A DNA stretch of 63,456 nt, counting the filler, from Reticulomyxa filosa (lineage: Eukaryota; Protista; Foraminifera): the NCBI GenBank assembly GCA_000512085.1. It is 23 parts of 23 records of this genome, joined end to end, with 100 filler letters (N's around TTAATTAATTAA, not from the genome) between each part and the next. Parts side by side here need not be neighbours in the genome. Positions count along the whole stretch, not along the records: positions 15,243 to 27,694 come from ASPP01025049.1; 22 more parts are not named here. One strand, 5' to 3'. Each line of letters begins with the position of its first letter. Position 1 is the stretch's first letter. Below, one piece after another: positions 1-63,456 of the stretch. The notes below the pieces were generated by a model. It was not told the DNA's origin. It searched no databases and worked only from the letters and a program-made list of their open reading frames with translations. The translations under genes and the position numbers were made by a program.

Positions 1-2301
1 ATTTTTTTTTCTCGTTTTCTAATTAATAAAATTGCAGTAAAAAAATGAGTACACGTAAAATTAAATATGGTCCGTCAGATCATTTACCTGACTAGTCAAT
101 ATTCAATATATTAATATCCTTTAAGAAAGTAAAAGACACAACAGTTGGTTGCAGATTGTAGTGGCGTTGCAGTACAATGTTTATATGAAATAGTGAAGCT
201 AACAATACATATTGAATATTTAGAAAAACGTGAAAGTAAATGGTTACTTGACGCTTTTGATTTACCAAACAATAGAACATAACTTTTTATTATGTGTGAT
301 AATTCTTGCAAAAATGTTAAAACAGGGCTAGCACATTCAGCTTCATGAACTTCTTCTATATATATAAAAAGCGCACAAAAAATTTCTGTATACGTATTCC
401 TATTTTGTTTACTAGAAAAAATATTTTTACTAACTACTCCATTGAACAAAAAATAATCATAATTAATAATAAGCGGAGAATAAGATGGGCAGTCATCTTT
501 CTGGTCTCAAGCGGGTGGGGAAGGGGTAGGTGATCGATCACCAACATTCAAATTTATATCATCATTATATTCGAAAATAGAAGTTAATTGATTAGATAAC
601 TGAATAGTCAAATCAAAACTTCTTAATCGCTTGTCACGTTAACAAAATTGTTAGACATTATAAAAAAATAGTTGTAATTAAAGTGGAAGATTGTACAAAA
701 GCAAAAAAGATAATGTTAAAATAACAAAAAATACTAAACGATGATTGAACTAAAACTTTTCTAGATATAAGACACAACTTGGAACTACATTTGGAAAAAA
801 CTTTATAAATGGAACAACTAATTTTTTAAGAGATAAATAAAGAACAAACATAAATATTTCACTATATCTTTAAATTAAACTCTTTCAAATAATATAGCAC
901 ATTTTCTAATATAACTTTGTAATCATTCGGATCATGGAAAATTTTGGCACAAAAAGTAAGGATACAGATCAATAAATTTTCATAGATTGATAGTATCATT
1001 GCGCTTTGAGCACAAATTTTCAAGGATTCGCAAAAAAATTTGTATTTTTCATATACTCGCGTTTGGTCTCTATTATATATGTATAATAGGTGATATGGTT
1101 AATTTATATAAGACGCAAATTAAATAACGTGTAAAATCTAGTTTATTGAATATCATTATTTTTCGGATTCTTGAGTTTTCGTCTCTGTTATACATGTATA
1201 ACGGAGAGATATAATTAATTATATATAAAGAGATGCGAACTAAAGAATCTGTAAAAGAAGGAAAAATAAATTTATGAAAATGTTGCGATTTTGTGCGAAT
1301 GATGAACAAAGAATATATGACAAACAAATCAACTGCATTGTCAATGCAGCAAAATAATGTAAATACGTTGTGGTCTATTAAAACATGCAAATATCTTCGA
1401 GGCAAATCAAAATACATATTCTAATACACAAAGATAGCTAAATAAATGAAAACATGCCAACAGTTAAGTGTTGCGATCATTGGACATAAATTGTATTTAA
1501 TAACAGAAAAAATTGTTTCAATTGATTCAGTTGACGAAATTTCAAAAACGAAAACAAGTGAAATTATTTACTTTTATATATTTATTTTGTTCTGTTCACT
1601 TGTCGGAACTAATCTTTTTTTGTTTGCGTTCCTGTAATCATCGAGAGAAAACTTGAAGATGATGTTCGCCGAGAACCATTAATAAAACCAGCACCGAAAC
1701 TTGGACAACTTGCACACGATCTGGCAAAACCCAAAATCAATAATAATATATCTTTATGCAAATCAATTATCAACTCGACAGTAAAACGCAAAGACAGTGA
1801 CCTTATGTACGCATATGTTATGCTAAAAAAATAATTTAGCAAAAGAGGACACCAGTAAAACTTGACAATATATCATGCCAAAAGCACAAATAGGAAAAAA
1901 ATACAGAAAAGAAAAAACAAAACAAAACTATCGAAGATGTCTTGCAGGATTTCTACTAAAAGATGAGGAACTGCAGCTTGGAAATATCGAGCTTGATATG
2001 GAAAAGATAATTGAATATAGCATATTAATCACATAGCAAGTCCAACTGCATTGTGATAAAGTTATGTAAGTCATCTAATTTTAAGGCAAAAAATAAATAG
2101 TGTAGAATCAATATGAGAAAAACAATAGATACATGGAGCAACAACGTTGATGTGCCGTATTTTCGTAAAAAAAAATTTCTTTAATTTTTTTATTTTTTGT
2201 TTTGTTTTTTTTATAGTGAACAGTAGCGCATTATCTTTTTAAGAATTCAACAGAACAAGACTAGTCGTTCGATTTTATAGTCTTTAGAATAACTTGATTA
2301 T

Positions 2302-2539
2302 TGTGAAACGTACTGACTGTGACTTTGACTTGCACAAAATGTAATACGAAAGTATAACTTCTTGGCGAGTTTTCAGCAAAAAACAAGTAACAACAACAAA
2401 ATAAGTAAGGAAAAGGGAAATTCAAGGTTCACTTGAATCTTGCCAACAACAAGTAGTGCTAAATTTGTTATATAAGTTTTTTGTCTTGCAAGTATTCAAA
2501 TTGAGACACTTGCTCAATCTTTGTGCAGTTAATTCAGTT
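2302..2539. mobile_element. Partial copy of solo-LTR-like family, right end not found before contig end
   Basis: Starts TGTG and carries the family motif GCACAAAATGTAATACGAAAG (~2332-2352) followed by an A-rich tract, as in the complete copies. Confidence 0.5.
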
Positions 2540-2639
2540 NNNNNNNNNNNNNNNNNNNNNNNNNNNNNNNNNNNNNNNNNNNNTTAATTAATTAANNNNN
2601 NNNNNNNNNNNNNNNNNNNNNNNNNNNNNNNNNNNNNNN
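2540..2639. other. Artificial contig linker N44-TTAATTAATTAA-N44 (first of 22)
   Basis: Identical 100-bp spacer with stops in all six frames; starts at 2540, 3916, 5496, 7019, 9823, 13311, 15143, 27695, 32884, 34747, 36015, 37813, 39041, 40661, 42026, 43653, 44784, 50156, 53145, 55437, 60428, 62340. Confidence 0.99.
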
Positions 2640-4015
2640 AAACAAAACAGTTACTTGCAATTGCCAATCGAATTGTAATATATCATAAGTATAATATCTT
2701 CCATCAAATCAACACAGACATCATATCATTTTGAATCTCTGGAGTGTTTCTATACACTTCTGGTGTATGATATCGGAGGATGAGTGGGCACATACAACAT
2801 AATCGCAAATATATGTAAAATGCAACGATACCAATATCCTGATATTCACATAATTCATTTTGGGATTGAAAGTAGTGTGATTGTAGACAACAACACTCCC
2901 CGTTGTTTGTGTTTCACCTCCATACATATTATCCATGTTGCCATTTTCATACGATCAATTGCCGCTTGCCATATTATACCATTGATCTACATTTTTGCCT
3001 GTGCTCTTTCATGTAATCTTTTTTTTCCTTCTCCTCTTCACTTCAAACCTAAAGTAAATCACTTCACAATGAAAAAAGTCCACGTTCACCTTGTTTTGAT
3101 ATAGATATAGAAGATATGACACAAACAACATAAATCAATACCGACCTTCATCCGTCACTTTTGATTCATTGTCCTTATTTTCTTATCCTTTCTTATACTT
3201 TTTCTTTCCTCCCATTGTTCTAATGTTGTGCTTAGACAGCATATGTCCATTTTCTGCTCTGAGTTTGAATAATGACAAGGTTGCATGCCATAAGGAAAGT
3301 TTTCTGTGGAATATGCATCCATTTGAATATCTCTATCATTCTCTGCCACTATTGTTCTAAAAGAACATTCATCACAACTCCGGCTGAAGTTGTCTTCTCG
3401 TCGCTTCCTTTGATTGTGTCAACTTATCACGAAGTAACCCACTATTGTGCTGTAATTGTGATATGTGCCACGATTCATTTGTTTGTCGACGTTACCATAT
3501 CTAGCAAAGCCTTTATCCAATGTACACATATCCGATAATTTCCAATTTGTTGATATCGTCGTGTTATAATAGGTTGGTTGATCGTGTTCAATATTGATTG
3601 ATTGTGGCAACATGGATTGTGTGGGAGGTACTCAAGTATCTGATGCCATCTGTTGTAGAGGGATAAGACATACAATGTTTCCACTGCACCGTTCAAATCT
3701 TGCACAACAGCCAGGACATAATCTGCAATGAGATATGAAAAGCTGACAATCAAAGATGTCACTTGTGATAGTGATAGTATACGTGTTGTATGCTGGTGCT
3801 ACTTTTAACAAATTGTTTTTAATCTCTAACTCTTTCACTTCGATCAATGTTCCATTTTAACGAAATCCTTTGAATTGATGTCTTGTCGTTCAAATGTGCT
3901 ACCACTGGACGTCGTNNNNNNNNNNNNNNNNNNNNNNNNNNNNNNNNNNNNNNNNNNNNTTAATTAATTAANNNNNNNNNNNNNNNNNNNNNNNNNNNNN
4001 NNNNNNNNNNNNNNN

Positions 4016-4197
4016 CGTTTTTGGGATATTCGATCAAATAATAATGAATTGTATATGATCAAAGGAGATAAAGGAGATATTGTAATATTATGTTTTAAAT
4101 TTATTGCATTGAAAAAGAAAAAAGAGATAAGAATGTTAAATATGATTTGAATTTGTGTTATCGTTCATGGAAAGGTCCCATTCGTATTTGGGGATAA
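4016..4197 (+). CDS. WD40-repeat protein, 3' end (one frameshift in an A-run)
   Basis: RFWDIRSNNNELYMIKGD...LCFKFIALKKK / KNVKYDLNLCYRSWKGPIRIWG-TAA(4195-4197). Confidence 0.8.
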
Positions 4198-5101
4198 TTG
4201 ATTTTTTGGTTTGAAAAGTTTGATTGAAAGAAAAGTAAGTTGGTATTAAACTTGTTTGATTTGATTGAATCACACACTAAAATATATGTTTTATCTTACT
4301 TTGTTGTTTAAAAAATTTGGAAAAACTTTGTTTAATTTTTTTTAAGAATTGAAAAGCACAATAAATTGAAACTGCAATCTGAAAAGAATTAGATTGTATT
4401 TTTGTCATCTTATAAAATTTTATTGAAATCAATATTGAACAATTACAGATGGAACATCAACAATATAAGAATATTATGAAAAGATGAAAAATTTATTACT
4501 TTGATAAAATATTAAGTTATTTAACAATATAATATTGAACTTAGTCTAAAACATTTAAAGAAATGAAAATTCTATATAAATATTCCAATTACATAATGAA
4601 AGAATGCATTTGAATCATGACAACAGAGTTGATAAATTTTCATTTTGGCATTGCATGAACACACTTTTTATATCAAATGCATATTCAAAATTGAGTTTTA
4701 ATTTATATATGTTATATTGAAAATTATCGAACTATGAACAAATATTTGTAAATGTCTCCACTTTTCTATGTTCAACCCTTTTTGTCACTTATTTTGTTTT
4801 CACAATGACATATGAAGATTTTTACATTGTAGAATCGTTGTTACTGATTATTGTAATTCATAAAATGTAACATTAACCTTACATTTCAAAAAATTTCTTG
4901 TGTAAATCTTACTTCAGTTTTTCCTTTTATCAACAAAAGTTCAAGCATTTTTTTCATCTTACATCATCAAAGATTATCTAAAGAAAAAACTAAAAAGTTA
5001 CAAGAATGAACTTAAATTTATCAATCAAAGTTGAGTCCAGCTTGTCTTTAAGTTTTTACTCTTTATTTTACTGAGGTTGTAATCTATAATCGAAACAGTC
5101 A

Positions 5102-5495
5102 AAAGAAGAAAAAGAGATCCAAATAATTACTCGTCATTGGATTCGAACATTAAACATTAAACTAGGATGGATCAAAGATTTTGATAAAATCATTGTCAAT
5201 TATGTTAGTTCATTTGTTTGTTTTCATTTAATCAATCAAAATAATTATTTATTTAACATAGGCATATACTTTCTTCATGTTTGACACATTTCGCTCATCA
5301 TCCAAATTAAACAAGACATTCACTGGACATGCAGGCACTGTTTTTAGTATTGATTATTCAACATTTGATGATTGTCAATTCATTTGTTCTGGATCATATG
5401 ATAAAACAGTTTGTGTATGGGATATTGATAACAACCAAATTCAATCATTCGATGAACATTCATCCTTTGTGTATTGTGTGAAATTTTCATCATAT
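5102..5495 (+). CDS. WD40-repeat protein, 5' part (intron 5204-5261; true start upstream not resolved)
   Basis: EIQIITRHWIRTLNIKLGWIKDFDKIIVNY | AYTFFMFDTFRSSSKLNKTFTGH...ICSGSYDKTVCVWD; GH...WD repeat; phase-0 GT-AG intron. Confidence 0.9.
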
Positions 5496-7118
5496 NNNNN
5501 NNNNNNNNNNNNNNNNNNNNNNNNNNNNNNNNNNNNNNNTTAATTAATTAANNNNNNNNNNNNNNNNNNNNNNNNNNNNNNNNNNNNNNNNNNNNCATTT
5601 TTTACAAAAAAATTTAAAAAAAATAATTCTTAAAATTTTTGTATTGTATTTCTATAATTGTGATCTCAAAAAACGGATTAATTACAGATAATTGAAAATT
5701 AAGATTGTTTTTTTGGAATGAATCATTATTTTTTATTGAGTAATGATTTTTCTGTTGAAGAAAAAGTTTTCCCTTTTTACAAAAAACTTCTCTTAGACAT
5801 TACAAATGTGGTTTTGGCTCTTTTCTTCAAACAACCTAACAAAGCAAACTTTTACAGCATGGAACTCGTTGTTGAGAGTTCCTTCACCAATGCTCTCCTT
5901 TGCAAAGTGCAACAGCTGCCGAAAAAGAAAAGAAATAATCAGTATAAATCCAATACACGCAAAACAACAATACACTCGAAAAAAAGGTGCAGTCATCACC
6001 GCCAAAACAAATACGCTTGCCTATTGTAGTCTCTCCTGACATTGGCGACATTCAGGTTGATGTTGTACATTTATCTTCACAGTCAAGAGAGACATCAATT
6101 TTTTTGTTGTTTCATTCAATTTGTTTAGAATGGCCATGTTTTTATGTATTTTTTTATCACTTTATTGTGACCAAACTCATATCAAAACAATTCAAATCTA
6201 ATATTCAGAACACTATCGATATCTTATAAAAAAGGATTCTGAAAAACAAAGCATAACAAAGTTAGTAATGATCGAATTTGGGATGAAGTTGAAAAGTTTC
6301 TCTTTTTCGAAATTATCATCAATGGGAAAAATGTATGATACCAAAAACAAGAAAATAAATGAAAAACCACAGATAAATTATATACACAATCAACGCGATG
6401 ATATTTGGCATGTAAGTTTTCAATAGTACCTAAAAAAAAAAAAGCGACTTGTTCATTGCAACAAAAATATAATTTCTAAATATTACAGGGGTGGGGATCG
6501 GATTAACAATATAATTTTTTTGTACGTAAAGGGTGAAAAACTAGTCACTAATGGGGAAACAACGTATACAATAGCCTGTCAAAAACACACATCTTTTTTT
6601 TCAAGCTCTGATCTATTATCAAAAAGATGCCATTAAAAAAAAAAGGACTCGAATTGATTAATAATAGAAAAGGTGTTGTTTTTTTTTTTGACATACATAT
6701 TTATATATGTATTATCACATTCTTACATTTATATGAAATCGTGTTGTGCAAATGTGCATTTAATGTATTACAAATGAGTTTTTGTCGACAATTTGTATGC
6801 AAATATCATATTTTAATATGTTGTACAAATAGATGCGTGCGAAACAATGAGAAATTATTTAGTATTATACATGTAAGCAAATGAGGAAAATATATGAACT
6901 AACTTTGCAACAATTACATAATTAAAATATTAATCAATTTATGTAAAAAAAAATATCATTGACCAACAAACCAGTCAAAAATATTTATGTTTTACACTAC
7001 AATGTGTTAATTAATTATNNNNNNNNNNNNNNNNNNNNNNNNNNNNNNNNNNNNNNNNNNNNTTAATTAATTAANNNNNNNNNNNNNNNNNNNNNNNNNN
7101 NNNNNNNNNNNNNNNNNN

Positions 7119-9790
7119 AATTTTCTTTTCATTTTCTGCGATCAATTCCAACACACTTTTACTTTTGGCGATATCCCCAAAACATTCCATGCATATGCAA
7201 TAACAATTCAATGCCTCTTTCATCGAGGTTTTTTCTTTGTCATGCTCGAATTGACCAATGAATTCAAATTGCTTCAAAAATGTTTGCCACACTTCGTCAC
7301 TTTTAATAGTACTTTTATTTTTATGAGCATTTTGAATTATCTCAGTTGCTTGTCTCAATATTTGCCAGCAATGTTTCGTTTGCTGTAGGCCAACTGCATT
7401 TTCAATTTCTTTTTTTTGATTTTCTTGCATTTTATCTTTTGCTTCAGATCCGACGTTGGGAAATAGTATGGACATTTCCAATTTCCAATCCATTGACTCA
7501 CACCACTCTAAATCGCTATATCGTAATGTATTATTCTTAATTGCAGTAGCCAGGTATTCCCAATCCGAATTGGCTTGCTTAAATACATCCATGAAAGCGT
7601 TCATAGTGGAGATTGGGCTTTGACTGTATGTTGATCTTCTTTTACTCCACATCTTACGAAATACTTCACTATCTTTTCTATCTTTCATCACGTTCATGGA
7701 TTCTGCACATTTTTTTTCAATATCCGAAAGACAACAATGGTCCAATTTTTCAACATACTCATGAAATTGTTGCAAGTCCTTTGGAGTTGTTTCAAAGTAT
7801 CCTCGTACAACAGTTTTAAAATTGTTTAATATTTGTTTGAAATTTTCATATTTATCCAGAGTATCTTTCCAAACTTGTTCATCTATCCCTTTGTCTTCTG
7901 CCATCCACAATGTCTTGATATGTGCTTCATTTTGTTTGCTTTTTATGAAATCACACAACATGACATCGATTTTTTTTTCTTTAATCACACTGTTTAATGT
8001 CTCCAATGTCGTTTGGATAAATTCACACAAGTCACGAAAAATGTTTATTTTATTCTGATGCTTGACCAACAACGGTTTCCATTCAACATATGAAACACAA
8101 TATTCCAAGTTTTCTTTTAATAGTGCGGTTCCATTTTCATCTGCTTTACTTTGTGAAGATGTTTTTTCTTCTTTTTCATCTTCTTCACCTTGTGGGGATG
8201 CTTTCTCTTCTGGTTTACCTTCATTTGATTCCTTTTCGGTCGAGGGTACTTCGTCACTGCAGTGTTTTTTTGTTTTATTTTGTTATCCAAGTTTAAAAAG
8301 ATGAAATAATGTTATTGTTATTATGGCCATACCATTTGGAAGGAATTCGGATAAGCAATTCTATCAGCCAATTCAACGTTGACAAATCCGAAAGTGATTC
8401 TCCAATACATTCGTCTAACTCACTTCTAGAATCTTTGTCCCAACATTTGTTATCAAATAAAAAATTGTCACTTGCTGATTTTACTAGTTTCTCGAATGCA
8501 TCGCGAAATGTATTCGGTATTTTATTGTACCGAGGACGAAGGAACCACAACGCCTTGCGATGACGCAACTTACCACTCGGCCTCTCCCCAAAATTATCTG
8601 CATTCCACCACTCTTTAAGTGAATCGGTCAGTAAGTCTTTCCATTCATCTTCATTTTTCTCAATGGAATAATTAAAAAATTGAATCCAGACTTCCAAATT
8701 GTTGAGATTGGTTTGTCCCTTCTCTAACAACTCTTTGATCAGGTCTTTTCGTCTTTCATTGTTGGATGAGTCATTTAGTTCAAGTTTCTTTTGTTATTGT
8801 TGTAGTGTTGTGGTTATTCATTTTTATCATTTACCAACATAAAATTATACAAAGCAATGAAATTTGTTAACATTCCACAAGAGGCCAACCAAACCGAATA
8901 TGGCATCCTTTTCATACAATATTTTTCTAGAGTAGTTTTCGATTGTGGTTAGCAATTCTGTTTGTTCCTTCCAACTTTTTGTTTTTGTGATTTTATTATA
9001 ATCATGTGCAAGATGGAGTAAACAAATATACAAAAAAAAACATTACATAATCTTTTGTTCTTGAAAAAATGCTATAAAGGCTAAGAAATCTTTTGTTGAC
9101 ACCATTACCAATTTGATAAACTCATTGTTGTTCATGAATTGATTTAAAAATGACTTGCGAACACTATCATCTCCAAAGATACCTTTGTTTTCAAGCTCGG
9201 CCAAATATGAATTCCACTTTCCAAAATCTTTTTGAAATGCTGTCAACATAACTTCCCAACATTTGATGTCATTATCCATGAACAGATATTGTTCCACACT
9301 TCCTTACTTTGTTGGAACAAAAATTTCAAAATAGATTGAGATAATATTGTGTCTTTATTGCTATTTAACAAATCGATAACATACATTTCACTGTATATGG
9401 GTGCATTTGCCTGTTCCAATTCACGTATACGCAAGTCTGTTTTTATCACACTGATAAGTTTTGTTTCAGTGTCGTCACATTTCCATTCCGAGTTACTATT
9501 TTCAAAGAGTTGAAGAAGTTAATTGAAAAAATATTGTTCATGGAGGGCAAGGAAAGATAATTGAGACATGGAATAAGGAAAAAGTACTCCAATTTGGAAT
9601 TCTTTTGGATGTGTGTCTTCAGATCACTACCTAATGCAGTACTAATGGATGAGGCAGCTCATTTTTACATTCTTCGAAGATACAACTAATTACCTCAAAC
9701 CATTTCCAGGCCGACCATTTATAGTTATTGTTCAAAGATATTGAACATTCTTTTAACCACTTTTGCAAGAGTAAATATTGAAGTATCTTT
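7119..9790 (-). CDS. Fragment of a large alpha-helical protein, broken by frameshifts and/or introns
   Basis: Consecutive minus-strand ORFs 9243-9449, 9043-9297, 8845-9033, 8293-8730, 7071-8108 with protein-like E/K/L/W-rich composition; no catalytic motif recognised. Confidence 0.65.
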
Positions 9791-12700
9791 GTGTCGTTTG
9801 TTTGTATTATTATTTATTTTTTNNNNNNNNNNNNNNNNNNNNNNNNNNNNNNNNNNNNNNNNNNNNTTAATTAATTAANNNNNNNNNNNNNNNNNNNNNN
9901 NNNNNNNNNNNNNNNNNNNNNNTAAAATTCTTGCCATCTCTTTTCCTCTTTTTTTCATCGCAGTGTCCATATGAAACTTTAATCAATGTCACTCCAAATA
10001 AATTGGTTTTGAAAGTTTGGACCAAACACATATATTTAAATATTTACTCTATATTTCTGATTATGCATTGTTTATTTGTTGATGAAAAAGTAGATAGACA
10101 CGAGCATCTCTCAAAAATATATTGGCCACTGGAAAGAATTGACTGTGTATGAATACAAAGAAATATAGTGGGATGAATGTACATTTACGTGAATACAATG
10201 CATTGATGAACGTACTTCTGAAAATAGTCCCAGATTTGCACAAATGTATCCAAAGCAATTCATTGATGTTAGAGCAACAGGCACAAATGTTGCCTTCATA
10301 ATGACATCCGAATTAATCCATCATATAGCAGATTGATGATATTTAGTAAATCTTTACTTTACTATCAAAGAATTGAAACATCATTTTCATGCGTAGGGAG
10401 TGTCTTACTCTTTATCATGGCTCCTTCACGCCATTTCAATACGCCTACAAAATTTGTTACAGTTTGATGCAACCAAATGTGCTTCTTACCAACAACTATT
10501 GGTGATGATGAGTTCGATGAATTGCTCATTGAATTAGGCCAATATCGGTCAGTTGTGCATAATTTTTTTTTTTTTATATACATTTCTTCATTGTGATCAT
10601 ACACAACACTAAAATCTGTTAATATCGATAATATGGAAAAAAAAAAAAAAAGGTTTAGTAAAAAATACAAGAAATAATGCAATGATGGAACAAGTATTTA
10701 TTCTGATCTCAAGAGTCTCAAAAACAAACAAAAAAATATCACGTGGTAGCAAGAAGAAAAGAAATCGGTTTAACGAAAATTGGATTGTTGTAGAAAATTG
10801 GTTGGACCCTCTGCACCACTTGACACAACTGTGGAGTTGGGACGCCTTAATCTTGCTCAAATCAAATACAAATTATTGGCGTGGAAGATAGAAAAAAACA
10901 AAAACGAAATAAAAACTGAGCAAAGAAGAAGATAATTATTATTATTATTATTGACAATATTGTTTCAAGTTTTTTAAAAGGCTGAACAATTTTGAAATAT
11001 GCCAATTATCATTTCAATAAAGCCTTTGAAGAAAATGAAAAAAAATCAATTGTCACAACATGGAGGAAACACACATGATCTTTTATATTAATTGTGACAT
11101 GGAAATATCAAGAACACATCAAATACATTTGCAATCATTGTACTTTGGATTAGGAGTATATTGTCGAAAAGAAGTTCACAAACATTGGAACTTGCAAATT
11201 GAAAAATTATTATTCGATACAGATAATGTGATTACCACTTCATGCTTTTCTTATTTTTAATCATAAAAACTTAAAATACAATATTCTGGTATCTTTTTAT
11301 CACATACACTTTTTGTTATTGTCCATACACGCAAAACACAATATAAAATAATTTAGATATTATTGTTATATGTGGATGCGAATATAAATATTGATCAACA
11401 ACACTACTGGATTCAATTGATGAAATTTGTATTTACTTTCGATATCCAAGAATCAATAATTTTATCGTGTAGTGAACAATAAATGATATTACGACTGTCA
11501 TTGTCATCATTGTTGATATCTTTCTTCAACCTCATTCGTGACTCTTGTTTTACTATTAATATTTTCATAATCTCCTTTTTTCTGCTCTTTTTTGATATTT
11601 TGGAGTCCTTTGTTAATTTTAGTAGCCAAAGAACTTGCACTTCCAATCACTAATATTACTGCCATTTTTTTCTTATTGGCTTAATTGGATTCAGACTCTA
11701 CTCTTTCTTTATCGTCTTCTTGTTCCTTTCTGTTTTATGTATTCTTCTTATCATCTACTCCTACATGACGGCAAAAATCAATCCCTAGCACAGTCAACGC
11801 TTAAGCGTGGCTCTTTTGAGCACATTGTTTTTTTTTCTTAATACAAAGTTTAAACAATATAAGAGTCTATTGCAGTTATCAGTTTTTTCAAAGATAAAAA
11901 GTGAAAACCAAATGGAATCTTTTTGCATATTTTCTACTTTTAGATTTAAAATATTTACATTCAAAAATTTTTTTACGATGAATATAATTTGAAAAAGATG
12001 TTAGGTGAACTGGAGTAAGGAATTGAAATTATTATAAAAAAAAATACAATTCACACAAAAGGCAAACATTTTTCATTGAATATTCACCAATTTCACTTTA
12101 TCTTTTTTTACTTGGTATCACAACCACCACATCCATTTTCAAATTTCTCGATAAGACAGGTATTGTATTCTTTAGAGATCTATGTTATGTACGTGTGTAT
12201 TGATCATATATACTTCAATCACATCGTTAAAAAAAAAATATTATAACTTGAAATATAGGTTGCTCATATAACATGATAACAAACCAACTCACCACTTTCA
12301 ATCCATCATGAGCCACATTACAAGATATGGACCTTTAATTTTTTTTCCAAATTGTACGTCATTCAAAACACAAACCATGGCCCATATTTGATGCACGCCA
12401 TCATTGTAGATACTTGTTCAATAATGAACAAATAAATGTATTGAAGAAATGACAGGCGCACACATTGTAGTGTGACTTCAATGATTCGATAACATATTGG
12501 GTCCTCATCAGCAACAATTCGACCAGTGTTACTTTCATTTACTACAATTATCAATATTGTTACTGCTGCCGTTGCTGTCACAATTACCATTGTCGCTGGG
12601 AACTCGCTGCAGCACAAATGGCAATGCAAACAGCAAAAATATATCCATCAACATCACAAAATTTCATTGATACACCTTGAAATATCTATTAAAAAATTTC

Positions 12701-15700
12701 AAGCAACAAATATCACATACACACAAATAAATAATTAATATACGTATAAAGATGTTGTTGAATATGTACATGTATATATATATAAAAATGTACATATTAA
12801 AAACTTTTTCAAGAAATGGACCCAAACACAATTATGACAGGTAACAGGAACTTGGAACAGGCGCACATAAACGACCAATCGAAATGACAACAAGCCCGCA
12901 CATTGTCAATATCCAAGCTTTTTCTTGATTTGATAAATAATGGACTGGTTTTTGAATCGTCGATTCAATTATCATCTGGCACGACGTTGTTCCTTTTGTA
13001 ACAAATACGCACAGCATTAGATCTTCCGTGCACAAATCAAATCGTAAAATACACCCAAATATTGGCGCGAACAACACCAGTCCAATGTATTAAAATAATT
13101 GACAATGGAGTAAAAGATGACATGAACTGCATCTTGTTGTCGACATTATAAGCATCACTGGCGCTGTACTTGTCATTGTCACACCTAGTAATAAACTTCC
13201 ATTGGGGGAGCATTATGTGAAATTAGTCCATATATAAGTGCGCAAAGCCACCACTCGCGGGCGTGAAAGGCCATTTCATAACTGAAGTTACAGACGATCT
13301 TTTTTTTTTTNNNNNNNNNNNNNNNNNNNNNNNNNNNNNNNNNNNNNNNNNNNNTTAATTAATTAANNNNNNNNNNNNNNNNNNNNNNNNNNNNNNNNNN
13401 NNNNNNNNNNTTTTATTTTTCAAGTTATTTTGCAACTAAAAAGTTGTTTTGTTTGTTTGTTTGAACAGCTCGCAAACTCCAAAAAAAATAAAAAAAAGAT
13501 GTCATTTTTGTTTGGATGCCGTGCATCCTTCTGCAAGAGAAAAAAAATAATTGATTATGGGGTAAGGCCCCCCGTCTCCGCAAGGAGTACTAATGGTTTG
13601 GTCTCCATTGATACGTTGTTTTTTTTTTGACGCAATTGACTTTGTTTGTTCTTTGATTAACAGCCTCAACCTGTCTGTTCATAAAACAAACAAATTGTAT
13701 AAGTCCAACTCCCAACTCCCATCAAAGAATAATTTCGGGGTTGAAGCCACCCCGCGTCGCCAAAAAAATGAAAAGGCTTGTTTCTTTTATTTATTTTATT
13801 TGTTATTTTTTTACCAAATGCTTGTGTGTTTGTCAACAGGCATGCCCCCATCAACAAAAAGTCTTATTTGCACCATCCCATAACAAAAAAAAAATATGTA
13901 TAGATTGGAAGCTTACTGCAAATGCATGTAGTTTGTTTTTTAAAAATGAAAAAACTATTTCAATTTTTTAATGTGTTTATAGGGTTCAAGGGCAAAAAGA
14001 ATTTTAAGTTTATTTATCTTTTATTTTTATATATTTTATTTCTATTTGATATCGAGTGATTGTGAACATTGGGGGAAGAAAGAAAATAAATGAAAAAGAG
14101 GGAAACAAATGGGAAAAAGATGGAAAATAAATTGGAGAAAGGGAAAAGTAAACGTGGGATGGGGGAAACAAATGGGGAAAAGGGAAATGAAAATGGGGAA
14201 ATTAGTTGTGAAAAATTTTTATTTAAGGAAATTAAAAATGAATTTAAAAAATGAAGAAAATGTTGAAAATAAAAAAAAAGTGTTCAAAAATTTAAAAGGA
14301 AAAAAAAAACAAAAGTGACAAAGAAAAATAAAGAAAAAAAGAAAAAAAAGATAGAAAAAAAAATTAAAAAAGCAAAAAAAAAAACGAAGAAAAAAGATAA
14401 GAAAAAAAGTAGAATTATAAAAAGAAAAAAGGCAGATTATGCCCTACGCAGCGTTGATTTATTTAAAAAATGGGTTTGCTATTCACGCATGCGAGTGGAG
14501 GCGTTGGCGTTTCGAGCGCACAAGTGGAACGTGTCGTGTGCGTGCGCAAAATCGCAGTTGAATTTTGATTGTGAACTCGTGGGCGACGTTGGGTATTGTT
14601 GGTCGGTGAAGAACAGATAGAGTTGGTTGCATTTTCTGACTTATGTGCCTTGCGTTTGCCGAGGAAGTGCATATTATCTTTACCAAACTGCACCTGAAAT
14701 CGACTATGGAATATGGATGGCGTGTTGGGTAAAGGAAGCAAGAAAAAAGAGGATCAACGAGTATGTCTAATAAAAAAATAGAACACAAATGGTCACTCAC
14801 TCGTTGCAATACTTAAGTCCATTCGATCCGGCCAAAGTGTATCCTTCATCACAATGCCGAAGAGAGCAGATGGATTTGTAATTGGAAATATAACGATATA
14901 AAATTGGGATAGTGCGGCAAGATTCTATCAAATCAATATCAAACAATACCTAGACCTTGGCTCTGTCAAACATAGAAGCAAGTTTGCCAGTAAGAAAAAA
15001 AGAAACGGTGATGGCACGCAAAGTAAGAGCGATATCGATATTATGGTATAGCAACGACAGCAGTGGCCGGACCGACGAAGAAGTGGAAAGTGAGTAAGAA
15101 AAAATCAAGGACATTGTCAAAAAAAAATAATTAACATGGACANNNNNNNNNNNNNNNNNNNNNNNNNNNNNNNNNNNNNNNNNNNNTTAATTAATTAANN
15201 NNNNNNNNNNNNNNNNNNNNNNNNNNNNNNNNNNNNNNNNNNCTCCCATGAAAAAGAACTATACTGAGAAAAAAAAAAAATTGAAAAAAAAGGATAAAAT
15301 ATTGAAATAATTATTAAAGATTTAATAAAAAACCAAAATGATATTTGAAAACTACACGATTTGTATGTATTTTTAAAAAATTAGGTACTGATGTCGTTTT
15401 TTCATGAAGAAAATCAATCATCTATATAAGGTACTGTTTTATTTATCAACTTTATTTTGCATTTTACTGTATCTCACAATAATAAGAAATGAAAAACAGA
15501 TTTGAATTTATTCTAAATTGCTGCTTTCACAAAAACTTTAAAATGTGCTAAATGAAAACTGTCAAATAAACAATCAATTCAAAACAAAGCAATGAAACAA
15601 AAATGTTTAAATTACTTTGTAATTGATAATATTCAGTATTTGCAAGTCATAAATGACAAATTATTAATTCATCTGGCCTTTCTTGGTATTTTCTGGCCTT

Positions 15701-16288
15701 GTGAACAGTCACTAACAATTCGTGTTCCGTAAATACAATAAAAATTTTCTTCTTTTTATTTTTTCTGGACTGCTGTCTTTTCTTTCCTGGGCCGCTTCTA
15801 CGATATATTTTCGTCAATAATGTCGATATTTTCGATATGCTTATCATGTAATAGAGGTTGTTCGGAGATATATATCACCATTTATCTCGAAATACAAATT
15901 GATCACTTGTTTGAGTTTGATCTTAATAATAGAGTGCTTTGATTTTTTTTTAAATGAATTCACTAAATTCGAATTAGTTAACTTATGATATTTCCTCCAA
16001 CTTTAACTTTTATAACATTTTCATTTTAGATATTGTTGTGTTTCTGGAAATTTTTCAAGTATTCACTTGCGTTCCGTTGAATTGTGTAATCAAATTGTAC
16101 ACTTAAAAATAAACAAAAATTCTACTGAAAAATTTACTTTTTTGCTTCTTTTTATTGAAATTAATCGAAAACTATGTTATGACATCACAAAAAAAAAATT
16201 TATTTTAAAAATTTACATGAAATAAACAAGTCTTATGAAATTGGTCACAAAATTGTGCTTCAAGAACAAAAAAAAGAAAGTAATATCA

Positions 16289-19200
16289 TTAAGTATGTGT
16301 CTTGGAAAATCTTGCTCGGTATGCATCAACAAGTGCATTACCTTTTGATCCACCAGTATCTCTGAGTACTTCCTCAGAAACTAAGTTTGTCAGCAGATGC
16401 GAACCTTTCACGGAATTAATATCCAAGGCTTCGCATCGACCATCCGTAGCTGTAGCTATTTCAGTAAAATTTTGTCTTGCTTGCGCATTCACAAAAAAGG
16501 CATGTACACGAATGCCACGTTGTTTTAAAAGTAACAATTCCTCCTTATAGTACGTTGGTTTAGAGAATTTTGTGTTTTTCCAATAATCTTCTCCGCTGTC
16601 ATAAAATCCAACTATTTGTCTTATTGCTGACCCAACAGGCCTGAAGGGACAATCTCTTCTCTTTGTTATTACTTCTTCTTTTGTATTTGCTGGTGCGTCT
16701 CCAATCAAGATGACTTGTGAAACCCCCTCTGTTTCGCACTCTCTGTTGACATGAGCTAATCCAATTTCAATCGCTTCATTGCCCCATCCATAATCTGCTA
16801 CCACGCTTTCCATAAAACTTCGTAGATTCTCAGGTTTTGATTCCCAAGGGGAAACTTGTAAAATCATATCTTCAGGTGCATTATAATTTCGGTAAACCAC
16901 AAACTTCATTTCAAAACTATCGGGAGAAAGTGCATTTTCCTTCAAAATAATAGCAATACGTTCAAACATAGTGCTTACTGTGTTTTTTGCTTTTTGTAAC
17001 AGATGGGACATGGAGCCAGTTGCATCCATAAGCACTACTGTACGTGAAGATTTTTTTTCCTCAGCTCCTCTGTTTCTTTCACATAATATTTTCTTCACTT
17101 CATATGTATTCTTATCTTTTAGCATCGCAACCAAGTGCTGTCCCAATTTGTGTTCTTTTAAGGCTAGTTCCACAAATTTTTTATTTTCTTCATATTGAAC
17201 TTTGAAGTACTTATTTCTCTTTTCATTGAGCACCGGATAAAAGTTTCTTGAGTTTCGTGCACTGTCAATATCTTTTGTGGTAATTAAAAATTTTTCAAGT
17301 GATTTTGCACACAACACCAAGCTGTAGGAACCACTTCCTCCCTGTCTGGCCGTACGTCCTTTGATTTGTATTTCTTCTGACAGTTCTTCAGAAAGAAAAG
17401 TTTGAATCACATGGGGACCACCATTAGCAGACACAATTTGATCACGACACACAAAATCGGTTCCTCTTCCAAATTCTTTGGTGAATAGTCCGATTTGACC
17501 AGATGTGGTGGCACGCTTGATCAACGATTCTTTCTCTTGGAAAGAATTGTCTTCGGTCATTATAATCGCGTAATTTTTTATTGGAAGAAAGTTTGATGAT
17601 TCATAAAATGCTGTTAGCTGTTGTTTAGTCTCAAAAAATATCAAAACAGCTCGTTTTGTTCCTTGATTTTTTCCAACAAGTCGATCGTCAATTTCTTTTT
17701 TAAGTACGATGAAGTAGTCGCTTTCATCGACAACAAGAATGTCCTGTTGTTCTGCAAAGGAAAGATTATTCTTTCCAAACAAAGATGGCATATATGTATA
17801 TTTGGACACACCATAATCACTCTCCACTACTTTTTGTTCTGGTTCGCTCAATGTCTTCAATGTTCCGCTTACTCCCATAATGCAAGAGAAATTTTTGGGA
17901 ACCTCAGCATACGAGAAAGTACCAACTCGAAAAGAAAGACATATATTATTTTTGAGACTTTCAGCACTAATTTTATTTTGTGCATGTTCGTGATAATATG
18001 CAAATAAAGTTTTGTACCCATAGCGTACATCATAGCAAATACTATCTTGCTCTTTATATCCAATCTTGTCATTGCTCACTTGATATCCCGAATCAAATTT
18101 TTGAATGTCATTCAACATATCTTTAATTGCCTCATCCAGCAATGAGTTCCATTCTTTCAATACATTGCAACACTCTTTATATTCATTCGACGTCTGCACA
18201 GTCCTTAATTTTAATCCGGCCGATCTATTGTTCCAAATGAAATTAATAAGTTTAGTGATAGAGTCATGTCGTATCGTAGCTGCAGGCGAATAACAACTGC
18301 CATAAAATTCTTTGTTGAAAAACACATCAACCTCGTCAATCAAGAGAATTTTTGCACGAATCACTCGTGAAATTGCAGATGAGCTCTTTGCTTTGTCAGG
18401 AAGAATCAAGTTTTCCACTAATGTACGTACGTCTCCTCCTTCATTGATAATCCGTTCGCAAAGCTTGTTGAAAGTGCCATAATGGATATAATCGATCACA
18501 CCCAATATATTAAACAACGACTCAAAACTTTTAAAATCTCTGGTACTCAAATATTCACTGTACGAAGCACAATTCACATCAAAACCGAGCAATGCCAATA
18601 CACAACAAGTGATCGCTAAAGTCACTGATTTCCCTTCTCCTGTTCCGATTTGAACTAAATTGCTGATTAATTCGGGTTTGCCTGCATCAACGCCCAACAT
18701 ACGAAATATGGCAATTACTTGAGCTGCATGCGGTTGTGTCAAATAATTATCTTGATCACGCGTACCATTGGCATCATGATAATATTGTGAATTTTGGAGT
18801 GTCCACAAGCAAAAATTTGTGCCATTATAGTCGGGATTTTGTCTCGAATTTTTGCATCCCACACTATGTCATCTGATTTTTGTTCGATACCAGAAACATG
18901 CATTTTTACATTGTTTGCAACTATCTGTAACATTCCTATCTTTTTGCAAATTATCTTTTATTACTTTCCGGTACATGTTCAAAAATTCCTCATATCTTTT
19001 GGCTAACTTTATTTTATCTATTTTGCCCTTTTTGACTTCAATGTGCTGCAAAACATAATCAATTCCGTGCGATTGAGTTTTCTGATTGAATAGTGCAACG
19101 GTATATCCTTTGAACACATTGTGTTCAGCGACAATCATCTCGCCCATTCCAGTTGAGTCTTTTTCTAGACTTAGCGCCAACATTGGAATATCTTTGTACT

Positions 19201-22200
19201 TTCGTTTGTAAGCATTCACGAGTTCATCAATACGGTTGTTAATGACATCCTTGAATCTGAAAATATGTACGGACATTTGTTTCATTGCTAACAGCGATGG
19301 TATTATGCTCTCGATTGTTAAGTTATGTATTGCCTCGTTTTCTAATTGAGTGACCCGATTTCTCACTAAGACATCAACGGCTTCAATTTGAAGCTTCACG
19401 ACATTTTCAAAAATAGAATATTTTTGCATGAAACTCAGGCAACTGTAACTCAGATTGATATAATCACACTCGGCTGCGGTCCAAGTCAAATTTATTTTCG
19501 TCACGAGATTTTGTATTTCCTTCTCTAATTTATCCGGACATTTCTTTAATGTTTCAACATTTGTTACGTGGGAGTTCCATTGCGATATTTGTTTTACAAA
19601 CTCGAGCTTTGCTTTGAGATGCTTGAAAAATCGATCTCTTTCCGTATCATTGATTGTGGTATTATTATTGATGATACCTTCATCCACAATTGATTCCAGC
19701 AGCTTTTGCAACTGGGAATTAAAATCGTGCTTTATCTCGGAATAGGTAAGTAATTTCATTTCTTCGGAAATATTACAATACGCCTTTCTTTTCATAAACG
19801 TTTTCACTTTTTGAAAAAATGCACTCTCTTGTTGGCAGCTATGTTTAGGGTATTAACACTACTAATAAATCTTTACAATTCATATCTTGAAACATCTTTT
19901 TTATGCTTCTCATACAACGAAACAAAAAAAAGAAATGAGCTTGGCATTCAATTCTTTGATTTTATCATTGAAGTTATCAGGTAATAACTCTTCTTTGTCT
20001 TTATTTTCTTTCATTTCAGACACGTCTTTTTTCAATTCAATGCACTGCAGCATAAAATCAAGGAGTTTGGCCATCCATTTTGTGCCATTCACGTCCACGC
20101 TATCACAAAATATAGAATCAATACTCGTGATAATATCGTTGTGACATTTGTTAAGATTACTGACCAAAGTATTGCGAGCAGTGCTGAAAAAATGATTAAA
20201 TTCCTGGATATTTTCTTTGAATAAGACTTTATAACGAAATAATTCTTTCAGCATTGAAAGTGCTCCTTGTGTGTCTTCTTCCATCCATTTTTTTTCTATC
20301 GTCGTGACAATTTCTTGACAAGTTTTTACAAGATGCGTTTGGATCAACTTCTTTTGATCGAGCGTTCCAGTTTTGAGCAAATGGCTAATCTCGTCTAGGT
20401 TTTTTGTTTAATCACCTCATTTACTGCATCTTCAGCATCCTTCATTTTGTGTCCAATATCTTCTTTGTATCCTTTGATTTCTTCCTCCAGATCGCCTTTC
20501 ATGGGTTCGGGTAAAGTCTTCAATACCATGTCACAAAGTCGGGTGCACGACTCAATTTCTCGTGGGGCCAACTGGCCCACTTTATCGCGAATATCACATA
20601 ACAATTCTCGAATCTTTCGAGTGATATCTTCCTGAATTTTGTTCCATGTCTCTTTGTACATGGCATTGGTCTCCATGACTCTTTTCAGCTTTTCATATAG
20701 CTCTTTGGGAGGAAATGAAGAATAGGGATTCGATGTTTGTCCTTTCAGTTGAATAGCTTGGTATTGCTTTACAATTTCCTTCAGTTTATTTTCAATGGTT
20801 TTCTCAAGTGTATCTACACGATCTTAATATTTCCAGAGTTTTCACCTGATTTGCACTGTTCGTTCTCTTCCCTCTTTGTATCATTTTCCCCTTATGCCAT
20901 TGCCATCATTAATTGGGAGAATGGAAGGAGTAGATTTAAAATGATCGCCTAAAATGCCAACAATTCTTCGAATCAGTTTGATTTTGTTTTCAGCTTCCAG
21001 AAAATTCGACGTATTGACGGATGTGTTCACACTATCCAAAACTCCTTCCATCCATTGTTGGAAGATTGCCTTTGTGTCCTCTTCTTTCTTTTCGAAATCT
21101 TTTTGTGCTACTTCATCTACAAATTCAATGACGTATTGTTTTGCTTCTTTGATTTGCTGAAGTTGTCTCTCAACTGTTTCGATCTCTTTCAAGTTAATGT
21201 CATTTTCTCCTAAAAAAATTACTTTTATCCAAATGCTTTGCACCAACTCTTTCAAAGATCGCGTCAGCGAGTTTTTGATCTGTTTGAATACATCTTCAAC
21301 ACGAGCATCACCATCCGCACGCTGTTTGATTTTCGACATTTCCGAGGCAGCGTCCACATAGCGACCCTGGCTAATCGCTTCCAGCACAGGCTTTGTGTCG
21401 ATCACGTCGTCGAGGACCTTCTTTTGGTATTCCAGAAATAGGTCACGGAACTGACAATCTGGTCTGGAAAAGTTGTCCAATGCACACAAGGCTTTGGCCA
21501 TGGCAATCTTGTTTTTCAACGGCTTCAAATTTGTCTGCTGCGCTGCGCTGAGCATCGCATCAGAGAGATTTAAATGGATCTGTCGTAGTTTGATATCGAA
21601 TTTTTCCATGACATCTTTCGGGAAATATTCGAATATCATGAAATGTTGATCCTTCAATTTTTTCACTTCGTTCAATCGATTGTAAATTATTTCCACCTGC
21701 TCAATCGTTTGTGCATTATCACTGTTATCATTTTCACTAACATGTGACAAATTGAGTTGATGCTGGACCATGTTGGAGTATTCTCGTAAAAAACGCTCGA
21801 CCAAAACAAGCGTATTGATGACATCTTGTTTTAAAGGAACAAATGTCTTATTATCCATTTCCTTTATGTCTTCCTCCTCGCCATGTATGGCAGGTCGATG
21901 AGGGGATGTCTTTGCAGTCTTATTGCTTGTCGTGTTTGTAGAAAAGGCACTCGCTTTGCATTCCTTCAAGTAAAGCAAAATCTTTTCTGTTCGCACTGGG
22001 TCCAACACGCCAAAATGATAGCCATTGTAACTTGTTACCTTTGCAATCTCGCGTTCGTACTGTTGATTCACATTCTCCTTTTTCAATGCAAATTCGCGTT
22101 GGATAGTGGCCAATGTGGCTTGAATGGGCTGCTCCAATTGACATACAATCTCTTTGCGAAGATGTGTTAGTTCTGGAATCAATTCTTCCAATCGACGCAA

Positions 22201-25200
22201 TTTCTCCAAATGCGTCACAGTGTTGCGAGCCTCTTCAAGCTGGTCACGGTGATCCAAGTCCAATTCCAATTGCTGACTCGATTGCTGCAGCTCCCACAGA
22301 TGCGATGTCAAACTCTTGGTAATGGCATCCATCAGATTGCTACTTCCTCCTTCTTGACGCTCGTCAATCCATTTCGATCGACTTACACACATCACACACT
22401 CATACAGTCGATTGTAGTTCAATATTGTATTCGGCTTATTCAGGGAATCGATCATTTCGTCAATATCCTTCTGCACCTCACGCACAAATGCAAAGATTTT
22501 TTCAATTATTTGATAGTATTGTCTCTCTGTTCTTTGTTTCACTGATCCCATGCTTCGCAAATCATCCATTACCAAGATCAACTCTTTGATTTTGTCAAGC
22601 GCTTCATATCTTTGCTTTTCAAACAGATATGAAATCCTTTGTCCCACTTTTTCCAAGTACCCAACCACTTCATTCACAAATGAACGAGCCAACTCTTTTG
22701 TCCATTTGTCAAGATCTACATGTGCACATGGCGATTCAAACACAGTTGCTGCGGCTTCCAAAATCGCAAATTTATTTTGCAAAATGTCAATATCAGTTTT
22801 ATCGAGTTTATCAAGTCGAACATGGTCCCCTTCAACTTTTTCGTCCTCCCCCTTTTTTTCATTTGTTGTGGGGTTGTTGATTTCCTTTTTTATTGACTTT
22901 TTCAACACAGCAAATCCTTCTTCCGAGACATGTTTTAGATGCACTAGCAACTCTTTTTCCAAATCGGCAATCTCTTTTCGAATATCAATGAAAGAGCGCA
23001 GCTGTTCTTGAAGAAGCAACGACTTCCCAATTTTCTCCACCTCCTTTCGAAACTCTGCAAATGTATTCTTTCCAATATATTCTTTTGCTTCGCTAACGCA
23101 ACTAAGTAGCCGTTTTTTCAACATTTGGCAAACTGTGGCATAAGAGGCAGCAAAGTCAGGAAAGCAAGTCTGCACTTGTGCAATTTTGTCCAAAGATACT
23201 TGCAAGACATGTATATCTCTTTCCATTTGGGTTGGAATGGCATCCATCAAATCGTCGATTTGTTTTTTAAGATTTTGGTTCAAAGAATTGGCACAAATTG
23301 CATCAGGCAAATAAGTTTGTAACTTTTTCGCAGAAGTTAGTTGAGAGACTACTTTTTGATAGGCCAAGACATCACCTTTGGCAATCGGATGTGAGGAAGT
23401 TATACGTGTGTTGAAGGTCGATTTGGCATGTTCATACGCTTGGTTCCATTCTTTGGTCAACTTTGCCACGCAGTCATTGTACTCATTTGCAACAAGTTCA
23501 TTCTTCAAAATCGAATTCAAGTCCTTGATTTCGTTCAACTTTGCTTCAGCAAGGTTGTAATTGCCTCTCTGAAAAGCCAGCCAAATGCATTCTTTGTGTT
23601 TCTGGACTTGCATGTGCACGCAGATTTGGAAGTTTCAGAAATGAAGGGATGAAAGACTTCGTCAGGATGCTTGATGTACTCCTTCAAATCGACAAGTCCT
23701 CTAACAACTCATTTGGTGAGTCGTTAATCAAATCTGGCGCAATTGTGCCTCTTTTTGTTTTTTTGGCAATATCCCCCAAGATGGCTTGGTACCCTTCATC
23801 GGCCTCGTCTTTTTGTTGCATGTCTCTCAAAATGTCTTTAATTAGAGCATGGATGGACTTGACTTGGTCCTGGGGCCATTTGGTAAATACGTACGAAAAC
23901 GCACTGAGATGGTCAGCTATCGACGGGATAATCGCCACTAATGTACGCGCCAAATCTTTGATACAACTCATGCGATTGCCTTGAGCAGTGTAACTGATCA
24001 ATACCACAGGCTTCACACATGCACAGTCTTGGAGTGCACGAACGATGCCAATGCCATTGGCGACGTCGACCTCGGCGCCATTTGTGTCATCAAACCCCGG
24101 TGTGTCGCAAAGCACGACATCCCCTTTCACATTGAAAATGCTTCGCTCTTTCAAATTGAGTGGGACCGCTGTTATGTATCTTGTCTCGGACTTTGCGTCG
24201 GGGCTTGTGGAACATTGTCCAACGCCTTATTCGCGCTTGTAGTGTCCGGTGCCAGGTGCGGCTTGTCATTGACAAATACCTTCTTCATCTTCGATCCTGC
24301 CAGATAATGTATGAGCGTGGACTTTCCAACTCCAGTGCCTCCGAGCAGCAGTATCACATTCTTACCTTTGATTGCTGTCGCGGCTTCCTCTGTCTTTTTC
24401 ACCAACTCCAACATTAATCTTATGTCAAAGTAATTGCTCTCTGACTTTTTATCAATGCTTCCCGATCTGATTCTGCATCATTCTTGCCATTTATCTCATT
24501 CTCTTTTATTTCATTGCCGTCGCTGTCGTCGATCGATGGCGGTAATGCTGTCGTCTTTTGAATATACCTTTCTTCTCCTTCTTCTTTTTTTTCGTCATTG
24601 CCATCTCCAATATACGCCGACTGCAAATACTCCTCGCGATACTGGTTGCTGCGTGATCCCTCTTGCGTTTCAGTTGGCTGCGCATGCATGCGTCCGTCAT
24701 CTTGCTCACCCTCCGTTCTATAGCCGGAATTGGAATGAACTTTCATCTGCAACCACCATGTGTCACTGTCTTTTTCGGCATATCGAGCTGCCCAAATACG
24801 CTGCAGGTCCTCACCACTTTGGATTCTTTTCTCTTGGCTTTCGTCTTCAAAGTGCACATCATCCGACACATCGCCGACCGCTTGCTTCAAATCTTCAAAG
24901 TGTTGCTTCCAATCCTCTTTTTCCATTTCACCACGAAAATTCGGATTATTCGAATTTTTTGGACACCATGTTATTCTCTTGTCATCTTTCGTTATTCCCA
25001 AGCATCTCTTTTTTTAAAAAAAAAAAAAAGAAATTGAAACAATGAAATTTATATTTAACAATTTGCAAAAAAAAAAAAAAAAAAAAAAGATCTTACTCAA
25101 ACCATTTGTAGTGTATAAAATTCAGCATTTTTATCCTTAATTAGCAAATTCCAAAAATCAAAAAATTCATCGTCATTATCAATATCGTCGTCAATGTTGT

Positions 25201-25492
25201 TTTTATTTATCAAAAGAAATCTGGATGTGGTCGTCAAATGAAGTACTTCTTTGATCGTATTCAACAGCTCTTCCCAGTTTCTCTCTTTCATTGCCTCTGG
25301 CATTCTTCCATCATCACGCAGGTCAGTTGCTTTAAATGTTGCTTTTTCATTCCCATAGGACTCAATTACAATATACTTCGCCTTTGTATGTTTGTGTTCG
25401 TATACGTTTTTTTCGTTACCCCAGTTCTTTCGCTTTGTTTTGTATGTTTTAACGTAGCTAAAAAAAAAGGGAATGGACACACCATCTGCCAA
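16289..25492 (-). CDS. Giant multidomain protein (~3000 aa reconstructed): 2x PB1-like, P-loop GTPase, helical region, SecA-like ATPase, vWA; about 10 frameshifts in the assembly
   Basis: Collinear minus-strand ORFs joined by one GT-AG intron (~25008-25102) and small indels; coding-like sequence is continuous across every break. The 5' end is uncertain. Confidence 0.8.
16310..17045 (-). other. C-terminal vWA domain of the giant protein
   Basis: MIDAS-like VVLMDATGSMS, then YRNY, GNEAIEIGL, VILIGDAP, GIRVHAFFV. Confidence 0.85.
17315..18745 (-). other. SecA-like SF2 ATPase motor of the giant protein
   Basis: QIGTGEGKS, YLSTRD, YGTFN, LIDEVD, GVSGT, RAVLIF, FGRGTDF, GGPHVI, QIKGRTARQG match SecA motifs (TGEGKT, YLAxRD, YGTNN, VDEVD, GMTGT, AGRGTDI, GGLxVI, QLRGRxGRQG) in order. 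Confidence 0.9.
23700..24414 (-). other. TRAFAC P-loop GTPase domain (AIG1/GIMAP/MMR_HSR1-like) of the giant protein
   Basis: G1 LLGGTGVGKST; G2 SETRYITAV (after a 1-bp correction at ~24210); G3 LCDTPGFDDT; G4-like VFTKW. Confidence 0.85.
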
Positions 25493-26781
25493 GTTGGTCT
25501 AGAGAATAGCTGCAAGAATGAACACAATTTAAAGATTCAAAAACGGATTTTTTTGAAACAAGTTCCGTCTGGGAAAGTATTTTTTACATAAAGCAGGAAA
25601 CAGCCAAGTCTGTTCAAATAATATTTTTCGTTTTTGTACAAAGCAGAATTTTTATCAAACATGTGAGCTAGATGGAATTACTTGAACAACATTATATCCA
25701 TTTCAATATTAAGTAAATATCAAAAAAGTTCGAAACCGAATAACATAAAAAATTAGTGCTGATGGCACCAAAAGGAAAATACAGACGTTATATAATTTTT
25801 CGCTAATATTTTAATCTGGACGAAGGGAATATTTGAGTGAGAGAATACTTTAATCCGAACAAAAGACAGATAGATGTTATATTACATCAAAATTAACACA
25901 GCGCTTGTTCTCTTTGTAGGTTTGTTTATGTTGAACAAGAACGCTTCGTTGTTGCAACCACAATTTAAATTGAATGAGTATGTGTATATTTTTGTTTGTT
26001 TTTTGTTTATGTTTTCTAATAGTGAGTTCCAATCATATCCGTACAAGATTTTGCAAAAAAATAGAGTTTGTTGAAAGTCTTTAATTCTATTTTTTACGTG
26101 AGCTATTTCAAGGTTATTATGTTCTTGCAATTCTTTTGTCTTGCAGCCTCTTTTTCTGATTTATTGCCATTGTTGTAATGTGTTTGTCACTTGTACCAGC
26201 GCAAGCAAACACTGTTGTGATTTTGATTCGAGATCTTTAGTGAATTCTTGAGACCGCAAAGATCAATTATCAAATATTGTCGTAATTTCCTTGAAATGGG
26301 CTAAAGTTTTTTTCTTGCTCCCACCTTTCATTATTCTCTGTATTTCCTTCGCAACACTTGCTTGGATGTCTCCAATACGACTCCGCACTGAAACAATTAG
26401 CCACCGGACAACACCACGTAAAATCTTTCCAAAATTCAGTTTCAGAGGTCTGTTTTCATTGTATTGAATTTAGCCATTTTTTGGAGGGAAATTTTTCGTG
26501 TATGAATTTGGTGACTCCAATTTTTTAAAACCGTCAAAAGAATTCTTTTTAAAAACTTTCCGTTGTCCTTAGTTCGGAAAAAGGTGCCTTGTGGTAATGC
26601 CTATTTGTACTTTGCAGAATAGAAGCTGTAGTATTTTTAAACAGTTTGAACACCATTTTAAATGTTATGAATATTCGGTGCTATTTTATATCTGTTCCCT
26701 ATGTCAAGAAGTCGGCTTTGTACTACAGTGACAAAGTACTTGAACGCTATTGCTGGGAATCCTTCGCTATGTGGATATACA

Positions 26782-27006
26782 TGTGGGGAGTCTACTGTGG
26801 AGAGTCTGCACTAAATGTAATACGAAAGGAAATTAGTTCCAAAAGAACAATTTCAGTAAAAGGAAAGTAAATTAAAGAGAATAATGACAAAAGGAAAGTA
26901 AGAAAAGACAAGGAAGTAAGAAGTAGTTAACTGAGGAAGTTTAACCCAAAGGGAGCTCCTCAGTTCCATACAAGTTCAACCATGTGTGATAAGGGCTTGC
27001 CCTACA
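26782..27006. mobile_element. Solo-LTR-like element, 225 bp, TSD TACA
   Basis: TACA|TGTGGGG...GCCCTACA|TACA; internal TGTAATACGAAAGG...TTCAGTAAAAGGAAA shared with the 58146 copy. Confidence 0.8.
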
Positions 27007-27446
27007 TACAGTTCGGATAATATATTTCACAACATTGCTTTTTGTCATTCATGCTTTTTCTACTAAAATATTGTCTTACTTATGATCTTTGGAAGTTTGC
27101 ACAACCTCCCCTACTAAAACACATAAAACTTCTTATTTATGTGGATTAAAAGAGCAACATTACGCAAATTCAAGAGCGCGCATAAACTTCTCGTATATAA
27201 ACATTTTTATTGGCACACGCATGTGAGGTTTCCTCCCGCGTCAACAATATTGAATTGTCGAAGTTTATTTAAGAAATCCAAAATGAAACGTTCAAAGTCG
27301 ACAACAAAGTGAAAAACAGATTGTCAGCAAAATTATGGATAATTTATCGAGTTAAAAACAAGTCATAAAACACGATTCAAGCCACATTTTATCCTTTGTC
27401 AAAAAATCGTTCAACTTTTTAATAGAATTCACAAGATTTTTGGAGC

Positions 27447-27694
27447 TTAATAGCGCGGTTTATGACGATCTCTATCGTCTCTTTCATTTCTATCGTTCCT
27501 GTCGCCTCTGTCATTTCGCTCACGATCAGTTCTATCATTTCGGTCGCTTCTTTCAGTTCTATCACTTCGTTCAGATCTATCAATTCTTTCAGTTCTGTCA
27601 CCTCTATCGTTTCTGTCACTCTTATCGTTTTTGTCACTTCTGTCGTTTCGATCATTCCTTTCATTTCTGTCATTTTTATCAACTCTATCATTTC
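27447..27694 (-). CDS. 3' end of a protein with an (x-D/E-R)n tripeptide-repeat tail
   Basis: 9-bp periodic repeat; the frame absent from the ORF track reads NDRVDKNDRNERNDRNDRSDK...DRDRHKPRY-TAA. Confidence 0.7.
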
Positions 27695-27870
27695 NNNNNN
27701 NNNNNNNNNNNNNNNNNNNNNNNNNNNNNNNNNNNNNNTTAATTAATTAANNNNNNNNNNNNNNNNNNNNNNNNNNNNNNNNNNNNNNNNNNNNCAAACA
27801 AACAAACAAACAAAACAAACAAAAAAAAAACAAAAACAACAAAGACGAACAAACTCAAATTATATATTCG

Positions 27871-29264
27871 TTGGCAGATTCAGATCCATATCCATACTAT
27901 CTAAGTGGTTGTATGGCCTATGCAAATGAAAACTGGTCCCAATGTTTGGAGTATTCACAAACAGCTTTAGAGATGAACAGCAATAGCAGCTTGCACAAAC
28001 AATGGAGCTCCTTTTGTAATTATCTGACGGAAGAGTTGGTATACCATGTCCATGTGATGAAATGTGTGTGCTTTCTCAAACTGCAAAAATTGGACAACGC
28101 TTGGCTATGCTTTCAACAACTCTTACCCAATACTTGTCGCTATTTTCAGATTTGCAGTCAAACGTTTGACTTCTCGCATTGCGTTTTTTATGTCCGACTA
28201 GATATCGCCAATCAGGTTCATATCGGACACAAATTCCCTAGTCTTTGGTATTCATTTTTGATTTTTCTACTGGAAACTGGTTTGTTTATTCGTATGTGCA
28301 TGGACTTTTTTTTTTTCATGGCCCCCCCCCCCTTCTCCTTCCTTTTGTCCTCTGGACGTATACATTTTTTTGTTACGTCTTCCTCTTTGTATATTTGTCC
28401 TCATAGACAAATCAGAGCAGGCATATCAATTGGCAAAATATTTGTTGTATCTCAATTATTTAAGCGAAAATGAATCGTTTCAATGCTTGTGGGAGTCAAT
28501 GAAAAGGAAAGTTAGTAATGAAAAGTATGATCTGTGTTTGGACGCAGCGTGGGCGGGAAATCAAGCACGCTTTGTCAATCACAGTGATCATCCAAATTGT
28601 GAGTTGGTAGAAAGATTCATTGGAAAGGAAGAGTGTCATGGTACTGAGGTTTGGATTCGCACACTCCGAGCCATAACAACGAGTTTTTTTTTTTTTTTTT
28701 TTTGTGAGATGTACTTTCTTTGACTTGAAAATTTGGAGTGCTGAACTTTGGAGCCATGAAGTGAAATAAATAAAATAAAAATTTTAATGTATTGTTGATG
28801 CAACGTAGATGAAGAACTGACGATAAATTATGGCAAACAGTATTGGGAAGAGTGCAACAAATCCAAACCATTGAAGCAACGAGACGACCCCTGGCAGGAT
28901 TGTATTTTTACACATGCGGTAATTGACAATTTGTTTAATCACTTAAGCGACCATGTGTTGAAAGAAACATTAAAATATTTGCATTTAGTAACTCCTCAGC
29001 TTTGCGATAAAAACTTTCCAAGGCAAATAGAAATACGAAAGGATCACTATGGCGGATTTGGAGTGTTTGCCAAAGAACGAATTCAATCCTCCTTTTTTTT
29101 TAATGAGATACTCCGGAATTCGCAAAATTGTCAATGAGTATCAAACTTCGGATTCTAGATATGTTGTTAATCTGAAATGTTTGTCACACGTGGATCACGA
29201 AAATCCAGATGCAGATGACAATGAAGATGCTCTTATGACAGAACAGTTTGATACAACCGTCTAA
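27871..29264 (+). CDS. TPR-like plus circularly permuted SET-domain lysine methyltransferase (5' partial)
   Basis: Exons ~27871-28279, 28407-28682, 28809-29264 with phase-1 GT-AG introns; one extra T in the run at 29093-29101. Motif order: LDAAWAGNQARFVNHSDHPNC, EELTINYGKQYW, GGFGVFAKERI, LMRYSG, SRYVVNL. Confidence 0.85.
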
Positions 29265-30550
29265 ACTGAGAGTGAAAGTGATGACTTTTCACTTATAATT
29301 CTTAAATGTTTCTGCTCAATTTTTTTTTTAACAAAAGTTTGACAATATGTTTTAATATTTTAACGAATAATTTAGATGCTCCTTTTTTTGGGACAAAAAT
29401 CCGAAAATATTGTCACTTTTAATGTTTTGAAAATCGTTTTCATTTCTACATTAGCCCTTTACAATGCAGTTAATATCATACACGCAATATTTGTAATTTC
29501 TTTTACATTCTTGGCTAATCGAAAACAATATTAGAAAATACGTTAACACTTTTAGTTTTTGTATTTTCAGAGGCAAAAATGTTTTGATCCATTTTTTTTT
29601 GAAAATCTAATGTTTTATGAACTTTGGTACAATCAAAAACTTGTCTTCATCCGTAGGTAGTTTAGAGAAAAAAGAAACATTGTTTGAAGTGTTTACCGGA
29701 ACAAAAAAAGATGTACGTATTGTATGATATATAAAATATTATGATTTATCTAATTGGTATGATTCACCTTGACAAAATGCTAATTTTTTGTGTTATATGA
29801 ACATTCAAATGATTTGTCAAGCAGATAATCAAAGATTTTGACATTGAGGTCAATGAAAGAGTTTGTGTGTACTTAATCAAAGAACCAACAAAAGTTTAAA
29901 TGATCAAACTTTCCATGTTAGTGCAGAGCTGACAACGTTCAATTGTGAAACACATTCATCTTTTTCTTTCTGTAACGCACTCAACACAAACGAGCATTCA
30001 TTTTTTTTGTTAATTTTTTTTCCCCTTCTTTGGCTATTTGTAGGGACATGTTTTTTAAAGATACGTTGAAATGATTTAATTTTGATATTATAACACTTTT
30101 AAAGCAAAAATGTGCAATACAAAATAGACATTCAACATTTCCTATTGTTACTGTAAAATCAGTTTCAACGTGACTGTTATATTGATGTGTTTTGCCATTC
30201 AACTTTTGAAAAGAAGACAAAGGAATTAATTCAAACAAAAATTTCAACACAATTATTTTAATAAATCAAAGATATTGAATAATTATTTTTAATTATTAAG
30301 ATTAAACAGAATAAAAAGTGTGTTGCAAGTGATAATGTTAGGGGGGTGGGGGGGTATAATTAAATGAAAAAATTGTATTTATTAGGCGAAAGTACGCCCA
30401 ATTATTGCCCATGTAAAGGGCATTTCATTAATATAATTTTTGTTTTTTTTAAAAAATGATTATAATGATTTGTATATAGAAAAATGAGATATTTATATAA
30501 CATGAACAACACTTTTTTTTTTTAAAGTTTAACAAAATTATTTATTTTGC

Positions 30551-30586
30551 ATGACAGAATGATGACAGAATGATGACAGAATGATA
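30551..30586. repeat. 11-bp minisatellite (ATGACAGAATG)x3
   Basis: Direct tandem copies in intergenic DNA. Confidence 0.8.
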
Positions 30587-31240
30587 ACATAATTAAATCA
30601 TTTTTACATTGTATTTTTCAATATGACTATGTCTATAAGTAATCGATACATTTGTAATCTCTTTAATTACATTATTATATTATTTCAATAAATCATCGTT
30701 TTGTATACTTGTGATTTGATTATTGAATGAAAATAACTGACAAAACGGATAAGTAATAGTTCTTTGCTAATCAAAAAATTATTTATTTATCAATGCAGAA
30801 CCAGTTATAAGTATAAGGCATTTAAATGCCAGGTGTTCAATAAATTGTTTTTTCAAAACATGTCAAACACAAAGAGATTTAATATTTCTGACACATATTC
30901 CACAATCTCAGTTCTTCATAAAAAACAATTAAATTTAAGATTCAGCAAAATTGTAAATGCGCTTGGGCAGTGTTAAATAACAACATAAAGCCGTATCTAT
31001 TTGAATACAACTTTTTTTGTCTCAAGTTTATCTCAGAAGTCACTACTTTCAGCTATAAACGTCATGTAATTCTCAAAATGTATGTGAACAAGGTGCAGTA
31101 AAATGTGTTTGTAAATATTCATTGTTTTTGACAGGAGGTGTGTAAACAAAGAGAAAAAAAGCAAGAGAATTTTGAAAGAGATTTTATTTTCAAATTCTTT
31201 ATTTGATTGGAATATTGGTTTTCAATTATTTCAAAAGAAG

Positions 31241-31904
31241 ATGGCAGAAGGACAATCAACTTCGCGCTCTTTTTTGAGCAAAATACCAGGACTTTCACGG
31301 AAAAAAGCGACATCAAATGAAAAGACAAAGATATCGGAGAAGTCTGCCTCAACCCCAGGTACTCCAACGAAGTCGGGAGAAAGTAGCGGAGCAGCGTCGA
31401 AAAGCAGCGGAAAAGAAGAGACCGGGAATGCGAACAAAAGCAAAGGAAGAGTAAAAAGCGAGGAGAAAAATATGGAGCTGGAGCCGGAGGTGAGTTTATA
31501 TCGAAGCAGTAGCGTACCTTTCAAAGGAGGGGACGAAAAGAGCACGAAGGAGGGAACACCTGAGGTGAAAAATGCAGCAAAAACCAAGAACGCAAATGAA
31601 GCGTCAACACCGACATCAGCACCAACAGTAACAACACCAGCAACAACAGTAACAACACCAGCAACAACAGCAACAGCAACAGCATCAGCGTCTACGACAA
31701 ATGAAAGCAATTCAACAGAGGCAATGAAATTGAAAGTAACAAAAACAAAGCAAACACATTGCAAAAAGTCTCAGTCGAGTGATGCTGTGGCGTCTCCACT
31801 AGGAGCACCGTCTGACGAAAAAACCGAAAGTCAAAATGACAATGACAATGATAATGATAATGATAATGACAATGATGATGAGAATGACAATGAGAATGAC
31901 AATG

Positions 31905-31956
<52 letters not shown>

Positions 31957-32760
31957 TGATAATACCAACCAAAAACACCATCATAATCATCATAACAATA
32001 ACAACAAACGAAAGAGTCGATTGGCTCAGACAAGCAGTAACGGAAGACATTTGGGACCTTTGGCGGAAGACCAAAGTGTTTGCGATGAGTGTGACAGTTA
32101 CCATTTAGGCGACGTGGTGTTGTTGAAAGATCGAAGAGAAGGATTGATTCGATACATTGGACCAGTTCATTTTTTAGTCGACACCAGCGCAAACAAAGAT
32201 AAAGATAAAGACAAGGACAAAGAGCCAGCTCCGCCCAAAGAAGAACATACCATTATGTACGGTATCGAATTGTTGGGAATGAGCGTTGGAACACATGACG
32301 GTAATTACATGGGATTAAGATACTTTCGAGTTTTGCAAACCTACTTTTTTATTTTTTGGTCGTTTTTGTGTTACAAAGATTTTTTTTTTTTTTTAAAAAA
32401 AAAAAAAAATGTACACTACGCACATATACACGAAAACTGTACATATGTACTTATCCAATATATTCATTCTGAGGTGGTGTGTTGGTAAAAAAAAAAGAAC
32501 GAATTATATATGCGTGTATATAAATATAAATATGTATATGTATATATGTATGTGTACATGATTTCCATGTAATCACAAGACGTCATCGGAGCGTGCTATT
32601 TTCGTGAAAGAGTCGCTGATCTTGCGTAAAATGACCCCGATGGATTTCTTGCCACCCTCGCATTTGCATCATCAGATCGAAAAACTTCGCAAAGAGCGGC
32701 AGGCCAATAAAACACACGAAAAGCGAAGATCAGCTCCCAAAGTTGTCCCACTTCATGTTA
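31241..32760 (+). CDS. CAP-Gly domain protein (3' partial)
   Basis: LGDVVLLKDRREGLIRYIGPVHF...YGIEL...GTHDGNYMGLRYFR | TSSERAIFVKES; intron 32330-32579; low-complexity N-terminus. Confidence 0.88.
31835..31962 (+). repeat. Coding microsatellite: (ND)n then poly-Asn (AAT)n
   Basis: AATGAC/AATGAT hexamers followed by an AAT run. Confidence 0.95.
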
Positions 32761-33556
32761 AGTTTGGCAAACATAGTCTCTCCTTGTCCCGAGTGTTCGC
32801 TTTCTCTCTCTTCCTTCTGGATCAGCTAATGTACTCGATTCGAGACTAATCATATACGTGTATACATATATCGATACATTTTANNNNNNNNNNNNNNNNN
32901 NNNNNNNNNNNNNNNNNNNNNNNNNNNTTAATTAATTAANNNNNNNNNNNNNNNNNNNNNNNNNNNNNNNNNNNNNNNNNNNNTATCGTTTTATGCGTTC
33001 AGTTTTCTTTGCAACCTACTGTATATTCAATTTCTATTTTTAATTTGCAAACAATTTGCAAATAGCCCAATAGAAATTACCTGCGATCAACACAAAAACA
33101 TTGAGGGAATATTAATCGTCAGATAGAATTGCTTAAATAAATTTTTAAATCAAAATCCAAATTCTTGTCCGATATCGAATCATAAAAGCTTTATATACTA
33201 CCAGAGCCGATTGGCAAAGTATTGTATTAATGAATTAATTGTAAAATGCCACTGCAGTTTCAAAAAGAAAAAGGAAATAAATCAGGTGATCATTGTAATT
33301 TTAAAGACAAAATTCAAAATTTAAATAAGCACTTGAAAATGATTGTTATCTTCAAATGGTCAAATGTCATTTTAAAAAATTTGGATGCAGCTATTGATGC
33401 TTAAGACGAGAACTCGACGAACATATAAAATTAAAACAAAATTTCATTTTGATCTAATGATGAAATATATTAACGAATTACAACAAATAATTCACCAATA
33501 CAATGTATTAATTATTTATTTATAATTTTAATGCAATAAATGATTAAAAAATATAA

Positions 33557-33894
33557 AATGACGAAATTCAAGATTACGTAGATAACGATTATAAAAACAA
33601 TGTGGAAAATATAGTAAACATTTTATCTCACTTGCTAGAAGAATTAAATCTGGAAACTATACTGATCAATGATATTGGTTTTCATTCGCTAGTTTTATCT
33701 TCTAGTTTACTAATGTCGAAACAATTCAAACATTGGGTAACTAAAGAAATTCTTCAATTTTGGCGAAAAACATGATAGGAAAAACTGGCACAAATATAGC
33801 CAGAAATGAACAATTAGCTTACATTCGTCAATTGGTGTCAATAAAATGATATAAAACATTTATTTATATTGCAACTAATATTAGTTTGTCTTGA
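33557..33894 (+). pseudogene. BRO-N domain relic with a possible T5orf172-like start; candidate endogenous viral element
   Basis: Frame 33557-33772: EIQDYVDNDYK...TILINDIGFHSLVLSSSLLMSKQFKHWVTKEILQFWRKT-TGA versus BRO-N consensus INESGLYSLILxSxLPxAKxFKxWVTxEVLPSIRKTG; FIYIATN at 33859. Confidence 0.75.
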
Positions 33895-34125
33895 CTTTCT
33901 ACGTAATAATAAGTACAATACAATTCAATTCTAATTTTTGTAAAAAATTAATAAAAAGCTTTTCACATATAATTGATTTTAAGGATTCGAAAAAATAGTT
34001 TTACCTGGATCCTGAGTTTTATTTTCTCACAATAAATCTACAAAAGAAAAGTGCTTTTAAGGATCTGTGTATAAATTGGTATTATGAAAAAAATGAAAAT
34101 AAGCTCAAGTGTAGTTTTTGATAAT
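33890..34125 (+). pseudogene. Degenerate protein-kinase-like relic, copy 1
   Basis: LDFLRNNK / SNF...HIIDF / FYLDPEFYFL across stops and frameshifts. Confidence 0.35.
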
Positions 34126-34249
34126 ATTTTGCATATTCGAAAAAGAAATTTGCAAATAAAACATAATATTTATTATAATAAAATATAATGCAAAAGTTTA
34201 AACACATTATAAGTACTTGTTCTAATGTTGTAAAGAGTTATCACAAATA

Positions 34250-34560
34250 ACATATTTGAATATAATTAATATCGGATCTAGATCCTTAAACATACTTTCC
34301 ACTATAAACTTTATTTAAGAAAATAAAATTCAGGACTAAGATAAAACATCATAATATTTCTTTGAATATCGATAATAAAAAGATTTATTGATAATGTTGT
34401 GATTTATAAAAATTACATTAAGACCGAAGTCAATCTACTTTACATTGTACAATTTTGTCATTTACAAAATTACTTGAAGTACTAATGTCAAAATGATGTA
34501 AATTAGATAATCCATTTTACTAATTAATTGATCATATATAAGCACTTAATGAACATGGAT
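34250..34560 (-). pseudogene. Degenerate protein-kinase-like relic, copy 2
   Basis: YDQLISKMDYL / LHHFDISTSSNF / NVK*IDFGL / FYLSPEFYFL in kinase subdomain VIa-VIb-VII-VIII order. Confidence 0.5.
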
Positions 34561-34846
34561 CATATTGTTTATTAGCTACATTTTAATTATTTTGTAAATG
34601 TCTGAAACAAGTATCTGCTTTGCAAATATGTTAAAATATGATTTTTATATAGTATATGCAAATTAGTTCAATGATAAAACTTTTTTCAAAAAATTCAATT
34701 GTATAGCATTAAAAAGCAAAAACAACGATTAAATCAACAAATTTTTNNNNNNNNNNNNNNNNNNNNNNNNNNNNNNNNNNNNNNNNNNNNTTAATTAATT
34801 AANNNNNNNNNNNNNNNNNNNNNNNNNNNNNNNNNNNNNNNNNNNN

Positions 34847-35162
34847 CAGCAACAGCAACAACAGCAATTGGAAGCTCAATTCATTCCATTTCATATCAAT
34901 GTCAATCACAATGACAATGACAATGACAATGACAATGACAACGATGACAAAGCTGTTAACTACTCCTGCAATACCGCAACTGACACTCCCATCGTCGACG
35001 CCCATCAGCAAGTGCTATATCTCTCCCACTGTCTTGCATCGCATCTTCGAAAAGGACTCGTCTGTCAAGCCATTGTGCGCTTTGGCCCTTTTCTCGTTTA
35101 CTTCTTGCCATTGCATTGGCAATCCTTCACTCAAGTTTTTTTTTTTTTTTCAAAAATAACAA

Positions 35163-35202
<40 letters not shown>

Positions 35203-35950
35203 TTGTTAGGCTCATTCGACCGAGAAGAAGGAAACCAAAGAAAAGGAAAAAGAAAATAAAGAAACTTTGAAAAAACCGAAAAAAGAGACAAAAGAGTGGA
35301 AAGACATTGGAAATTGGGTGCAATGGCATGCGCTGGCGAAACATATTTTGTGCTATTCGCACTTGCATTGCATGGAGGACAGCGACAAGAACAAGTTGGC
35401 ATTTGACTCGTTGTTGCATTGTGTGTTGTCACACGATCGAGTACAGGCCTGGATCGACTCGCAGTCGACGGCCTTTGTCCATTACTGTCAGACCTTGACT
35501 GATCCAACCATTCCTCCCTCCTCTTCTTCCTCGTCCTGGATCGAACTCGATTACGACCCGCTCATTTGGGATACGCTGTATCAAATGCCAGCCTCTGCCA
35601 AGGGCCAGCACACACATGTGCGCCATACTGCTCTTCCTCGCGATCATGATGGGGACTGCAAGATAAAAGATGTCGAACCAGTGGCAACCGCAGAGATCAT
35701 ACCAAAGACAAAGACAATAGCAAAGACAAAGACAATAGCAAAGGCAAAGACGCAAACACAGACTCGCAAAGATGATAATATGCCTGTGAAATTGTTGGAC
35801 AATTATGGTCTGTTCATCGGCAGCGTTGAGGCAGCTTTGAATTTCAATGCTTTGGAACAACTCCATATCACTCATATCCTCGATTGCTCCGCTAAACTTC
35901 AATCCAATTTCAAAGATCAAAGAATTCGCAAATTTATCTCGATTCAGTTT
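34847..35950 (+). CDS. Dual-specificity phosphatase-like protein (internal fragment)
   Basis: PVKLLDNYGLFIGSVEAALNFNALEQLHITHILDCS is the DSPc N-terminal motif; intron 35135-35209; the catalytic HCxxGxxR lies outside the contig. Confidence 0.7.
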
Positions 35951-36114
35951 AATTTATAATATATATATATGTACACATATGTACATATATACATATATAT
36001 ATATATATATATATNNNNNNNNNNNNNNNNNNNNNNNNNNNNNNNNNNNNNNNNNNNNTTAATTAATTAANNNNNNNNNNNNNNNNNNNNNNNNNNNNNN
36101 NNNNNNNNNNNNNN

Positions 36115-36331
36115 CGTGGCTCTTGTTCTCTGTTTACTACATTTTGTGCTTGCACTTGCACTTGCACTTGTGCTTGTGCTTGTGCTGGCCTTGCCATTGC
36201 ATCTACTATCTTTTCCTCATTTGCACTGTTGTCTTTTTTTGATTGTGTTCCTCCGCTATCGATCTTATTGGCATTTTTATTGTTTTCATCATTGCCATTG
36301 TTAGTATTGTTCTCCTTGTTATTATTGTTGC

Positions 36332-36362
<31 letters not shown>

Positions 36363-36688
36363 AATGTCATCTTCTTTGTTACCATCGGTAATGTCCCCTG
36401 CTCCTTCTCCCTCTTTGTCTTGTCTTGTCACTTGTTCATGCAATACACTTCTTTATTTTTCTCACATTTCATCTTCTAACAATGGTCAACAAAAAAAAAA
36501 AAAAAAAAAAAAAAAAAAGCAAACCTGATTGCGTCACCCAGCCCCGGTTTTCCTTCCCTTCTTCCACTCCGTTTTCGTTCGGATCTCCTGGCTGTCCAGA
36601 CTCTTTCTCTATCGGATTCGATTCTTTCTTAGCTTCGTTTGCGACTCCTTCAACAACAGAGTCATGGATGCTATGATGACTTTGCATG
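36115..36688 (-). CDS. Hypothetical low-complexity N/Q/E-rich protein, 5' part
   Basis: ORFs 36469-36768 and 36063-36443 separated by a T-run GT-AG intron. Confidence 0.5.
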
Positions 36689-39140
36689 TACTTAGTGATA
36701 TAGTAATAATATAATATTTTCACAAAAAAGGGGCATACTAAAGAAAACCGGTAGAGCAGAAGAGACACAACGAAATTTGGTTTGTGGTGGATAGCTTTAT
36801 TTTCATTTCATTTGTTAGCATAAAAATTAAGACTTGTTCACGACAACAAAAAAAAAAGCGAGCTAGACGAGAATTTTCACTAAAAAAAGATCAAAAAATT
36901 GGGTTAGATTCATTAGTTGTGACAAATCAACTTATACTCTTTTAAACTTGTTGAAAAATCAAAGCATTATAGATAAAAAAAATTAAAAAATGGAACTGAA
37001 CCCTTTTGGCGTTCTTTAAGTCAATTTTATTTTCATTTTTTAGAAAAAGAAAAATAACGTTCAATATCAGTTACATTTTTAAAAATTTTTTGTCTTTAAC
37101 GTACTTTTAAAATTTTTTTGCAAGTTACTTCCACTCTTGAAAATTAAGAAAGTATGATGATTTGATATGTTTGTGTGTCAAAAGTGCACTTATTCTAAGA
37201 CGTGAATAATGTCCGACACCTAAAGGCGATAGCAGGTTATTTCCTTATTAATACTTGAGAATTGCATTACATAATCTAATTTATAATTATTAGTTCAATC
37301 TAAGTATTCAAAAAAACAAGAACTAGCCGAGTGAAAGGACATAACATTTTCGGTGTTATGCCAAGCATGCTTATATACTTGCTTCAACAATTCTGCTTGC
37401 ACAATCAGAGCACAAAGGGCGTTTACCAGATAAGTGCAGCAGTGACACCTTGGGCCCAATTCTTCGAAGGCGCGTTCAACAAGAAAGCACATTGATAATC
37501 CATAGCAATGTAACATTAGATATGAATACATTTGTAATGGCTCCACATTATTTCTACGGATTTGCACTCGTGATATTCTTGTTACTTACAATTTTGTTTG
37601 TGCTCTTTGCTGTTGCCAGTATTACTATTTTTTACTTTTGTTGTGTTTTTAAAAATATTTACAATAAGAGTCAAACCCAAAAAAACGAACATGAATCAGT
37701 TTGATCAATCCAGTCAAATGATACCAATGTCTTTTTTCTAAAAATGAGAAATGATAATTAAGAGACGTTATTGGGTTTTTCAGAAATGGGTCATTTTTTG
37801 TGATTTGTGGGTNNNNNNNNNNNNNNNNNNNNNNNNNNNNNNNNNNNNNNNNNNNNTTAATTAATTAANNNNNNNNNNNNNNNNNNNNNNNNNNNNNNNN
37901 NNNNNNNNNNNNTTTTTTTTTTTTTGTTTGTTTATGTACTTGAAGGATTTTCTGTGACATCGTCCCCCCCCCCTCCACCTTTTTTTTTTTTTTAAAGAAA
38001 AAATCTTCGTGTGCACGTAGTCTCTTGTTTCAAAGACGAAAAAAAAAAGGTCCCCTCCCTTTCGTAGATATAATAGAAGCACTTTTTGTGGATGTTTACT
38101 GTTTTCAATAATTGATTCAAATGCAACAGCCATACTTTCCATGAATACGATTGTCTCTCTTCTATAGAAGTCCATATGTATTTTTATTATTTGGAATTTT
38201 TTTAAGAAACGACAGTGAAAGTGAGAAGGATTAGTTCTGACCTAACTTTGGTGACAGATAAGGATTGTATACGCTAAGCCGGAACAAAATAGCGCCAATT
38301 CGTTAATCCAAGTCAAAACAAAGTTGGAAAACTGAACAGAATGAAAAAAATACCTAGAAAAACTGTGAGATCACTGTTTTACTTGTGCAGATTTTTCTGC
38401 AACAAAAAATTGGATGATGAAAGTAATTATAACAAAAAAAAAAAACTCTATATAAACTTCATACATGAAAGACGATGAATAGAATTAATCGAATTTTAAC
38501 AAAAAAAACCAACAATCCCAATTGAGATTAAATGTGTATTTATCAGATTGATCAGAAAAACTGTTCACTTTCTACCTTCTTTTTTTCTGTTCATTCCTAA
38601 ATTAAACGAAATAAAAAAAGAGTTGTGTTTGAAAAATTGTAAGATCCAAGCTCTAAAATGAGCGTAGCAATAAATGGATATTGGTTCAACTTGAGACAGG
38701 GGGGAAAAAAAAAGGATAAAGACAAATTACACAAACATTTACAAATGAATTTTTTTTGTTTACGAAAAGAATAATAAACACAAATACTCAAAAAATGGAA
38801 GGTAGTTGTTTTATGGAATACTTTAAAAATCAAAAAAACTCAGGATGACCAACGACTTTTTGGTCATGTTCTGGCCTTGAGATAAGGAGTCTAGAATTTT
38901 TGTGTTTGTCTTCTTCGATGAACTGTTCACGTTCTCACTTCACGGCGATAGAATCTCTTTGTCTTGAACATAAGCAATTTTACTGTTATATTTTCTTAAA
39001 CTGGAATAAAAGAATATGATTTTTCTCAAAGATTACGAATNNNNNNNNNNNNNNNNNNNNNNNNNNNNNNNNNNNNNNNNNNNNTTAATTAATTAANNNN
39101 NNNNNNNNNNNNNNNNNNNNNNNNNNNNNNNNNNNNNNNN

Positions 39141-40660
39141 AGTTGATTGTTTTGGTAGGTTTTAATTGTGTGTCTGCAATAATATGATGTCACATGACTC
39201 AAGTAAGGTTTACCATTTCAGCAGGTTGTAACATCTTTTTTTGTTGTAACACAAAAACAATAAAATGCTCAAAATTTAAAAAAAAAAAAAATATATATAT
39301 ATATGTATGTATACATATATAAAAATATTTGTAATTTTAAAAAAAAAAATAATAACTTTATCATGTCTCAACAATTCATATTCTCTTTGTCTTTCCTTGA
39401 AATGTGATTGCAATCGTCTTGAGTTTAATATTTCCATTTTCAATTCATTTAATCTTGCCTGTTTAATCAAATCTACCCAAATACAAAAATAACACATTAC
39501 AAGTAAATAGAAATAAAATGAAATGAAAGATGTACGGTATTTAACTTTGAGTGATGGAGCAACGAATGCTTTCACAGCGATAACGAAAAGGTAAGAGATC
39601 ACTGGCGGACAATGGCAGCTTTTGAATGATTTGAACAGCACCAAGGGTCGACGAGTTGGAATTGGCAGAAAAAGAGGAAACGTTTGATCCGCGGACTCGA
39701 CATAATAAAATGGGACGAAACTTTTGCATTTCGTGTGGACTAATCAAAGTAATAGCGATTCCATAATGGCCTGCTCTGGCTGTTCGGCCAATGCGATGAA
39801 TGTACTTTTTGAGTGTGAGTGGACAGCTAAAATTGATCACTGCAGCGACTTCTCGGAAATCGATACCACGATGAGGCATTACTTCATTGTTGCTCGCCAT
39901 GTTAATTGTGTGGTCGTGAGCTGTCCTTCTTTTTGTCGATGGGTTGTTCACATCCACATTCGTTTTGACTGTCAAATGCATATCCGCCAATGCCTTTGTT
40001 TCTTTTTCAATCTCTTTTAACAATGTATCATCTGCTTCATCCATATCATATTCATCTCCGACATTCTCCTCGTCCTTCTCTTCTTCCTGCGTTGGGGGTA
40101 TGTCGTCGTGTTCGTCAATTGCATCCGTTGTTAGCAAATATTCTTTAATGTTAGTAATATTTTTTGTTGTTGTTTATCCTCTGATACAATATTATTATTG
40201 TTATTATTATTTTAAATTTCTCTCTTTCCTCATCATTTTTCATTACAAATTGTGAACAAATATTCCCATAACACGGGAAATCGCAATTTTAAAAAAAAAA
40301 AAAATTTCTTCACAACGTGAAATGAATAAAAATTAAAACACTACCAGATAATAAATAATAATAATAATAATAATAAAAAAGATCAAAACTGAATAAACCA
40401 CGGTTAAATTTGTCAAGAACCGATTGTCTGGAATTGTAAGGTAAATTAGGGTTTAAAACAGCGGTAGGGACTAGAAACCTTTCCAAAAATAATTTCAAAC
40501 GATAGCACAAATCAACAGTGTGAAGAAACACAATACTTTTGCCTTTGATAATCCCCAATTTGAGTAATGCATACATCACAAGATATTTTTCATTGGCATC
40601 ATCTACTTCGAGGTAGTACTCACTCAATTTACTTTCATCAAATCCGGTCTATTGTGGATC
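39141..40660 (-). CDS. DDX56: DEAD-box RNA helicase DDX56/DBP9, C-terminal half
   Basis: YALLKLGIIKGKSIVF, CYRLKLFLERF, LNPNLPYNSR, RGIDF, YIHRIGRTARAG, FRYR, ARLNELKMEILNSRRLQSHF, LLRHDK. Confidence 0.92.
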
Positions 40661-40760
40661 NNNNNNNNNNNNNNNNNNNNNNNNNNNNNNNNNNNNNNNN
40701 NNNNTTAATTAATTAANNNNNNNNNNNNNNNNNNNNNNNNNNNNNNNNNNNNNNNNNNNN

Positions 40761-42000
40761 CGACAAATTCGGTGGAGTCGAACTGTAAACCGCGGAAAAG
40801 AAGTATACAGGAGATAAACACGCCGAACAACCTTAAAATCAAAATAAGTGATGAGTGTATCTCAACTGAAGGAAAACGAAGACGGGTGTTTAGTGAGCGG
40901 ACTGATCACAACGAATGCAATGGTCACGAAACAAGCAATTTTACAATTGCAAAGGAATTACCAAGTAAGAAAGAAAAAGAATATCAATAGCAAAAAATGT
41001 GGTGAAAGTGAATAACAATGCATATAAAAGTTAAAGGAAAAGTATGGAGTGAGGAAAAAGCAGTGAATGAGTCGAGAAAGTCCAAAAGTGATAATAACAA
41101 AAACAAGATCAGTACTGCAGAGATATTGCTAAAAGTGATGAGTTGTTTGCCTAGTCCCAGCTCCAACAAAGCGTATGATGATAAAAAAAAGCAAGCGCTT
41201 GAATGTTAGCGAAAGACAGAGGATGTGTATATATGTTTCTGTGTGTAGATTTTGATGTGGACTGTGATTAGGAGATACAACGTGGTCGAGAACGGAGATT
41301 AGAAAACCGAAGACGAGAAATAATGAAGAGAACGGGACTAACAGGAACGAGAGAACATGACAAAAGTGTATCAGATATTGTGTGGAATAAGCCTCCTGTG
41401 ATCCGAGTAAATGAAGAAAGACGACAAAGCAAGGAAGAGATTGTCGAAGAAGCAAGCTCGACTCGTGATTATAGATTGAACTTAATTGATCATAGGAGTG
41501 ACGAGAAATACAAACGATTTCAAGTGTTGGAAGTGTGAAGAAATGAGTTATGTGTGATGGTCCAGGTGAAAGAGACGAGCAATAAAGACGAGATTGACAA
41601 TAATGTGGAGTCAATCGAAAGAAATGACAAAACCGAAGAGAGTTTATGGACCATTGAACTTCGTGAGGATTGGTACGAGATCACCATTGGTGCAAATGAT
41701 TTGATTCATGTTATCGGTGACACGGTTGCAACTCTAAAACAAAGCGACGCATACAAGTATTGTGACACTATCATTGAAAATGAAGCGATCAAAGAGACGC
41801 AGCAATGGCAATGTTCACTTCCTCCTTTTCTAATCCCAACAGACAGTTTCCCTGTTATAATCGAGGACTCGTCTCATTTCATTATCGACAATTTGCACAA
41901 CTTGCTTGTGTTGCATCCGGATTGCTTGATTACTCCCACCAAAATTTCATCCAGTTTTCCATGTCCTCGTAGATCCGTTATTTCTTCCTATTTTCGTGTT
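40761..42000 (+). CDS. DNA2: DNA2 nuclease/helicase, N-terminal fragment (frameshifts or introns upstream)
   Basis: IELREDWYEITIGANDLIHVIG...IIDNLHNLLVLHPDCLITPTKISSSFPCPRRSVIS. Confidence 0.8.
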
Positions 42001-42125
42001 ACGCTTTATCTCTTACCAAAAAAAANNNNNNNNNNNNNNNNNNNNNNNNNNNNNNNNNNNNNNNNNNNNTTAATTAATTAANNNNNNNNNNNNNNNNNNN
42101 NNNNNNNNNNNNNNNNNNNNNNNNN

Positions 42126-43470
42126 AATAATAATAATAATAATAATAATAGTTTGAACGATAACAATACCAGAAAGTCCTCCATCCAAAGCAAAGATAAG
42201 AAAAAACAAGCCGATGATGAGGACGACGATGAGAAGCAAAAGGAACATGACAATTTCATGGAAAAAGAGTTTCAAGCATCTCAAATTCGTAGAGTTGTTT
42301 CGTTTAGGTTTTTTTGTTTTTGACAAGTTCTTCCTCACTTATCTTTCTCTCTTCTCATTACCCCATCTGGGATCACAATCGTGGGTTCATAAGCTTGACA
42401 AAATCAAAAAATCAAAAAAAAAAATTTTTTAAAAAAAAGTCGCGAATGATTGAAAAAAGAAATGTGATTCGCGATAGAGATGTAACTGGTGACAAATGGT
42501 CCAAAGAAGATTTTGATGACGTATCAAAAGAGATGGAAGAAGAATTGAATCGATTGGTCAAGAAAGTTTAGTTTATTTCACCAATTTTTTTTTTTTTGTG
42601 TGTGTATATGTGTGTGTGAATGTATATACACACATACATGTATATGAACATATATATTATGTGTATGCATATATGTATATATATATATTTAGTAATTTTT
42701 TTTTTGTTACAAAAAAAAAAAAGGAAAGTTCAAAGGGAAGTGAAATCGCAGCACTATTGACACCTCACAATAATGGCATAATGGACTCACAAGCACTTGA
42801 CAATGAGGATAACCGAACAGTAATCGAAAACTTTAATAGCCTGCTAGATGGTCAAGCTTTTGGTGACACAACGAATCGTGTTGACTCACCCATTGTTCGT
42901 CGTCGTTCCACTGGTTTGTTCTTGTTTATTTATTTATTTGTTTATTTGGTTTGTTGTTTTGGGCTAGTTGGATCTAAAGTCAACACAAACCAAAAAAATA
43001 AAAAAATAGAAAAGAGTGGCAGTGACACAAATCCAAAACCACTGAATGGTGTGGACACATTTGCGACCAATAAAAACCCGGCGGTACGCCCCTTGGGCTC
43101 GATGGTCAGCACGGCCCCTTTGTACGACATGAATGTGGTCGCCGGCGCAGCGCGAAAAGACTCTGCGAATAACCAAGGCGCATTGGCAAGTGGCGTCGCG
43201 CCCGTACGTCCAGTGGAACTGGCACATCCATTGCGAGGGTCACTCGGAACGGGACGAGGAAGCGACGGGGTCGCCCCTGACTATATTGTCCCATCCACTG
43301 CACCTGGACGAATGAATGTCGATCACCGAAGTGATATTCAAAACAATATCACTACTCCTTATGCACTAGACATTTCTCAAATCGCCAATCCCGTACATCC
43401 TTTGACCGACAAACCCCTTTCCACCACCAATTCCTCTGATAAAAACGCTTGTCTAAAGATCCTTGAATGG
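42126..43470 (+). CDS. Hypothetical multi-exon protein fragment
   Basis: Phase-consistent introns 42294-42439, 42566-42723 and 42914-43009 join open frames. Confidence 0.65.
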
Positions 43471-43769
43471 TATATCGCGCCTTTTACACAAGCAGAATCT
43501 ATTCAGTTTAGTCTTTGAGGTTGGTTGGTTGATTGATTGATTGATTGATCGATTGATTAATTGATTGTTTGCTTAGTTTTTTTTTTTTAAATAAATACAT
43601 ACATAATAACATATACATATATATATATATATATATATGTATATGTATGTATNNNNNNNNNNNNNNNNNNNNNNNNNNNNNNNNNNNNNNNNNNNNTTAA
43701 TTAATTAANNNNNNNNNNNNNNNNNNNNNNNNNNNNNNNNNNNNNNNNNNNNGAGAAGGGATACAAAGT

Positions 43770-44730
43770 TTATCTTCCCTCAGTGAAACGATTTTGTGAA
43801 AGGGGATCAGTAGTAGTAAGTTTTGGGACAGTGTTGTCATTGGTCAAGCTAACTTGCGTTTGTGGTATAACGCCCACCTTGATCGTGGTCAAAGCCTTTG
43901 GTGTGAGTTCCACGCTCTCTTGCAGCATCCTATGGATATGGTGGAGATGTTGACTGGAGCGAGCACTTGTTCCAGTCGGTAGGAGTTCCTTTGTCGAGTC
44001 CAAATGGTGGGTGGCCTGAAGCCGAGGAGCCTGACTGCTCTTACGCACCGCGTGAAGCGATACGAAGCAAATGCTGAGGAATATCATTGCCGCGCCTAAA
44101 GCGGTCAGCCAACTCATGGATTCTTTCAATATTGTCACCTATCAATAACACTTTACTCCTGTCCATCTCGTGTGTGTATTATGCGTTTTTGTTTAATTTC
44201 TTTTTCTGCTCCTCCTCCCCCCCCTCCCCTTTGCCTCAATTTTCCTCTCTTTCCACCTTGCCTTTGCCAAAGTTCATTTCGGGAAGGGGAAAAAAAAAAA
44301 AAAAAAATCACTTGTTGCCACCAACAAAAAGGGAAATGACATAAGACGATATTGTTTGTAACGTTCACCAAACTTGCCAAATGTAAGACCAAATGATATC
44401 ACTCGCACGCAACAAGCTGGACAGACCGGAAGGGATCTTTTGGGCCGAGTAATTGAGTGTGACCTGTCCGACCCAGCCGACCACGCCGACGGCGGCGAAA
44501 TACAGCACTGTCGGCCACGCCACAAACTTGGCCCATTGCAAGCCCCGCTGCAGCATAAAGGCCATCGCGACGCCGATGCAAAGTTGAAACACGCCGTGGC
44601 TGATCACGTGAAACGAAAAGGGGATAAAGTGCAACTTGCGAACGATCACAAATATGAATGCTGACAATATCGCCCCGCCCACGCAAGCCGCGTAGCCATA
44701 GTAACGATTTGCTTCATCTTTGTGTGTTTC
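43770..44730 (-). CDS. EamA/DMT-family transporter, 3' part
   Basis: GGAILSAFIFVIVRKL...GWVGQVTLNYSAQKIPSGLSSLLRASDIIWSYIWQV | TILKESMSWLTALGAAMIFLS. Confidence 0.85.
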
Positions 44731-44910
44731 TTTGTTTCCACATATTTACAAACAAGCCAAAGCAAATTTTTTTTTTTTTAAAANNNNNNNNNNNNNNNNN
44801 NNNNNNNNNNNNNNNNNNNNNNNNNNNTTAATTAATTAANNNNNNNNNNNNNNNNNNNNNNNNNNNNNNNNNNNNNNNNNNNNTTTTTTTTTTTTTTTAC
44901 TCACTTTTGC

Positions 44911-45545
44911 AGCGAGTCCCCTCGTCGACGCTCCGGCCAAAAGCCTGAGTCCAAGTCATCCTCTCGCCGTCGTAAGAATGGCTCCAAAATACGAGCTAAA
45001 CGTCTCAGATTACCGGCGGACGCATCTGCAGCTATACAACAGTTTTGCTTTGTGCTGTTTGTCTTTTTTTTTTTTTTTTTTTTTGAAATGGAGCCAACAG
45101 GTCGGGTTGTTTGATGGGACATTAAGAAGAGAACAGTCGGAGACTAATGTCGATAAACAGGACCTGTTGAACGTCAGCGCTATTGGCGAAAACGTCGACA
45201 ATGAATTGAACCAGGCATTAGATACAAATGTCTTGGCACAAGAGGATCCGCTCGACAATGACGCTGTCAAAGACGACTCACTCCAACAAAAAGACAATGA
45301 AGCCGAAGTCTCCAAAAGGTCCCGACAACAAATGATGTCCCAACTACCAAATGCAAACAATGACGATGAACATTCCACTTCAGGCATGTAATCTTTGCTT
45401 TTATGGTCTATCTTTTCCTTTTTTCATTGTCAACCTTTTAATCTATGAGTCAACAACCTTTTTTTTTTTTTTTCTAATTGCGATAGAAGTAAAAGAACCC
45501 CCTCCAAAAAGGGCAAGACGTCTACGTAGACCAAAGGGATCGTAA
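44911..45545 (+). CDS. Hypothetical protein, 3' part with an NLS-like end
   Basis: Acidic exon ~45101-45383; final exon EVKEPPPKRARRLRRPKGS-TAA. Confidence 0.5.
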
Positions 45546-45990
45546 AGTAGAGTAGCACGAGCCGGATTATGATCGACTTAAAAAAAAAAACAAAACAAAA
45601 AGAAAAAGAAAAGTATCATATTGTGGCATTTGCACGGCAGGGTCTTTGAACTCTCTCTCTCTCTCTTTCCTTGTTCATTTGCAAGAAAGTTTTACTACTA
45701 CAAAATCCCTCAGATTGACACTAACACTACATACACGAAGCTTTGCTTACCTTTCAATCCTGGGGATTTATGTGTTTTTTTTATACCATATTTAACATGA
45801 AGTATTTTAACCCACTTGTGCAAACTAAATGTCTTTTTCCAAATGTCTTCTTTTTTTCATTTATAAAAATTTTCTTTATGGCTCTTTTCAAAAAATAATT
45901 CAGACAAAAAAAAAAGGACGACCTTAAAGTTTTGTTTGTCCCTTGAGAGAAAAGAAAAAAGCTTCACTTTTTCTGTTTTTCCCACAGTAA

Positions 45991-47091
45991 ATGTCAGGCT
46001 CTCGATTGGCAAGAGATTGGGTCGGCTGTGTCATTCAACTTTTGGCGTTTTTTTATGTGTGCATTATTTGGTGGCTGCTTTGTAAAGAAGCCCTTTTTTA
46101 CTTTGGTTTCTCCAGAAAAGTGGCAGTGTCAACAGAAGAGAACAAAGAAGCAGATGAAAGTACAGTAGAGAGAAGAGATGAGCTATCACAACGATGGTTG
46201 AATTGTTTGTCATTGGTGCAATTGACGATGTTGTCGGCGATGTTCATATTCCTGAAAGAGTTAATATCTTCAGTGAATTGGATTTATTGGTTAATAGTTC
46301 CACGTGACAATCGCGGAGATGCAGCGCAAATATTTTTGACTGATTTGTGCTTTGCATTTTCGTTATTCTTTATGCAAGTGCTGTTCGTGGAGAGATTGTA
46401 TTTTTCGTTAAACGAGACAAAATTCCAATATCCAAACTATGTGTATACGTTGGTCCGCGTCAATATTGTCCTTATTTTTGGGTGCGCACTTGGAGTCACA
46501 TGGTTTGAATCGCTTGGTCCATTTTCGTCGCTCTCTCCATGGTTTGCGGTGTTATGTGTCTTGATGATTGCCAATACATCGTCAGTTACGTATATGTTTC
46601 ATCGGGGATTGCTACTGCTTGTCGTTAATGCATCCGGGTCTGCGAAAGCAAAAGGAGATTATTTACTTCATGCTTTAATACGATTGACTTTTTCTTCTTT
46701 GGTCGCTTTAGGTAAGCTATTTGTCTTTATTCTCTTTGTTTCAAAGAAGGGAAGTATAAAAAAAAATGTGATTGTGGAAATGGGATTGTTAAGCTTTAGT
46801 TTTATTTGTACTTGTTTTTTGTGCACAGGGAGTACGTCCATAGTACTGATAACGGGTTTGAGTTGTTTTCGAGTGTGCAATTTTTGTAATGCAACCTATG
46901 TATATTATGCCTTCTTTCCCATCGATTCGATGGTCAACATTTCATGCCTGTTATTCAGTGTAAGATTCGGACATTCTTACTATCTTCGAGTTTGTGGTCG
47001 ACTTCACGAACATATGTATCAATACATAAAACCAATGTCCCAACCAGTAACGACTGATGGCGTAACACTTAAGGAAATAGAGGAAGCGTGA
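45991..47091 (+). CDS. Seven-transmembrane GPCR-like protein (probable intron 46712-46828)
   Basis: About 7 hydrophobic segments; FVERLYFS after TM3; PIDSMVNISCLLFS in TM7; YLRVCGRLH tail. Confidence 0.7.
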   Translation: MSGSRLARDWVGCVIQLLAFFYVCIIWWLLCKEALFYFGFSRKVAVSTEENKEADESTVERRDELSQRWLNCLSLVQLTMLSAMFIFLKELISSVNWIYWLIVPRDNRGDAAQIFLTDLCFAFSLFFMQVLFVERLYFSLNETKFQYPNYVYTLVRVNIVLIFGCALGVTWFESLGPFSSLSPWFAVLCVLMIANTSSVTYMFHRGLLLLVVNASGSAKAKGDYLLHALIRLTFSSLVALGKLFVFILFVSKKGSIKKNVIVEMGLLSFSFICTCFLCTGSTSIVLITGLSCFRVCNFCNATYVYYAFFPIDSMVNISCLLFSVRFGHSYYLRVCGRLHEHMYQYIKPMSQPVTTDGVTLKEIEEA

Positions 47092-48220
47092 AATTGAAAA
47101 CTTCTTTTTTAGGAAGGAAATCAAGACAGTGTCTTTTTTTAAGAAAAAATTGAGATGTTGTACTGGAATTTTTTTTGAGTTTTTTTGAAATTGTGAAAGT
47201 TGATTATGTTCATGCTTGATCAACCAGTTTGCTGACTGCAAACATTGTTGAAATTGCTTCAATAAAAATTGTCGATCTTACAGACACTTTCTTATTCGTA
47301 AATTTTGCTCTGCATCCGTGCTTGGTTCGCTTACACTTGGGTGATTCAAATTGGCTTGTGTTTGCTTTCCTTGTAGCTTTCCATTTTGAGCCACTTCTTC
47401 AAAGCTAAAAACAGCAAAGCTCCAGCAGCTATAAACAATCGCAATCGATCGTAATTTGATTCGATGGCCATACTTGTTGTTCAACTCCTGAAGGCCTTAT
47501 ACACATATGGACACTCACAATCACTATCATCACGAGCTCTGCCATTGTTTAGAGTCAAATGCTTGTATAAAGTTTAGCAGGTTCAACAAGAAAGTGTTAC
47601 TTTGAAGATGAACAACATTTTCCCTGCAAAAAAAGTGTGATAAAAAATTTAGGTCAGGTATATAGATTAATCATTATATAAAGGTCACAATTCTACAACA
47701 TTGTAGAATACAAAAACATCCAAATGCCTATCTGAAAATCATGAGACCCGGCGGGGTTAGCTGTTGCTATTCACCGATAGCAGCTGGCCTTTGTCTGTGA
47801 GGTGCAGTGACCAGTAATCAATTTTGAATTTTTTTTGACTTTTCAAAAAATTATCTACTTTATTCTTGACAAGAAAACTTCTAGTCTTTTTTTTTAGACT
47901 AAATCGGATTTTGTTGTGTTTCGAGACTAGGAGCTATTGCCAATAGATCTTGAAAAAAAAAAGCTCTACAATCATGCACAATGTCCACCCATTTCCAGAA
48001 AAGTATTTTGAAAGCAAATGCATAGACTTTCTTTCGGTGTTTTGAGCAAATATACAAAGCTATTTTCTTTCCTCTTAAGGCAAAGAACATGAACCAACAG
48101 TTTCAGAATTAAAATTAATATGCTAGTGTTTCTGACTCTCAAACGCCCCTTTGATAAACCAGCACAAACAATAGAAAGAGAAAAGGACTGTAACGGAAGG
48201 GGAAAAAGGATATGAAAGGG

Positions 48221-48810
48221 CTAAGGGGATCGTAAGACATCATCTTTGGGAGAAAAAGAAACATTACAACCACATTTGGATTGAACATTGGGATTATTGG
48301 AAATAACAAAAGATTTTTGAAGTAAATCTTGAACATAATCCAAAGTAGAACCTTTTAAAAAGATTAAAGATTGTTTATCAATAACAATATCAACATTAAT
48401 ATTAATATCATGAATAATAATATCTTGATCATTTTCAATATCTTGATCATTAATTAATTCAAATACATATTGAAAACCTGAACATCCACCACTACTAACA
48501 CTAACACGTAATTTTAAATCTTTTTCTTTCTTTTTTCTTTTAATTCTTTTATTCTTTCTTTTACATTTTTTGTTATAATTAATGGATATTCTTTTTCATT
48601 TGTAATTATATTTTTATGTAATGGTGATGATGATGATAATATTCTTGATAATGATATTCTTGATAATATTATTCTTGATTGTAATATTCTTAATGGTGTT
48701 GTCTTGTCCACTTTTTTCAGGTTTTGACGTAGTGTTAAGCCAAAGAAACTTCTTTTATTTCCTGAAAAGGCCAACATACTCAGTTTTTTCAGCGCACAAC
48801 GTCTCCACAT
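48221..48810 (-). CDS. ISCA2: Mitochondrial A-type Fe-S cluster assembly protein (HesB/IscA family, ISCA2-like); frameshift in an A-run at ~48530
   Basis: Basic presequence, then LRVSVSSGGCSGFQYVF...VIDKQSLIFLKGSTLDYVQDL...NNPNVQSKCGCNVSF-...-TAG (frame not in the ORF track). Confidence 0.88.
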
Positions 48811-49332
48811 TTTTCAAAAGTTTTAGGAGCAAAAATGTCGTTTTTTTCTTTAGTTACAGAGTTTTTTAAAGCCCCTTTGAGCGTTCTTTTTTCGAACTCA
48901 AGTTACTAGCCCAAAAAAAGCAAAAGTTTCTGTTTTGTATGAATGTTATGCGACTCTGAAATGAAAAAAGTGAGAGAATGCAGGTTGTGTATCTTCATCT
49001 ATCAAGAATATATCAAAGAATTTTTGCATTGTTTTTGGTCCGCAATTAAAGATGTTTTCGAGATTGAACAAGCATTTCCAGAACAAAGCGAGTAAAAAGA
49101 AAAAATGTGACATTCCTGTCCTGCGTCAAAAAAACAACTTTCTATACACATCACCACAAAAAGAAGACTCGTCAACAAAAAAGGGTGTAAGATGTTGTGC
49201 ACAATATGTTTTTTTTTTTTAATCTTTCTACATTTGAGGCAGTCGGTAATGTCTTGAACAATAAGGAAAATTTTTTTTCTCCCCTTCCCTCCAATTTCTC
49301 CAAAAAAAAAGCAAACAAACAAAAAAAGAACT

Positions 49333-50155
49333 TTATTTATGATTTTGTCGGACAAAGTCTCTTTTGACGTTTTCAAAATTTTCACCATTAATGCTGAGTT
49401 CATATTTGAACCCAGTGTCTTTGTTTGTAATGATTTCGATTTGCAAGTTATCGTTTCCTGTTTTGATGAAGAATTTGGTTTCGTTAGATTTGTCGCTGTA
49501 CTTTTCGACATTGTCGACCAAAACGACACGTTTACTTTTGCCTTGTTTTCCGGTCTTGACATTGTGTCTCAAGACAACGGAATGGGCATGATGATCACTT
49601 CCCAAGTAAGTCCACGTTGTCACGTACTTCTCATTGCCAAACTTGGTTTTTTCGACAGTTATTTTCTTGTTAAATTCGCGGCCTGTTATGCCGTTTGCAG
49701 GTTGAGTGGCCTGTTTGTTGTCCTTGGCTGTCACAGTGTTGCGATTGTCAATCTTTTGGCTTTGCGCGGCTGTTATATTATACATATATAAATACATAGT
49801 TTTGTATATTTATATAAAAATTATTATATTTTTACAAAAAAAAAAGAAAAGCTTTACTCTCTCTCTCTCACCTTTGTTCCTTTCTTGCTGTTCGAACAAT
49901 GCAGCCAAGTCCTCCTCTGGCTCTAAAGAGCTCTGCTTGGGCACGTTAGCTTTGCTGTGAACATCATTTTGTTGCACACTCGCCTTGCGCTGAGGCACGC
50001 TGCTTTGTTTCCGCGCATTCGCGTGGTCATTTTCATTGCCACCTGGAACCGGGGGCAAGTTGTCCATTGAGTCCACGCCATACGCGTGGTGTGCATTTAT
50101 GTTAATTCCACTGTTCTCTCTCCACATTTCTTGGTTCTGATGTGCTGCGCCAGAT
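49333..50155 (-). CDS. Protein with a C-terminal FAIM-like beta-sandwich domain (5' partial)
   Basis: TW...HSVVLRHNVKTGK...KRVVLVDNVE...GFKYELSINGENF resembles FAIM W...HKIEFEHGTTSGKRVVYVDGKE...YEYTLEINGKS. Confidence 0.7.
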
Positions 50156-50439
50156 NNNNNNNNNNNNNNNNNNNNNNNNNNNNNNNNNNNNNNNNNNNNT
50201 TAATTAATTAANNNNNNNNNNNNNNNNNNNNNNNNNNNNNNNNNNNNNNNNNNNNGCCATTTAGGTATGGCAGTTTTTTTTGCAATCTACTGTATTACTC
50301 CGTTAATTCGTTTACTAAATTTTATTTTATCAAATTATAAAATATCTTGTTTGCTGCCCTTTTAGTGAGCTAAATGAAAATCGCAAAAGATAGTCTATGC
50401 ATGAAGGAGTTAATTCTATGAAAAAAATTAAGTAAATGG

Positions 50440-51179
50440 CTATTGTTTCTCAACACCATTAATTGTAACAACTAGTGTTTTTTTGTCATAATCATTTTCT
50501 TGAAACTGTGCAAACCAGAGCCCTTGCCAAGTTCCAATATTAAACTTTCCACCAGAAATTGGAATTGTGACTTGGGACCCAATCAACATATTTTTGATTC
50601 TTGCATCGATTTGATCCTTTTCCTTTTCGTCAGTCTCATTTTTGTTAGTGTCGTCTGTAATATTTTTTGCTGCATTGTCATGGTACATAACGTATCGCAA
50701 TAGTGATACAACAAAAAATCCGTTTAAATCCTACAAAACTCTTTGGAGTGTGGGCTGAAGTAAGGCCTTTTTGATGGACAATGCGATTAAAGATAGTCTC
50801 CATGTCTATCAACACGTTACTGTCCCAGCTCTCACAAAGGGCCAACGAACAGTTCTACATTTTCATTAAAGTTTTTTTGTTTTTGTTAATTTTTCTGATC
50901 GTCTTTGATTTTGAACAAATAATCTCCTTGTTACACAATACGAGAGTTTTTCCTTAACGTTATGCTTCACTATAACGGTTTCATTTGTAACAAGAACAAT
51001 ACAACAAATCGCACTATAAGTTCCGAAACAAGATACTTTTACACAAATTGCTTACGAAAAACATGACAGATTCCAGTATTAATACGCTGGATATCTTTCA
51101 TCACCACTTTTGGGAGTTCAAGATAATGAAAGCCACGCTTGAAAGGCCCAACTTCTACAGTGTGCTGTAAGAATGTCAT
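50440..51179 (-). CDS. YjbQ/UPF0047 family protein (includes an 11-nt micro-exon)
   Basis: MTFLQHTVEV..KRGFH..INTGICHVF | LKHN | NCSLALCESWDSNVLIDMETIFNRIV | ...IKNMLIGSQVTIPISGGKFNIGTWQGLWF. Confidence 0.88.
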
Positions 51180-51738
51180 GATGATAATTGCAAGGGACTA
51201 GTTTTTTATATACAAGCTGTCAATCATTCGTTACAGCTCTTTTTTTTACAAATTTCAGGTTTCAAAATTCGTGTAAAACAAAAAATTATTGAATAAAGCA
51301 TTTTTGTTTTCACATAAAAAAAGATCTGTGGCTTGTAAAATTGCTTTCGAATCTTCATTCAAAAAACTTTAGTGGTCATAAGTGCGGTGCCACAGTTGAA
51401 ATCTTGCAAAGGAGATGGATAAAAGTAAAGATGAATTATTGTCATTGAAAATCAATTATAATTGCAGGTAGAACGGAGCAGCAGAGCTGTCCAACGAAAG
51501 GTCAAAAAAATATCAGTTTGTTATTCGGAAGGAACGACTCCCCCTTCACAATATCTGATAGCCACGCAGAAGTGATGAATTGCGTAGTGGAAAAGCAAAA
51601 CAATGTAAAGAGGAAGAAGAAATGTGTGAAAAAAAAGAAAATTACTTCTGTAGCAACTGGAATGTGATCAGATTTTCCCAAGTCTCTACAAGATGAATAA
51701 ATAAGAAGTTTGTGGACCTTTTTTTTTTTTATTTTAAG

Positions 51739-52152
51739 TCAAAGCTTCACTTCGGTTGTTGTTTCATTTGGGGTTGGAATTTCTTTGGCCCTCTTGTCAA
51801 TTTCATGCATACGCATCCGTTCCATTTTGACTTTGAGGGAATCCCTCCAGTCATCGGCTCTGGTACCGATTTTAAACTTTTTTATTTTAACAACATAATC
51901 TATCCATTCTTTTGCCAAATCGTATCTTGGAGAAAAATCTTCCCAGGTCTTTGCATTATTTGCCCTTTTGTATAATGAATGAGCTGTCCTGATGTAATAG
52001 CGATTCCACAATTGACTCAACGGCTTATTACTGTTCTTCCACATTGCAGGATAGAACATTTTTTTTTTAGCACGAATATGATCCAATCGCCTTCGGAGAG
52101 CTGGGGTTGGCTTTTGAGGTACCAACCCTTTCTTCACAGGTCCACGATTCAT
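51739..52152 (-). CDS. Hypothetical basic protein, 137 aa
   Basis: Intact ATG-to-stop ORF with protein-like composition; divergently oriented from the TBC gene. Confidence 0.6.
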   Translation of the reverse strand: MNRGPVKKGLVPQKPTPALRRRLDHIRAKKKMFYPAMWKNSNKPLSQLWNRYYIRTAHSLYKRANNAKTWEDFSPRYDLAKEWIDYVVKIKKFKIGTRADDWRDSLKVKMERMRMHEIDKRAKEIPTPNETTTEVKL

Positions 52153-52452
52153 CGTCTCTCTAGGGTGACGAAAATTCTAGAAAATACGGACAATCTCAAT
52201 ATTTGTCGATCTAGGAAGAGGAGGAAAATGAAAAAATTTTGCGCGAATGATAGTTTGCTAGAAAAGGAGATTATTATTTTTTTTTTTGTTCAATTTTATT
52301 GACCACCTTTTGTTCTAGTGAAACATCCAACATATCTTGGCTATATGCTCATTTTAACTATTAAAATTTTTGCGGACGTTATTACAAAAGCTGAGTGAGA
52401 GTTGTGTCCAAGATGAACTTTTTTTTGTGACACTGCGTCAAACACATTCAAA

Positions 52453-53125
52453 ATGTCAAAGGCAAATGATGAGCATATAACCTATGTTGACACTTACGGC
52501 TTCAAAATTCCAGAGTTATTTGAAATAATAACATCTCTAAAACAATAAAAATGAGAGAAAACAAATCAACCCAACCAAATCAAATAGAGAGGAGTCGAAG
52601 CGTCGGCTGGAAGAAATCCACACGGAAGAACACAAAGTAAAAATCCGTAAAGAAAACGAACGTGTAAAAAAATGGCTCTTTATGTTGGAGCATGAACAAC
52701 AATTTTTCCATGGCAATCGTAAAAGCAAGTTGAAAGCACGCATTCGAAAAGGGATTCCAAATGCAGTGCGAGGGAGAGTGTGGAAGCGACTTGTCGGAGT
52801 GGATGAAGCAATGAAAGCGAATCCAAAGTATTACCACCAATTGCTAGAAAAAACCCCAGGAGAGCCATGGAAGAGCACCATTGACAAAGATTTGGACAGA
52901 ACTTTCCCAAACCATTGTTTATTTTATGACGTGAAATTTCTGGGGTTCGACAATTTTTTTTGTTTTGTTTTTTTTTGTATGACTTCGATCAAATTCAATT
53001 GAACACATTTTTTATATTTGCCCTTTAGACAATCATCGTTGAAAAATCTGTTATATGCTTATGCCGTACATGACGAGGAATGTGGATATTGTCAGGGCAT
53101 GGGGTTTATTGGTGCACTCATGTGT
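52453..53125 (+). CDS. TBC-domain Rab GTPase-activating protein, 5' part
   Basis: VDTYGF, RVKKW, IRKGIPNAVRGRVW, IDKDLDRTFP, LLYAYA, GYCQGMGFI. Confidence 0.95.
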
Positions 53126-53244
53126 TAAGTTTTTTTTTTTTTTTNNNNNNNNNNNNNNNNNNNNNNNNNNNNNNNNNNNNNNNNNNNNTTAATTAATTAA
53201 NNNNNNNNNNNNNNNNNNNNNNNNNNNNNNNNNNNNNNNNNNNN

Positions 53245-53913
53245 AACTTGGAGCAATTTTATTTGTTCTTGATGTTGAGTTTTCGACTCTTCCAACTTCA
53301 TTTCGCATGCAGTTAATTTAATTTGTAATTGTGTGGCATGGACGTGAACAAAATTCATGTGATATTTTATTTTTGCTTGGATGTGTTCTTTTTCATTGTA
53401 TCGAAATATGATATCTTTGCATCCATATTTGCGAAATGGACAATCGATTGGTGATAATGGACATGACTTTTCCAAATGCTCTTGCAGGTCTTTTATTTTG
53501 CCTTTGTATTGACATCCATCATTCAAACTAGTCATTTTCGATCCTTCATTTGATCCTGCTTGAAGTTGTTGGTATTGCCGGGGACATTTCACTTCGAGAT
53601 TGTCAAGCCTTTTTCGCACGACTCTACTTTTTATATACGTACAATTACTATGTCCATTTTTTGACGGACACTTCCCACTATTCTCTTGCAAATGCTTGTT
53701 CAGACATTCTTCTCCAATTATCAATACGTCATCACCTTCCACATGCCCTTCGCATGTTAATTCCATTGCATCTTTCACAACTTGTCCACATTTGAAACAT
53801 GTGTCTGTTTCTAATAGCCCCTGTTCACACCATTCTATCCAGCCTTTATCATAGCAATTCGTAATTTTTGTATCCTTCTTTTCCTCTGATTCTTCAACAT
53901 TTATTTGCAACAT
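53245..53913 (-). CDS. RING-like plus TRAF-type zinc finger protein, 5' part
   Basis: CFKCGQVVKDAMELTC..H..IIGEECL..CP; LEVKCPRQ; GCQYKGKIKDLQEHLEKSCPL; CPFRKYGC...H. Confidence 0.85.
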
Positions 53914-54380
53914 GTTTCCCTATGCTTTATTGGGACGAGAATCTTTTCCATTCCAGTTCAACCCCACCCTTTTTTTTAAAAAAAATTATCTTGACTTTAA
54001 AGTTGTTACAGTGTACGGTAGTGTTTCCAGAACAAGACCGATGACAATTGTAAGCAAAAAAAGTCAAAATTTTTTGTTGGTTTGAATATAATAGCTAAAA
54101 AGGAGGCAAGTAGCAAAAGATAATTTAGATCAGTGTCCCGAGTTTCTTTGTTTGATACATTTAAAACATAATTCGTAGCGATTTACAATATTTATTGTTT
54201 GTTAGCAATGACAAAAGTGATTGAAATGCTCAATTTCCTTCATTTTTTTAAAGTGTCTTGATCAAATTATTAAAGGTAAAAAAAAAGATAATGTCAAGTT
54301 TGAATAATGCAAACTATAAGATAAACACAATTGACGTTCTTTGTTAGTTGCTCTCTCTCTTTTATAAAAAATTACACTTT

Positions 54381-55436
54381 TCAATCATCGAATTTGATAG
54401 AATTCGATTGAAAAGAAATTTTGCCACCTCCATGGAAGGCCTTCTTTTTGTTTTTATTTTTTTCTTTGGTAAAGTTCTTCCCTTTGACTTTCTTCAAGTT
54501 GTTATACGCTCTGCGAGCATATTCGTCTCTTCCATCGTACGAGTTATCTTTTAACGCGTCATATTCGAAATTGTGGCGTTCTTTCACCCGTTTATAGCGC
54601 GTGCCTCCTCCTCCTGTACGGATTACTTTGGGTTGATCTCCATTCCGTTCATAATTTTCATTGTCATTTTTATTTTCTTCTTTATTCCAATTTTGGTTAT
54701 TTTTGGCCTGTTGTGAACTAATCAAAAACAAACAATGATCATCTTCTCTCAATTTTTTTTTTAATAAAAAGAAGACCCTTTGTCAAAAAAACTTGGTACA
54801 CAAAAAAAAAAAAGGATTAACTTTGCATGTTGTTTATTATTATTAGCATTGTTACTGTCATTATTGGCATTGGCATTGGCATTGGCATTGGCAGCAACAG
54901 AATTAGCTTGAGCAGCGGCGTTTTTATTTTGATTTTTATTTTGATTTTGATTTTCTTGTTTGTTATTGTTTGGTTCCGTTTTTGCACCTGGCTTTGCATT
55001 TGAGACATCCTTTTTCGCCTTGGTTTTCTCTGTTTCGTTGTCATCGCTATCATCGCTATCATCATCCGAGGGACTGTCATCACCCTTCTTCGCTTGGCCT
55101 TGGCTTTGTTTTGGAGCGGCCTTTGTCTGGCCATTTTGCGTTTTTGCATTCGCACTTGCACTTACATTTGTATTTGTATTTGTTTTTGTATTTGCTTTCT
55201 GTTCCACTGGCGTCTGTGCCTTTGTTTGAGTCTGCGACAAAGGTTGCGATTTCCCTTGCGGTGCCTTTTTAGTCTTCTTGTTATCCTCGCTGCTATCGTC
55301 GGAATCCTCGTCATCATCATCAGAGCTCTCCTCTTTGGTCTTTGTTTTCTTTTCCATCTTATTATTACCATTATTCGCATTATTTTTATTTTTATTATTA
55401 TTAGCAGGAATAGTAGTTGTAGCCGTGTTGTTGTTG
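54381..55436 (-). CDS. NOLC1: Nucleolar phosphoprotein NOLC1/Nopp140/SRP40, 3' part
   Basis: Alternating S/D-acidic and K/A/Q tracts, then SRP40_C: YKRVK..LKDNSY..LKKVKGKNFTKEKNKNKK..GGGKISFQSNSIKFDD. Confidence 0.88.
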
Positions 55437-55659
55437 NNNNNNNNNNNNNNNNNNNNNNNNNNNNNNNNNNNNNNNNNNNNTTAATTAATTAANNNNNNNN
55501 NNNNNNNNNNNNNNNNNNNNNNNNNNNNNNNNNNNNAGCAAACACAGCGCATTCTTTTGAGACTCTTTTGTCATAGCTGCCCCTCCAAATCCGCCTCTAG
55601 TTCGTTCGAATAGTGGGTCATTCACACACACACACAAACATACAGCCCTTTTTGCGAAC

Positions 55660-57677
55660 AAGCGAAAGCAAGACAAAGATGAACGTGCACTTACAAGACT
55701 CCAAACACCAATAAGATATTACATAAGGTGGCAGCTGTTACACACATTCATACACACCATGCCAAAGTGCTACTTAGTTTGTCCAAGAGCAGGTATATAT
55801 ATATATATATATAATATGTATATACCTGTTCTTGGACTGTCAAAAATGGTTGAAACCAATGTACCGAATGTCATGATTGACAGCCCAAACATGTAAAGCC
55901 AAAGGAAGATGACACCAGGTGCCGAGTACTTGAATACCTTTTTATACGTTCCCAAATGAGCATTTTAAAGGGGGGGGAGAATAGGGAAAAAGAAGAAGAA
56001 CAGACAATGTTGTAGTAGCCAGAGATGATCACATTGCTTTCTTTAGCAATACCTGTCCGATTGTGCCAGCGGCCCAGCAGAAGACAATGATTAATGTGAA
56101 CTCGAACCAAAGCCACAAATACCACGCTAAAGTTATTTCAATTGCAAATGTCACAAGTGATTCAAAAAAAAAAAAAAAGAGACAAACCAGTCCAATAGGT
56201 CGAAACGGTAGCGCCCATCATCTTCATGCCTTCTTTGGTTTTGAACGATTTTTCGTCGACCAATTGGGAGGCCACTTGGTTGAATGGATAAACAAAGCCA
56301 AAGATAATAAACCACGCAAATGCAAAACTGACATTGTTCCAATAATTGTCCGTTCGATATGAAGCCGTGGGAAACACGTGGTACCCTCGCGTCAAGTCGT
56401 ACGAATACTTGGACGCAGTCGACTGCGACACGTTGTTCTTCGTGGCTACGTACTGTGTTATCGCATTGTCGACGAACACTTGCAACGCAGCAAATCCCGA
56501 CGAGTACGCGTATTTCTATTGCAATATATATATATGTACATACACATGCAGAGTTATTTTTTCCTGCGAGCAAAAAAAGGTTTCTTTTTTATGATACGAC
56601 TTGTTGAGCCTTTTTTTGTTCAACTAGTTGTCATTGCTATACAATTCCGTGTATCCTTCTCCCCCCCCTTTTTTTTTTTTTTTTTTTTTTGAAGAGTACT
56701 CTTCCCCTCGTTTCACGTGTGTATGCATATACAGCAACACACTACAAAAAAAACAACTGAAGCATAAGAGCGCCATAGGGTGTCCATGTCTGGCTGAAAC
56801 TTGTCGACAATGGTTTCGGAAAACGTTCCGGGGACCTTGGTGTAATTGGTGCGAATGCTATATTCCCACGTCGCGCCATCGTTGGACGGATTGGAAAACA
56901 CAATGGCCACGGCGACAGGACGCTGTCCATTGTCCGTCGCTACCTTCCACGTCTTGCCGTAGTTGTCGTTTGTGCAATATTTATTCAGCTCCTCGTTGCT
57001 GTCAAAATACTTTAGAAGTGGACCTAGGATACGTAAGTACACGTATACATATATATATATATTTACATTTATTGTAATTTAAAAAAAAAAAAAGAACACC
57101 TTGGGCCCAAGGAAGACGAGAAGCTTGTTGTTGACAAAGCCACGAATCGTTAAAGTCTGTCATGTTACCATTAGCTTTCCAGTGCGCCTGCATAATATCT
57201 ACGACCCCTTGGATATGGACATTACTACTGGGATTCGGTACAATCGCCAAATATCCAGGAGGCCAACTTTTGTTATGTATACGTATGTGTATGGTTTCTT
57301 TTGAACAAAGCTTTGAATTCACAAAAAAAAAAAATTAAGTAACGTATTGTCTTCAGTATTGCATAGCAAATTGGGTGCGTAGGAAGACGTTTGTGAATCG
57401 TTAGTAAGGAATTGCTCATTATCATACCGCAATCCATAATCAACATCCTTGCTGATCACTACGGCTGGAATGCGCAAAAAACCTAACACGGCAAAAAAAA
57501 CTGCTGGAAATAAGATCTTACATAACCACCACTTTGGACGTCGCCGACATTGTGTCATGTAATTTTTCCACACTAACAACATTGTCATCGCCCAAAATCC
57601 AATTCACTGTTTTCTACGTTCTCGTTCGCGTCTTGTTGCTCTTTGCTACCTCTCATCTTTACTATCTCTACTTCCAT
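55660..57677 (-). CDS. ABCA-subfamily transporter, N-terminal part, multi-exon
   Basis: LLVWKNYMTQCRR, AVAIVF, WEYSIRTN, LQVFVDNAI, LVDEKSFKTKEGMKMMG, VFKYS..VIFL, VSTIFDSPRT. Confidence 0.9.
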
Positions 57678-58145
57678 TTTCGTCTTGCTTCCTTCCGTCT
57701 AGTGACAGTATACGTGTGTATATTTGCTTACTTTTCTTTCGGTTTCACAAGAGCACCTCAGGGGGAAGTTTCTTTCCAAAACGTACTCTCGTTGCAGTCT
57801 TTCGCTTTGAAAATAAAAGGTGCGTATAAACTTTATCAGTTTTTTTTACAGTCAGATAACAAAATACTAGACTTAAAGGTTCACAAATTACAGATGTTCT
57901 GAAGTCTGAGAAAAGAAACAAAAAACTTGCTTTTCAAAACCCATGTTACACAAGTAAAAGATTTGTTAGTGCCAAAAAGACAATGAATCCGAATCAAATG
58001 AAAAAGATGAAAATACAGTCGAACAATTTCGAAAAAAACTCAAAAATACATTGTAATATATAAGATCGTTGAAGAATTTCAAGTCAGACTAAGGTGATTA
58101 TTTAAAACAGAAGCTAAATGCAATGAAATAAAATGTACCAAATAG

Positions 58146-58367
58146 TGTAGGAATAGTGAGACGACTAAGTGTAATACGAAAGGAACTTAGTTCAAAAAGC
58201 AACTTCAGTAAAAGGAAATTAAATTAACAAAAATAATTTCAACACAAGAAAGGAAAACAAGTAAAGAAAACACAAAAGTGAATTGTGTTGTGAAGAGGGT
58301 TTTAACCCACCGGGGATCCCACCGTTCCGTTAGTATTTGAGATCGTATAATAGGGACTTACCCTACA
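58146..58367. mobile_element. Solo-LTR-like element, 222 bp, TSD ATAG
   Basis: ATAG|TGTAGG...CCTACA|ATAG; 6-bp terminal inverted repeat; aligns by eye with the 26782 copy. Confidence 0.82.
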
Positions 58368-58414
58368 ATAGAAGAAGTGGAAAAGTCGTCAATTTGACCA
58401 TATTTTCGTCTAAA

Positions 58415-58660
58415 ATGTCTCAAATCAACAACTTTCAAAGTTTGCATCAATTACCCAAACCATTTGCAGCTTTACAATGTATTTTGTTCAGGGACGAAAT
58501 CCTTATGTGTGGAGGCTACAAAACTAACAACTGTTACTCGTACCACACTGAAAAAGCAATACAAATACATCTGCTCTTATCCTAATGATGTTCAATTGAA
58601 TGGGCATTGCGTTGTGTAATTGATTCATTCGCAAATCAGTTCCAATGAAATTTACAATCG
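58415..58660 (+). pseudogene. Kelch-type beta-propeller family relic (frameshift, premature stop, truncated)
   Basis: FQSLHQLPKPFAALQCILFRDEILMCGGYKTNNCYSYHTEK / QYKYICSYPNDVQLNGHCVV-TAA. Confidence 0.8.
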
Positions 58661-59278
58661 ACTGAAAAAAAAAGACAACCTAAAATGAACCGTATAAACA
58701 TTTGCAATTTTATTCATGAAAAATTAAAAATTTTTCAAAATCTTTTTTGATTATCTAGACATCATGTAGAATCTAAAAATATCTTTGGTTTTTAATAAAA
58801 GCGTAGAAAACAAGCAAAAATCGTTAATGTTTTTGTTCATTTTTTGAAAATTTTAATAAATATTAAATATTTTCATTTTTTGAATTTTGTTAATCCTTTT
58901 TTTTTAGTTGTCTTTTGAGTTTTTTGAAGTTTTGTTTTGTCTTTAATCCGTTTTTTTTTTGCTTTTTTTGCTGAATTTTGTGAAGACATTTTACACCTTG
59001 CCAGCTTGGTGAAATTAAAGCTTACAAAAGATGTGGTCTTCGTGCTAAGCGCACTATAGTCCTTGCCCTGAATGAATATAAATCGATAATAATGTATAAT
59101 ATATTCAAAGTGTGTTTAAAATATCTCTTTTGAAGAAAAAGAGGTTTTAGGAAAAATAGATTAAATGTTAAAATTTTTGGAAAATCTAATACTTACTTTA
59201 AAAATATTTGAAATAGCTCTTTTGGGAAAAGAAATGTTTATGAATTTTTTAAGAGATAGAGAATTTTTGTTAAAGGAA

Positions 59279-59380
59279 TGTGTTGGTCGCTTTGACTGGC
59301 ACAAAGTGTAATACGAAAAAAATGTTGCTTTCAATAAAAGACAAGCAAATTAAATTAAAAGAATAAATCACAACAAAAAG
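59279..59380. mobile_element. Degenerate copy of the solo-LTR-like family
   Basis: CTTTGACTGGCACAAAGTGTAATACGAAA matches the 2302 copy; termini and TSD not resolved. Confidence 0.4.
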
Positions 59381-60058
59381 AGGAGTATTGTTTTTTTTAA
59401 AGAAAAATTGAAAAAAAGGATAAATTTAATAACGATAATATTTGAAAGAAGAAAATGAGTTCAATGTATTTTTTAAAAAGATGGATTAAATATTTGGGAA
59501 TGTTTAAGAGGTTTGAAAAATTAGCACAGTCTTGAAAAAAAATGAGAAATTTTACAATTGTGCATAATAAATAGTTTATAATAATATTAAAAAAAATAAT
59601 AATAATTTGAAATATCTCATTTGGGGGAACTAAATTCTCTTTTGAAAAAAATGAATAATTTTGCAGTTGTTGTACAATACTTAATACATAGTGTATGTAA
59701 TAAGAAAGACTTGCTGCTGGAATGAGTCTTCAATAAAACAAAGGTAACTTAATAAAAGATAAAAAAAGACTTTTGGCAAAAGTGGGGGGGAAAAAAAAAG
59801 AATTAAAGGATTGAAATTTAAATAAGAAATAAGAAAAAAATGGTATGTGAATAAAAATAGTAATAGAAATAAAGAATTAAACGTTTGTTAAAGGATAAAA
59901 AAAAGAAAAATAGCTGTTTTGAAAAAATAGTAATTTTGCAATTGTATATAATAACAGAATACTTAAACAATAAAAGGTATACTATTTTTTTCCAAAGTAA
60001 TAAAAGAAATAAAAAGGGATTTAATTTGGAAAAATTTTTTTTTTTGCATAAAAAAGAA

Positions 60059-60427
60059 ATGGCAAAAAAATCAGATGACTCAACTCAACTGAACATGATA
60101 CACTTGTTGAACAATGGAAAATAAAAAATGTAATAAAACATTTATCACAAGCACGTGGAAACGGAACATCAATGATATCACTGGTAACACCACTAAAAGA
60201 TCAAACATCAATAGTACAAAAAATGTTACAAGATGAACACGGAACAGCATCAAATATAAAATCAAGAGTAAATCGTTTATCAGTATTATCGACAATAACA
60301 AGTGCAAGAAAAAGATTAAAATTATATAATAAAGTACCTAAAAATGGTTTAGTAGTATATTATGGTGCAGTAATGACAGATGATGGAAAAGAAAAAAAGA
60401 TGTCAATGCATTTTGAACCATTTAAGC
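60059..60427 (+). pseudogene. ETF1: eRF1 N-domain; divergent copy or pseudogene (3' truncated by contig end)
   Basis: [55 protein letters not shown]; frameshift at ~60080-60090. Confidence 0.8.
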
Positions 60428-60527
60428 NNNNNNNNNNNNNNNNNNNNNNNNNNNNNNNNNNNNNNNNNNNNTTAATTAATTAANNNNNNNNNNNNNNNNN
60501 NNNNNNNNNNNNNNNNNNNNNNNNNNN

Positions 60528-60760
60528 GCATTTTCATGTGTCGTATATACGACATGATCTTGTGCTCCCCCCTTCTCCTGGAGTCAGGTGGCTGCTGTAC
60601 AGCACCGTCAAATTCTTCCACAGTCCATTCTCCGCCATCTCCTTCGCAATAAACAAATGCAGTTCTTTGTTCAACGCTTCCATAAACGCCGTTCCTGGGG
60701 TTATTTGATTCGAATCAAATGTGTCTACCGACACACGACCTTCTCGTTTGTTCCTTTCCT
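60528..60760 (-). CDS. 5'-3' exoribonuclease (XRN family) exon fragment
   Basis: FDSNQITPGTAFMEAL...VLYSSHLTPGEG(E)HKIMSYIR with a 1-bp indel in the G-run. Confidence 0.88.
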
Positions 60761-61305
60761 TTTTTTTTTTTTTTTTTAGTTGTCTCCTAGATATTCGGAT
60801 TCGGTAATTGCCCAAAAACAAAGGGACACTATGAATAAGAAATTGTAAATTTTTCAAATTGTGTTGAAAACACAGTTCGCATCTCCAAATTGAAGAACAT
60901 AAAATAATTAAAGTTATTTGTGTCATTTGTAAAAAAAAAACAACTTAACCAGATTTCTGCACATGACTTCCTCAGCAGTCATAAAATTAAAAAATTACTT
61001 TACTAAGCTTTGATAATAAGTAACTCGACAATTGATTACATATAAAAAAAAAAAAAAATGGAATAGGCCCTTTTAAGAGTGCTTCCACTTATCATGATCT
61101 TTTTATGTGCATTTTAATGAAAATCATATCTAATTATTTTTTATGGATTTATAACTATACTTTAAAAAAAGACAATAGTCTCCAAGCAGTTTATGTCATA
61201 ATTAAAATAGCTTTTTTATTGTTAGCTCATTTTTTCATTTGTTATTGCTTGCTTTTCAATTTAGTTTTGGTAAATTTCAGTAAAACAAAAAACGACTGAA
61301 AGGCA

Positions 61306-61535
61306 TGTGGAATGTCCGCTGCTGAAAAGAACTGCAAAGTGTAATACGAAAGGTTGGCTAGCTCCCATGAGCAAACTTTCAACAAAAACGAAATTTGTTA
61401 AATGACGAGAGGATAATGGGCTAAAACAAACAAGCAAAAGTAAAAGAACAAAAAACTGAGGAGTGTGAACCAGAATAAAGAAAGCTCTGATATTTATTTG
61501 GACTTTTGATAATGATTAGTACTACACGTACTACA
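61306..61535. mobile_element. Solo-LTR-like element, 230 bp, TSD GGCA
   Basis: GGCA|TGTGG...CTACA|GGCA; internal AAAGTGTAATACGAAAGG motif. Confidence 0.75.
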
Positions 61536-61869
61536 GGCAAATACTTGCTTGTTTAAAATATTATTTCTTTTAGGTAGAAAAGCGATTCTTTGCATTTATC
61601 AACCAAAAACTTTTAATTGTGTCGGTCTTATGAAATACTTGAAAATTTTTAAAAATTACGTTTTATGATTCGAAAGACGTCCCATTTGTCCACTTTGAAC
61701 AACAATCAAAGTATTTTGGATTACTTACAAAAGCACAAAATGCTATTGTTTGGAAGGAAGACGTTGCTTTTTACTACGACGTACTGACCACTTTGTAAAA
61801 CTGGCTCTTTTTGAACGGTGATTCCTTTTTTTCTCCTAGCAGTATTGCAGTTGTGGAAAAAGGTGTGAA

Positions 61870-62322
61870 ATGGAGTACAAAACTGACGAGTCGAGTAAAG
61901 CATGGGATTTGTTCAAAATAAATGCGGAAGCTGTAGTTCGAAATTATAACGTCGAACCTCGTCTGGGTTAGTGGAAAGACTGTTCGAACGAATTTTTTCT
62001 TCAATTTTAGCATAAGTTTGTTTTGATTTGCGCACATAGACTATCGTACAATCAGTGGTGTCAATGGACCATTGGTCATCTTGGATCACGTCAAAGTTAA
62101 TTAGATGCCTCTTTCAACCCTTTTTTTTCCTCCCCTCCTCCTAAAACATCACTCATTCAAAATATCTTTCGATCTCTCGGTACAAAAAAAAAAAAAAAAG
62201 GGGTGTCAAATAAAAAAAAATAGTTTCCTAAATACGCAGAAATCGTGAATTTGACATTGACAAACGGTGATAAAAGACAAGGACAAGTGTTGGAAATTGA
62301 AGGAGACAAAGCTGTTGTCCAA
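61870..62322 (+). CDS. ATP6V1B: V-type H+-ATPase subunit B, first three exons
   Basis: RNYNVEPRL | [19 protein letters not shown] | [28 protein letters not shown]. Confidence 0.95.
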
Positions 62323-62807
62323 GTTAATAATAAAAAAAANNNNNNNNNNNNNNNNNNNNNNNNNNNNNNNNNNNNNNNNNNNNTTAATTAATTAANNNNN
62401 NNNNNNNNNNNNNNNNNNNNNNNNNNNNNNNNNNNNNNNTTATTATCATTGTTGATAAAAAATGACAACTATCTATTGTTCAACTTAGCAGCCATTGTGT
62501 TGTTAATGCATTCACAATGATGGTCGGATGGTTATTGTAAATGGTTGAATACACATTCATTTGTAAATTGCAATTTGTTACTATTGCTATTTATCACACT
62601 TTACACTCTTTTTTATGTTCAATGTTACCATTTTCAATGTATTCCTTTGCATGATAATCTAATCCTCTGCGTGAACGTACATCTCCATTACATTCTTGTG
62701 TGTGTCCAAAATATCAATGCGGGCACCAAAATTGCTCTCTCTCTCTTGTATCGTTCAAATAAAGAAAGGTACAATTGCTGCTTGTCACATTCGAAATATT
62801 AATATTG

Positions 62808-63289
62808 CTAACTTGAGCTGAGATTACCACTTGCGTGCACATAAGGTGTATATGTAGACAAATCTGTACCGATGTGATGATACAACAAATTTCTCACTTT
62901 GTTAAATGTGAATATATTTGTAATCATCTCAAACACTGGTGCTCTCAAATATGCATTGCCTAATGAAGGTGTTTGTATTTTATTTAATTTTCCAATGGAT
63001 AATCCAAACGTTTGATCTGCCATTCATGTATAAAATGCAGCAAGTGCTTGTATAATGCTTTGATATTTGATTCATCACCATTTGTGCTGTATATGTGGCA
63101 ACAGCGACTACAATTTTCATTTGGGCTGTATATGCGCCCACAGATATTCCAATTTTCATTTGGCACTGATTGCCACCAATTATTTATGTTGGTTATAACT
63201 ATATAACCAACATAAATGGCCACCGACATCATCACTAAATAAAAAACGACTGCAAAAATAATTTGCAACTGCACCATCCATGGCGCCAT
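62808..63289 (-). pseudogene. Hypothetical membrane protein, frameshifted
   Basis: One TM segment (IIFAVVFYLVMMSVAIYVGYIVI), then a Cys-containing region; overlapping ORFs in shifted frames. Confidence 0.35.
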
Positions 63290-63456
63290 TTCTATAAATA
63301 AAAAAAAAACACATACACACAAACACAAACAAAAAATTCAATTACAATTTATCTATCTACTTTTTTTTTTACATACTTTGCGGTTGTTGCTGCTGCTCTT
63401 GTAATTTTAGCCGTTGTTGTTGTTGTTGTTGCATTGGCAGCAATTCCTGTTGTGAC

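Follow-up and report, generated by a model that had tools for sequence, protein, structure and literature searches.

Results

A giant coding path on the minus strand

Within the window, the 63,456-nucleotide stretch of DNA analysed here, the Reticulomyxa filosa contig ASPP01025049.1 (12,452 bp) carries one homologous coding path of ~3,030 codons at 25498..16292 on the minus strand, with a full extent from 25492/25498 down to 16289 (Table 1). Its modules follow one another in the order of two ~90-aa N-terminal units, a GTPase, a helical stretch of ~1,600 aa, a SecA-type DEAD motor and a vWA domain with a metal-ion-dependent adhesion site (MIDAS). The first-pass annotation had described a single reading path; a coding path does lie at these coordinates, but the frame map divides it into nine open stretches in three frames, and joining these takes one intron and at least 13 single-base frame changes. 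Frameshift-aware alignment places 12 single-base changes and one further change on the path and leaves zero stop codons after correction over ~2,000 + 859 codons. An ATG further upstream, at ~25493, is in a different frame and ahead of a T9 run, and the predicted 5' end and the position of the start codon are provisional. The flanks of the locus (2.2 kb and 1 kb) are AT-rich, with 24-35% GC and no ORFs, and a tRNA search at the locus found none. No transmembrane-like segments were found in the protein outside the NBD1 core, and the product is predicted from its sequence to be soluble.

Table 1. Features of the coding path, in window coordinates and in the order of translation
Feature	Coordinates	Strand	Basis and details
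Exon 1, N-terminal unit 1 (~95 aa, beta-grasp-like candidate)	25103..25498	-	Open stretch; 64% identity to L083 3090-3386
Spliceosomal intron	25008..25102	-	95 nt, GT..AG, phase 0, T-rich
Exon 2 start, N-terminal unit 2 (~90 aa)	24738..25007	-	56% identity to L083 3460-3729, 25% to P0002
Linker, acidic, low-complexity	24445..24737	-	Translation; frame change between 24480 and 24420; no homolog aligns here
GIMAP/Toc34-like TRAFAC GTPase	23690..24444	-	G1 24342-24316, G3 24106-24092, degenerate G4 'FTKW'; frame changes ~24218, ~23697
Alpha-helical region, ~1,600 aa	18810..23689	-	No known domains; collinear with L082, P0121/P0123/P0125
SecA-type SF2 ATPase	17069..18809	-	NBD1: Walker A 18640-18626, DEVD 18337-18326; NBD2: motif VI 17368-17339
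C-terminal vWA with MIDAS	16304..17056	-	D-A-T-G-S at 17026-17012; conserved Glu and Asp
Stop codon TAA	16291-16289	-	

Frame breaks as sequence error or decay

In the helical region, single-base frame changes fall at ~23620, 20892, 20818, 20405, 19930, 19884, 19849, 19826, 18925 and 18809, and the longest intact stretch there comprises 917 codons (23634-20884). We favour assembly indel errors over true decay as the probable source of the ~13 breaks, because no stop codon is left on the corrected path. The R. filosa assembly is presumably based on 454 and Illumina data. The signature of pyrosequencing-type error is weak, since no more than 4 of the 12 frame changes have a homopolymer of at least four nucleotides close by, against 22% of background positions. 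The only runs with matching reads were two labelled 'synthetic metagenome', with 13% of the words; over 18800-24799 each run gave four short contigs that are identical to the window and do not span a frame break.

It is quite possible, if not the reading we prefer, that the frameshifts are real mutations and this copy a true pseudogene of recent inactivation, with function confined to intact paralogs such as L082 (ASPP01003559). Such a history would suit the density of the breaks, at least 13 within ~6 kb and most of them outside long homopolymers, as well as the absence of covering reads at the break points in the matching runs and the unequal state of paralog contigs in the same assembly, which ranges from about one break in L082 to many in L084. 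Against it, the ~2,860 corrected codons hold zero nonsense substitutions, whereas 13 indels acquired by neutral decay should, by our estimate, have brought several stops; the shifted segments still encode conserved sequence, and dN/dS is 0.21 relative to the closest paralog. Among paralogs dN/dS is 0.14-0.21, with dS of at least 0.66, values that point to purifying selection. Such ratios signal conservation, whereas immune receptors typically diversify, and this counts against an immune role.

Three other accounts of the breaks were rejected. An alternative code or read-through at TGA 18871 fails as this TGA sits in a wrongly framed segment, the true frame being the neighbouring one; programmed +1 frameshifting of the Euplotes type does not fit shift sites that are not at stop codons; and the short introns placed at frame breaks by the deposited model fall in sequence whose homolog in an intact paralog is continuous.

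The SecA-like motor

All of the SecA motor motifs that had been noticed by eye are present and in order (GTGEGKS, DEVD, GVSGTL, GRGTDF and QIKGRTARQG), and the SecA forms of motifs I, II, III, V and VI show little or no variation across 35 sequences. For Pfam SecA_DEAD the score is 36.9 bits (cut-off 24.6) and for Helicase_C it is 20.3 bits, while SecA chains are the only matches of a phmmer search against the PDB. The specific likeness to SecA, also claimed earlier, is borne out by structure prediction: in Foldseek searches the motor model (pLDDT 83.7) matches SecA with an E value of 9e-18 versus ~1e-7 for other SF2 helicases, and VIA aligns 508 residues (model 3-637) to SecA with a Z of 24.3. 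An insert of ~150 aa, predicted as helices and a hairpin, separates DEVD (residue 178) from motif III (residue 335) at the position of the PPXD. After NBD2 the model continues with helices at 521-598, including one long scaffold-like helix, before the vWA domain begins at 605.

A helical wing domain, a two-helix finger and a C-terminal tail are absent from the model, and most SecA alignments end by residue ~637. With the NCBIfam SecA/SecA2 models, whose cut-offs are 725-1,493 bits, the scores are 23-56 bits. Because these scores fall far under the cut-offs and the wing, finger and tail are lacking, the motor, as judged from sequence and model, is SecA-like but not canonical SecA or SecA2; the canonical translocase, which the first-pass annotation had named as an outcome that would undo its reading, is thus not what lies here.

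Could the module instead be a nucleic-acid helicase or translocase, with the giant protein sensing or remodelling RNA or DNA? We consider this unlikely. The SF2 DEAD core is shared with enzymes that mostly act on nucleic acid, UvrB, DinG, DDX21, Mss116 and the defence helicase Hna are among the weaker Foldseek matches (E ~1e-7), and the Helicase_C score points the same way, but SecA leads every helicase by ten orders of magnitude in E value, the aligned residues extend through the PPXD-position insert and the scaffold helix, and DEVD, GxTGT, GRGTD and RGRxxRQG are the SecA versions of their motifs.

The vWA domain and the helical region

A MIDAS-type vWA domain was correctly recognised at first pass. 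The conserved MIDAS (D-A-T-G-S ... NEA ... GDAP) has T617, E698 and D724 invariant and D615 and S619 nearly invariant in the alignment of 35 sequences; Pfam VWA scores 24.1 bits against a cut-off of 23.8, and VIA matches model residues 605-845 to integrin beta I-like domains with a Z of ~18. Between ~23690 and ~18810, where ~1600 aa of helical sequence had been proposed, there is no Pfam, NCBIfam or PADLOC match, in agreement with that proposal, and an Atlas search of the region gave only low-TM helical-repeat look-alikes and was uninformative.

The GTPase domain and the N-terminal units

The GTPase had been called complete from G1 to G4. G1-G3 (the P-loop GGTGVGKST, the switch-I Thr in SETRY and the DxPG in DTPGF) are indeed invariant in an alignment of 30 homologs, which also has a conserved box after switch II, but G4 is degenerate, consisting of (F/Y)TK without the conserved Asp. 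The catalytic G1-G3, SecA and MIDAS motifs are all intact in the R. filosa copy, with GTP specificity putative given the degenerate G4. The domain is 63-66% identical to that of L082. The proposed AIG1/GIMAP kinship holds at the level of fold, as the model of a paralog GTPase (pLDDT 92.1) has GIMAP1/7/2/5 and Toc34 as its top Foldseek matches, at E values of 7e-6 to 1e-4. Of the profiles put forward for checking, SecA_DEAD and VWA thus exceed their cut-offs, but Pfam AIG1 has no match and MMR_HSR1, like RsgA_GTPase, matches weakly and below its cut-off.

The two units at the N terminus had been described as PB1-like, for which Pfam gives no support: unit 1 has no match even at an E value of 10, PB1 included. 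The Atlas feature matches of unit 1, from a language-model search, are all ubiquitin-like folds (GRHL1_C, TDP-43_N, PB1 and CIDE-N), at low scores of 0.77-0.86, and units 1 and 2 are weakly similar to each other (hhalign E 9e-4, probability 23%, 69 columns in register). We tentatively treat both as beta-grasp-like candidates. In other family members the N-terminal modules are U-box, C2 or ankyrin, so far as annotation by sequence goes, and the modules ahead of the fixed core seem to vary by lineage.

Intron and nuclear origin

The nuclear origin of this R. filosa locus is shown by a phase-0 GT-AG intron that lies at a conserved codon in three paralogs, with a length of 95 nt here, 73 nt in L083 (3387-3459) and 72 nt in L082 (2290-2361). 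The exon sequence around the intron is conserved, and the intervening sequence varies between paralogs in length and content. The seven R. filosa copies form one clade with a support of 100, and dS is saturated. It is very improbable that the contig is bacterial, brought in by a symbiont or contaminant in the R. filosa culture: the nearest non-foraminiferal relatives in the tree do include the gammaproteobacterial MAG proteins P0121, L004 and L006 (support 91), and intracellular bacteria commonly carry family members, but the shared intron position, the ORF-free, AT-rich flanks, the single clade of diverged copies and a WD40 gene that adjoins paralog L084 all speak against it.

One polypeptide in a large family

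That the parts belong to one giant polypeptide, as first suspected, agrees with the family at large. Paralog L082 has a single ORF of 2,407 codons that begins ahead of the GTPase and continues into the SecA-like motor, and single ORFs of 2,700-3,600 aa elsewhere, several of which lie on contigs of bacteria (Legionellales, Chlamydiae and Gammaproteobacteria), align collinearly with the R. filosa path. In tblastn searches, members of 2,903-3,088 aa (P0121, P0123 and P0125) are collinear with it across all frames from the GTPase to the C terminus. Nearly all of the 62 retrieved relatives of at least 2,400 aa have an N-terminal P-loop and DxPG, with the motor and vWA at the extreme C terminus. The sequence comparisons therefore indicate one polypeptide with a fixed core order of GTPase, helix, SecA-type ATPase and vWA, in a large uncharacterised family, and the separate transcription units for GTPase and SecA-vWA that might have undone this assignment are not what the collinear single ORFs reveal. 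The deposited model P0001, a 1,418-aa 'helicase', spans 20676-16292 only, but it bridges the frameshifts by 'introns' of 19-65 nt where the intact paralog reads straight through, and in view of this, of the ~3,000-aa single ORFs and of the low NCBIfam SecA/SecA2 scores, it is most improbable that the locus holds several separate genes as publicly annotated (this 'helicase' and others) or a canonical organellar SecA. The public annotation, in which the locus is split and its frameshifts are bridged by artificial mini-introns, is corrected accordingly.

An HMMER search gave 1,061 representatives of clusters (built at 50% identity) with E<1e-30. On the eukaryotic side the relatives come from bdelloid rotifers, Hexamita, Ectocarpus and protist transcriptomes, and on the bacterial side from Legionellales, Chlamydiae, Wolbachia, Tisiphia and Mycoavidus; the family is expanded in foraminifera and bdelloid rotifers. 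The architecture had been presented as a eukaryotic fusion, but it is not confined to eukaryotes, since it occurs in full in bacterial contigs where it adjoins dnaE, tilS and accA, and in the tree the members from eukaryotes and from bacteria are intermingled, with the R. filosa copies as a clade within the family. In four of the bacterial loci the gene is followed directly by one for a small TPR protein. The Wolbachia and Rickettsiales relatives are motor only, and the Wolbachia ORFs (~1,500 aa) match module residues 12-526. Our plasmid search returned only distant SecA-like matches, on Rickettsiales plasmids, and a search of a phage collection returned no match. PADLOC defence models have no match to the motor-vWA part or the helix and only weak ones (mad8, LeoBC) to the P-loop region.

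The literature searched names such domains only in passing and yielded no study of their function. The 'eukaryotic-like SecA' of the phage WO eukaryotic association module is mentioned as closer to invertebrate than to bacterial proteins (PMC5062602), and SecA-like helicase-related domains are mentioned in effectors of Amoebophilus, among which GIMAP-type GTPase domains co-occur (PMC3482391). A key-term search of a study of secondary SecA_DEAD proteins and type I secretion (PMC4452313) returned neither GTPase, von Willebrand nor Legionella, and to the extent of those terms that paper gives no sign of the architecture.

Discussion

A possible polypeptide-gripping machine

On balance we think it fairly likely that the locus is a nuclear R. 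filosa gene for a soluble protein of ~3,030 residues, that its frame breaks are probably errors, and that the mechanism and setting proposed below are broadly right. The MIDAS site would capture an acidic residue of a protein ligand, and the SecA-like motor could then grip, pull or remodel the captured polypeptide with ATP and without SecY. The G domain may gate assembly or membrane docking by nucleotide-dependent dimerisation, as in GIMAP and Toc34, and the N-terminal units might serve as recruitment adaptors. Because of how the family is distributed, a plausible setting is the interface at which intracellular bacteria meet their eukaryotic hosts. Our best guess at a role is an NTP-gated, cytosolic polypeptide-gripping machine working at that interface. 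The GTP-gated unfoldase with an anti-pathogen function, suggested at first pass, would likewise be a hypothetical role.

A bolder version can be formulated, and we rate it as rather unlikely in its entirety: the family would be a hitherto undescribed class of dual-NTPase cytosolic machines in which a SecY-free SecA motor, gated by the GTPase and fed by the MIDAS, extracts proteins or unfolds them; in protists and rotifers these would be deployed in cell-autonomous conflict with intracellular bacteria, and repeated exchange would have given bacteria copies that act as effectors or mimics. A SecA-type motor in a soluble protein of 3,000 residues without SecY would amount to a new use of this motor. 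Since the family is large, spans protists and rotifers as well as intracellular bacteria, and has no functional study that we could find, it offers both a concrete candidate for an unexplored host/intracellular-bacterium mechanism and a clear example of genes passing between eukaryotes and bacteria.

Relation to known systems

SecA is the motor with which bacteria and plastids push proteins through SecY. SecA and SecA2 are by far the best fold match of the R. filosa motor, with which they share the two-lobed DEAD motor, the SecA variants of the motifs, an insert at the place of the PPXD and, beyond NBD2, a long helix. However, identity is only 14-18%, and in place of the wing, the two-helix finger and the C-terminal zinc tail, a vWA domain follows. 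The R. filosa motor is also the terminal part of a soluble protein of 3,000 aa and occurs in the eukaryotic cytosol, where no SecY partner is known.

The phage WO 'eukaryotic-like SecA' and the Amoebophilus SecA-like domains probably belong to the same motor superfamily as the R. filosa module, although the Wolbachia versions match the motor only and the two reports (PMC5062602, PMC3482391) describe no function. For the GTPase, GIMAP/AIG1 and Toc34/Toc159 of the TRAFAC class are the nearest solved folds and share the G1-G3 motifs and the conserved box after switch II, but the R. filosa domain differs from them in having no Pfam AIG1 match, in its G4 without Asp and in being embedded in a giant multidomain protein.

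The closest parallel to the overall design may be found in Midasin/Rea1 and in MoxR-vWA systems. Their motors are AAA+, whereas that of R. filosa is SF2/SecA-like, and homology is limited to the vWA fold. The MIDAS of midasin binds ubiquitin-like domains, and the R. filosa vWA might bind the N-terminal beta-grasp-like units. The logic is the same in all of these systems: an NTP motor is joined through a long helical linker to a MIDAS domain, which takes hold of a protein ligand.

Results

With the 859-aa motor-vWA module as query, HMMER detected 4,355 relatives among 1.84 billion cluster representatives; for 1,061 the E-value was below 1e-30. Lengths of 2,700-3,600 aa, with motor and vWA at the extreme C-terminus, are common, and nearly all of the 62 retrieved relatives of at least 2,400 aa have an N-terminal P-loop (at residue 112 to 788) and DxPG. 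For three of these 62, the alignment to the window is collinear all the way from GTPase to C-terminus, so the GTPase and the SecA-vWA half do occur in a single protein, as the first-pass annotation had read them. N-terminal extensions are variable and occasionally contain U-box, C2 or ankyrin domains. The GTPase-helical half also exists alone: in the bacterial locus L003, a 1,159-aa ORF beside the giant gene shares with it, as a paralog, only the GTPase (49% identity) and helical parts and has no SecA-vWA half. Six relatives from Chlamydiae, Legionellales and Wolbachia (L013-L016, L020, L022) match the motor part only, reaching at most from query residue ~12 to ~567 and with no match to the vWA domain; those of Wolbachia are ORFs of ~1,500 aa. 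In the tree described below, these six make up the deeper branches.

The motor scores above the Pfam SecA_DEAD cut-off, its sequence matches in the PDB are SecA only, and motifs I, II (DEVD), III, V and VI are invariant in their SecA versions, bearing out the motor motifs first proposed. A model of the 859 residues (pLDDT 83.7) gave a Foldseek E of 9e-18 for SecA versus ~1e-7 for other SF2 helicases, and VIA aligned the motor model with SecA over 508 residues (Z 24.3). That the ATPase might simply be canonical SecA is rejected by its scores of 23-56 bits against NCBIfam SecA/SecA2 models, whose cut-offs are 725-1,493. The vWA domain is likewise of the MIDAS type, with MIDAS residues conserved, a Pfam VWA score marginally above cut-off and a fold match to an integrin beta I-like domain (Z ~18). 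The helical region is present at the predicted length of ~1,600 residues; it matches no family, and its Atlas look-alikes are uninformative. No transmembrane-like segments were found besides the buried NBD1 core. PADLOC gave no match for motor or helical region, and a catalogued defence system was rejected on that basis.

Among solved structures, GIMAP1/7/2/5 and Toc34 are the closest relatives of the GTPase (model pLDDT 92.1). Described earlier as complete from G1 to G4, it has an invariant P-loop, switch-I Thr and DxPG across 30 homologs, but its G4 is a degenerate (F/Y)TK. The two N-terminal units (~90 aa each), earlier called PB1-like, have no Pfam match and only a weak mutual resemblance; every Atlas match of unit 1 is low-scoring and falls in a ubiquitin-like beta-grasp family, PB1 and CIDE-N among them, and a PB1-like fold is at best a guess.

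The single reading path of the first-pass annotation stands as a homologous path through the locus, but it comprises nine open stretches in three frames, with ~13 frame changes and an intron. A frameshift-aware dynamic programme aligned these stretches with an intact paralogous ORF (L082; 2,407 codons, ASPP01003559) and placed 12 single-base frame changes within 24444-18470, 4 insertions and 8 deletions. One further frame change may lie at a T9 run towards the 5' end. The 859-aa C-terminal ORF has a match of 100% identity in the 1,418-aa R. filosa 'Helicase conserved domain containing protein'. The deposited gene model at this locus, P0001, lacks most of the helical region as well as the GTPase and spans the frame breaks by 'introns' of 19-65 nt, which are not real, since the L082 paralog reads the homologous sequence straight through. 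Other R. filosa paralog loci are also divided, among 2-4 gene models each.

Features of the R. filosa locus and of related bacterial loci
Feature	Position	Strand	Remarks
Coding path	25498-16292	-	nine open stretches
P0001	20676-16292		1,418 aa
Intron	25102-25008	-	95 nt, GT..AG, phase 0, T-rich; between units 1 and 2
Frame changes (approximate)	24218, 23697, 23620, 20892, 20818, 20405	-	L082 alignment
Frame changes (approximate)	19930, 19884, 19849, 19826, 18925, 18809	-	L082 alignment
Extra frame change	somewhere in 24480-24420		
In-frame TGA	18871		artefact of shifted segment; adjacent frame matches homologs (...IPTIMAQIF...)
Imperfect tandem repeat	27525-27694		up to contig end; period 18/27, ~9 copies, 66-73% matches
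ORF in tandem-repeat region	27419-27691	-	90 aa, repetitive, Glu/Thr/Ile-rich
GTPase-helical ORF	L003 14429-17908		adjoins giant gene
TPR protein	L003 13905-14429		downstream of giant gene
TPR protein	L006 12193-12840		downstream of giant gene
TPR protein	L011 12617-13147		downstream of giant gene
TPR protein	L021 13092-13703		downstream of giant gene
PARP-ankyrin-repeat protein	L001 21906-24239		Legionellales MAG; two genes downstream of giant gene

The frame-corrected path has no stop codon: the window copy carries ~13 indels and 0 nonsense substitutions over ~2,860 corrected codons, and its shifted segments still encode conserved protein. With dS between 0.66 and saturation, the R. filosa paralogs are old, and their dN/dS of 0.14-0.21 shows purifying selection. 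We consider indel errors in the assembly the probable cause of the breaks, with some reserve, because neutral decay giving 13 indels should, by our estimate, also have given several stops. Neutral decay, with real frame breaks, is the less favoured reading, but it would fit the wide variation in breakage between paralogs. Homopolymers of at least 4 lie near only 4 of the 12 break sites (background 22%), which speaks against assembly errors. None of the breaks is spanned by public reads.

In the paralogs L083 and L082, an intron (73 and 72 nt, respectively) lies at the very codon position of the window intron, with conserved exon edges and divergent intron sequences. GC content is 35-48% in the gene and 24-35% in the flanks, which have no ORF above ~90 aa (1 kb downstream, 2.2 kb upstream). 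The shared intron position and the gene-poor, AT-rich flanks argue for a nuclear gene of this naked freshwater foraminiferan rather than bacterial contamination.

Discussion

The architecture had been proposed as a eukaryotic fusion. Eukaryotes do have it, with named members in R. filosa (10 or more gene models), the bdelloid rotifers Rotaria, Adineta and Didymodactylos, Hexamita inflata, Ectocarpus, and EukProt and MMETSP transcriptomes, but full-length members also lie in unmistakably bacterial contigs. One, in a Legionellales MAG, has dnaE, tilS and accA as neighbours, together with a PARP-ankyrin gene whose architecture is typical of eukaryote-like effectors; the closest full-length homolog adjoins Cys/Met metabolism genes, ferredoxin and mscS. 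In a scan of species-representative genomes, bacterial relatives, several of them single ORFs of 3,000-3,500 aa, were almost confined to host-associated taxa (Legionellales, Parachlamydiaceae, Simkaniaceae, Rhabdochlamydia, Wolbachia, Tisiphia, Mycoavidus, Francisella). Two plasmids of Rickettsiales symbionts of the ciliate Euplotes (CP113870.1, NZ_CP110822.1; Candidatus Megaera polyxenophila, Candidatus Bandiella woodruffii) bear distant SecA-like or DEAD-box genes with 27-31% identity to the NBD2 part of the motor. Directly downstream of the giant gene, four bacterial loci encode a small TPR_1/TPR_2 protein (~175-215 aa; 32-39% mutual identity), a candidate for a conserved partner.

A quick maximum-likelihood tree unites the seven R. 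filosa copies in one clade (support 100), and gammaproteobacterial MAG proteins are part of the group sister to it. Eukaryotic and bacterial members are interleaved; when distant relatives serve as outgroup, the deepest branches are bacterial, and tblastn matches there cover the motor part only.

The literature searched held no functional description of the family. A 'SecA' domain nearer to invertebrate than to bacterial proteins is described in the phage WO eukaryotic association module (PMC5062602; also mentioned in PMC9203015), and GIMAP-type GTPase and SecA-like helicase-related domains are reportedly among those of Amoebophilus effectors (PMC3482391); the remaining SecA-like mentions concern other, different proteins.

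The conservation of all catalytic and metal-binding motifs makes it probable that both NTPases and the MIDAS site are active. The patchy distribution, lineage-specific expansions and presence in intracellular bacteria point to a possible setting at the host-symbiont interface. The most economical model, by analogy, is a soluble machine in which the MIDAS would capture a protein ligand that the SecA-like motor grips or pulls, with control by GTP-dependent assembly and direction by variable N-terminal adaptors. The motor has an insert (~150 aa) at the place that PPXD occupies in SecA and one long helix after NBD2; it lacks the wing domain, the two-helix finger and the tail. As in SecA, the motor lobes, PPXD and scaffold helix could form a polypeptide clamp, the GTPase might undergo nucleotide-dependent dimerisation as in GIMAPs and Toc34, and the vWA domain would hold its protein ligand in the manner of the MIDAS adaptors of midasin and MoxR-vWA systems.

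What the first reader, a model, noticed from the sequence alone, without database searches (positions are those of the whole stretch)
28407..29264. Circularly permuted SET domain fused to a TPR-like region
Established: SET domains run motif I (GxG, GxGVFA), II (YxG), III (DA..GN.ARF.NHS..PN), IV (EELT.DY). Seen: the spliced gene has III (28540-28600) and IV (28811-28845) first, a ~65-aa linker, then I (GGFGVFAKERI, 29051) and II (LMRYSG, SRYVVNL), then a stop at 29262. No N-half precedes motif III, which follows directly from the helical TPR-like region, and no C-half follows motif II. So exactly one complement of motifs is present, in order III-IV-I-II, with the SAM-binding NH and catalytic Tyr intact. 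Both introns are phase-consistent. Inference: a natural circular permutation opened in the I-SET region, leaving >130 residues after the strand that forms the SET pseudoknot. I know of no described example.
Basis: partly seen in the sequence, partly recalled or inferred. Interest (0 to 1): 0.88.

Follow-up and report, generated by a model that had tools for sequence, protein, structure and literature searches.

The report
Circularly permuted SET methyltransferase domain, foraminifera
This Reticulomyxa gene belongs to a small foraminiferal protein family whose SET methyltransferase domain has its two halves in swapped order behind a TPR array, an arrangement I found in no paper searched; the copy in this window carries a one-base frame break.

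Summary
One point was missed. Motif I (GGFGVFA) and motif II (LMRYSG, SRYVVNL) lie in different reading frames, separated by one extra T in a T9 run (29093-29101).

The piece is the whole 5089-nt contig behind Reticulomyxa filosa ETO06214.1. The order TPR, motif III, motif IV, a linker of 51-68 residues, motif I, motif II, stop is not an artefact. It recurs in eight other sequences:
- a Nonionella stella protein;
- four uninterrupted ORFs on independent genomic or metagenomic contigs;
- three fragments.

Pfam SET matches these proteins as two partial hits in reversed order, and nothing but TPR lies upstream. A family profile with the halves swapped in silico aligns to a canonical-order SET protein as one hit (36.1 bits). 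The native profile gives two reversed hits.

The two halves, folded as separate chains with SAM, are predicted to pack together (ipSAE 0.64, best control 0.00). Structure searches are weak but return only SET enzymes. Three literature searches found no described permuted SET domain.

The window copy is cut at its 5' end by the contig edge, and its frame break is either a homopolymer error or a recent lesion.

The parts
27795..27870 (.). Start of the contig: low-complexity (CAAA)n-like sequence. Upstream exons of the gene would lie beyond this edge.
   Evidence: the contig of P0001 is 5089 nt, the same length as the piece. Relatives carry about 150-330 more N-terminal residues.
27871..28279 (+). 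Exon 1 (partial gene start): TPR-like helical region. The frame is open from 27871, there is an acceptor-like cag at 27875-27877, and the GenBank model starts at the ATG at 27913.
   Evidence: Weak Pfam TPR_1/TPR_2 hits (E 0.042 and 0.088). Weak collinear BLASTP match to the TPR region of P0007 that starts upstream of the annotated Met (E 0.028).
28280..28406 (+). Intron 1: GT..AG, 127 nt, phase 1. The GenBank model uses an acceptor 9 nt further on, at 28415.
Evidence: Sequence.
28407..28682 (+). Exon 2: last helices of the TPR-like region, followed directly by the SET C-half with motif III (28541-28597; GNQARFVNHS).
   Evidence: Pfam SET 5.5e-08, 33.6 bits, profile 43-94 of 105. PDB hits to motif III of ASH1L, NSD2 and SETD2.
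28683..28808 (+). Intron 2: GT..AG, 126 nt, phase 1.
   Evidence: Sequence. The splice gives ...RAITT-N-EELTINYG, as in P0001.
28809..29098 (+). Exon 3, first frame: motif IV EELTINYG (28811-28846), a conserved linker of about 55-68 residues, then the strand IEIRKD and motif I GGFGVFA (29051 onward).
   Evidence: Aligns over its whole length to the relatives.
29093..29101 (+). T9 homopolymer holding one surplus base, which is the frame break between motif I and motif II.
   Evidence: With eight T's the reading would be IQSSFFLMRYSG, the same length as TIKRNTFIMRYAG in P0008.
29100..29264 (+). Exon 3, second frame: motif II LMRYSG (29100-29117), last strand SRYVVNL (29154-29174), acidic tail, and stop at 29262-29264.
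   Evidence: 38% identity to P0008 over this piece, no internal stop.
28988..29030 (+). The 43-nt 'intron' of GenBank model ETO06214.1. It is most likely a frame patch made by the gene predictor, not a real intron.
   Evidence: P0001 reads ...LKYLHL/KYERITMADLECLPKNEF..., which removes the family-conserved DKxYPxxIExxxDxxGGFG block. The other two introns are 126-127 nt.

Best explanation
The window holds the Reticulomyxa filosa member (ETO06214.1) of a small protein family seen in Foraminifera and marine samples. In this family an N-terminal TPR superhelix is followed by a circularly permuted SET domain. The chain runs: last TPR helix; strand plus motif III (xIDAExFGNQCRFVNHS); motif IV (ELxVxYGxxYW, carrying the tyrosine that aligns with the last Tyr of the ELxFDY motif, the catalytic Tyr of canonical SET enzymes by textbook knowledge); a conserved linker of 51-68 residues; strand plus motif I (GGFG); motif II (RYAG); a final strand (SRYxIx); stop. 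Relative to a canonical SET domain, the new termini lie in the loop where the I-SET insert normally sits, and the old termini are joined by the linker. The inferred mechanism is that the C-terminal segment carrying motifs I and II folds back onto the segment carrying motifs III and IV. This would rebuild the SAM pocket and lysine channel of a SET lysine methyltransferase. The TPR array, attached where I-SET normally lines the substrate groove, would then select the substrate. Three full-length members begin with a PPKKRKL-type basic motif, which suggests a nuclear protein. The most likely origin is tandem duplication of a SET domain followed by loss of the outer halves. The window copy is incomplete at its 5' end because the contig ends, and it carries one surplus T in a T9 run between motifs I and II. 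That break is either a homopolymer assembly error or a very recent frameshift. Shown: the motif order, its conservation, uninterrupted ORFs in the relatives, reversed collinearity with canonical SET domains, and the TPR fold of the N-terminus in a predicted model. Inferred: the fold, SAM binding, enzymatic activity, nuclear location and evolutionary route.
For: Identity and family:
- An HMMER search of 1.84 billion representatives with exon 3 found 8 proteins. Six of them match the query from about residue 1-8 to about residue 94-97, that is from motif IV through the linker to motif I.
- Sources are R. filosa ETO06214.1, Nonionella stella (EukProt), a contig of the unbinned metagenome associated with Globobulimina, Tara scaffolds, a Logan assembly, and fragments built from Tara Oceans runs.

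Motif order:
- Four contigs each carry one uninterrupted ORF with the order III, IV, I, II, then a stop. Each motif occurs once in six frames.
- In-frame stops lie 2 codons upstream of the ATG in L001 and L004. In L001 the next gene starts 110 nt after the stop.

Comparison with canonical SET:
- Pfam SET: P0008 residues 321-415 match profile 52-105 (2.3e-09), and residues 452-481 match profile 1-30 (0.0027). Five other C-terminal pieces hit profile 1 to about 30 (5.1e-05 to 0.11), two of them above the curated cut-off. P0008 residues 1-320 give only TPR hits.
- BLASTP against the canonical-order SET protein P0010 (a single full Pfam SET hit, profile 2-105): domain residues 23-96 match 156-230, and 155-193 match 101-139.
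- Swap test: the native family HMM gives two reversed hits (28.0 and -1.2 bits). The swapped HMM gives one hit covering 14-132 of 133 positions, at 36.1 bits.
- PDB profile search: EHMT2 at 5.9e-06, with profile 16-89 matching chain 172-240 and profile 148-175 matching chain 122-149. For KMT2C the best stretch is the N-half.

Structure:
- The full-length AF2 model has confident helices over residues 41-310, and only about 10 residues separate the last helix from motif III. Foldseek matches that region to TPR superhelices (6.9e-05).
- All top-50 Foldseek and VIA-align matches of the domain model are SET enzymes.
- The halves folded as two chains with SAM gave ipSAE 0.64 against a best control of 0.00. 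The three runs agree in at least 85% of their contacts, and the partner's pLDDT is 71-73. That mark was reached by 51 of 78 solved complexes and 2 of 108 mismatched pairs. Both terminal strands (316-334 and 484-493) lie in the predicted interface.

Window:
- Three pieces tile the family alignment with exactly one surplus base.
Against: - The domain-level AF2 model has only middling confidence (mean pLDDT 60.7, pTM 0.59).
- Structural matches to SET are weak (Foldseek E at least 0.017, VIA-align Z at most 4.0). Sequential aligners cannot confirm a permuted topology, and I had no model coordinates for a non-sequential alignment.
- The N-half hits are individually marginal (E 5e-05 to 0.11), and the family is small (nine sequences, four full length plus P0002, which may lack its N-terminus).
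- The complex test can pass 'from memory' of solved SET domains, and its calibration held no ligand.
- P0002 has D in place of the H of the NH motif.
- No biochemical data exist.
Confidence: 0.8

Rival explanations
1. The order is an artefact of assembly, splicing or annotation. On this reading it is really an ordinary or tandem SET gene whose other halves lie off the contig, or a misjoin between motif IV and motif I.
For: The contig is short (5089 nt) and starts 76 nt before the open frame. The GenBank model contains an implausible 43-nt intron. There is a frame break between motifs I and II.
Against: Motif IV, the linker and motif I lie in one exon and one frame in the window. The same order sits in four uninterrupted ORFs from independent assemblies and in a Nonionella stella protein. 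All end 3-35 residues after the SRYxI strand, and none has a second copy of any motif in any frame. In L001 the next gene starts 110 nt after the stop.
Confidence: 0.03
2. The C-terminal GGFG...RYAG...SRY segment is not the missing N-half of the fold. On this reading it is an unrelated conserved tail, and the protein has only a half SET domain that is non-catalytic or is completed in trans by another protein.
For: Single N-half Pfam hits are marginal (0.11 to 5e-05). AF2 confidence for the last 28 residues is low. No coordinate-level check was possible.
Against: Every C-terminal piece hits the same profile positions (1 to about 30) at the same place in the protein. The PDB profile search finds N-halves of KMT2C, NSD2/3 and EHMT2 with that segment. 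The swapped profile gains about 8 bits as one continuous hit. The two halves are predicted to pack with about 182 contacts (ipSAE 0.64 against 0.00). Residues G154, G156, Y172 and G174 of alignment A3 are invariant.
Confidence: 0.07
3. The permuted halves complete each other between two protomers as a domain-swapped dimer, rather than within one chain.
For: A long, partly low-confidence linker of 51-68 residues separates the halves. The two-chain prediction shows only that the halves fit each other, not whether this happens in cis or in trans.
Against: Single-chain AF2 models place confident strands of both halves within one chain at pTM 0.59. Nothing so far requires dimerisation.
Confidence: 0.08
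4. This concerns the window copy only. The R. filosa gene is a pseudogene, truly frameshifted at the T9 run so that the protein ends at 29135-29137 without motif II, and is not a sequencing error.
For: The deposited sequence has the surplus base. No other R. filosa family member was found. No reads could be inspected.
Against: The 54 codons after the break keep the family frame without a stop. They end where the family ends and are at least as conserved as the rest (38% identity to P0008, against 31-33% for the earlier pieces). Coding-like G+C persists to about 29290 and then drops. Homopolymer runs are a classic site of assembly error, which is my own knowledge and not tested here.
Confidence: 0.35

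Closest known systems
Canonical SET-domain lysine methyltransferases (Pfam PF00856; the best solved matches are EHMT2/G9a, KMT2C, NSD1-3, ASH1L, SETD2 and SETD8)
   Same: All four signature motifs are present (GxG; YxG; GNxxRFxNHS; ELxxxY followed by G..(Y/F)W as in G9a). Sequence similarity to both halves is significant. Structure searches return SET enzymes only.
   Different: The linear order is C-half then N-half. The chain begins and ends where I-SET normally lies, and a conserved linker of 51-68 residues joins the old C-terminus to the old N-terminus. There are no Cys-rich pre-SET or post-SET modules. The NHSC cysteine is replaced.
P0010, a canonical-order SET plus ubiquitin-like protein from a JGI metagenome contig (Ga0314669_10146366)
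   Same: It shares the IDAEHFGN-x-RF signature and the VxYGEE-FW ending. It is the only canonical-order relative found by the degenerate-pattern scan of metagenome contigs.
   Different: Its order is the normal I-II-III-IV, seen as one full Pfam hit (profile 2-105). It has a 16-residue loop where the permuted family has its termini, no TPR region, and a C-terminal ubiquitin-like domain.
SMYD family (SET split by a MYND finger, with a C-terminal TPR-like domain)
   Same: A SET domain combined with a TPR-like helical array that could wall the substrate groove. SMYD2 and SMYD3 top the VIA-align list, though weakly (Z 4.0).
   Different: SMYD keeps the canonical order with an insertion. Its TPR-like domain is C-terminal and it has a MYND zinc finger. 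Here there is no MYND hit, the TPR is N-terminal, and the halves are swapped.
Circularly permuted Rossmann-fold DNA/RNA methyltransferases
   Same: These are natural circular permutations of a SAM-dependent methyltransferase domain in which the motif order changes while the fold and SAM binding are kept (PMC1282579).
   Different: The fold is unrelated (class I Rossmann, not the SET beta-clip with its pseudoknot), and the substrates differ.

Membership tests
SET domain superfamily (PF00856) | Profile match above Pfam's gathering score | tested here: met
   Window exon 2 scores 33.6 bits against 22.4. P0008 scores 55.9 bits.
SET domain superfamily (PF00856) | C-half motifs: RFxNHS (SAM contact) and ELxxxY (the Tyr aligning with the catalytic Tyr) | tested here: met
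   The window has ARFVNHS and EELTINY. These are invariant in alignment A3. P0002 has ND in place of NH.
SET domain superfamily (PF00856) | N-half motifs GxG and YxG | tested here: met
   GGFG and RY(A/S)G are present, but they lie after the C-half. Pfam profile 1 to about 30 is hit by six C-terminal pieces (5.1e-05 to 0.11), and PDB N-halves are matched. In the window the two motifs lie in different frames.
SET domain superfamily (PF00856) | Canonical linear order: N-SET, I-SET, C-SET | tested here: not met
   The order is reversed in the window and in all relatives. It is therefore a permuted variant of the superfamily, not a canonical member.
SET domain superfamily (PF00856) | SET fold with pseudoknot, both halves packed around SAM | tested here: inconclusive
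   AF2 domain model: pLDDT 60.7, pTM 0.59. Foldseek and VIA-align hits are all SET but weak. The halves are predicted to pack (ipSAE 0.64, best control 0.00; the mark was reached by 51 of 78 solved complexes and 2 of 108 mismatched pairs). No coordinates were available for a topology check.
SET domain superfamily (PF00856) | SAM-dependent lysine methyltransferase activity | not testable with these tools
   This needs a protein assay.
Tetratricopeptide repeat (TPR) proteins | Arrays of helix-turn-helix repeats that match TPR profiles or structures | tested here: met
   For the relative P0008: TPR_2 at 6e-05, which is below the gathering score; 14 confident helices over residues 41-310; Foldseek hits to consensus TPR superhelices at 6.9e-05. 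For window exon 1 there are only weak hits (0.042).
SMYD family | MYND zinc finger inserted in the SET domain, and a C-terminal TPR-like domain | tested here: not met
   There is no MYND hit in P0008 at E up to 10, and the TPR is N-terminal.

The most novel reading that the evidence does not exclude
This is the first natural circular permutant of the SET (beta-clip, pseudoknotted) methyltransferase fold. It would be an active, nuclear lysine methyltransferase conserved across Foraminifera, from monothalamids to rotaliids. The permutation would place a TPR array exactly at the I-SET position, so that the repeat domain forms the substrate groove. Half of the catalytic core would have to dock after the chain has passed through the pseudoknot loop.
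Probability: 0.5. Interest if true: 0.8.

Novelty: new variant of a known kind. Interest (0 to 1): 0.72.

Why it matters
SET domains are among the most studied chromatin enzymes, and their motif order is treated as fixed. A conserved natural permutant would matter in three ways:
- It shows that the pseudoknotted SET core tolerates new termini at the I-SET loop, which is useful for protein engineering and for folding studies of knotted or pseudoknotted proteins.
- It gives a worked example of the duplication-and-truncation route to permutation in a fold that is itself thought to be an internal duplication.
- It shows why profile-based annotation under-calls such proteins. Pfam sees only a 'weak' or partial SET, and the GenBank model of this gene destroys motif I.

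It would also add a lineage-specific candidate chromatin or protein methyltransferase to Foraminifera, whose nuclear biology is little known.

Tried and rejected
No read-level check of the T9 run or of splicing was therefore possible, and read laying was not used.
- The joined window protein was never built, searched or folded.
- Pfam on window exon 3 and on the frame-B piece gave nothing, because the frame break splits the stretch matching profile positions 1-30.
- A metagenome scan with the 11-row alignment failed for lack of a conserved stretch. With 5 rows it returned only the known Globobulimina-associated contig plus one canonical-order SET.
- Word-based homologue searches added only P0009, nothing for the canonical relative beyond itself, and nothing for P0001.
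- Foldseek, VIA-align and ESM Atlas shape searches gave only weak canonical SET matches. They found no permuted look-alike cluster. Atlas features say 'SET' and nothing more.
- Literature: three searches for a permuted SET domain found only permuted Rossmann-fold methyltransferases and unrelated uses of the words. The R. filosa genome paper is not in the library, so the sequencing platform was not checked.
- Downstream exon: I considered that a downstream exon might supply a second motif III-IV. No such motif exists in any frame of 29265-32883, and G+C drops to intergenic levels after about 29290.
- Cryptic upstream N-half: in P0008 the helices run to residue 310 and motif III starts at about residue 321, which leaves no room for one.

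Full report
**What is in the window**

The piece 27795-32883 is a complete 5089-nt contig of Reticulomyxa filosa. Its annotated product is ETO06214.1, 'SET domain-containing protein' (P0001, 348 aa).

On the + strand the reading is as follows:
- an open frame from 27871, preceded by an acceptor-like cag at 27875-27877;
- an exon to 28279;
- a 127-nt GT..AG intron;
- an exon 28407-28682;
- a 126-nt GT..AG intron;
- a last exon from 28809.

Exon 2 ends a helical region and runs straight into SET motif III. It scores Pfam SET 5.5e-08, 33.6 bits, profile 43-94 of 105. The best solved matches are motif III of ASH1L, NSD2 and SETD2.

Exon 3 starts with EELTINYGKQYW (motif IV). It continues through about 68 residues to IEIRKDHYGGFGVFAKERI, which is the first strand plus motif I. 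A six-frame scan finds each SET motif only once in the piece and nothing SET-like in 29265-32883. G+C falls from about 0.36 to 0.20-0.30 after about 29290.

The frame carrying motifs IV and I stops at 29135-29137. LMRYSG and SRYVVNL are in the next frame, in ORF 29049-29264.

Aligned with relatives, three window pieces tile the family alignment end to end: exon 2, 28811-29098 and 29100-29261. So exactly one base of the T9 run 29093-29101 is surplus. With eight T's the text would read IQSSFFLMRYSG, the same length as TIKRNTFIMRYAG in the Nonionella protein.

The GenBank model hides the problem with a 43-nt 'intron' (28988-29030). This removes the conserved DKxYPxxIExxxDxxGGFG block and reads 23 codons (KYERIT...NPPFF) in the wrong frame. 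The other introns of this gene are 126-127 nt.

The segment after the break has no stop for 54 codons. It ends where the family ends and is as conserved as the rest (38% identity to P0008, against 31-33% for the earlier pieces). I therefore lean toward a homopolymer error or a very recent lesion.

I did not build, search or fold the joined window protein.

**The order is a family trait, not an artefact**

An exhaustive HMMER search with exon 3 found eight proteins. Six match the query from about residue 1-8 to about residue 94-97, that is from motif IV through the linker to motif I. A further search added P0009.

All full-length members have the same layout:
- a TPR-like N-terminus;
- xIDAExFGNQCRFVNHS;
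- ELxVxYGxxYW;
- a linker of 51-68 residues with invariant residues (W, FxF(T/S)H, H, DKxYP);
- GGFG;
- RYAGIRK;
- SRYxIx;
- a stop 3-35 residues later.

Their sources are listed below.

| Protein | Length | Source |
|---|---|---|
| P0008 | 498 aa | Nonionella stella, EukProt |
| P0007 | 614 aa | Contig PJEL010027523.1, from the unbinned metagenome associated with Globobulimina (PMC6783311) |
| P0002, P0009 | 471 and 654 aa | Two Tara metagenome scaffolds |
| P0005 | 507 aa | A Logan assembly |
| P0003, P0006 | 117 and 195 aa | Fragments assembled from Tara Oceans runs |
| P0004 | 85 aa | A JGI fragment |

On the four genomic contigs the gene is one uninterrupted ORF. Each motif occurs once in six frames, in the order III, IV, I, II. 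In L001 and L004 an in-frame stop lies two codons before the ATG. In L001 an unrelated glycosyltransferase gene starts 110 nt after the stop.

For the window itself the upstream side cannot be tested, because the contig starts 76 nt before the frame. Exon 1 aligns weakly to the TPR region of P0007 and begins upstream of the annotated Met. The relatives have 150-330 more N-terminal residues. The R. filosa gene is therefore probably cut at its 5' end.

**Homology of both halves to canonical SET, in reversed order**

Pfam SET:
- P0008 residues 321-415 match profile 52-105 (2.3e-09).
- P0008 residues 452-481 match profile 1-30 (0.0027).
- The C-terminal pieces of five other members hit profile 1 to about 30 at the same place (5.1e-05 to 0.11), two of them above the curated cut-off.
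- P0008 residues 1-320 give only TPR families.

A family profile searched against solved structures gives EHMT2/G9a at 5.9e-06. Profile 16-89 matches chain 172-240, and profile 148-175 matches chain 122-149. For KMT2C and NSD2/3 the best stretch is the N-half.

The metagenome scan also turned up a canonical-order relative that shares the IDAEHFGN signature. This is P0010, which gives one full Pfam SET hit (profile 2-105) plus a ubiquitin-like domain. BLASTP against it is reversed: residues 23-96 match 156-230 (8e-08), and 155-193 match 101-139 (0.004).

- The native family HMM gives two reversed hits on P0010 (28.0 and -1.2 bits).
- The HMM of the swapped halves gives a single hit over 14-132 of 133 positions (36.1 bits).
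- In that hit the family's C-terminal tail plus N-terminal lead span the 16-residue loop of P0010 with only a 4-residue gap.

**Structure**

The AF2 model of P0008 residues 299-498 (11-row alignment) is middling, with pLDDT 60.7 and pTM 0.59. It is confident over motifs III-IV (blocks at 76-90) and over motifs I-II (84-90).

Foldseek and VIA-align return only SET enzymes in the top 50, but weakly (E at least 0.017, TM about 0.3, Z at most 4.0). A sequential aligner would be expected to do this on a permuted fold, but the result is no proof. The Atlas shape search likewise gave only canonical SET clusters, at TM 0.31.

The full-length model (pLDDT 73.5) shows 14 confident helices over residues 41-310, and motif III starts about 10 residues later. 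This leaves no room for a cryptic N-half. The helical part matches consensus TPR superhelices and APC/C TPR subunits (6.9e-05).

As a complementation test I folded P0008 residues 312-400 and 436-498 as separate chains, with SAM riding along:
- ipSAE was 0.64, and the best of three controls was 0.00.
- The three runs agree in at least 85% of their contacts, and the partner's pLDDT was 71-73.
- There were about 182 contacts.
- The mark was reached by 51 of 78 solved complexes and 2 of 108 mismatched pairs. The calibration held no ligand.

The predicted interface includes the first strand of the first half (316-334) and the last strand of the second half (484-493). That is, the new termini sit together, as a circular permutation requires. 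This pass may reflect the model's memory of SET domains. It supports likeness to the SET fold, not function.

**Most likely working**

The following is inferred. The C-terminal segment with motifs I-II folds back on the segment with motifs III-IV and restores the SAM pocket (GxG, YxG, NH) and the lysine channel (the Tyr of ELxVxY). The pseudoknot, with motif IV threading under the motif III loop, stays local. However, the threaded tail now contains half of the core.

The TPR array is attached at the point where I-SET normally lines the peptide groove, so it probably provides substrate recognition. A PPKKRKL-type motif at the N-terminus of P0007, P0008 and P0009 suggests a nuclear location.

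The family spans a freshwater monothalamid (Reticulomyxa) and a rotaliid (Nonionella; the P0007 contig comes from a Globobulimina-associated sample). The event is therefore old within Foraminifera. Duplication of a SET domain followed by loss of the outer halves is the simplest route.

**Novelty**

Three full-text searches found no report of a permuted SET domain. The hits concern Rossmann-fold methyltransferases or unrelated senses of the words. The library is incomplete, so this is absence of evidence.

I rate the finding a new variant of a known kind: a member of the SET superfamily by sequence that fails the canonical-order criterion.

**Verdict**

- Observation: confirmed except for the overlooked frame break.
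- Interpretation: supported at family level.
- Still open: the fold, the activity, and whether the window copy is intact.

Noticed in passing
window 31241-32344 and about 32590-32850 (+): The neighbouring gene encodes a Ser/Thr/Asn-rich protein with long poly-Asn and (Asn-Asp)n tracts. It has a C-terminal CAP-Gly domain (Pfam 7.8e-08, profile 2-52 of 65), which appears to be interrupted by an AT-rich intron near 32340-32590.
   Followed up: partly
window 28988-29030: GenBank model ETO06214.1 uses a 43-nt GT..AG 'intron' that only serves to change frame. Its start codon (27913) and its intron-1 acceptor (28415 rather than 28406) also look less consistent with the family alignment.
   Followed up: partly
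family alignment A1 (P0008 residues H406 and H428) and the Cys of the PNC/VNC motif (window 28598-28600): Two histidines in the linker are invariant in all nine sequences, and the Cys after motif III is conserved. Together they might form a metal site standing in for the missing Cys-rich post-SET. This is pure speculation and was not tested.
   Followed up: no
L006 71-1048 (Ga0314669_10146366; P0010): A canonical-order SET domain carrying the same IDAEHFGN signature is fused to a C-terminal ubiquitin-like domain (Pfam SET 4.5e-11, ubiquitin 4.9e-05). The contig looks G+C-rich, so the organism is probably different. It is a possible outgroup for dating the permutation.
   Followed up: partly
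P0002 (L003 2549): One Tara member has RFVND instead of RFVNH, and it has a 45-residue insertion between motifs III and IV. It may be a catalytically degenerate paralogue.
   Followed up: no
window 28683-28704, 32379-32409 and elsewhere: Long homopolymer runs (T about 20, and T15 followed by A15) are frequent in the introns and spacers of this contig. This is the kind of context in which run-length errors are common.
   Followed up: no
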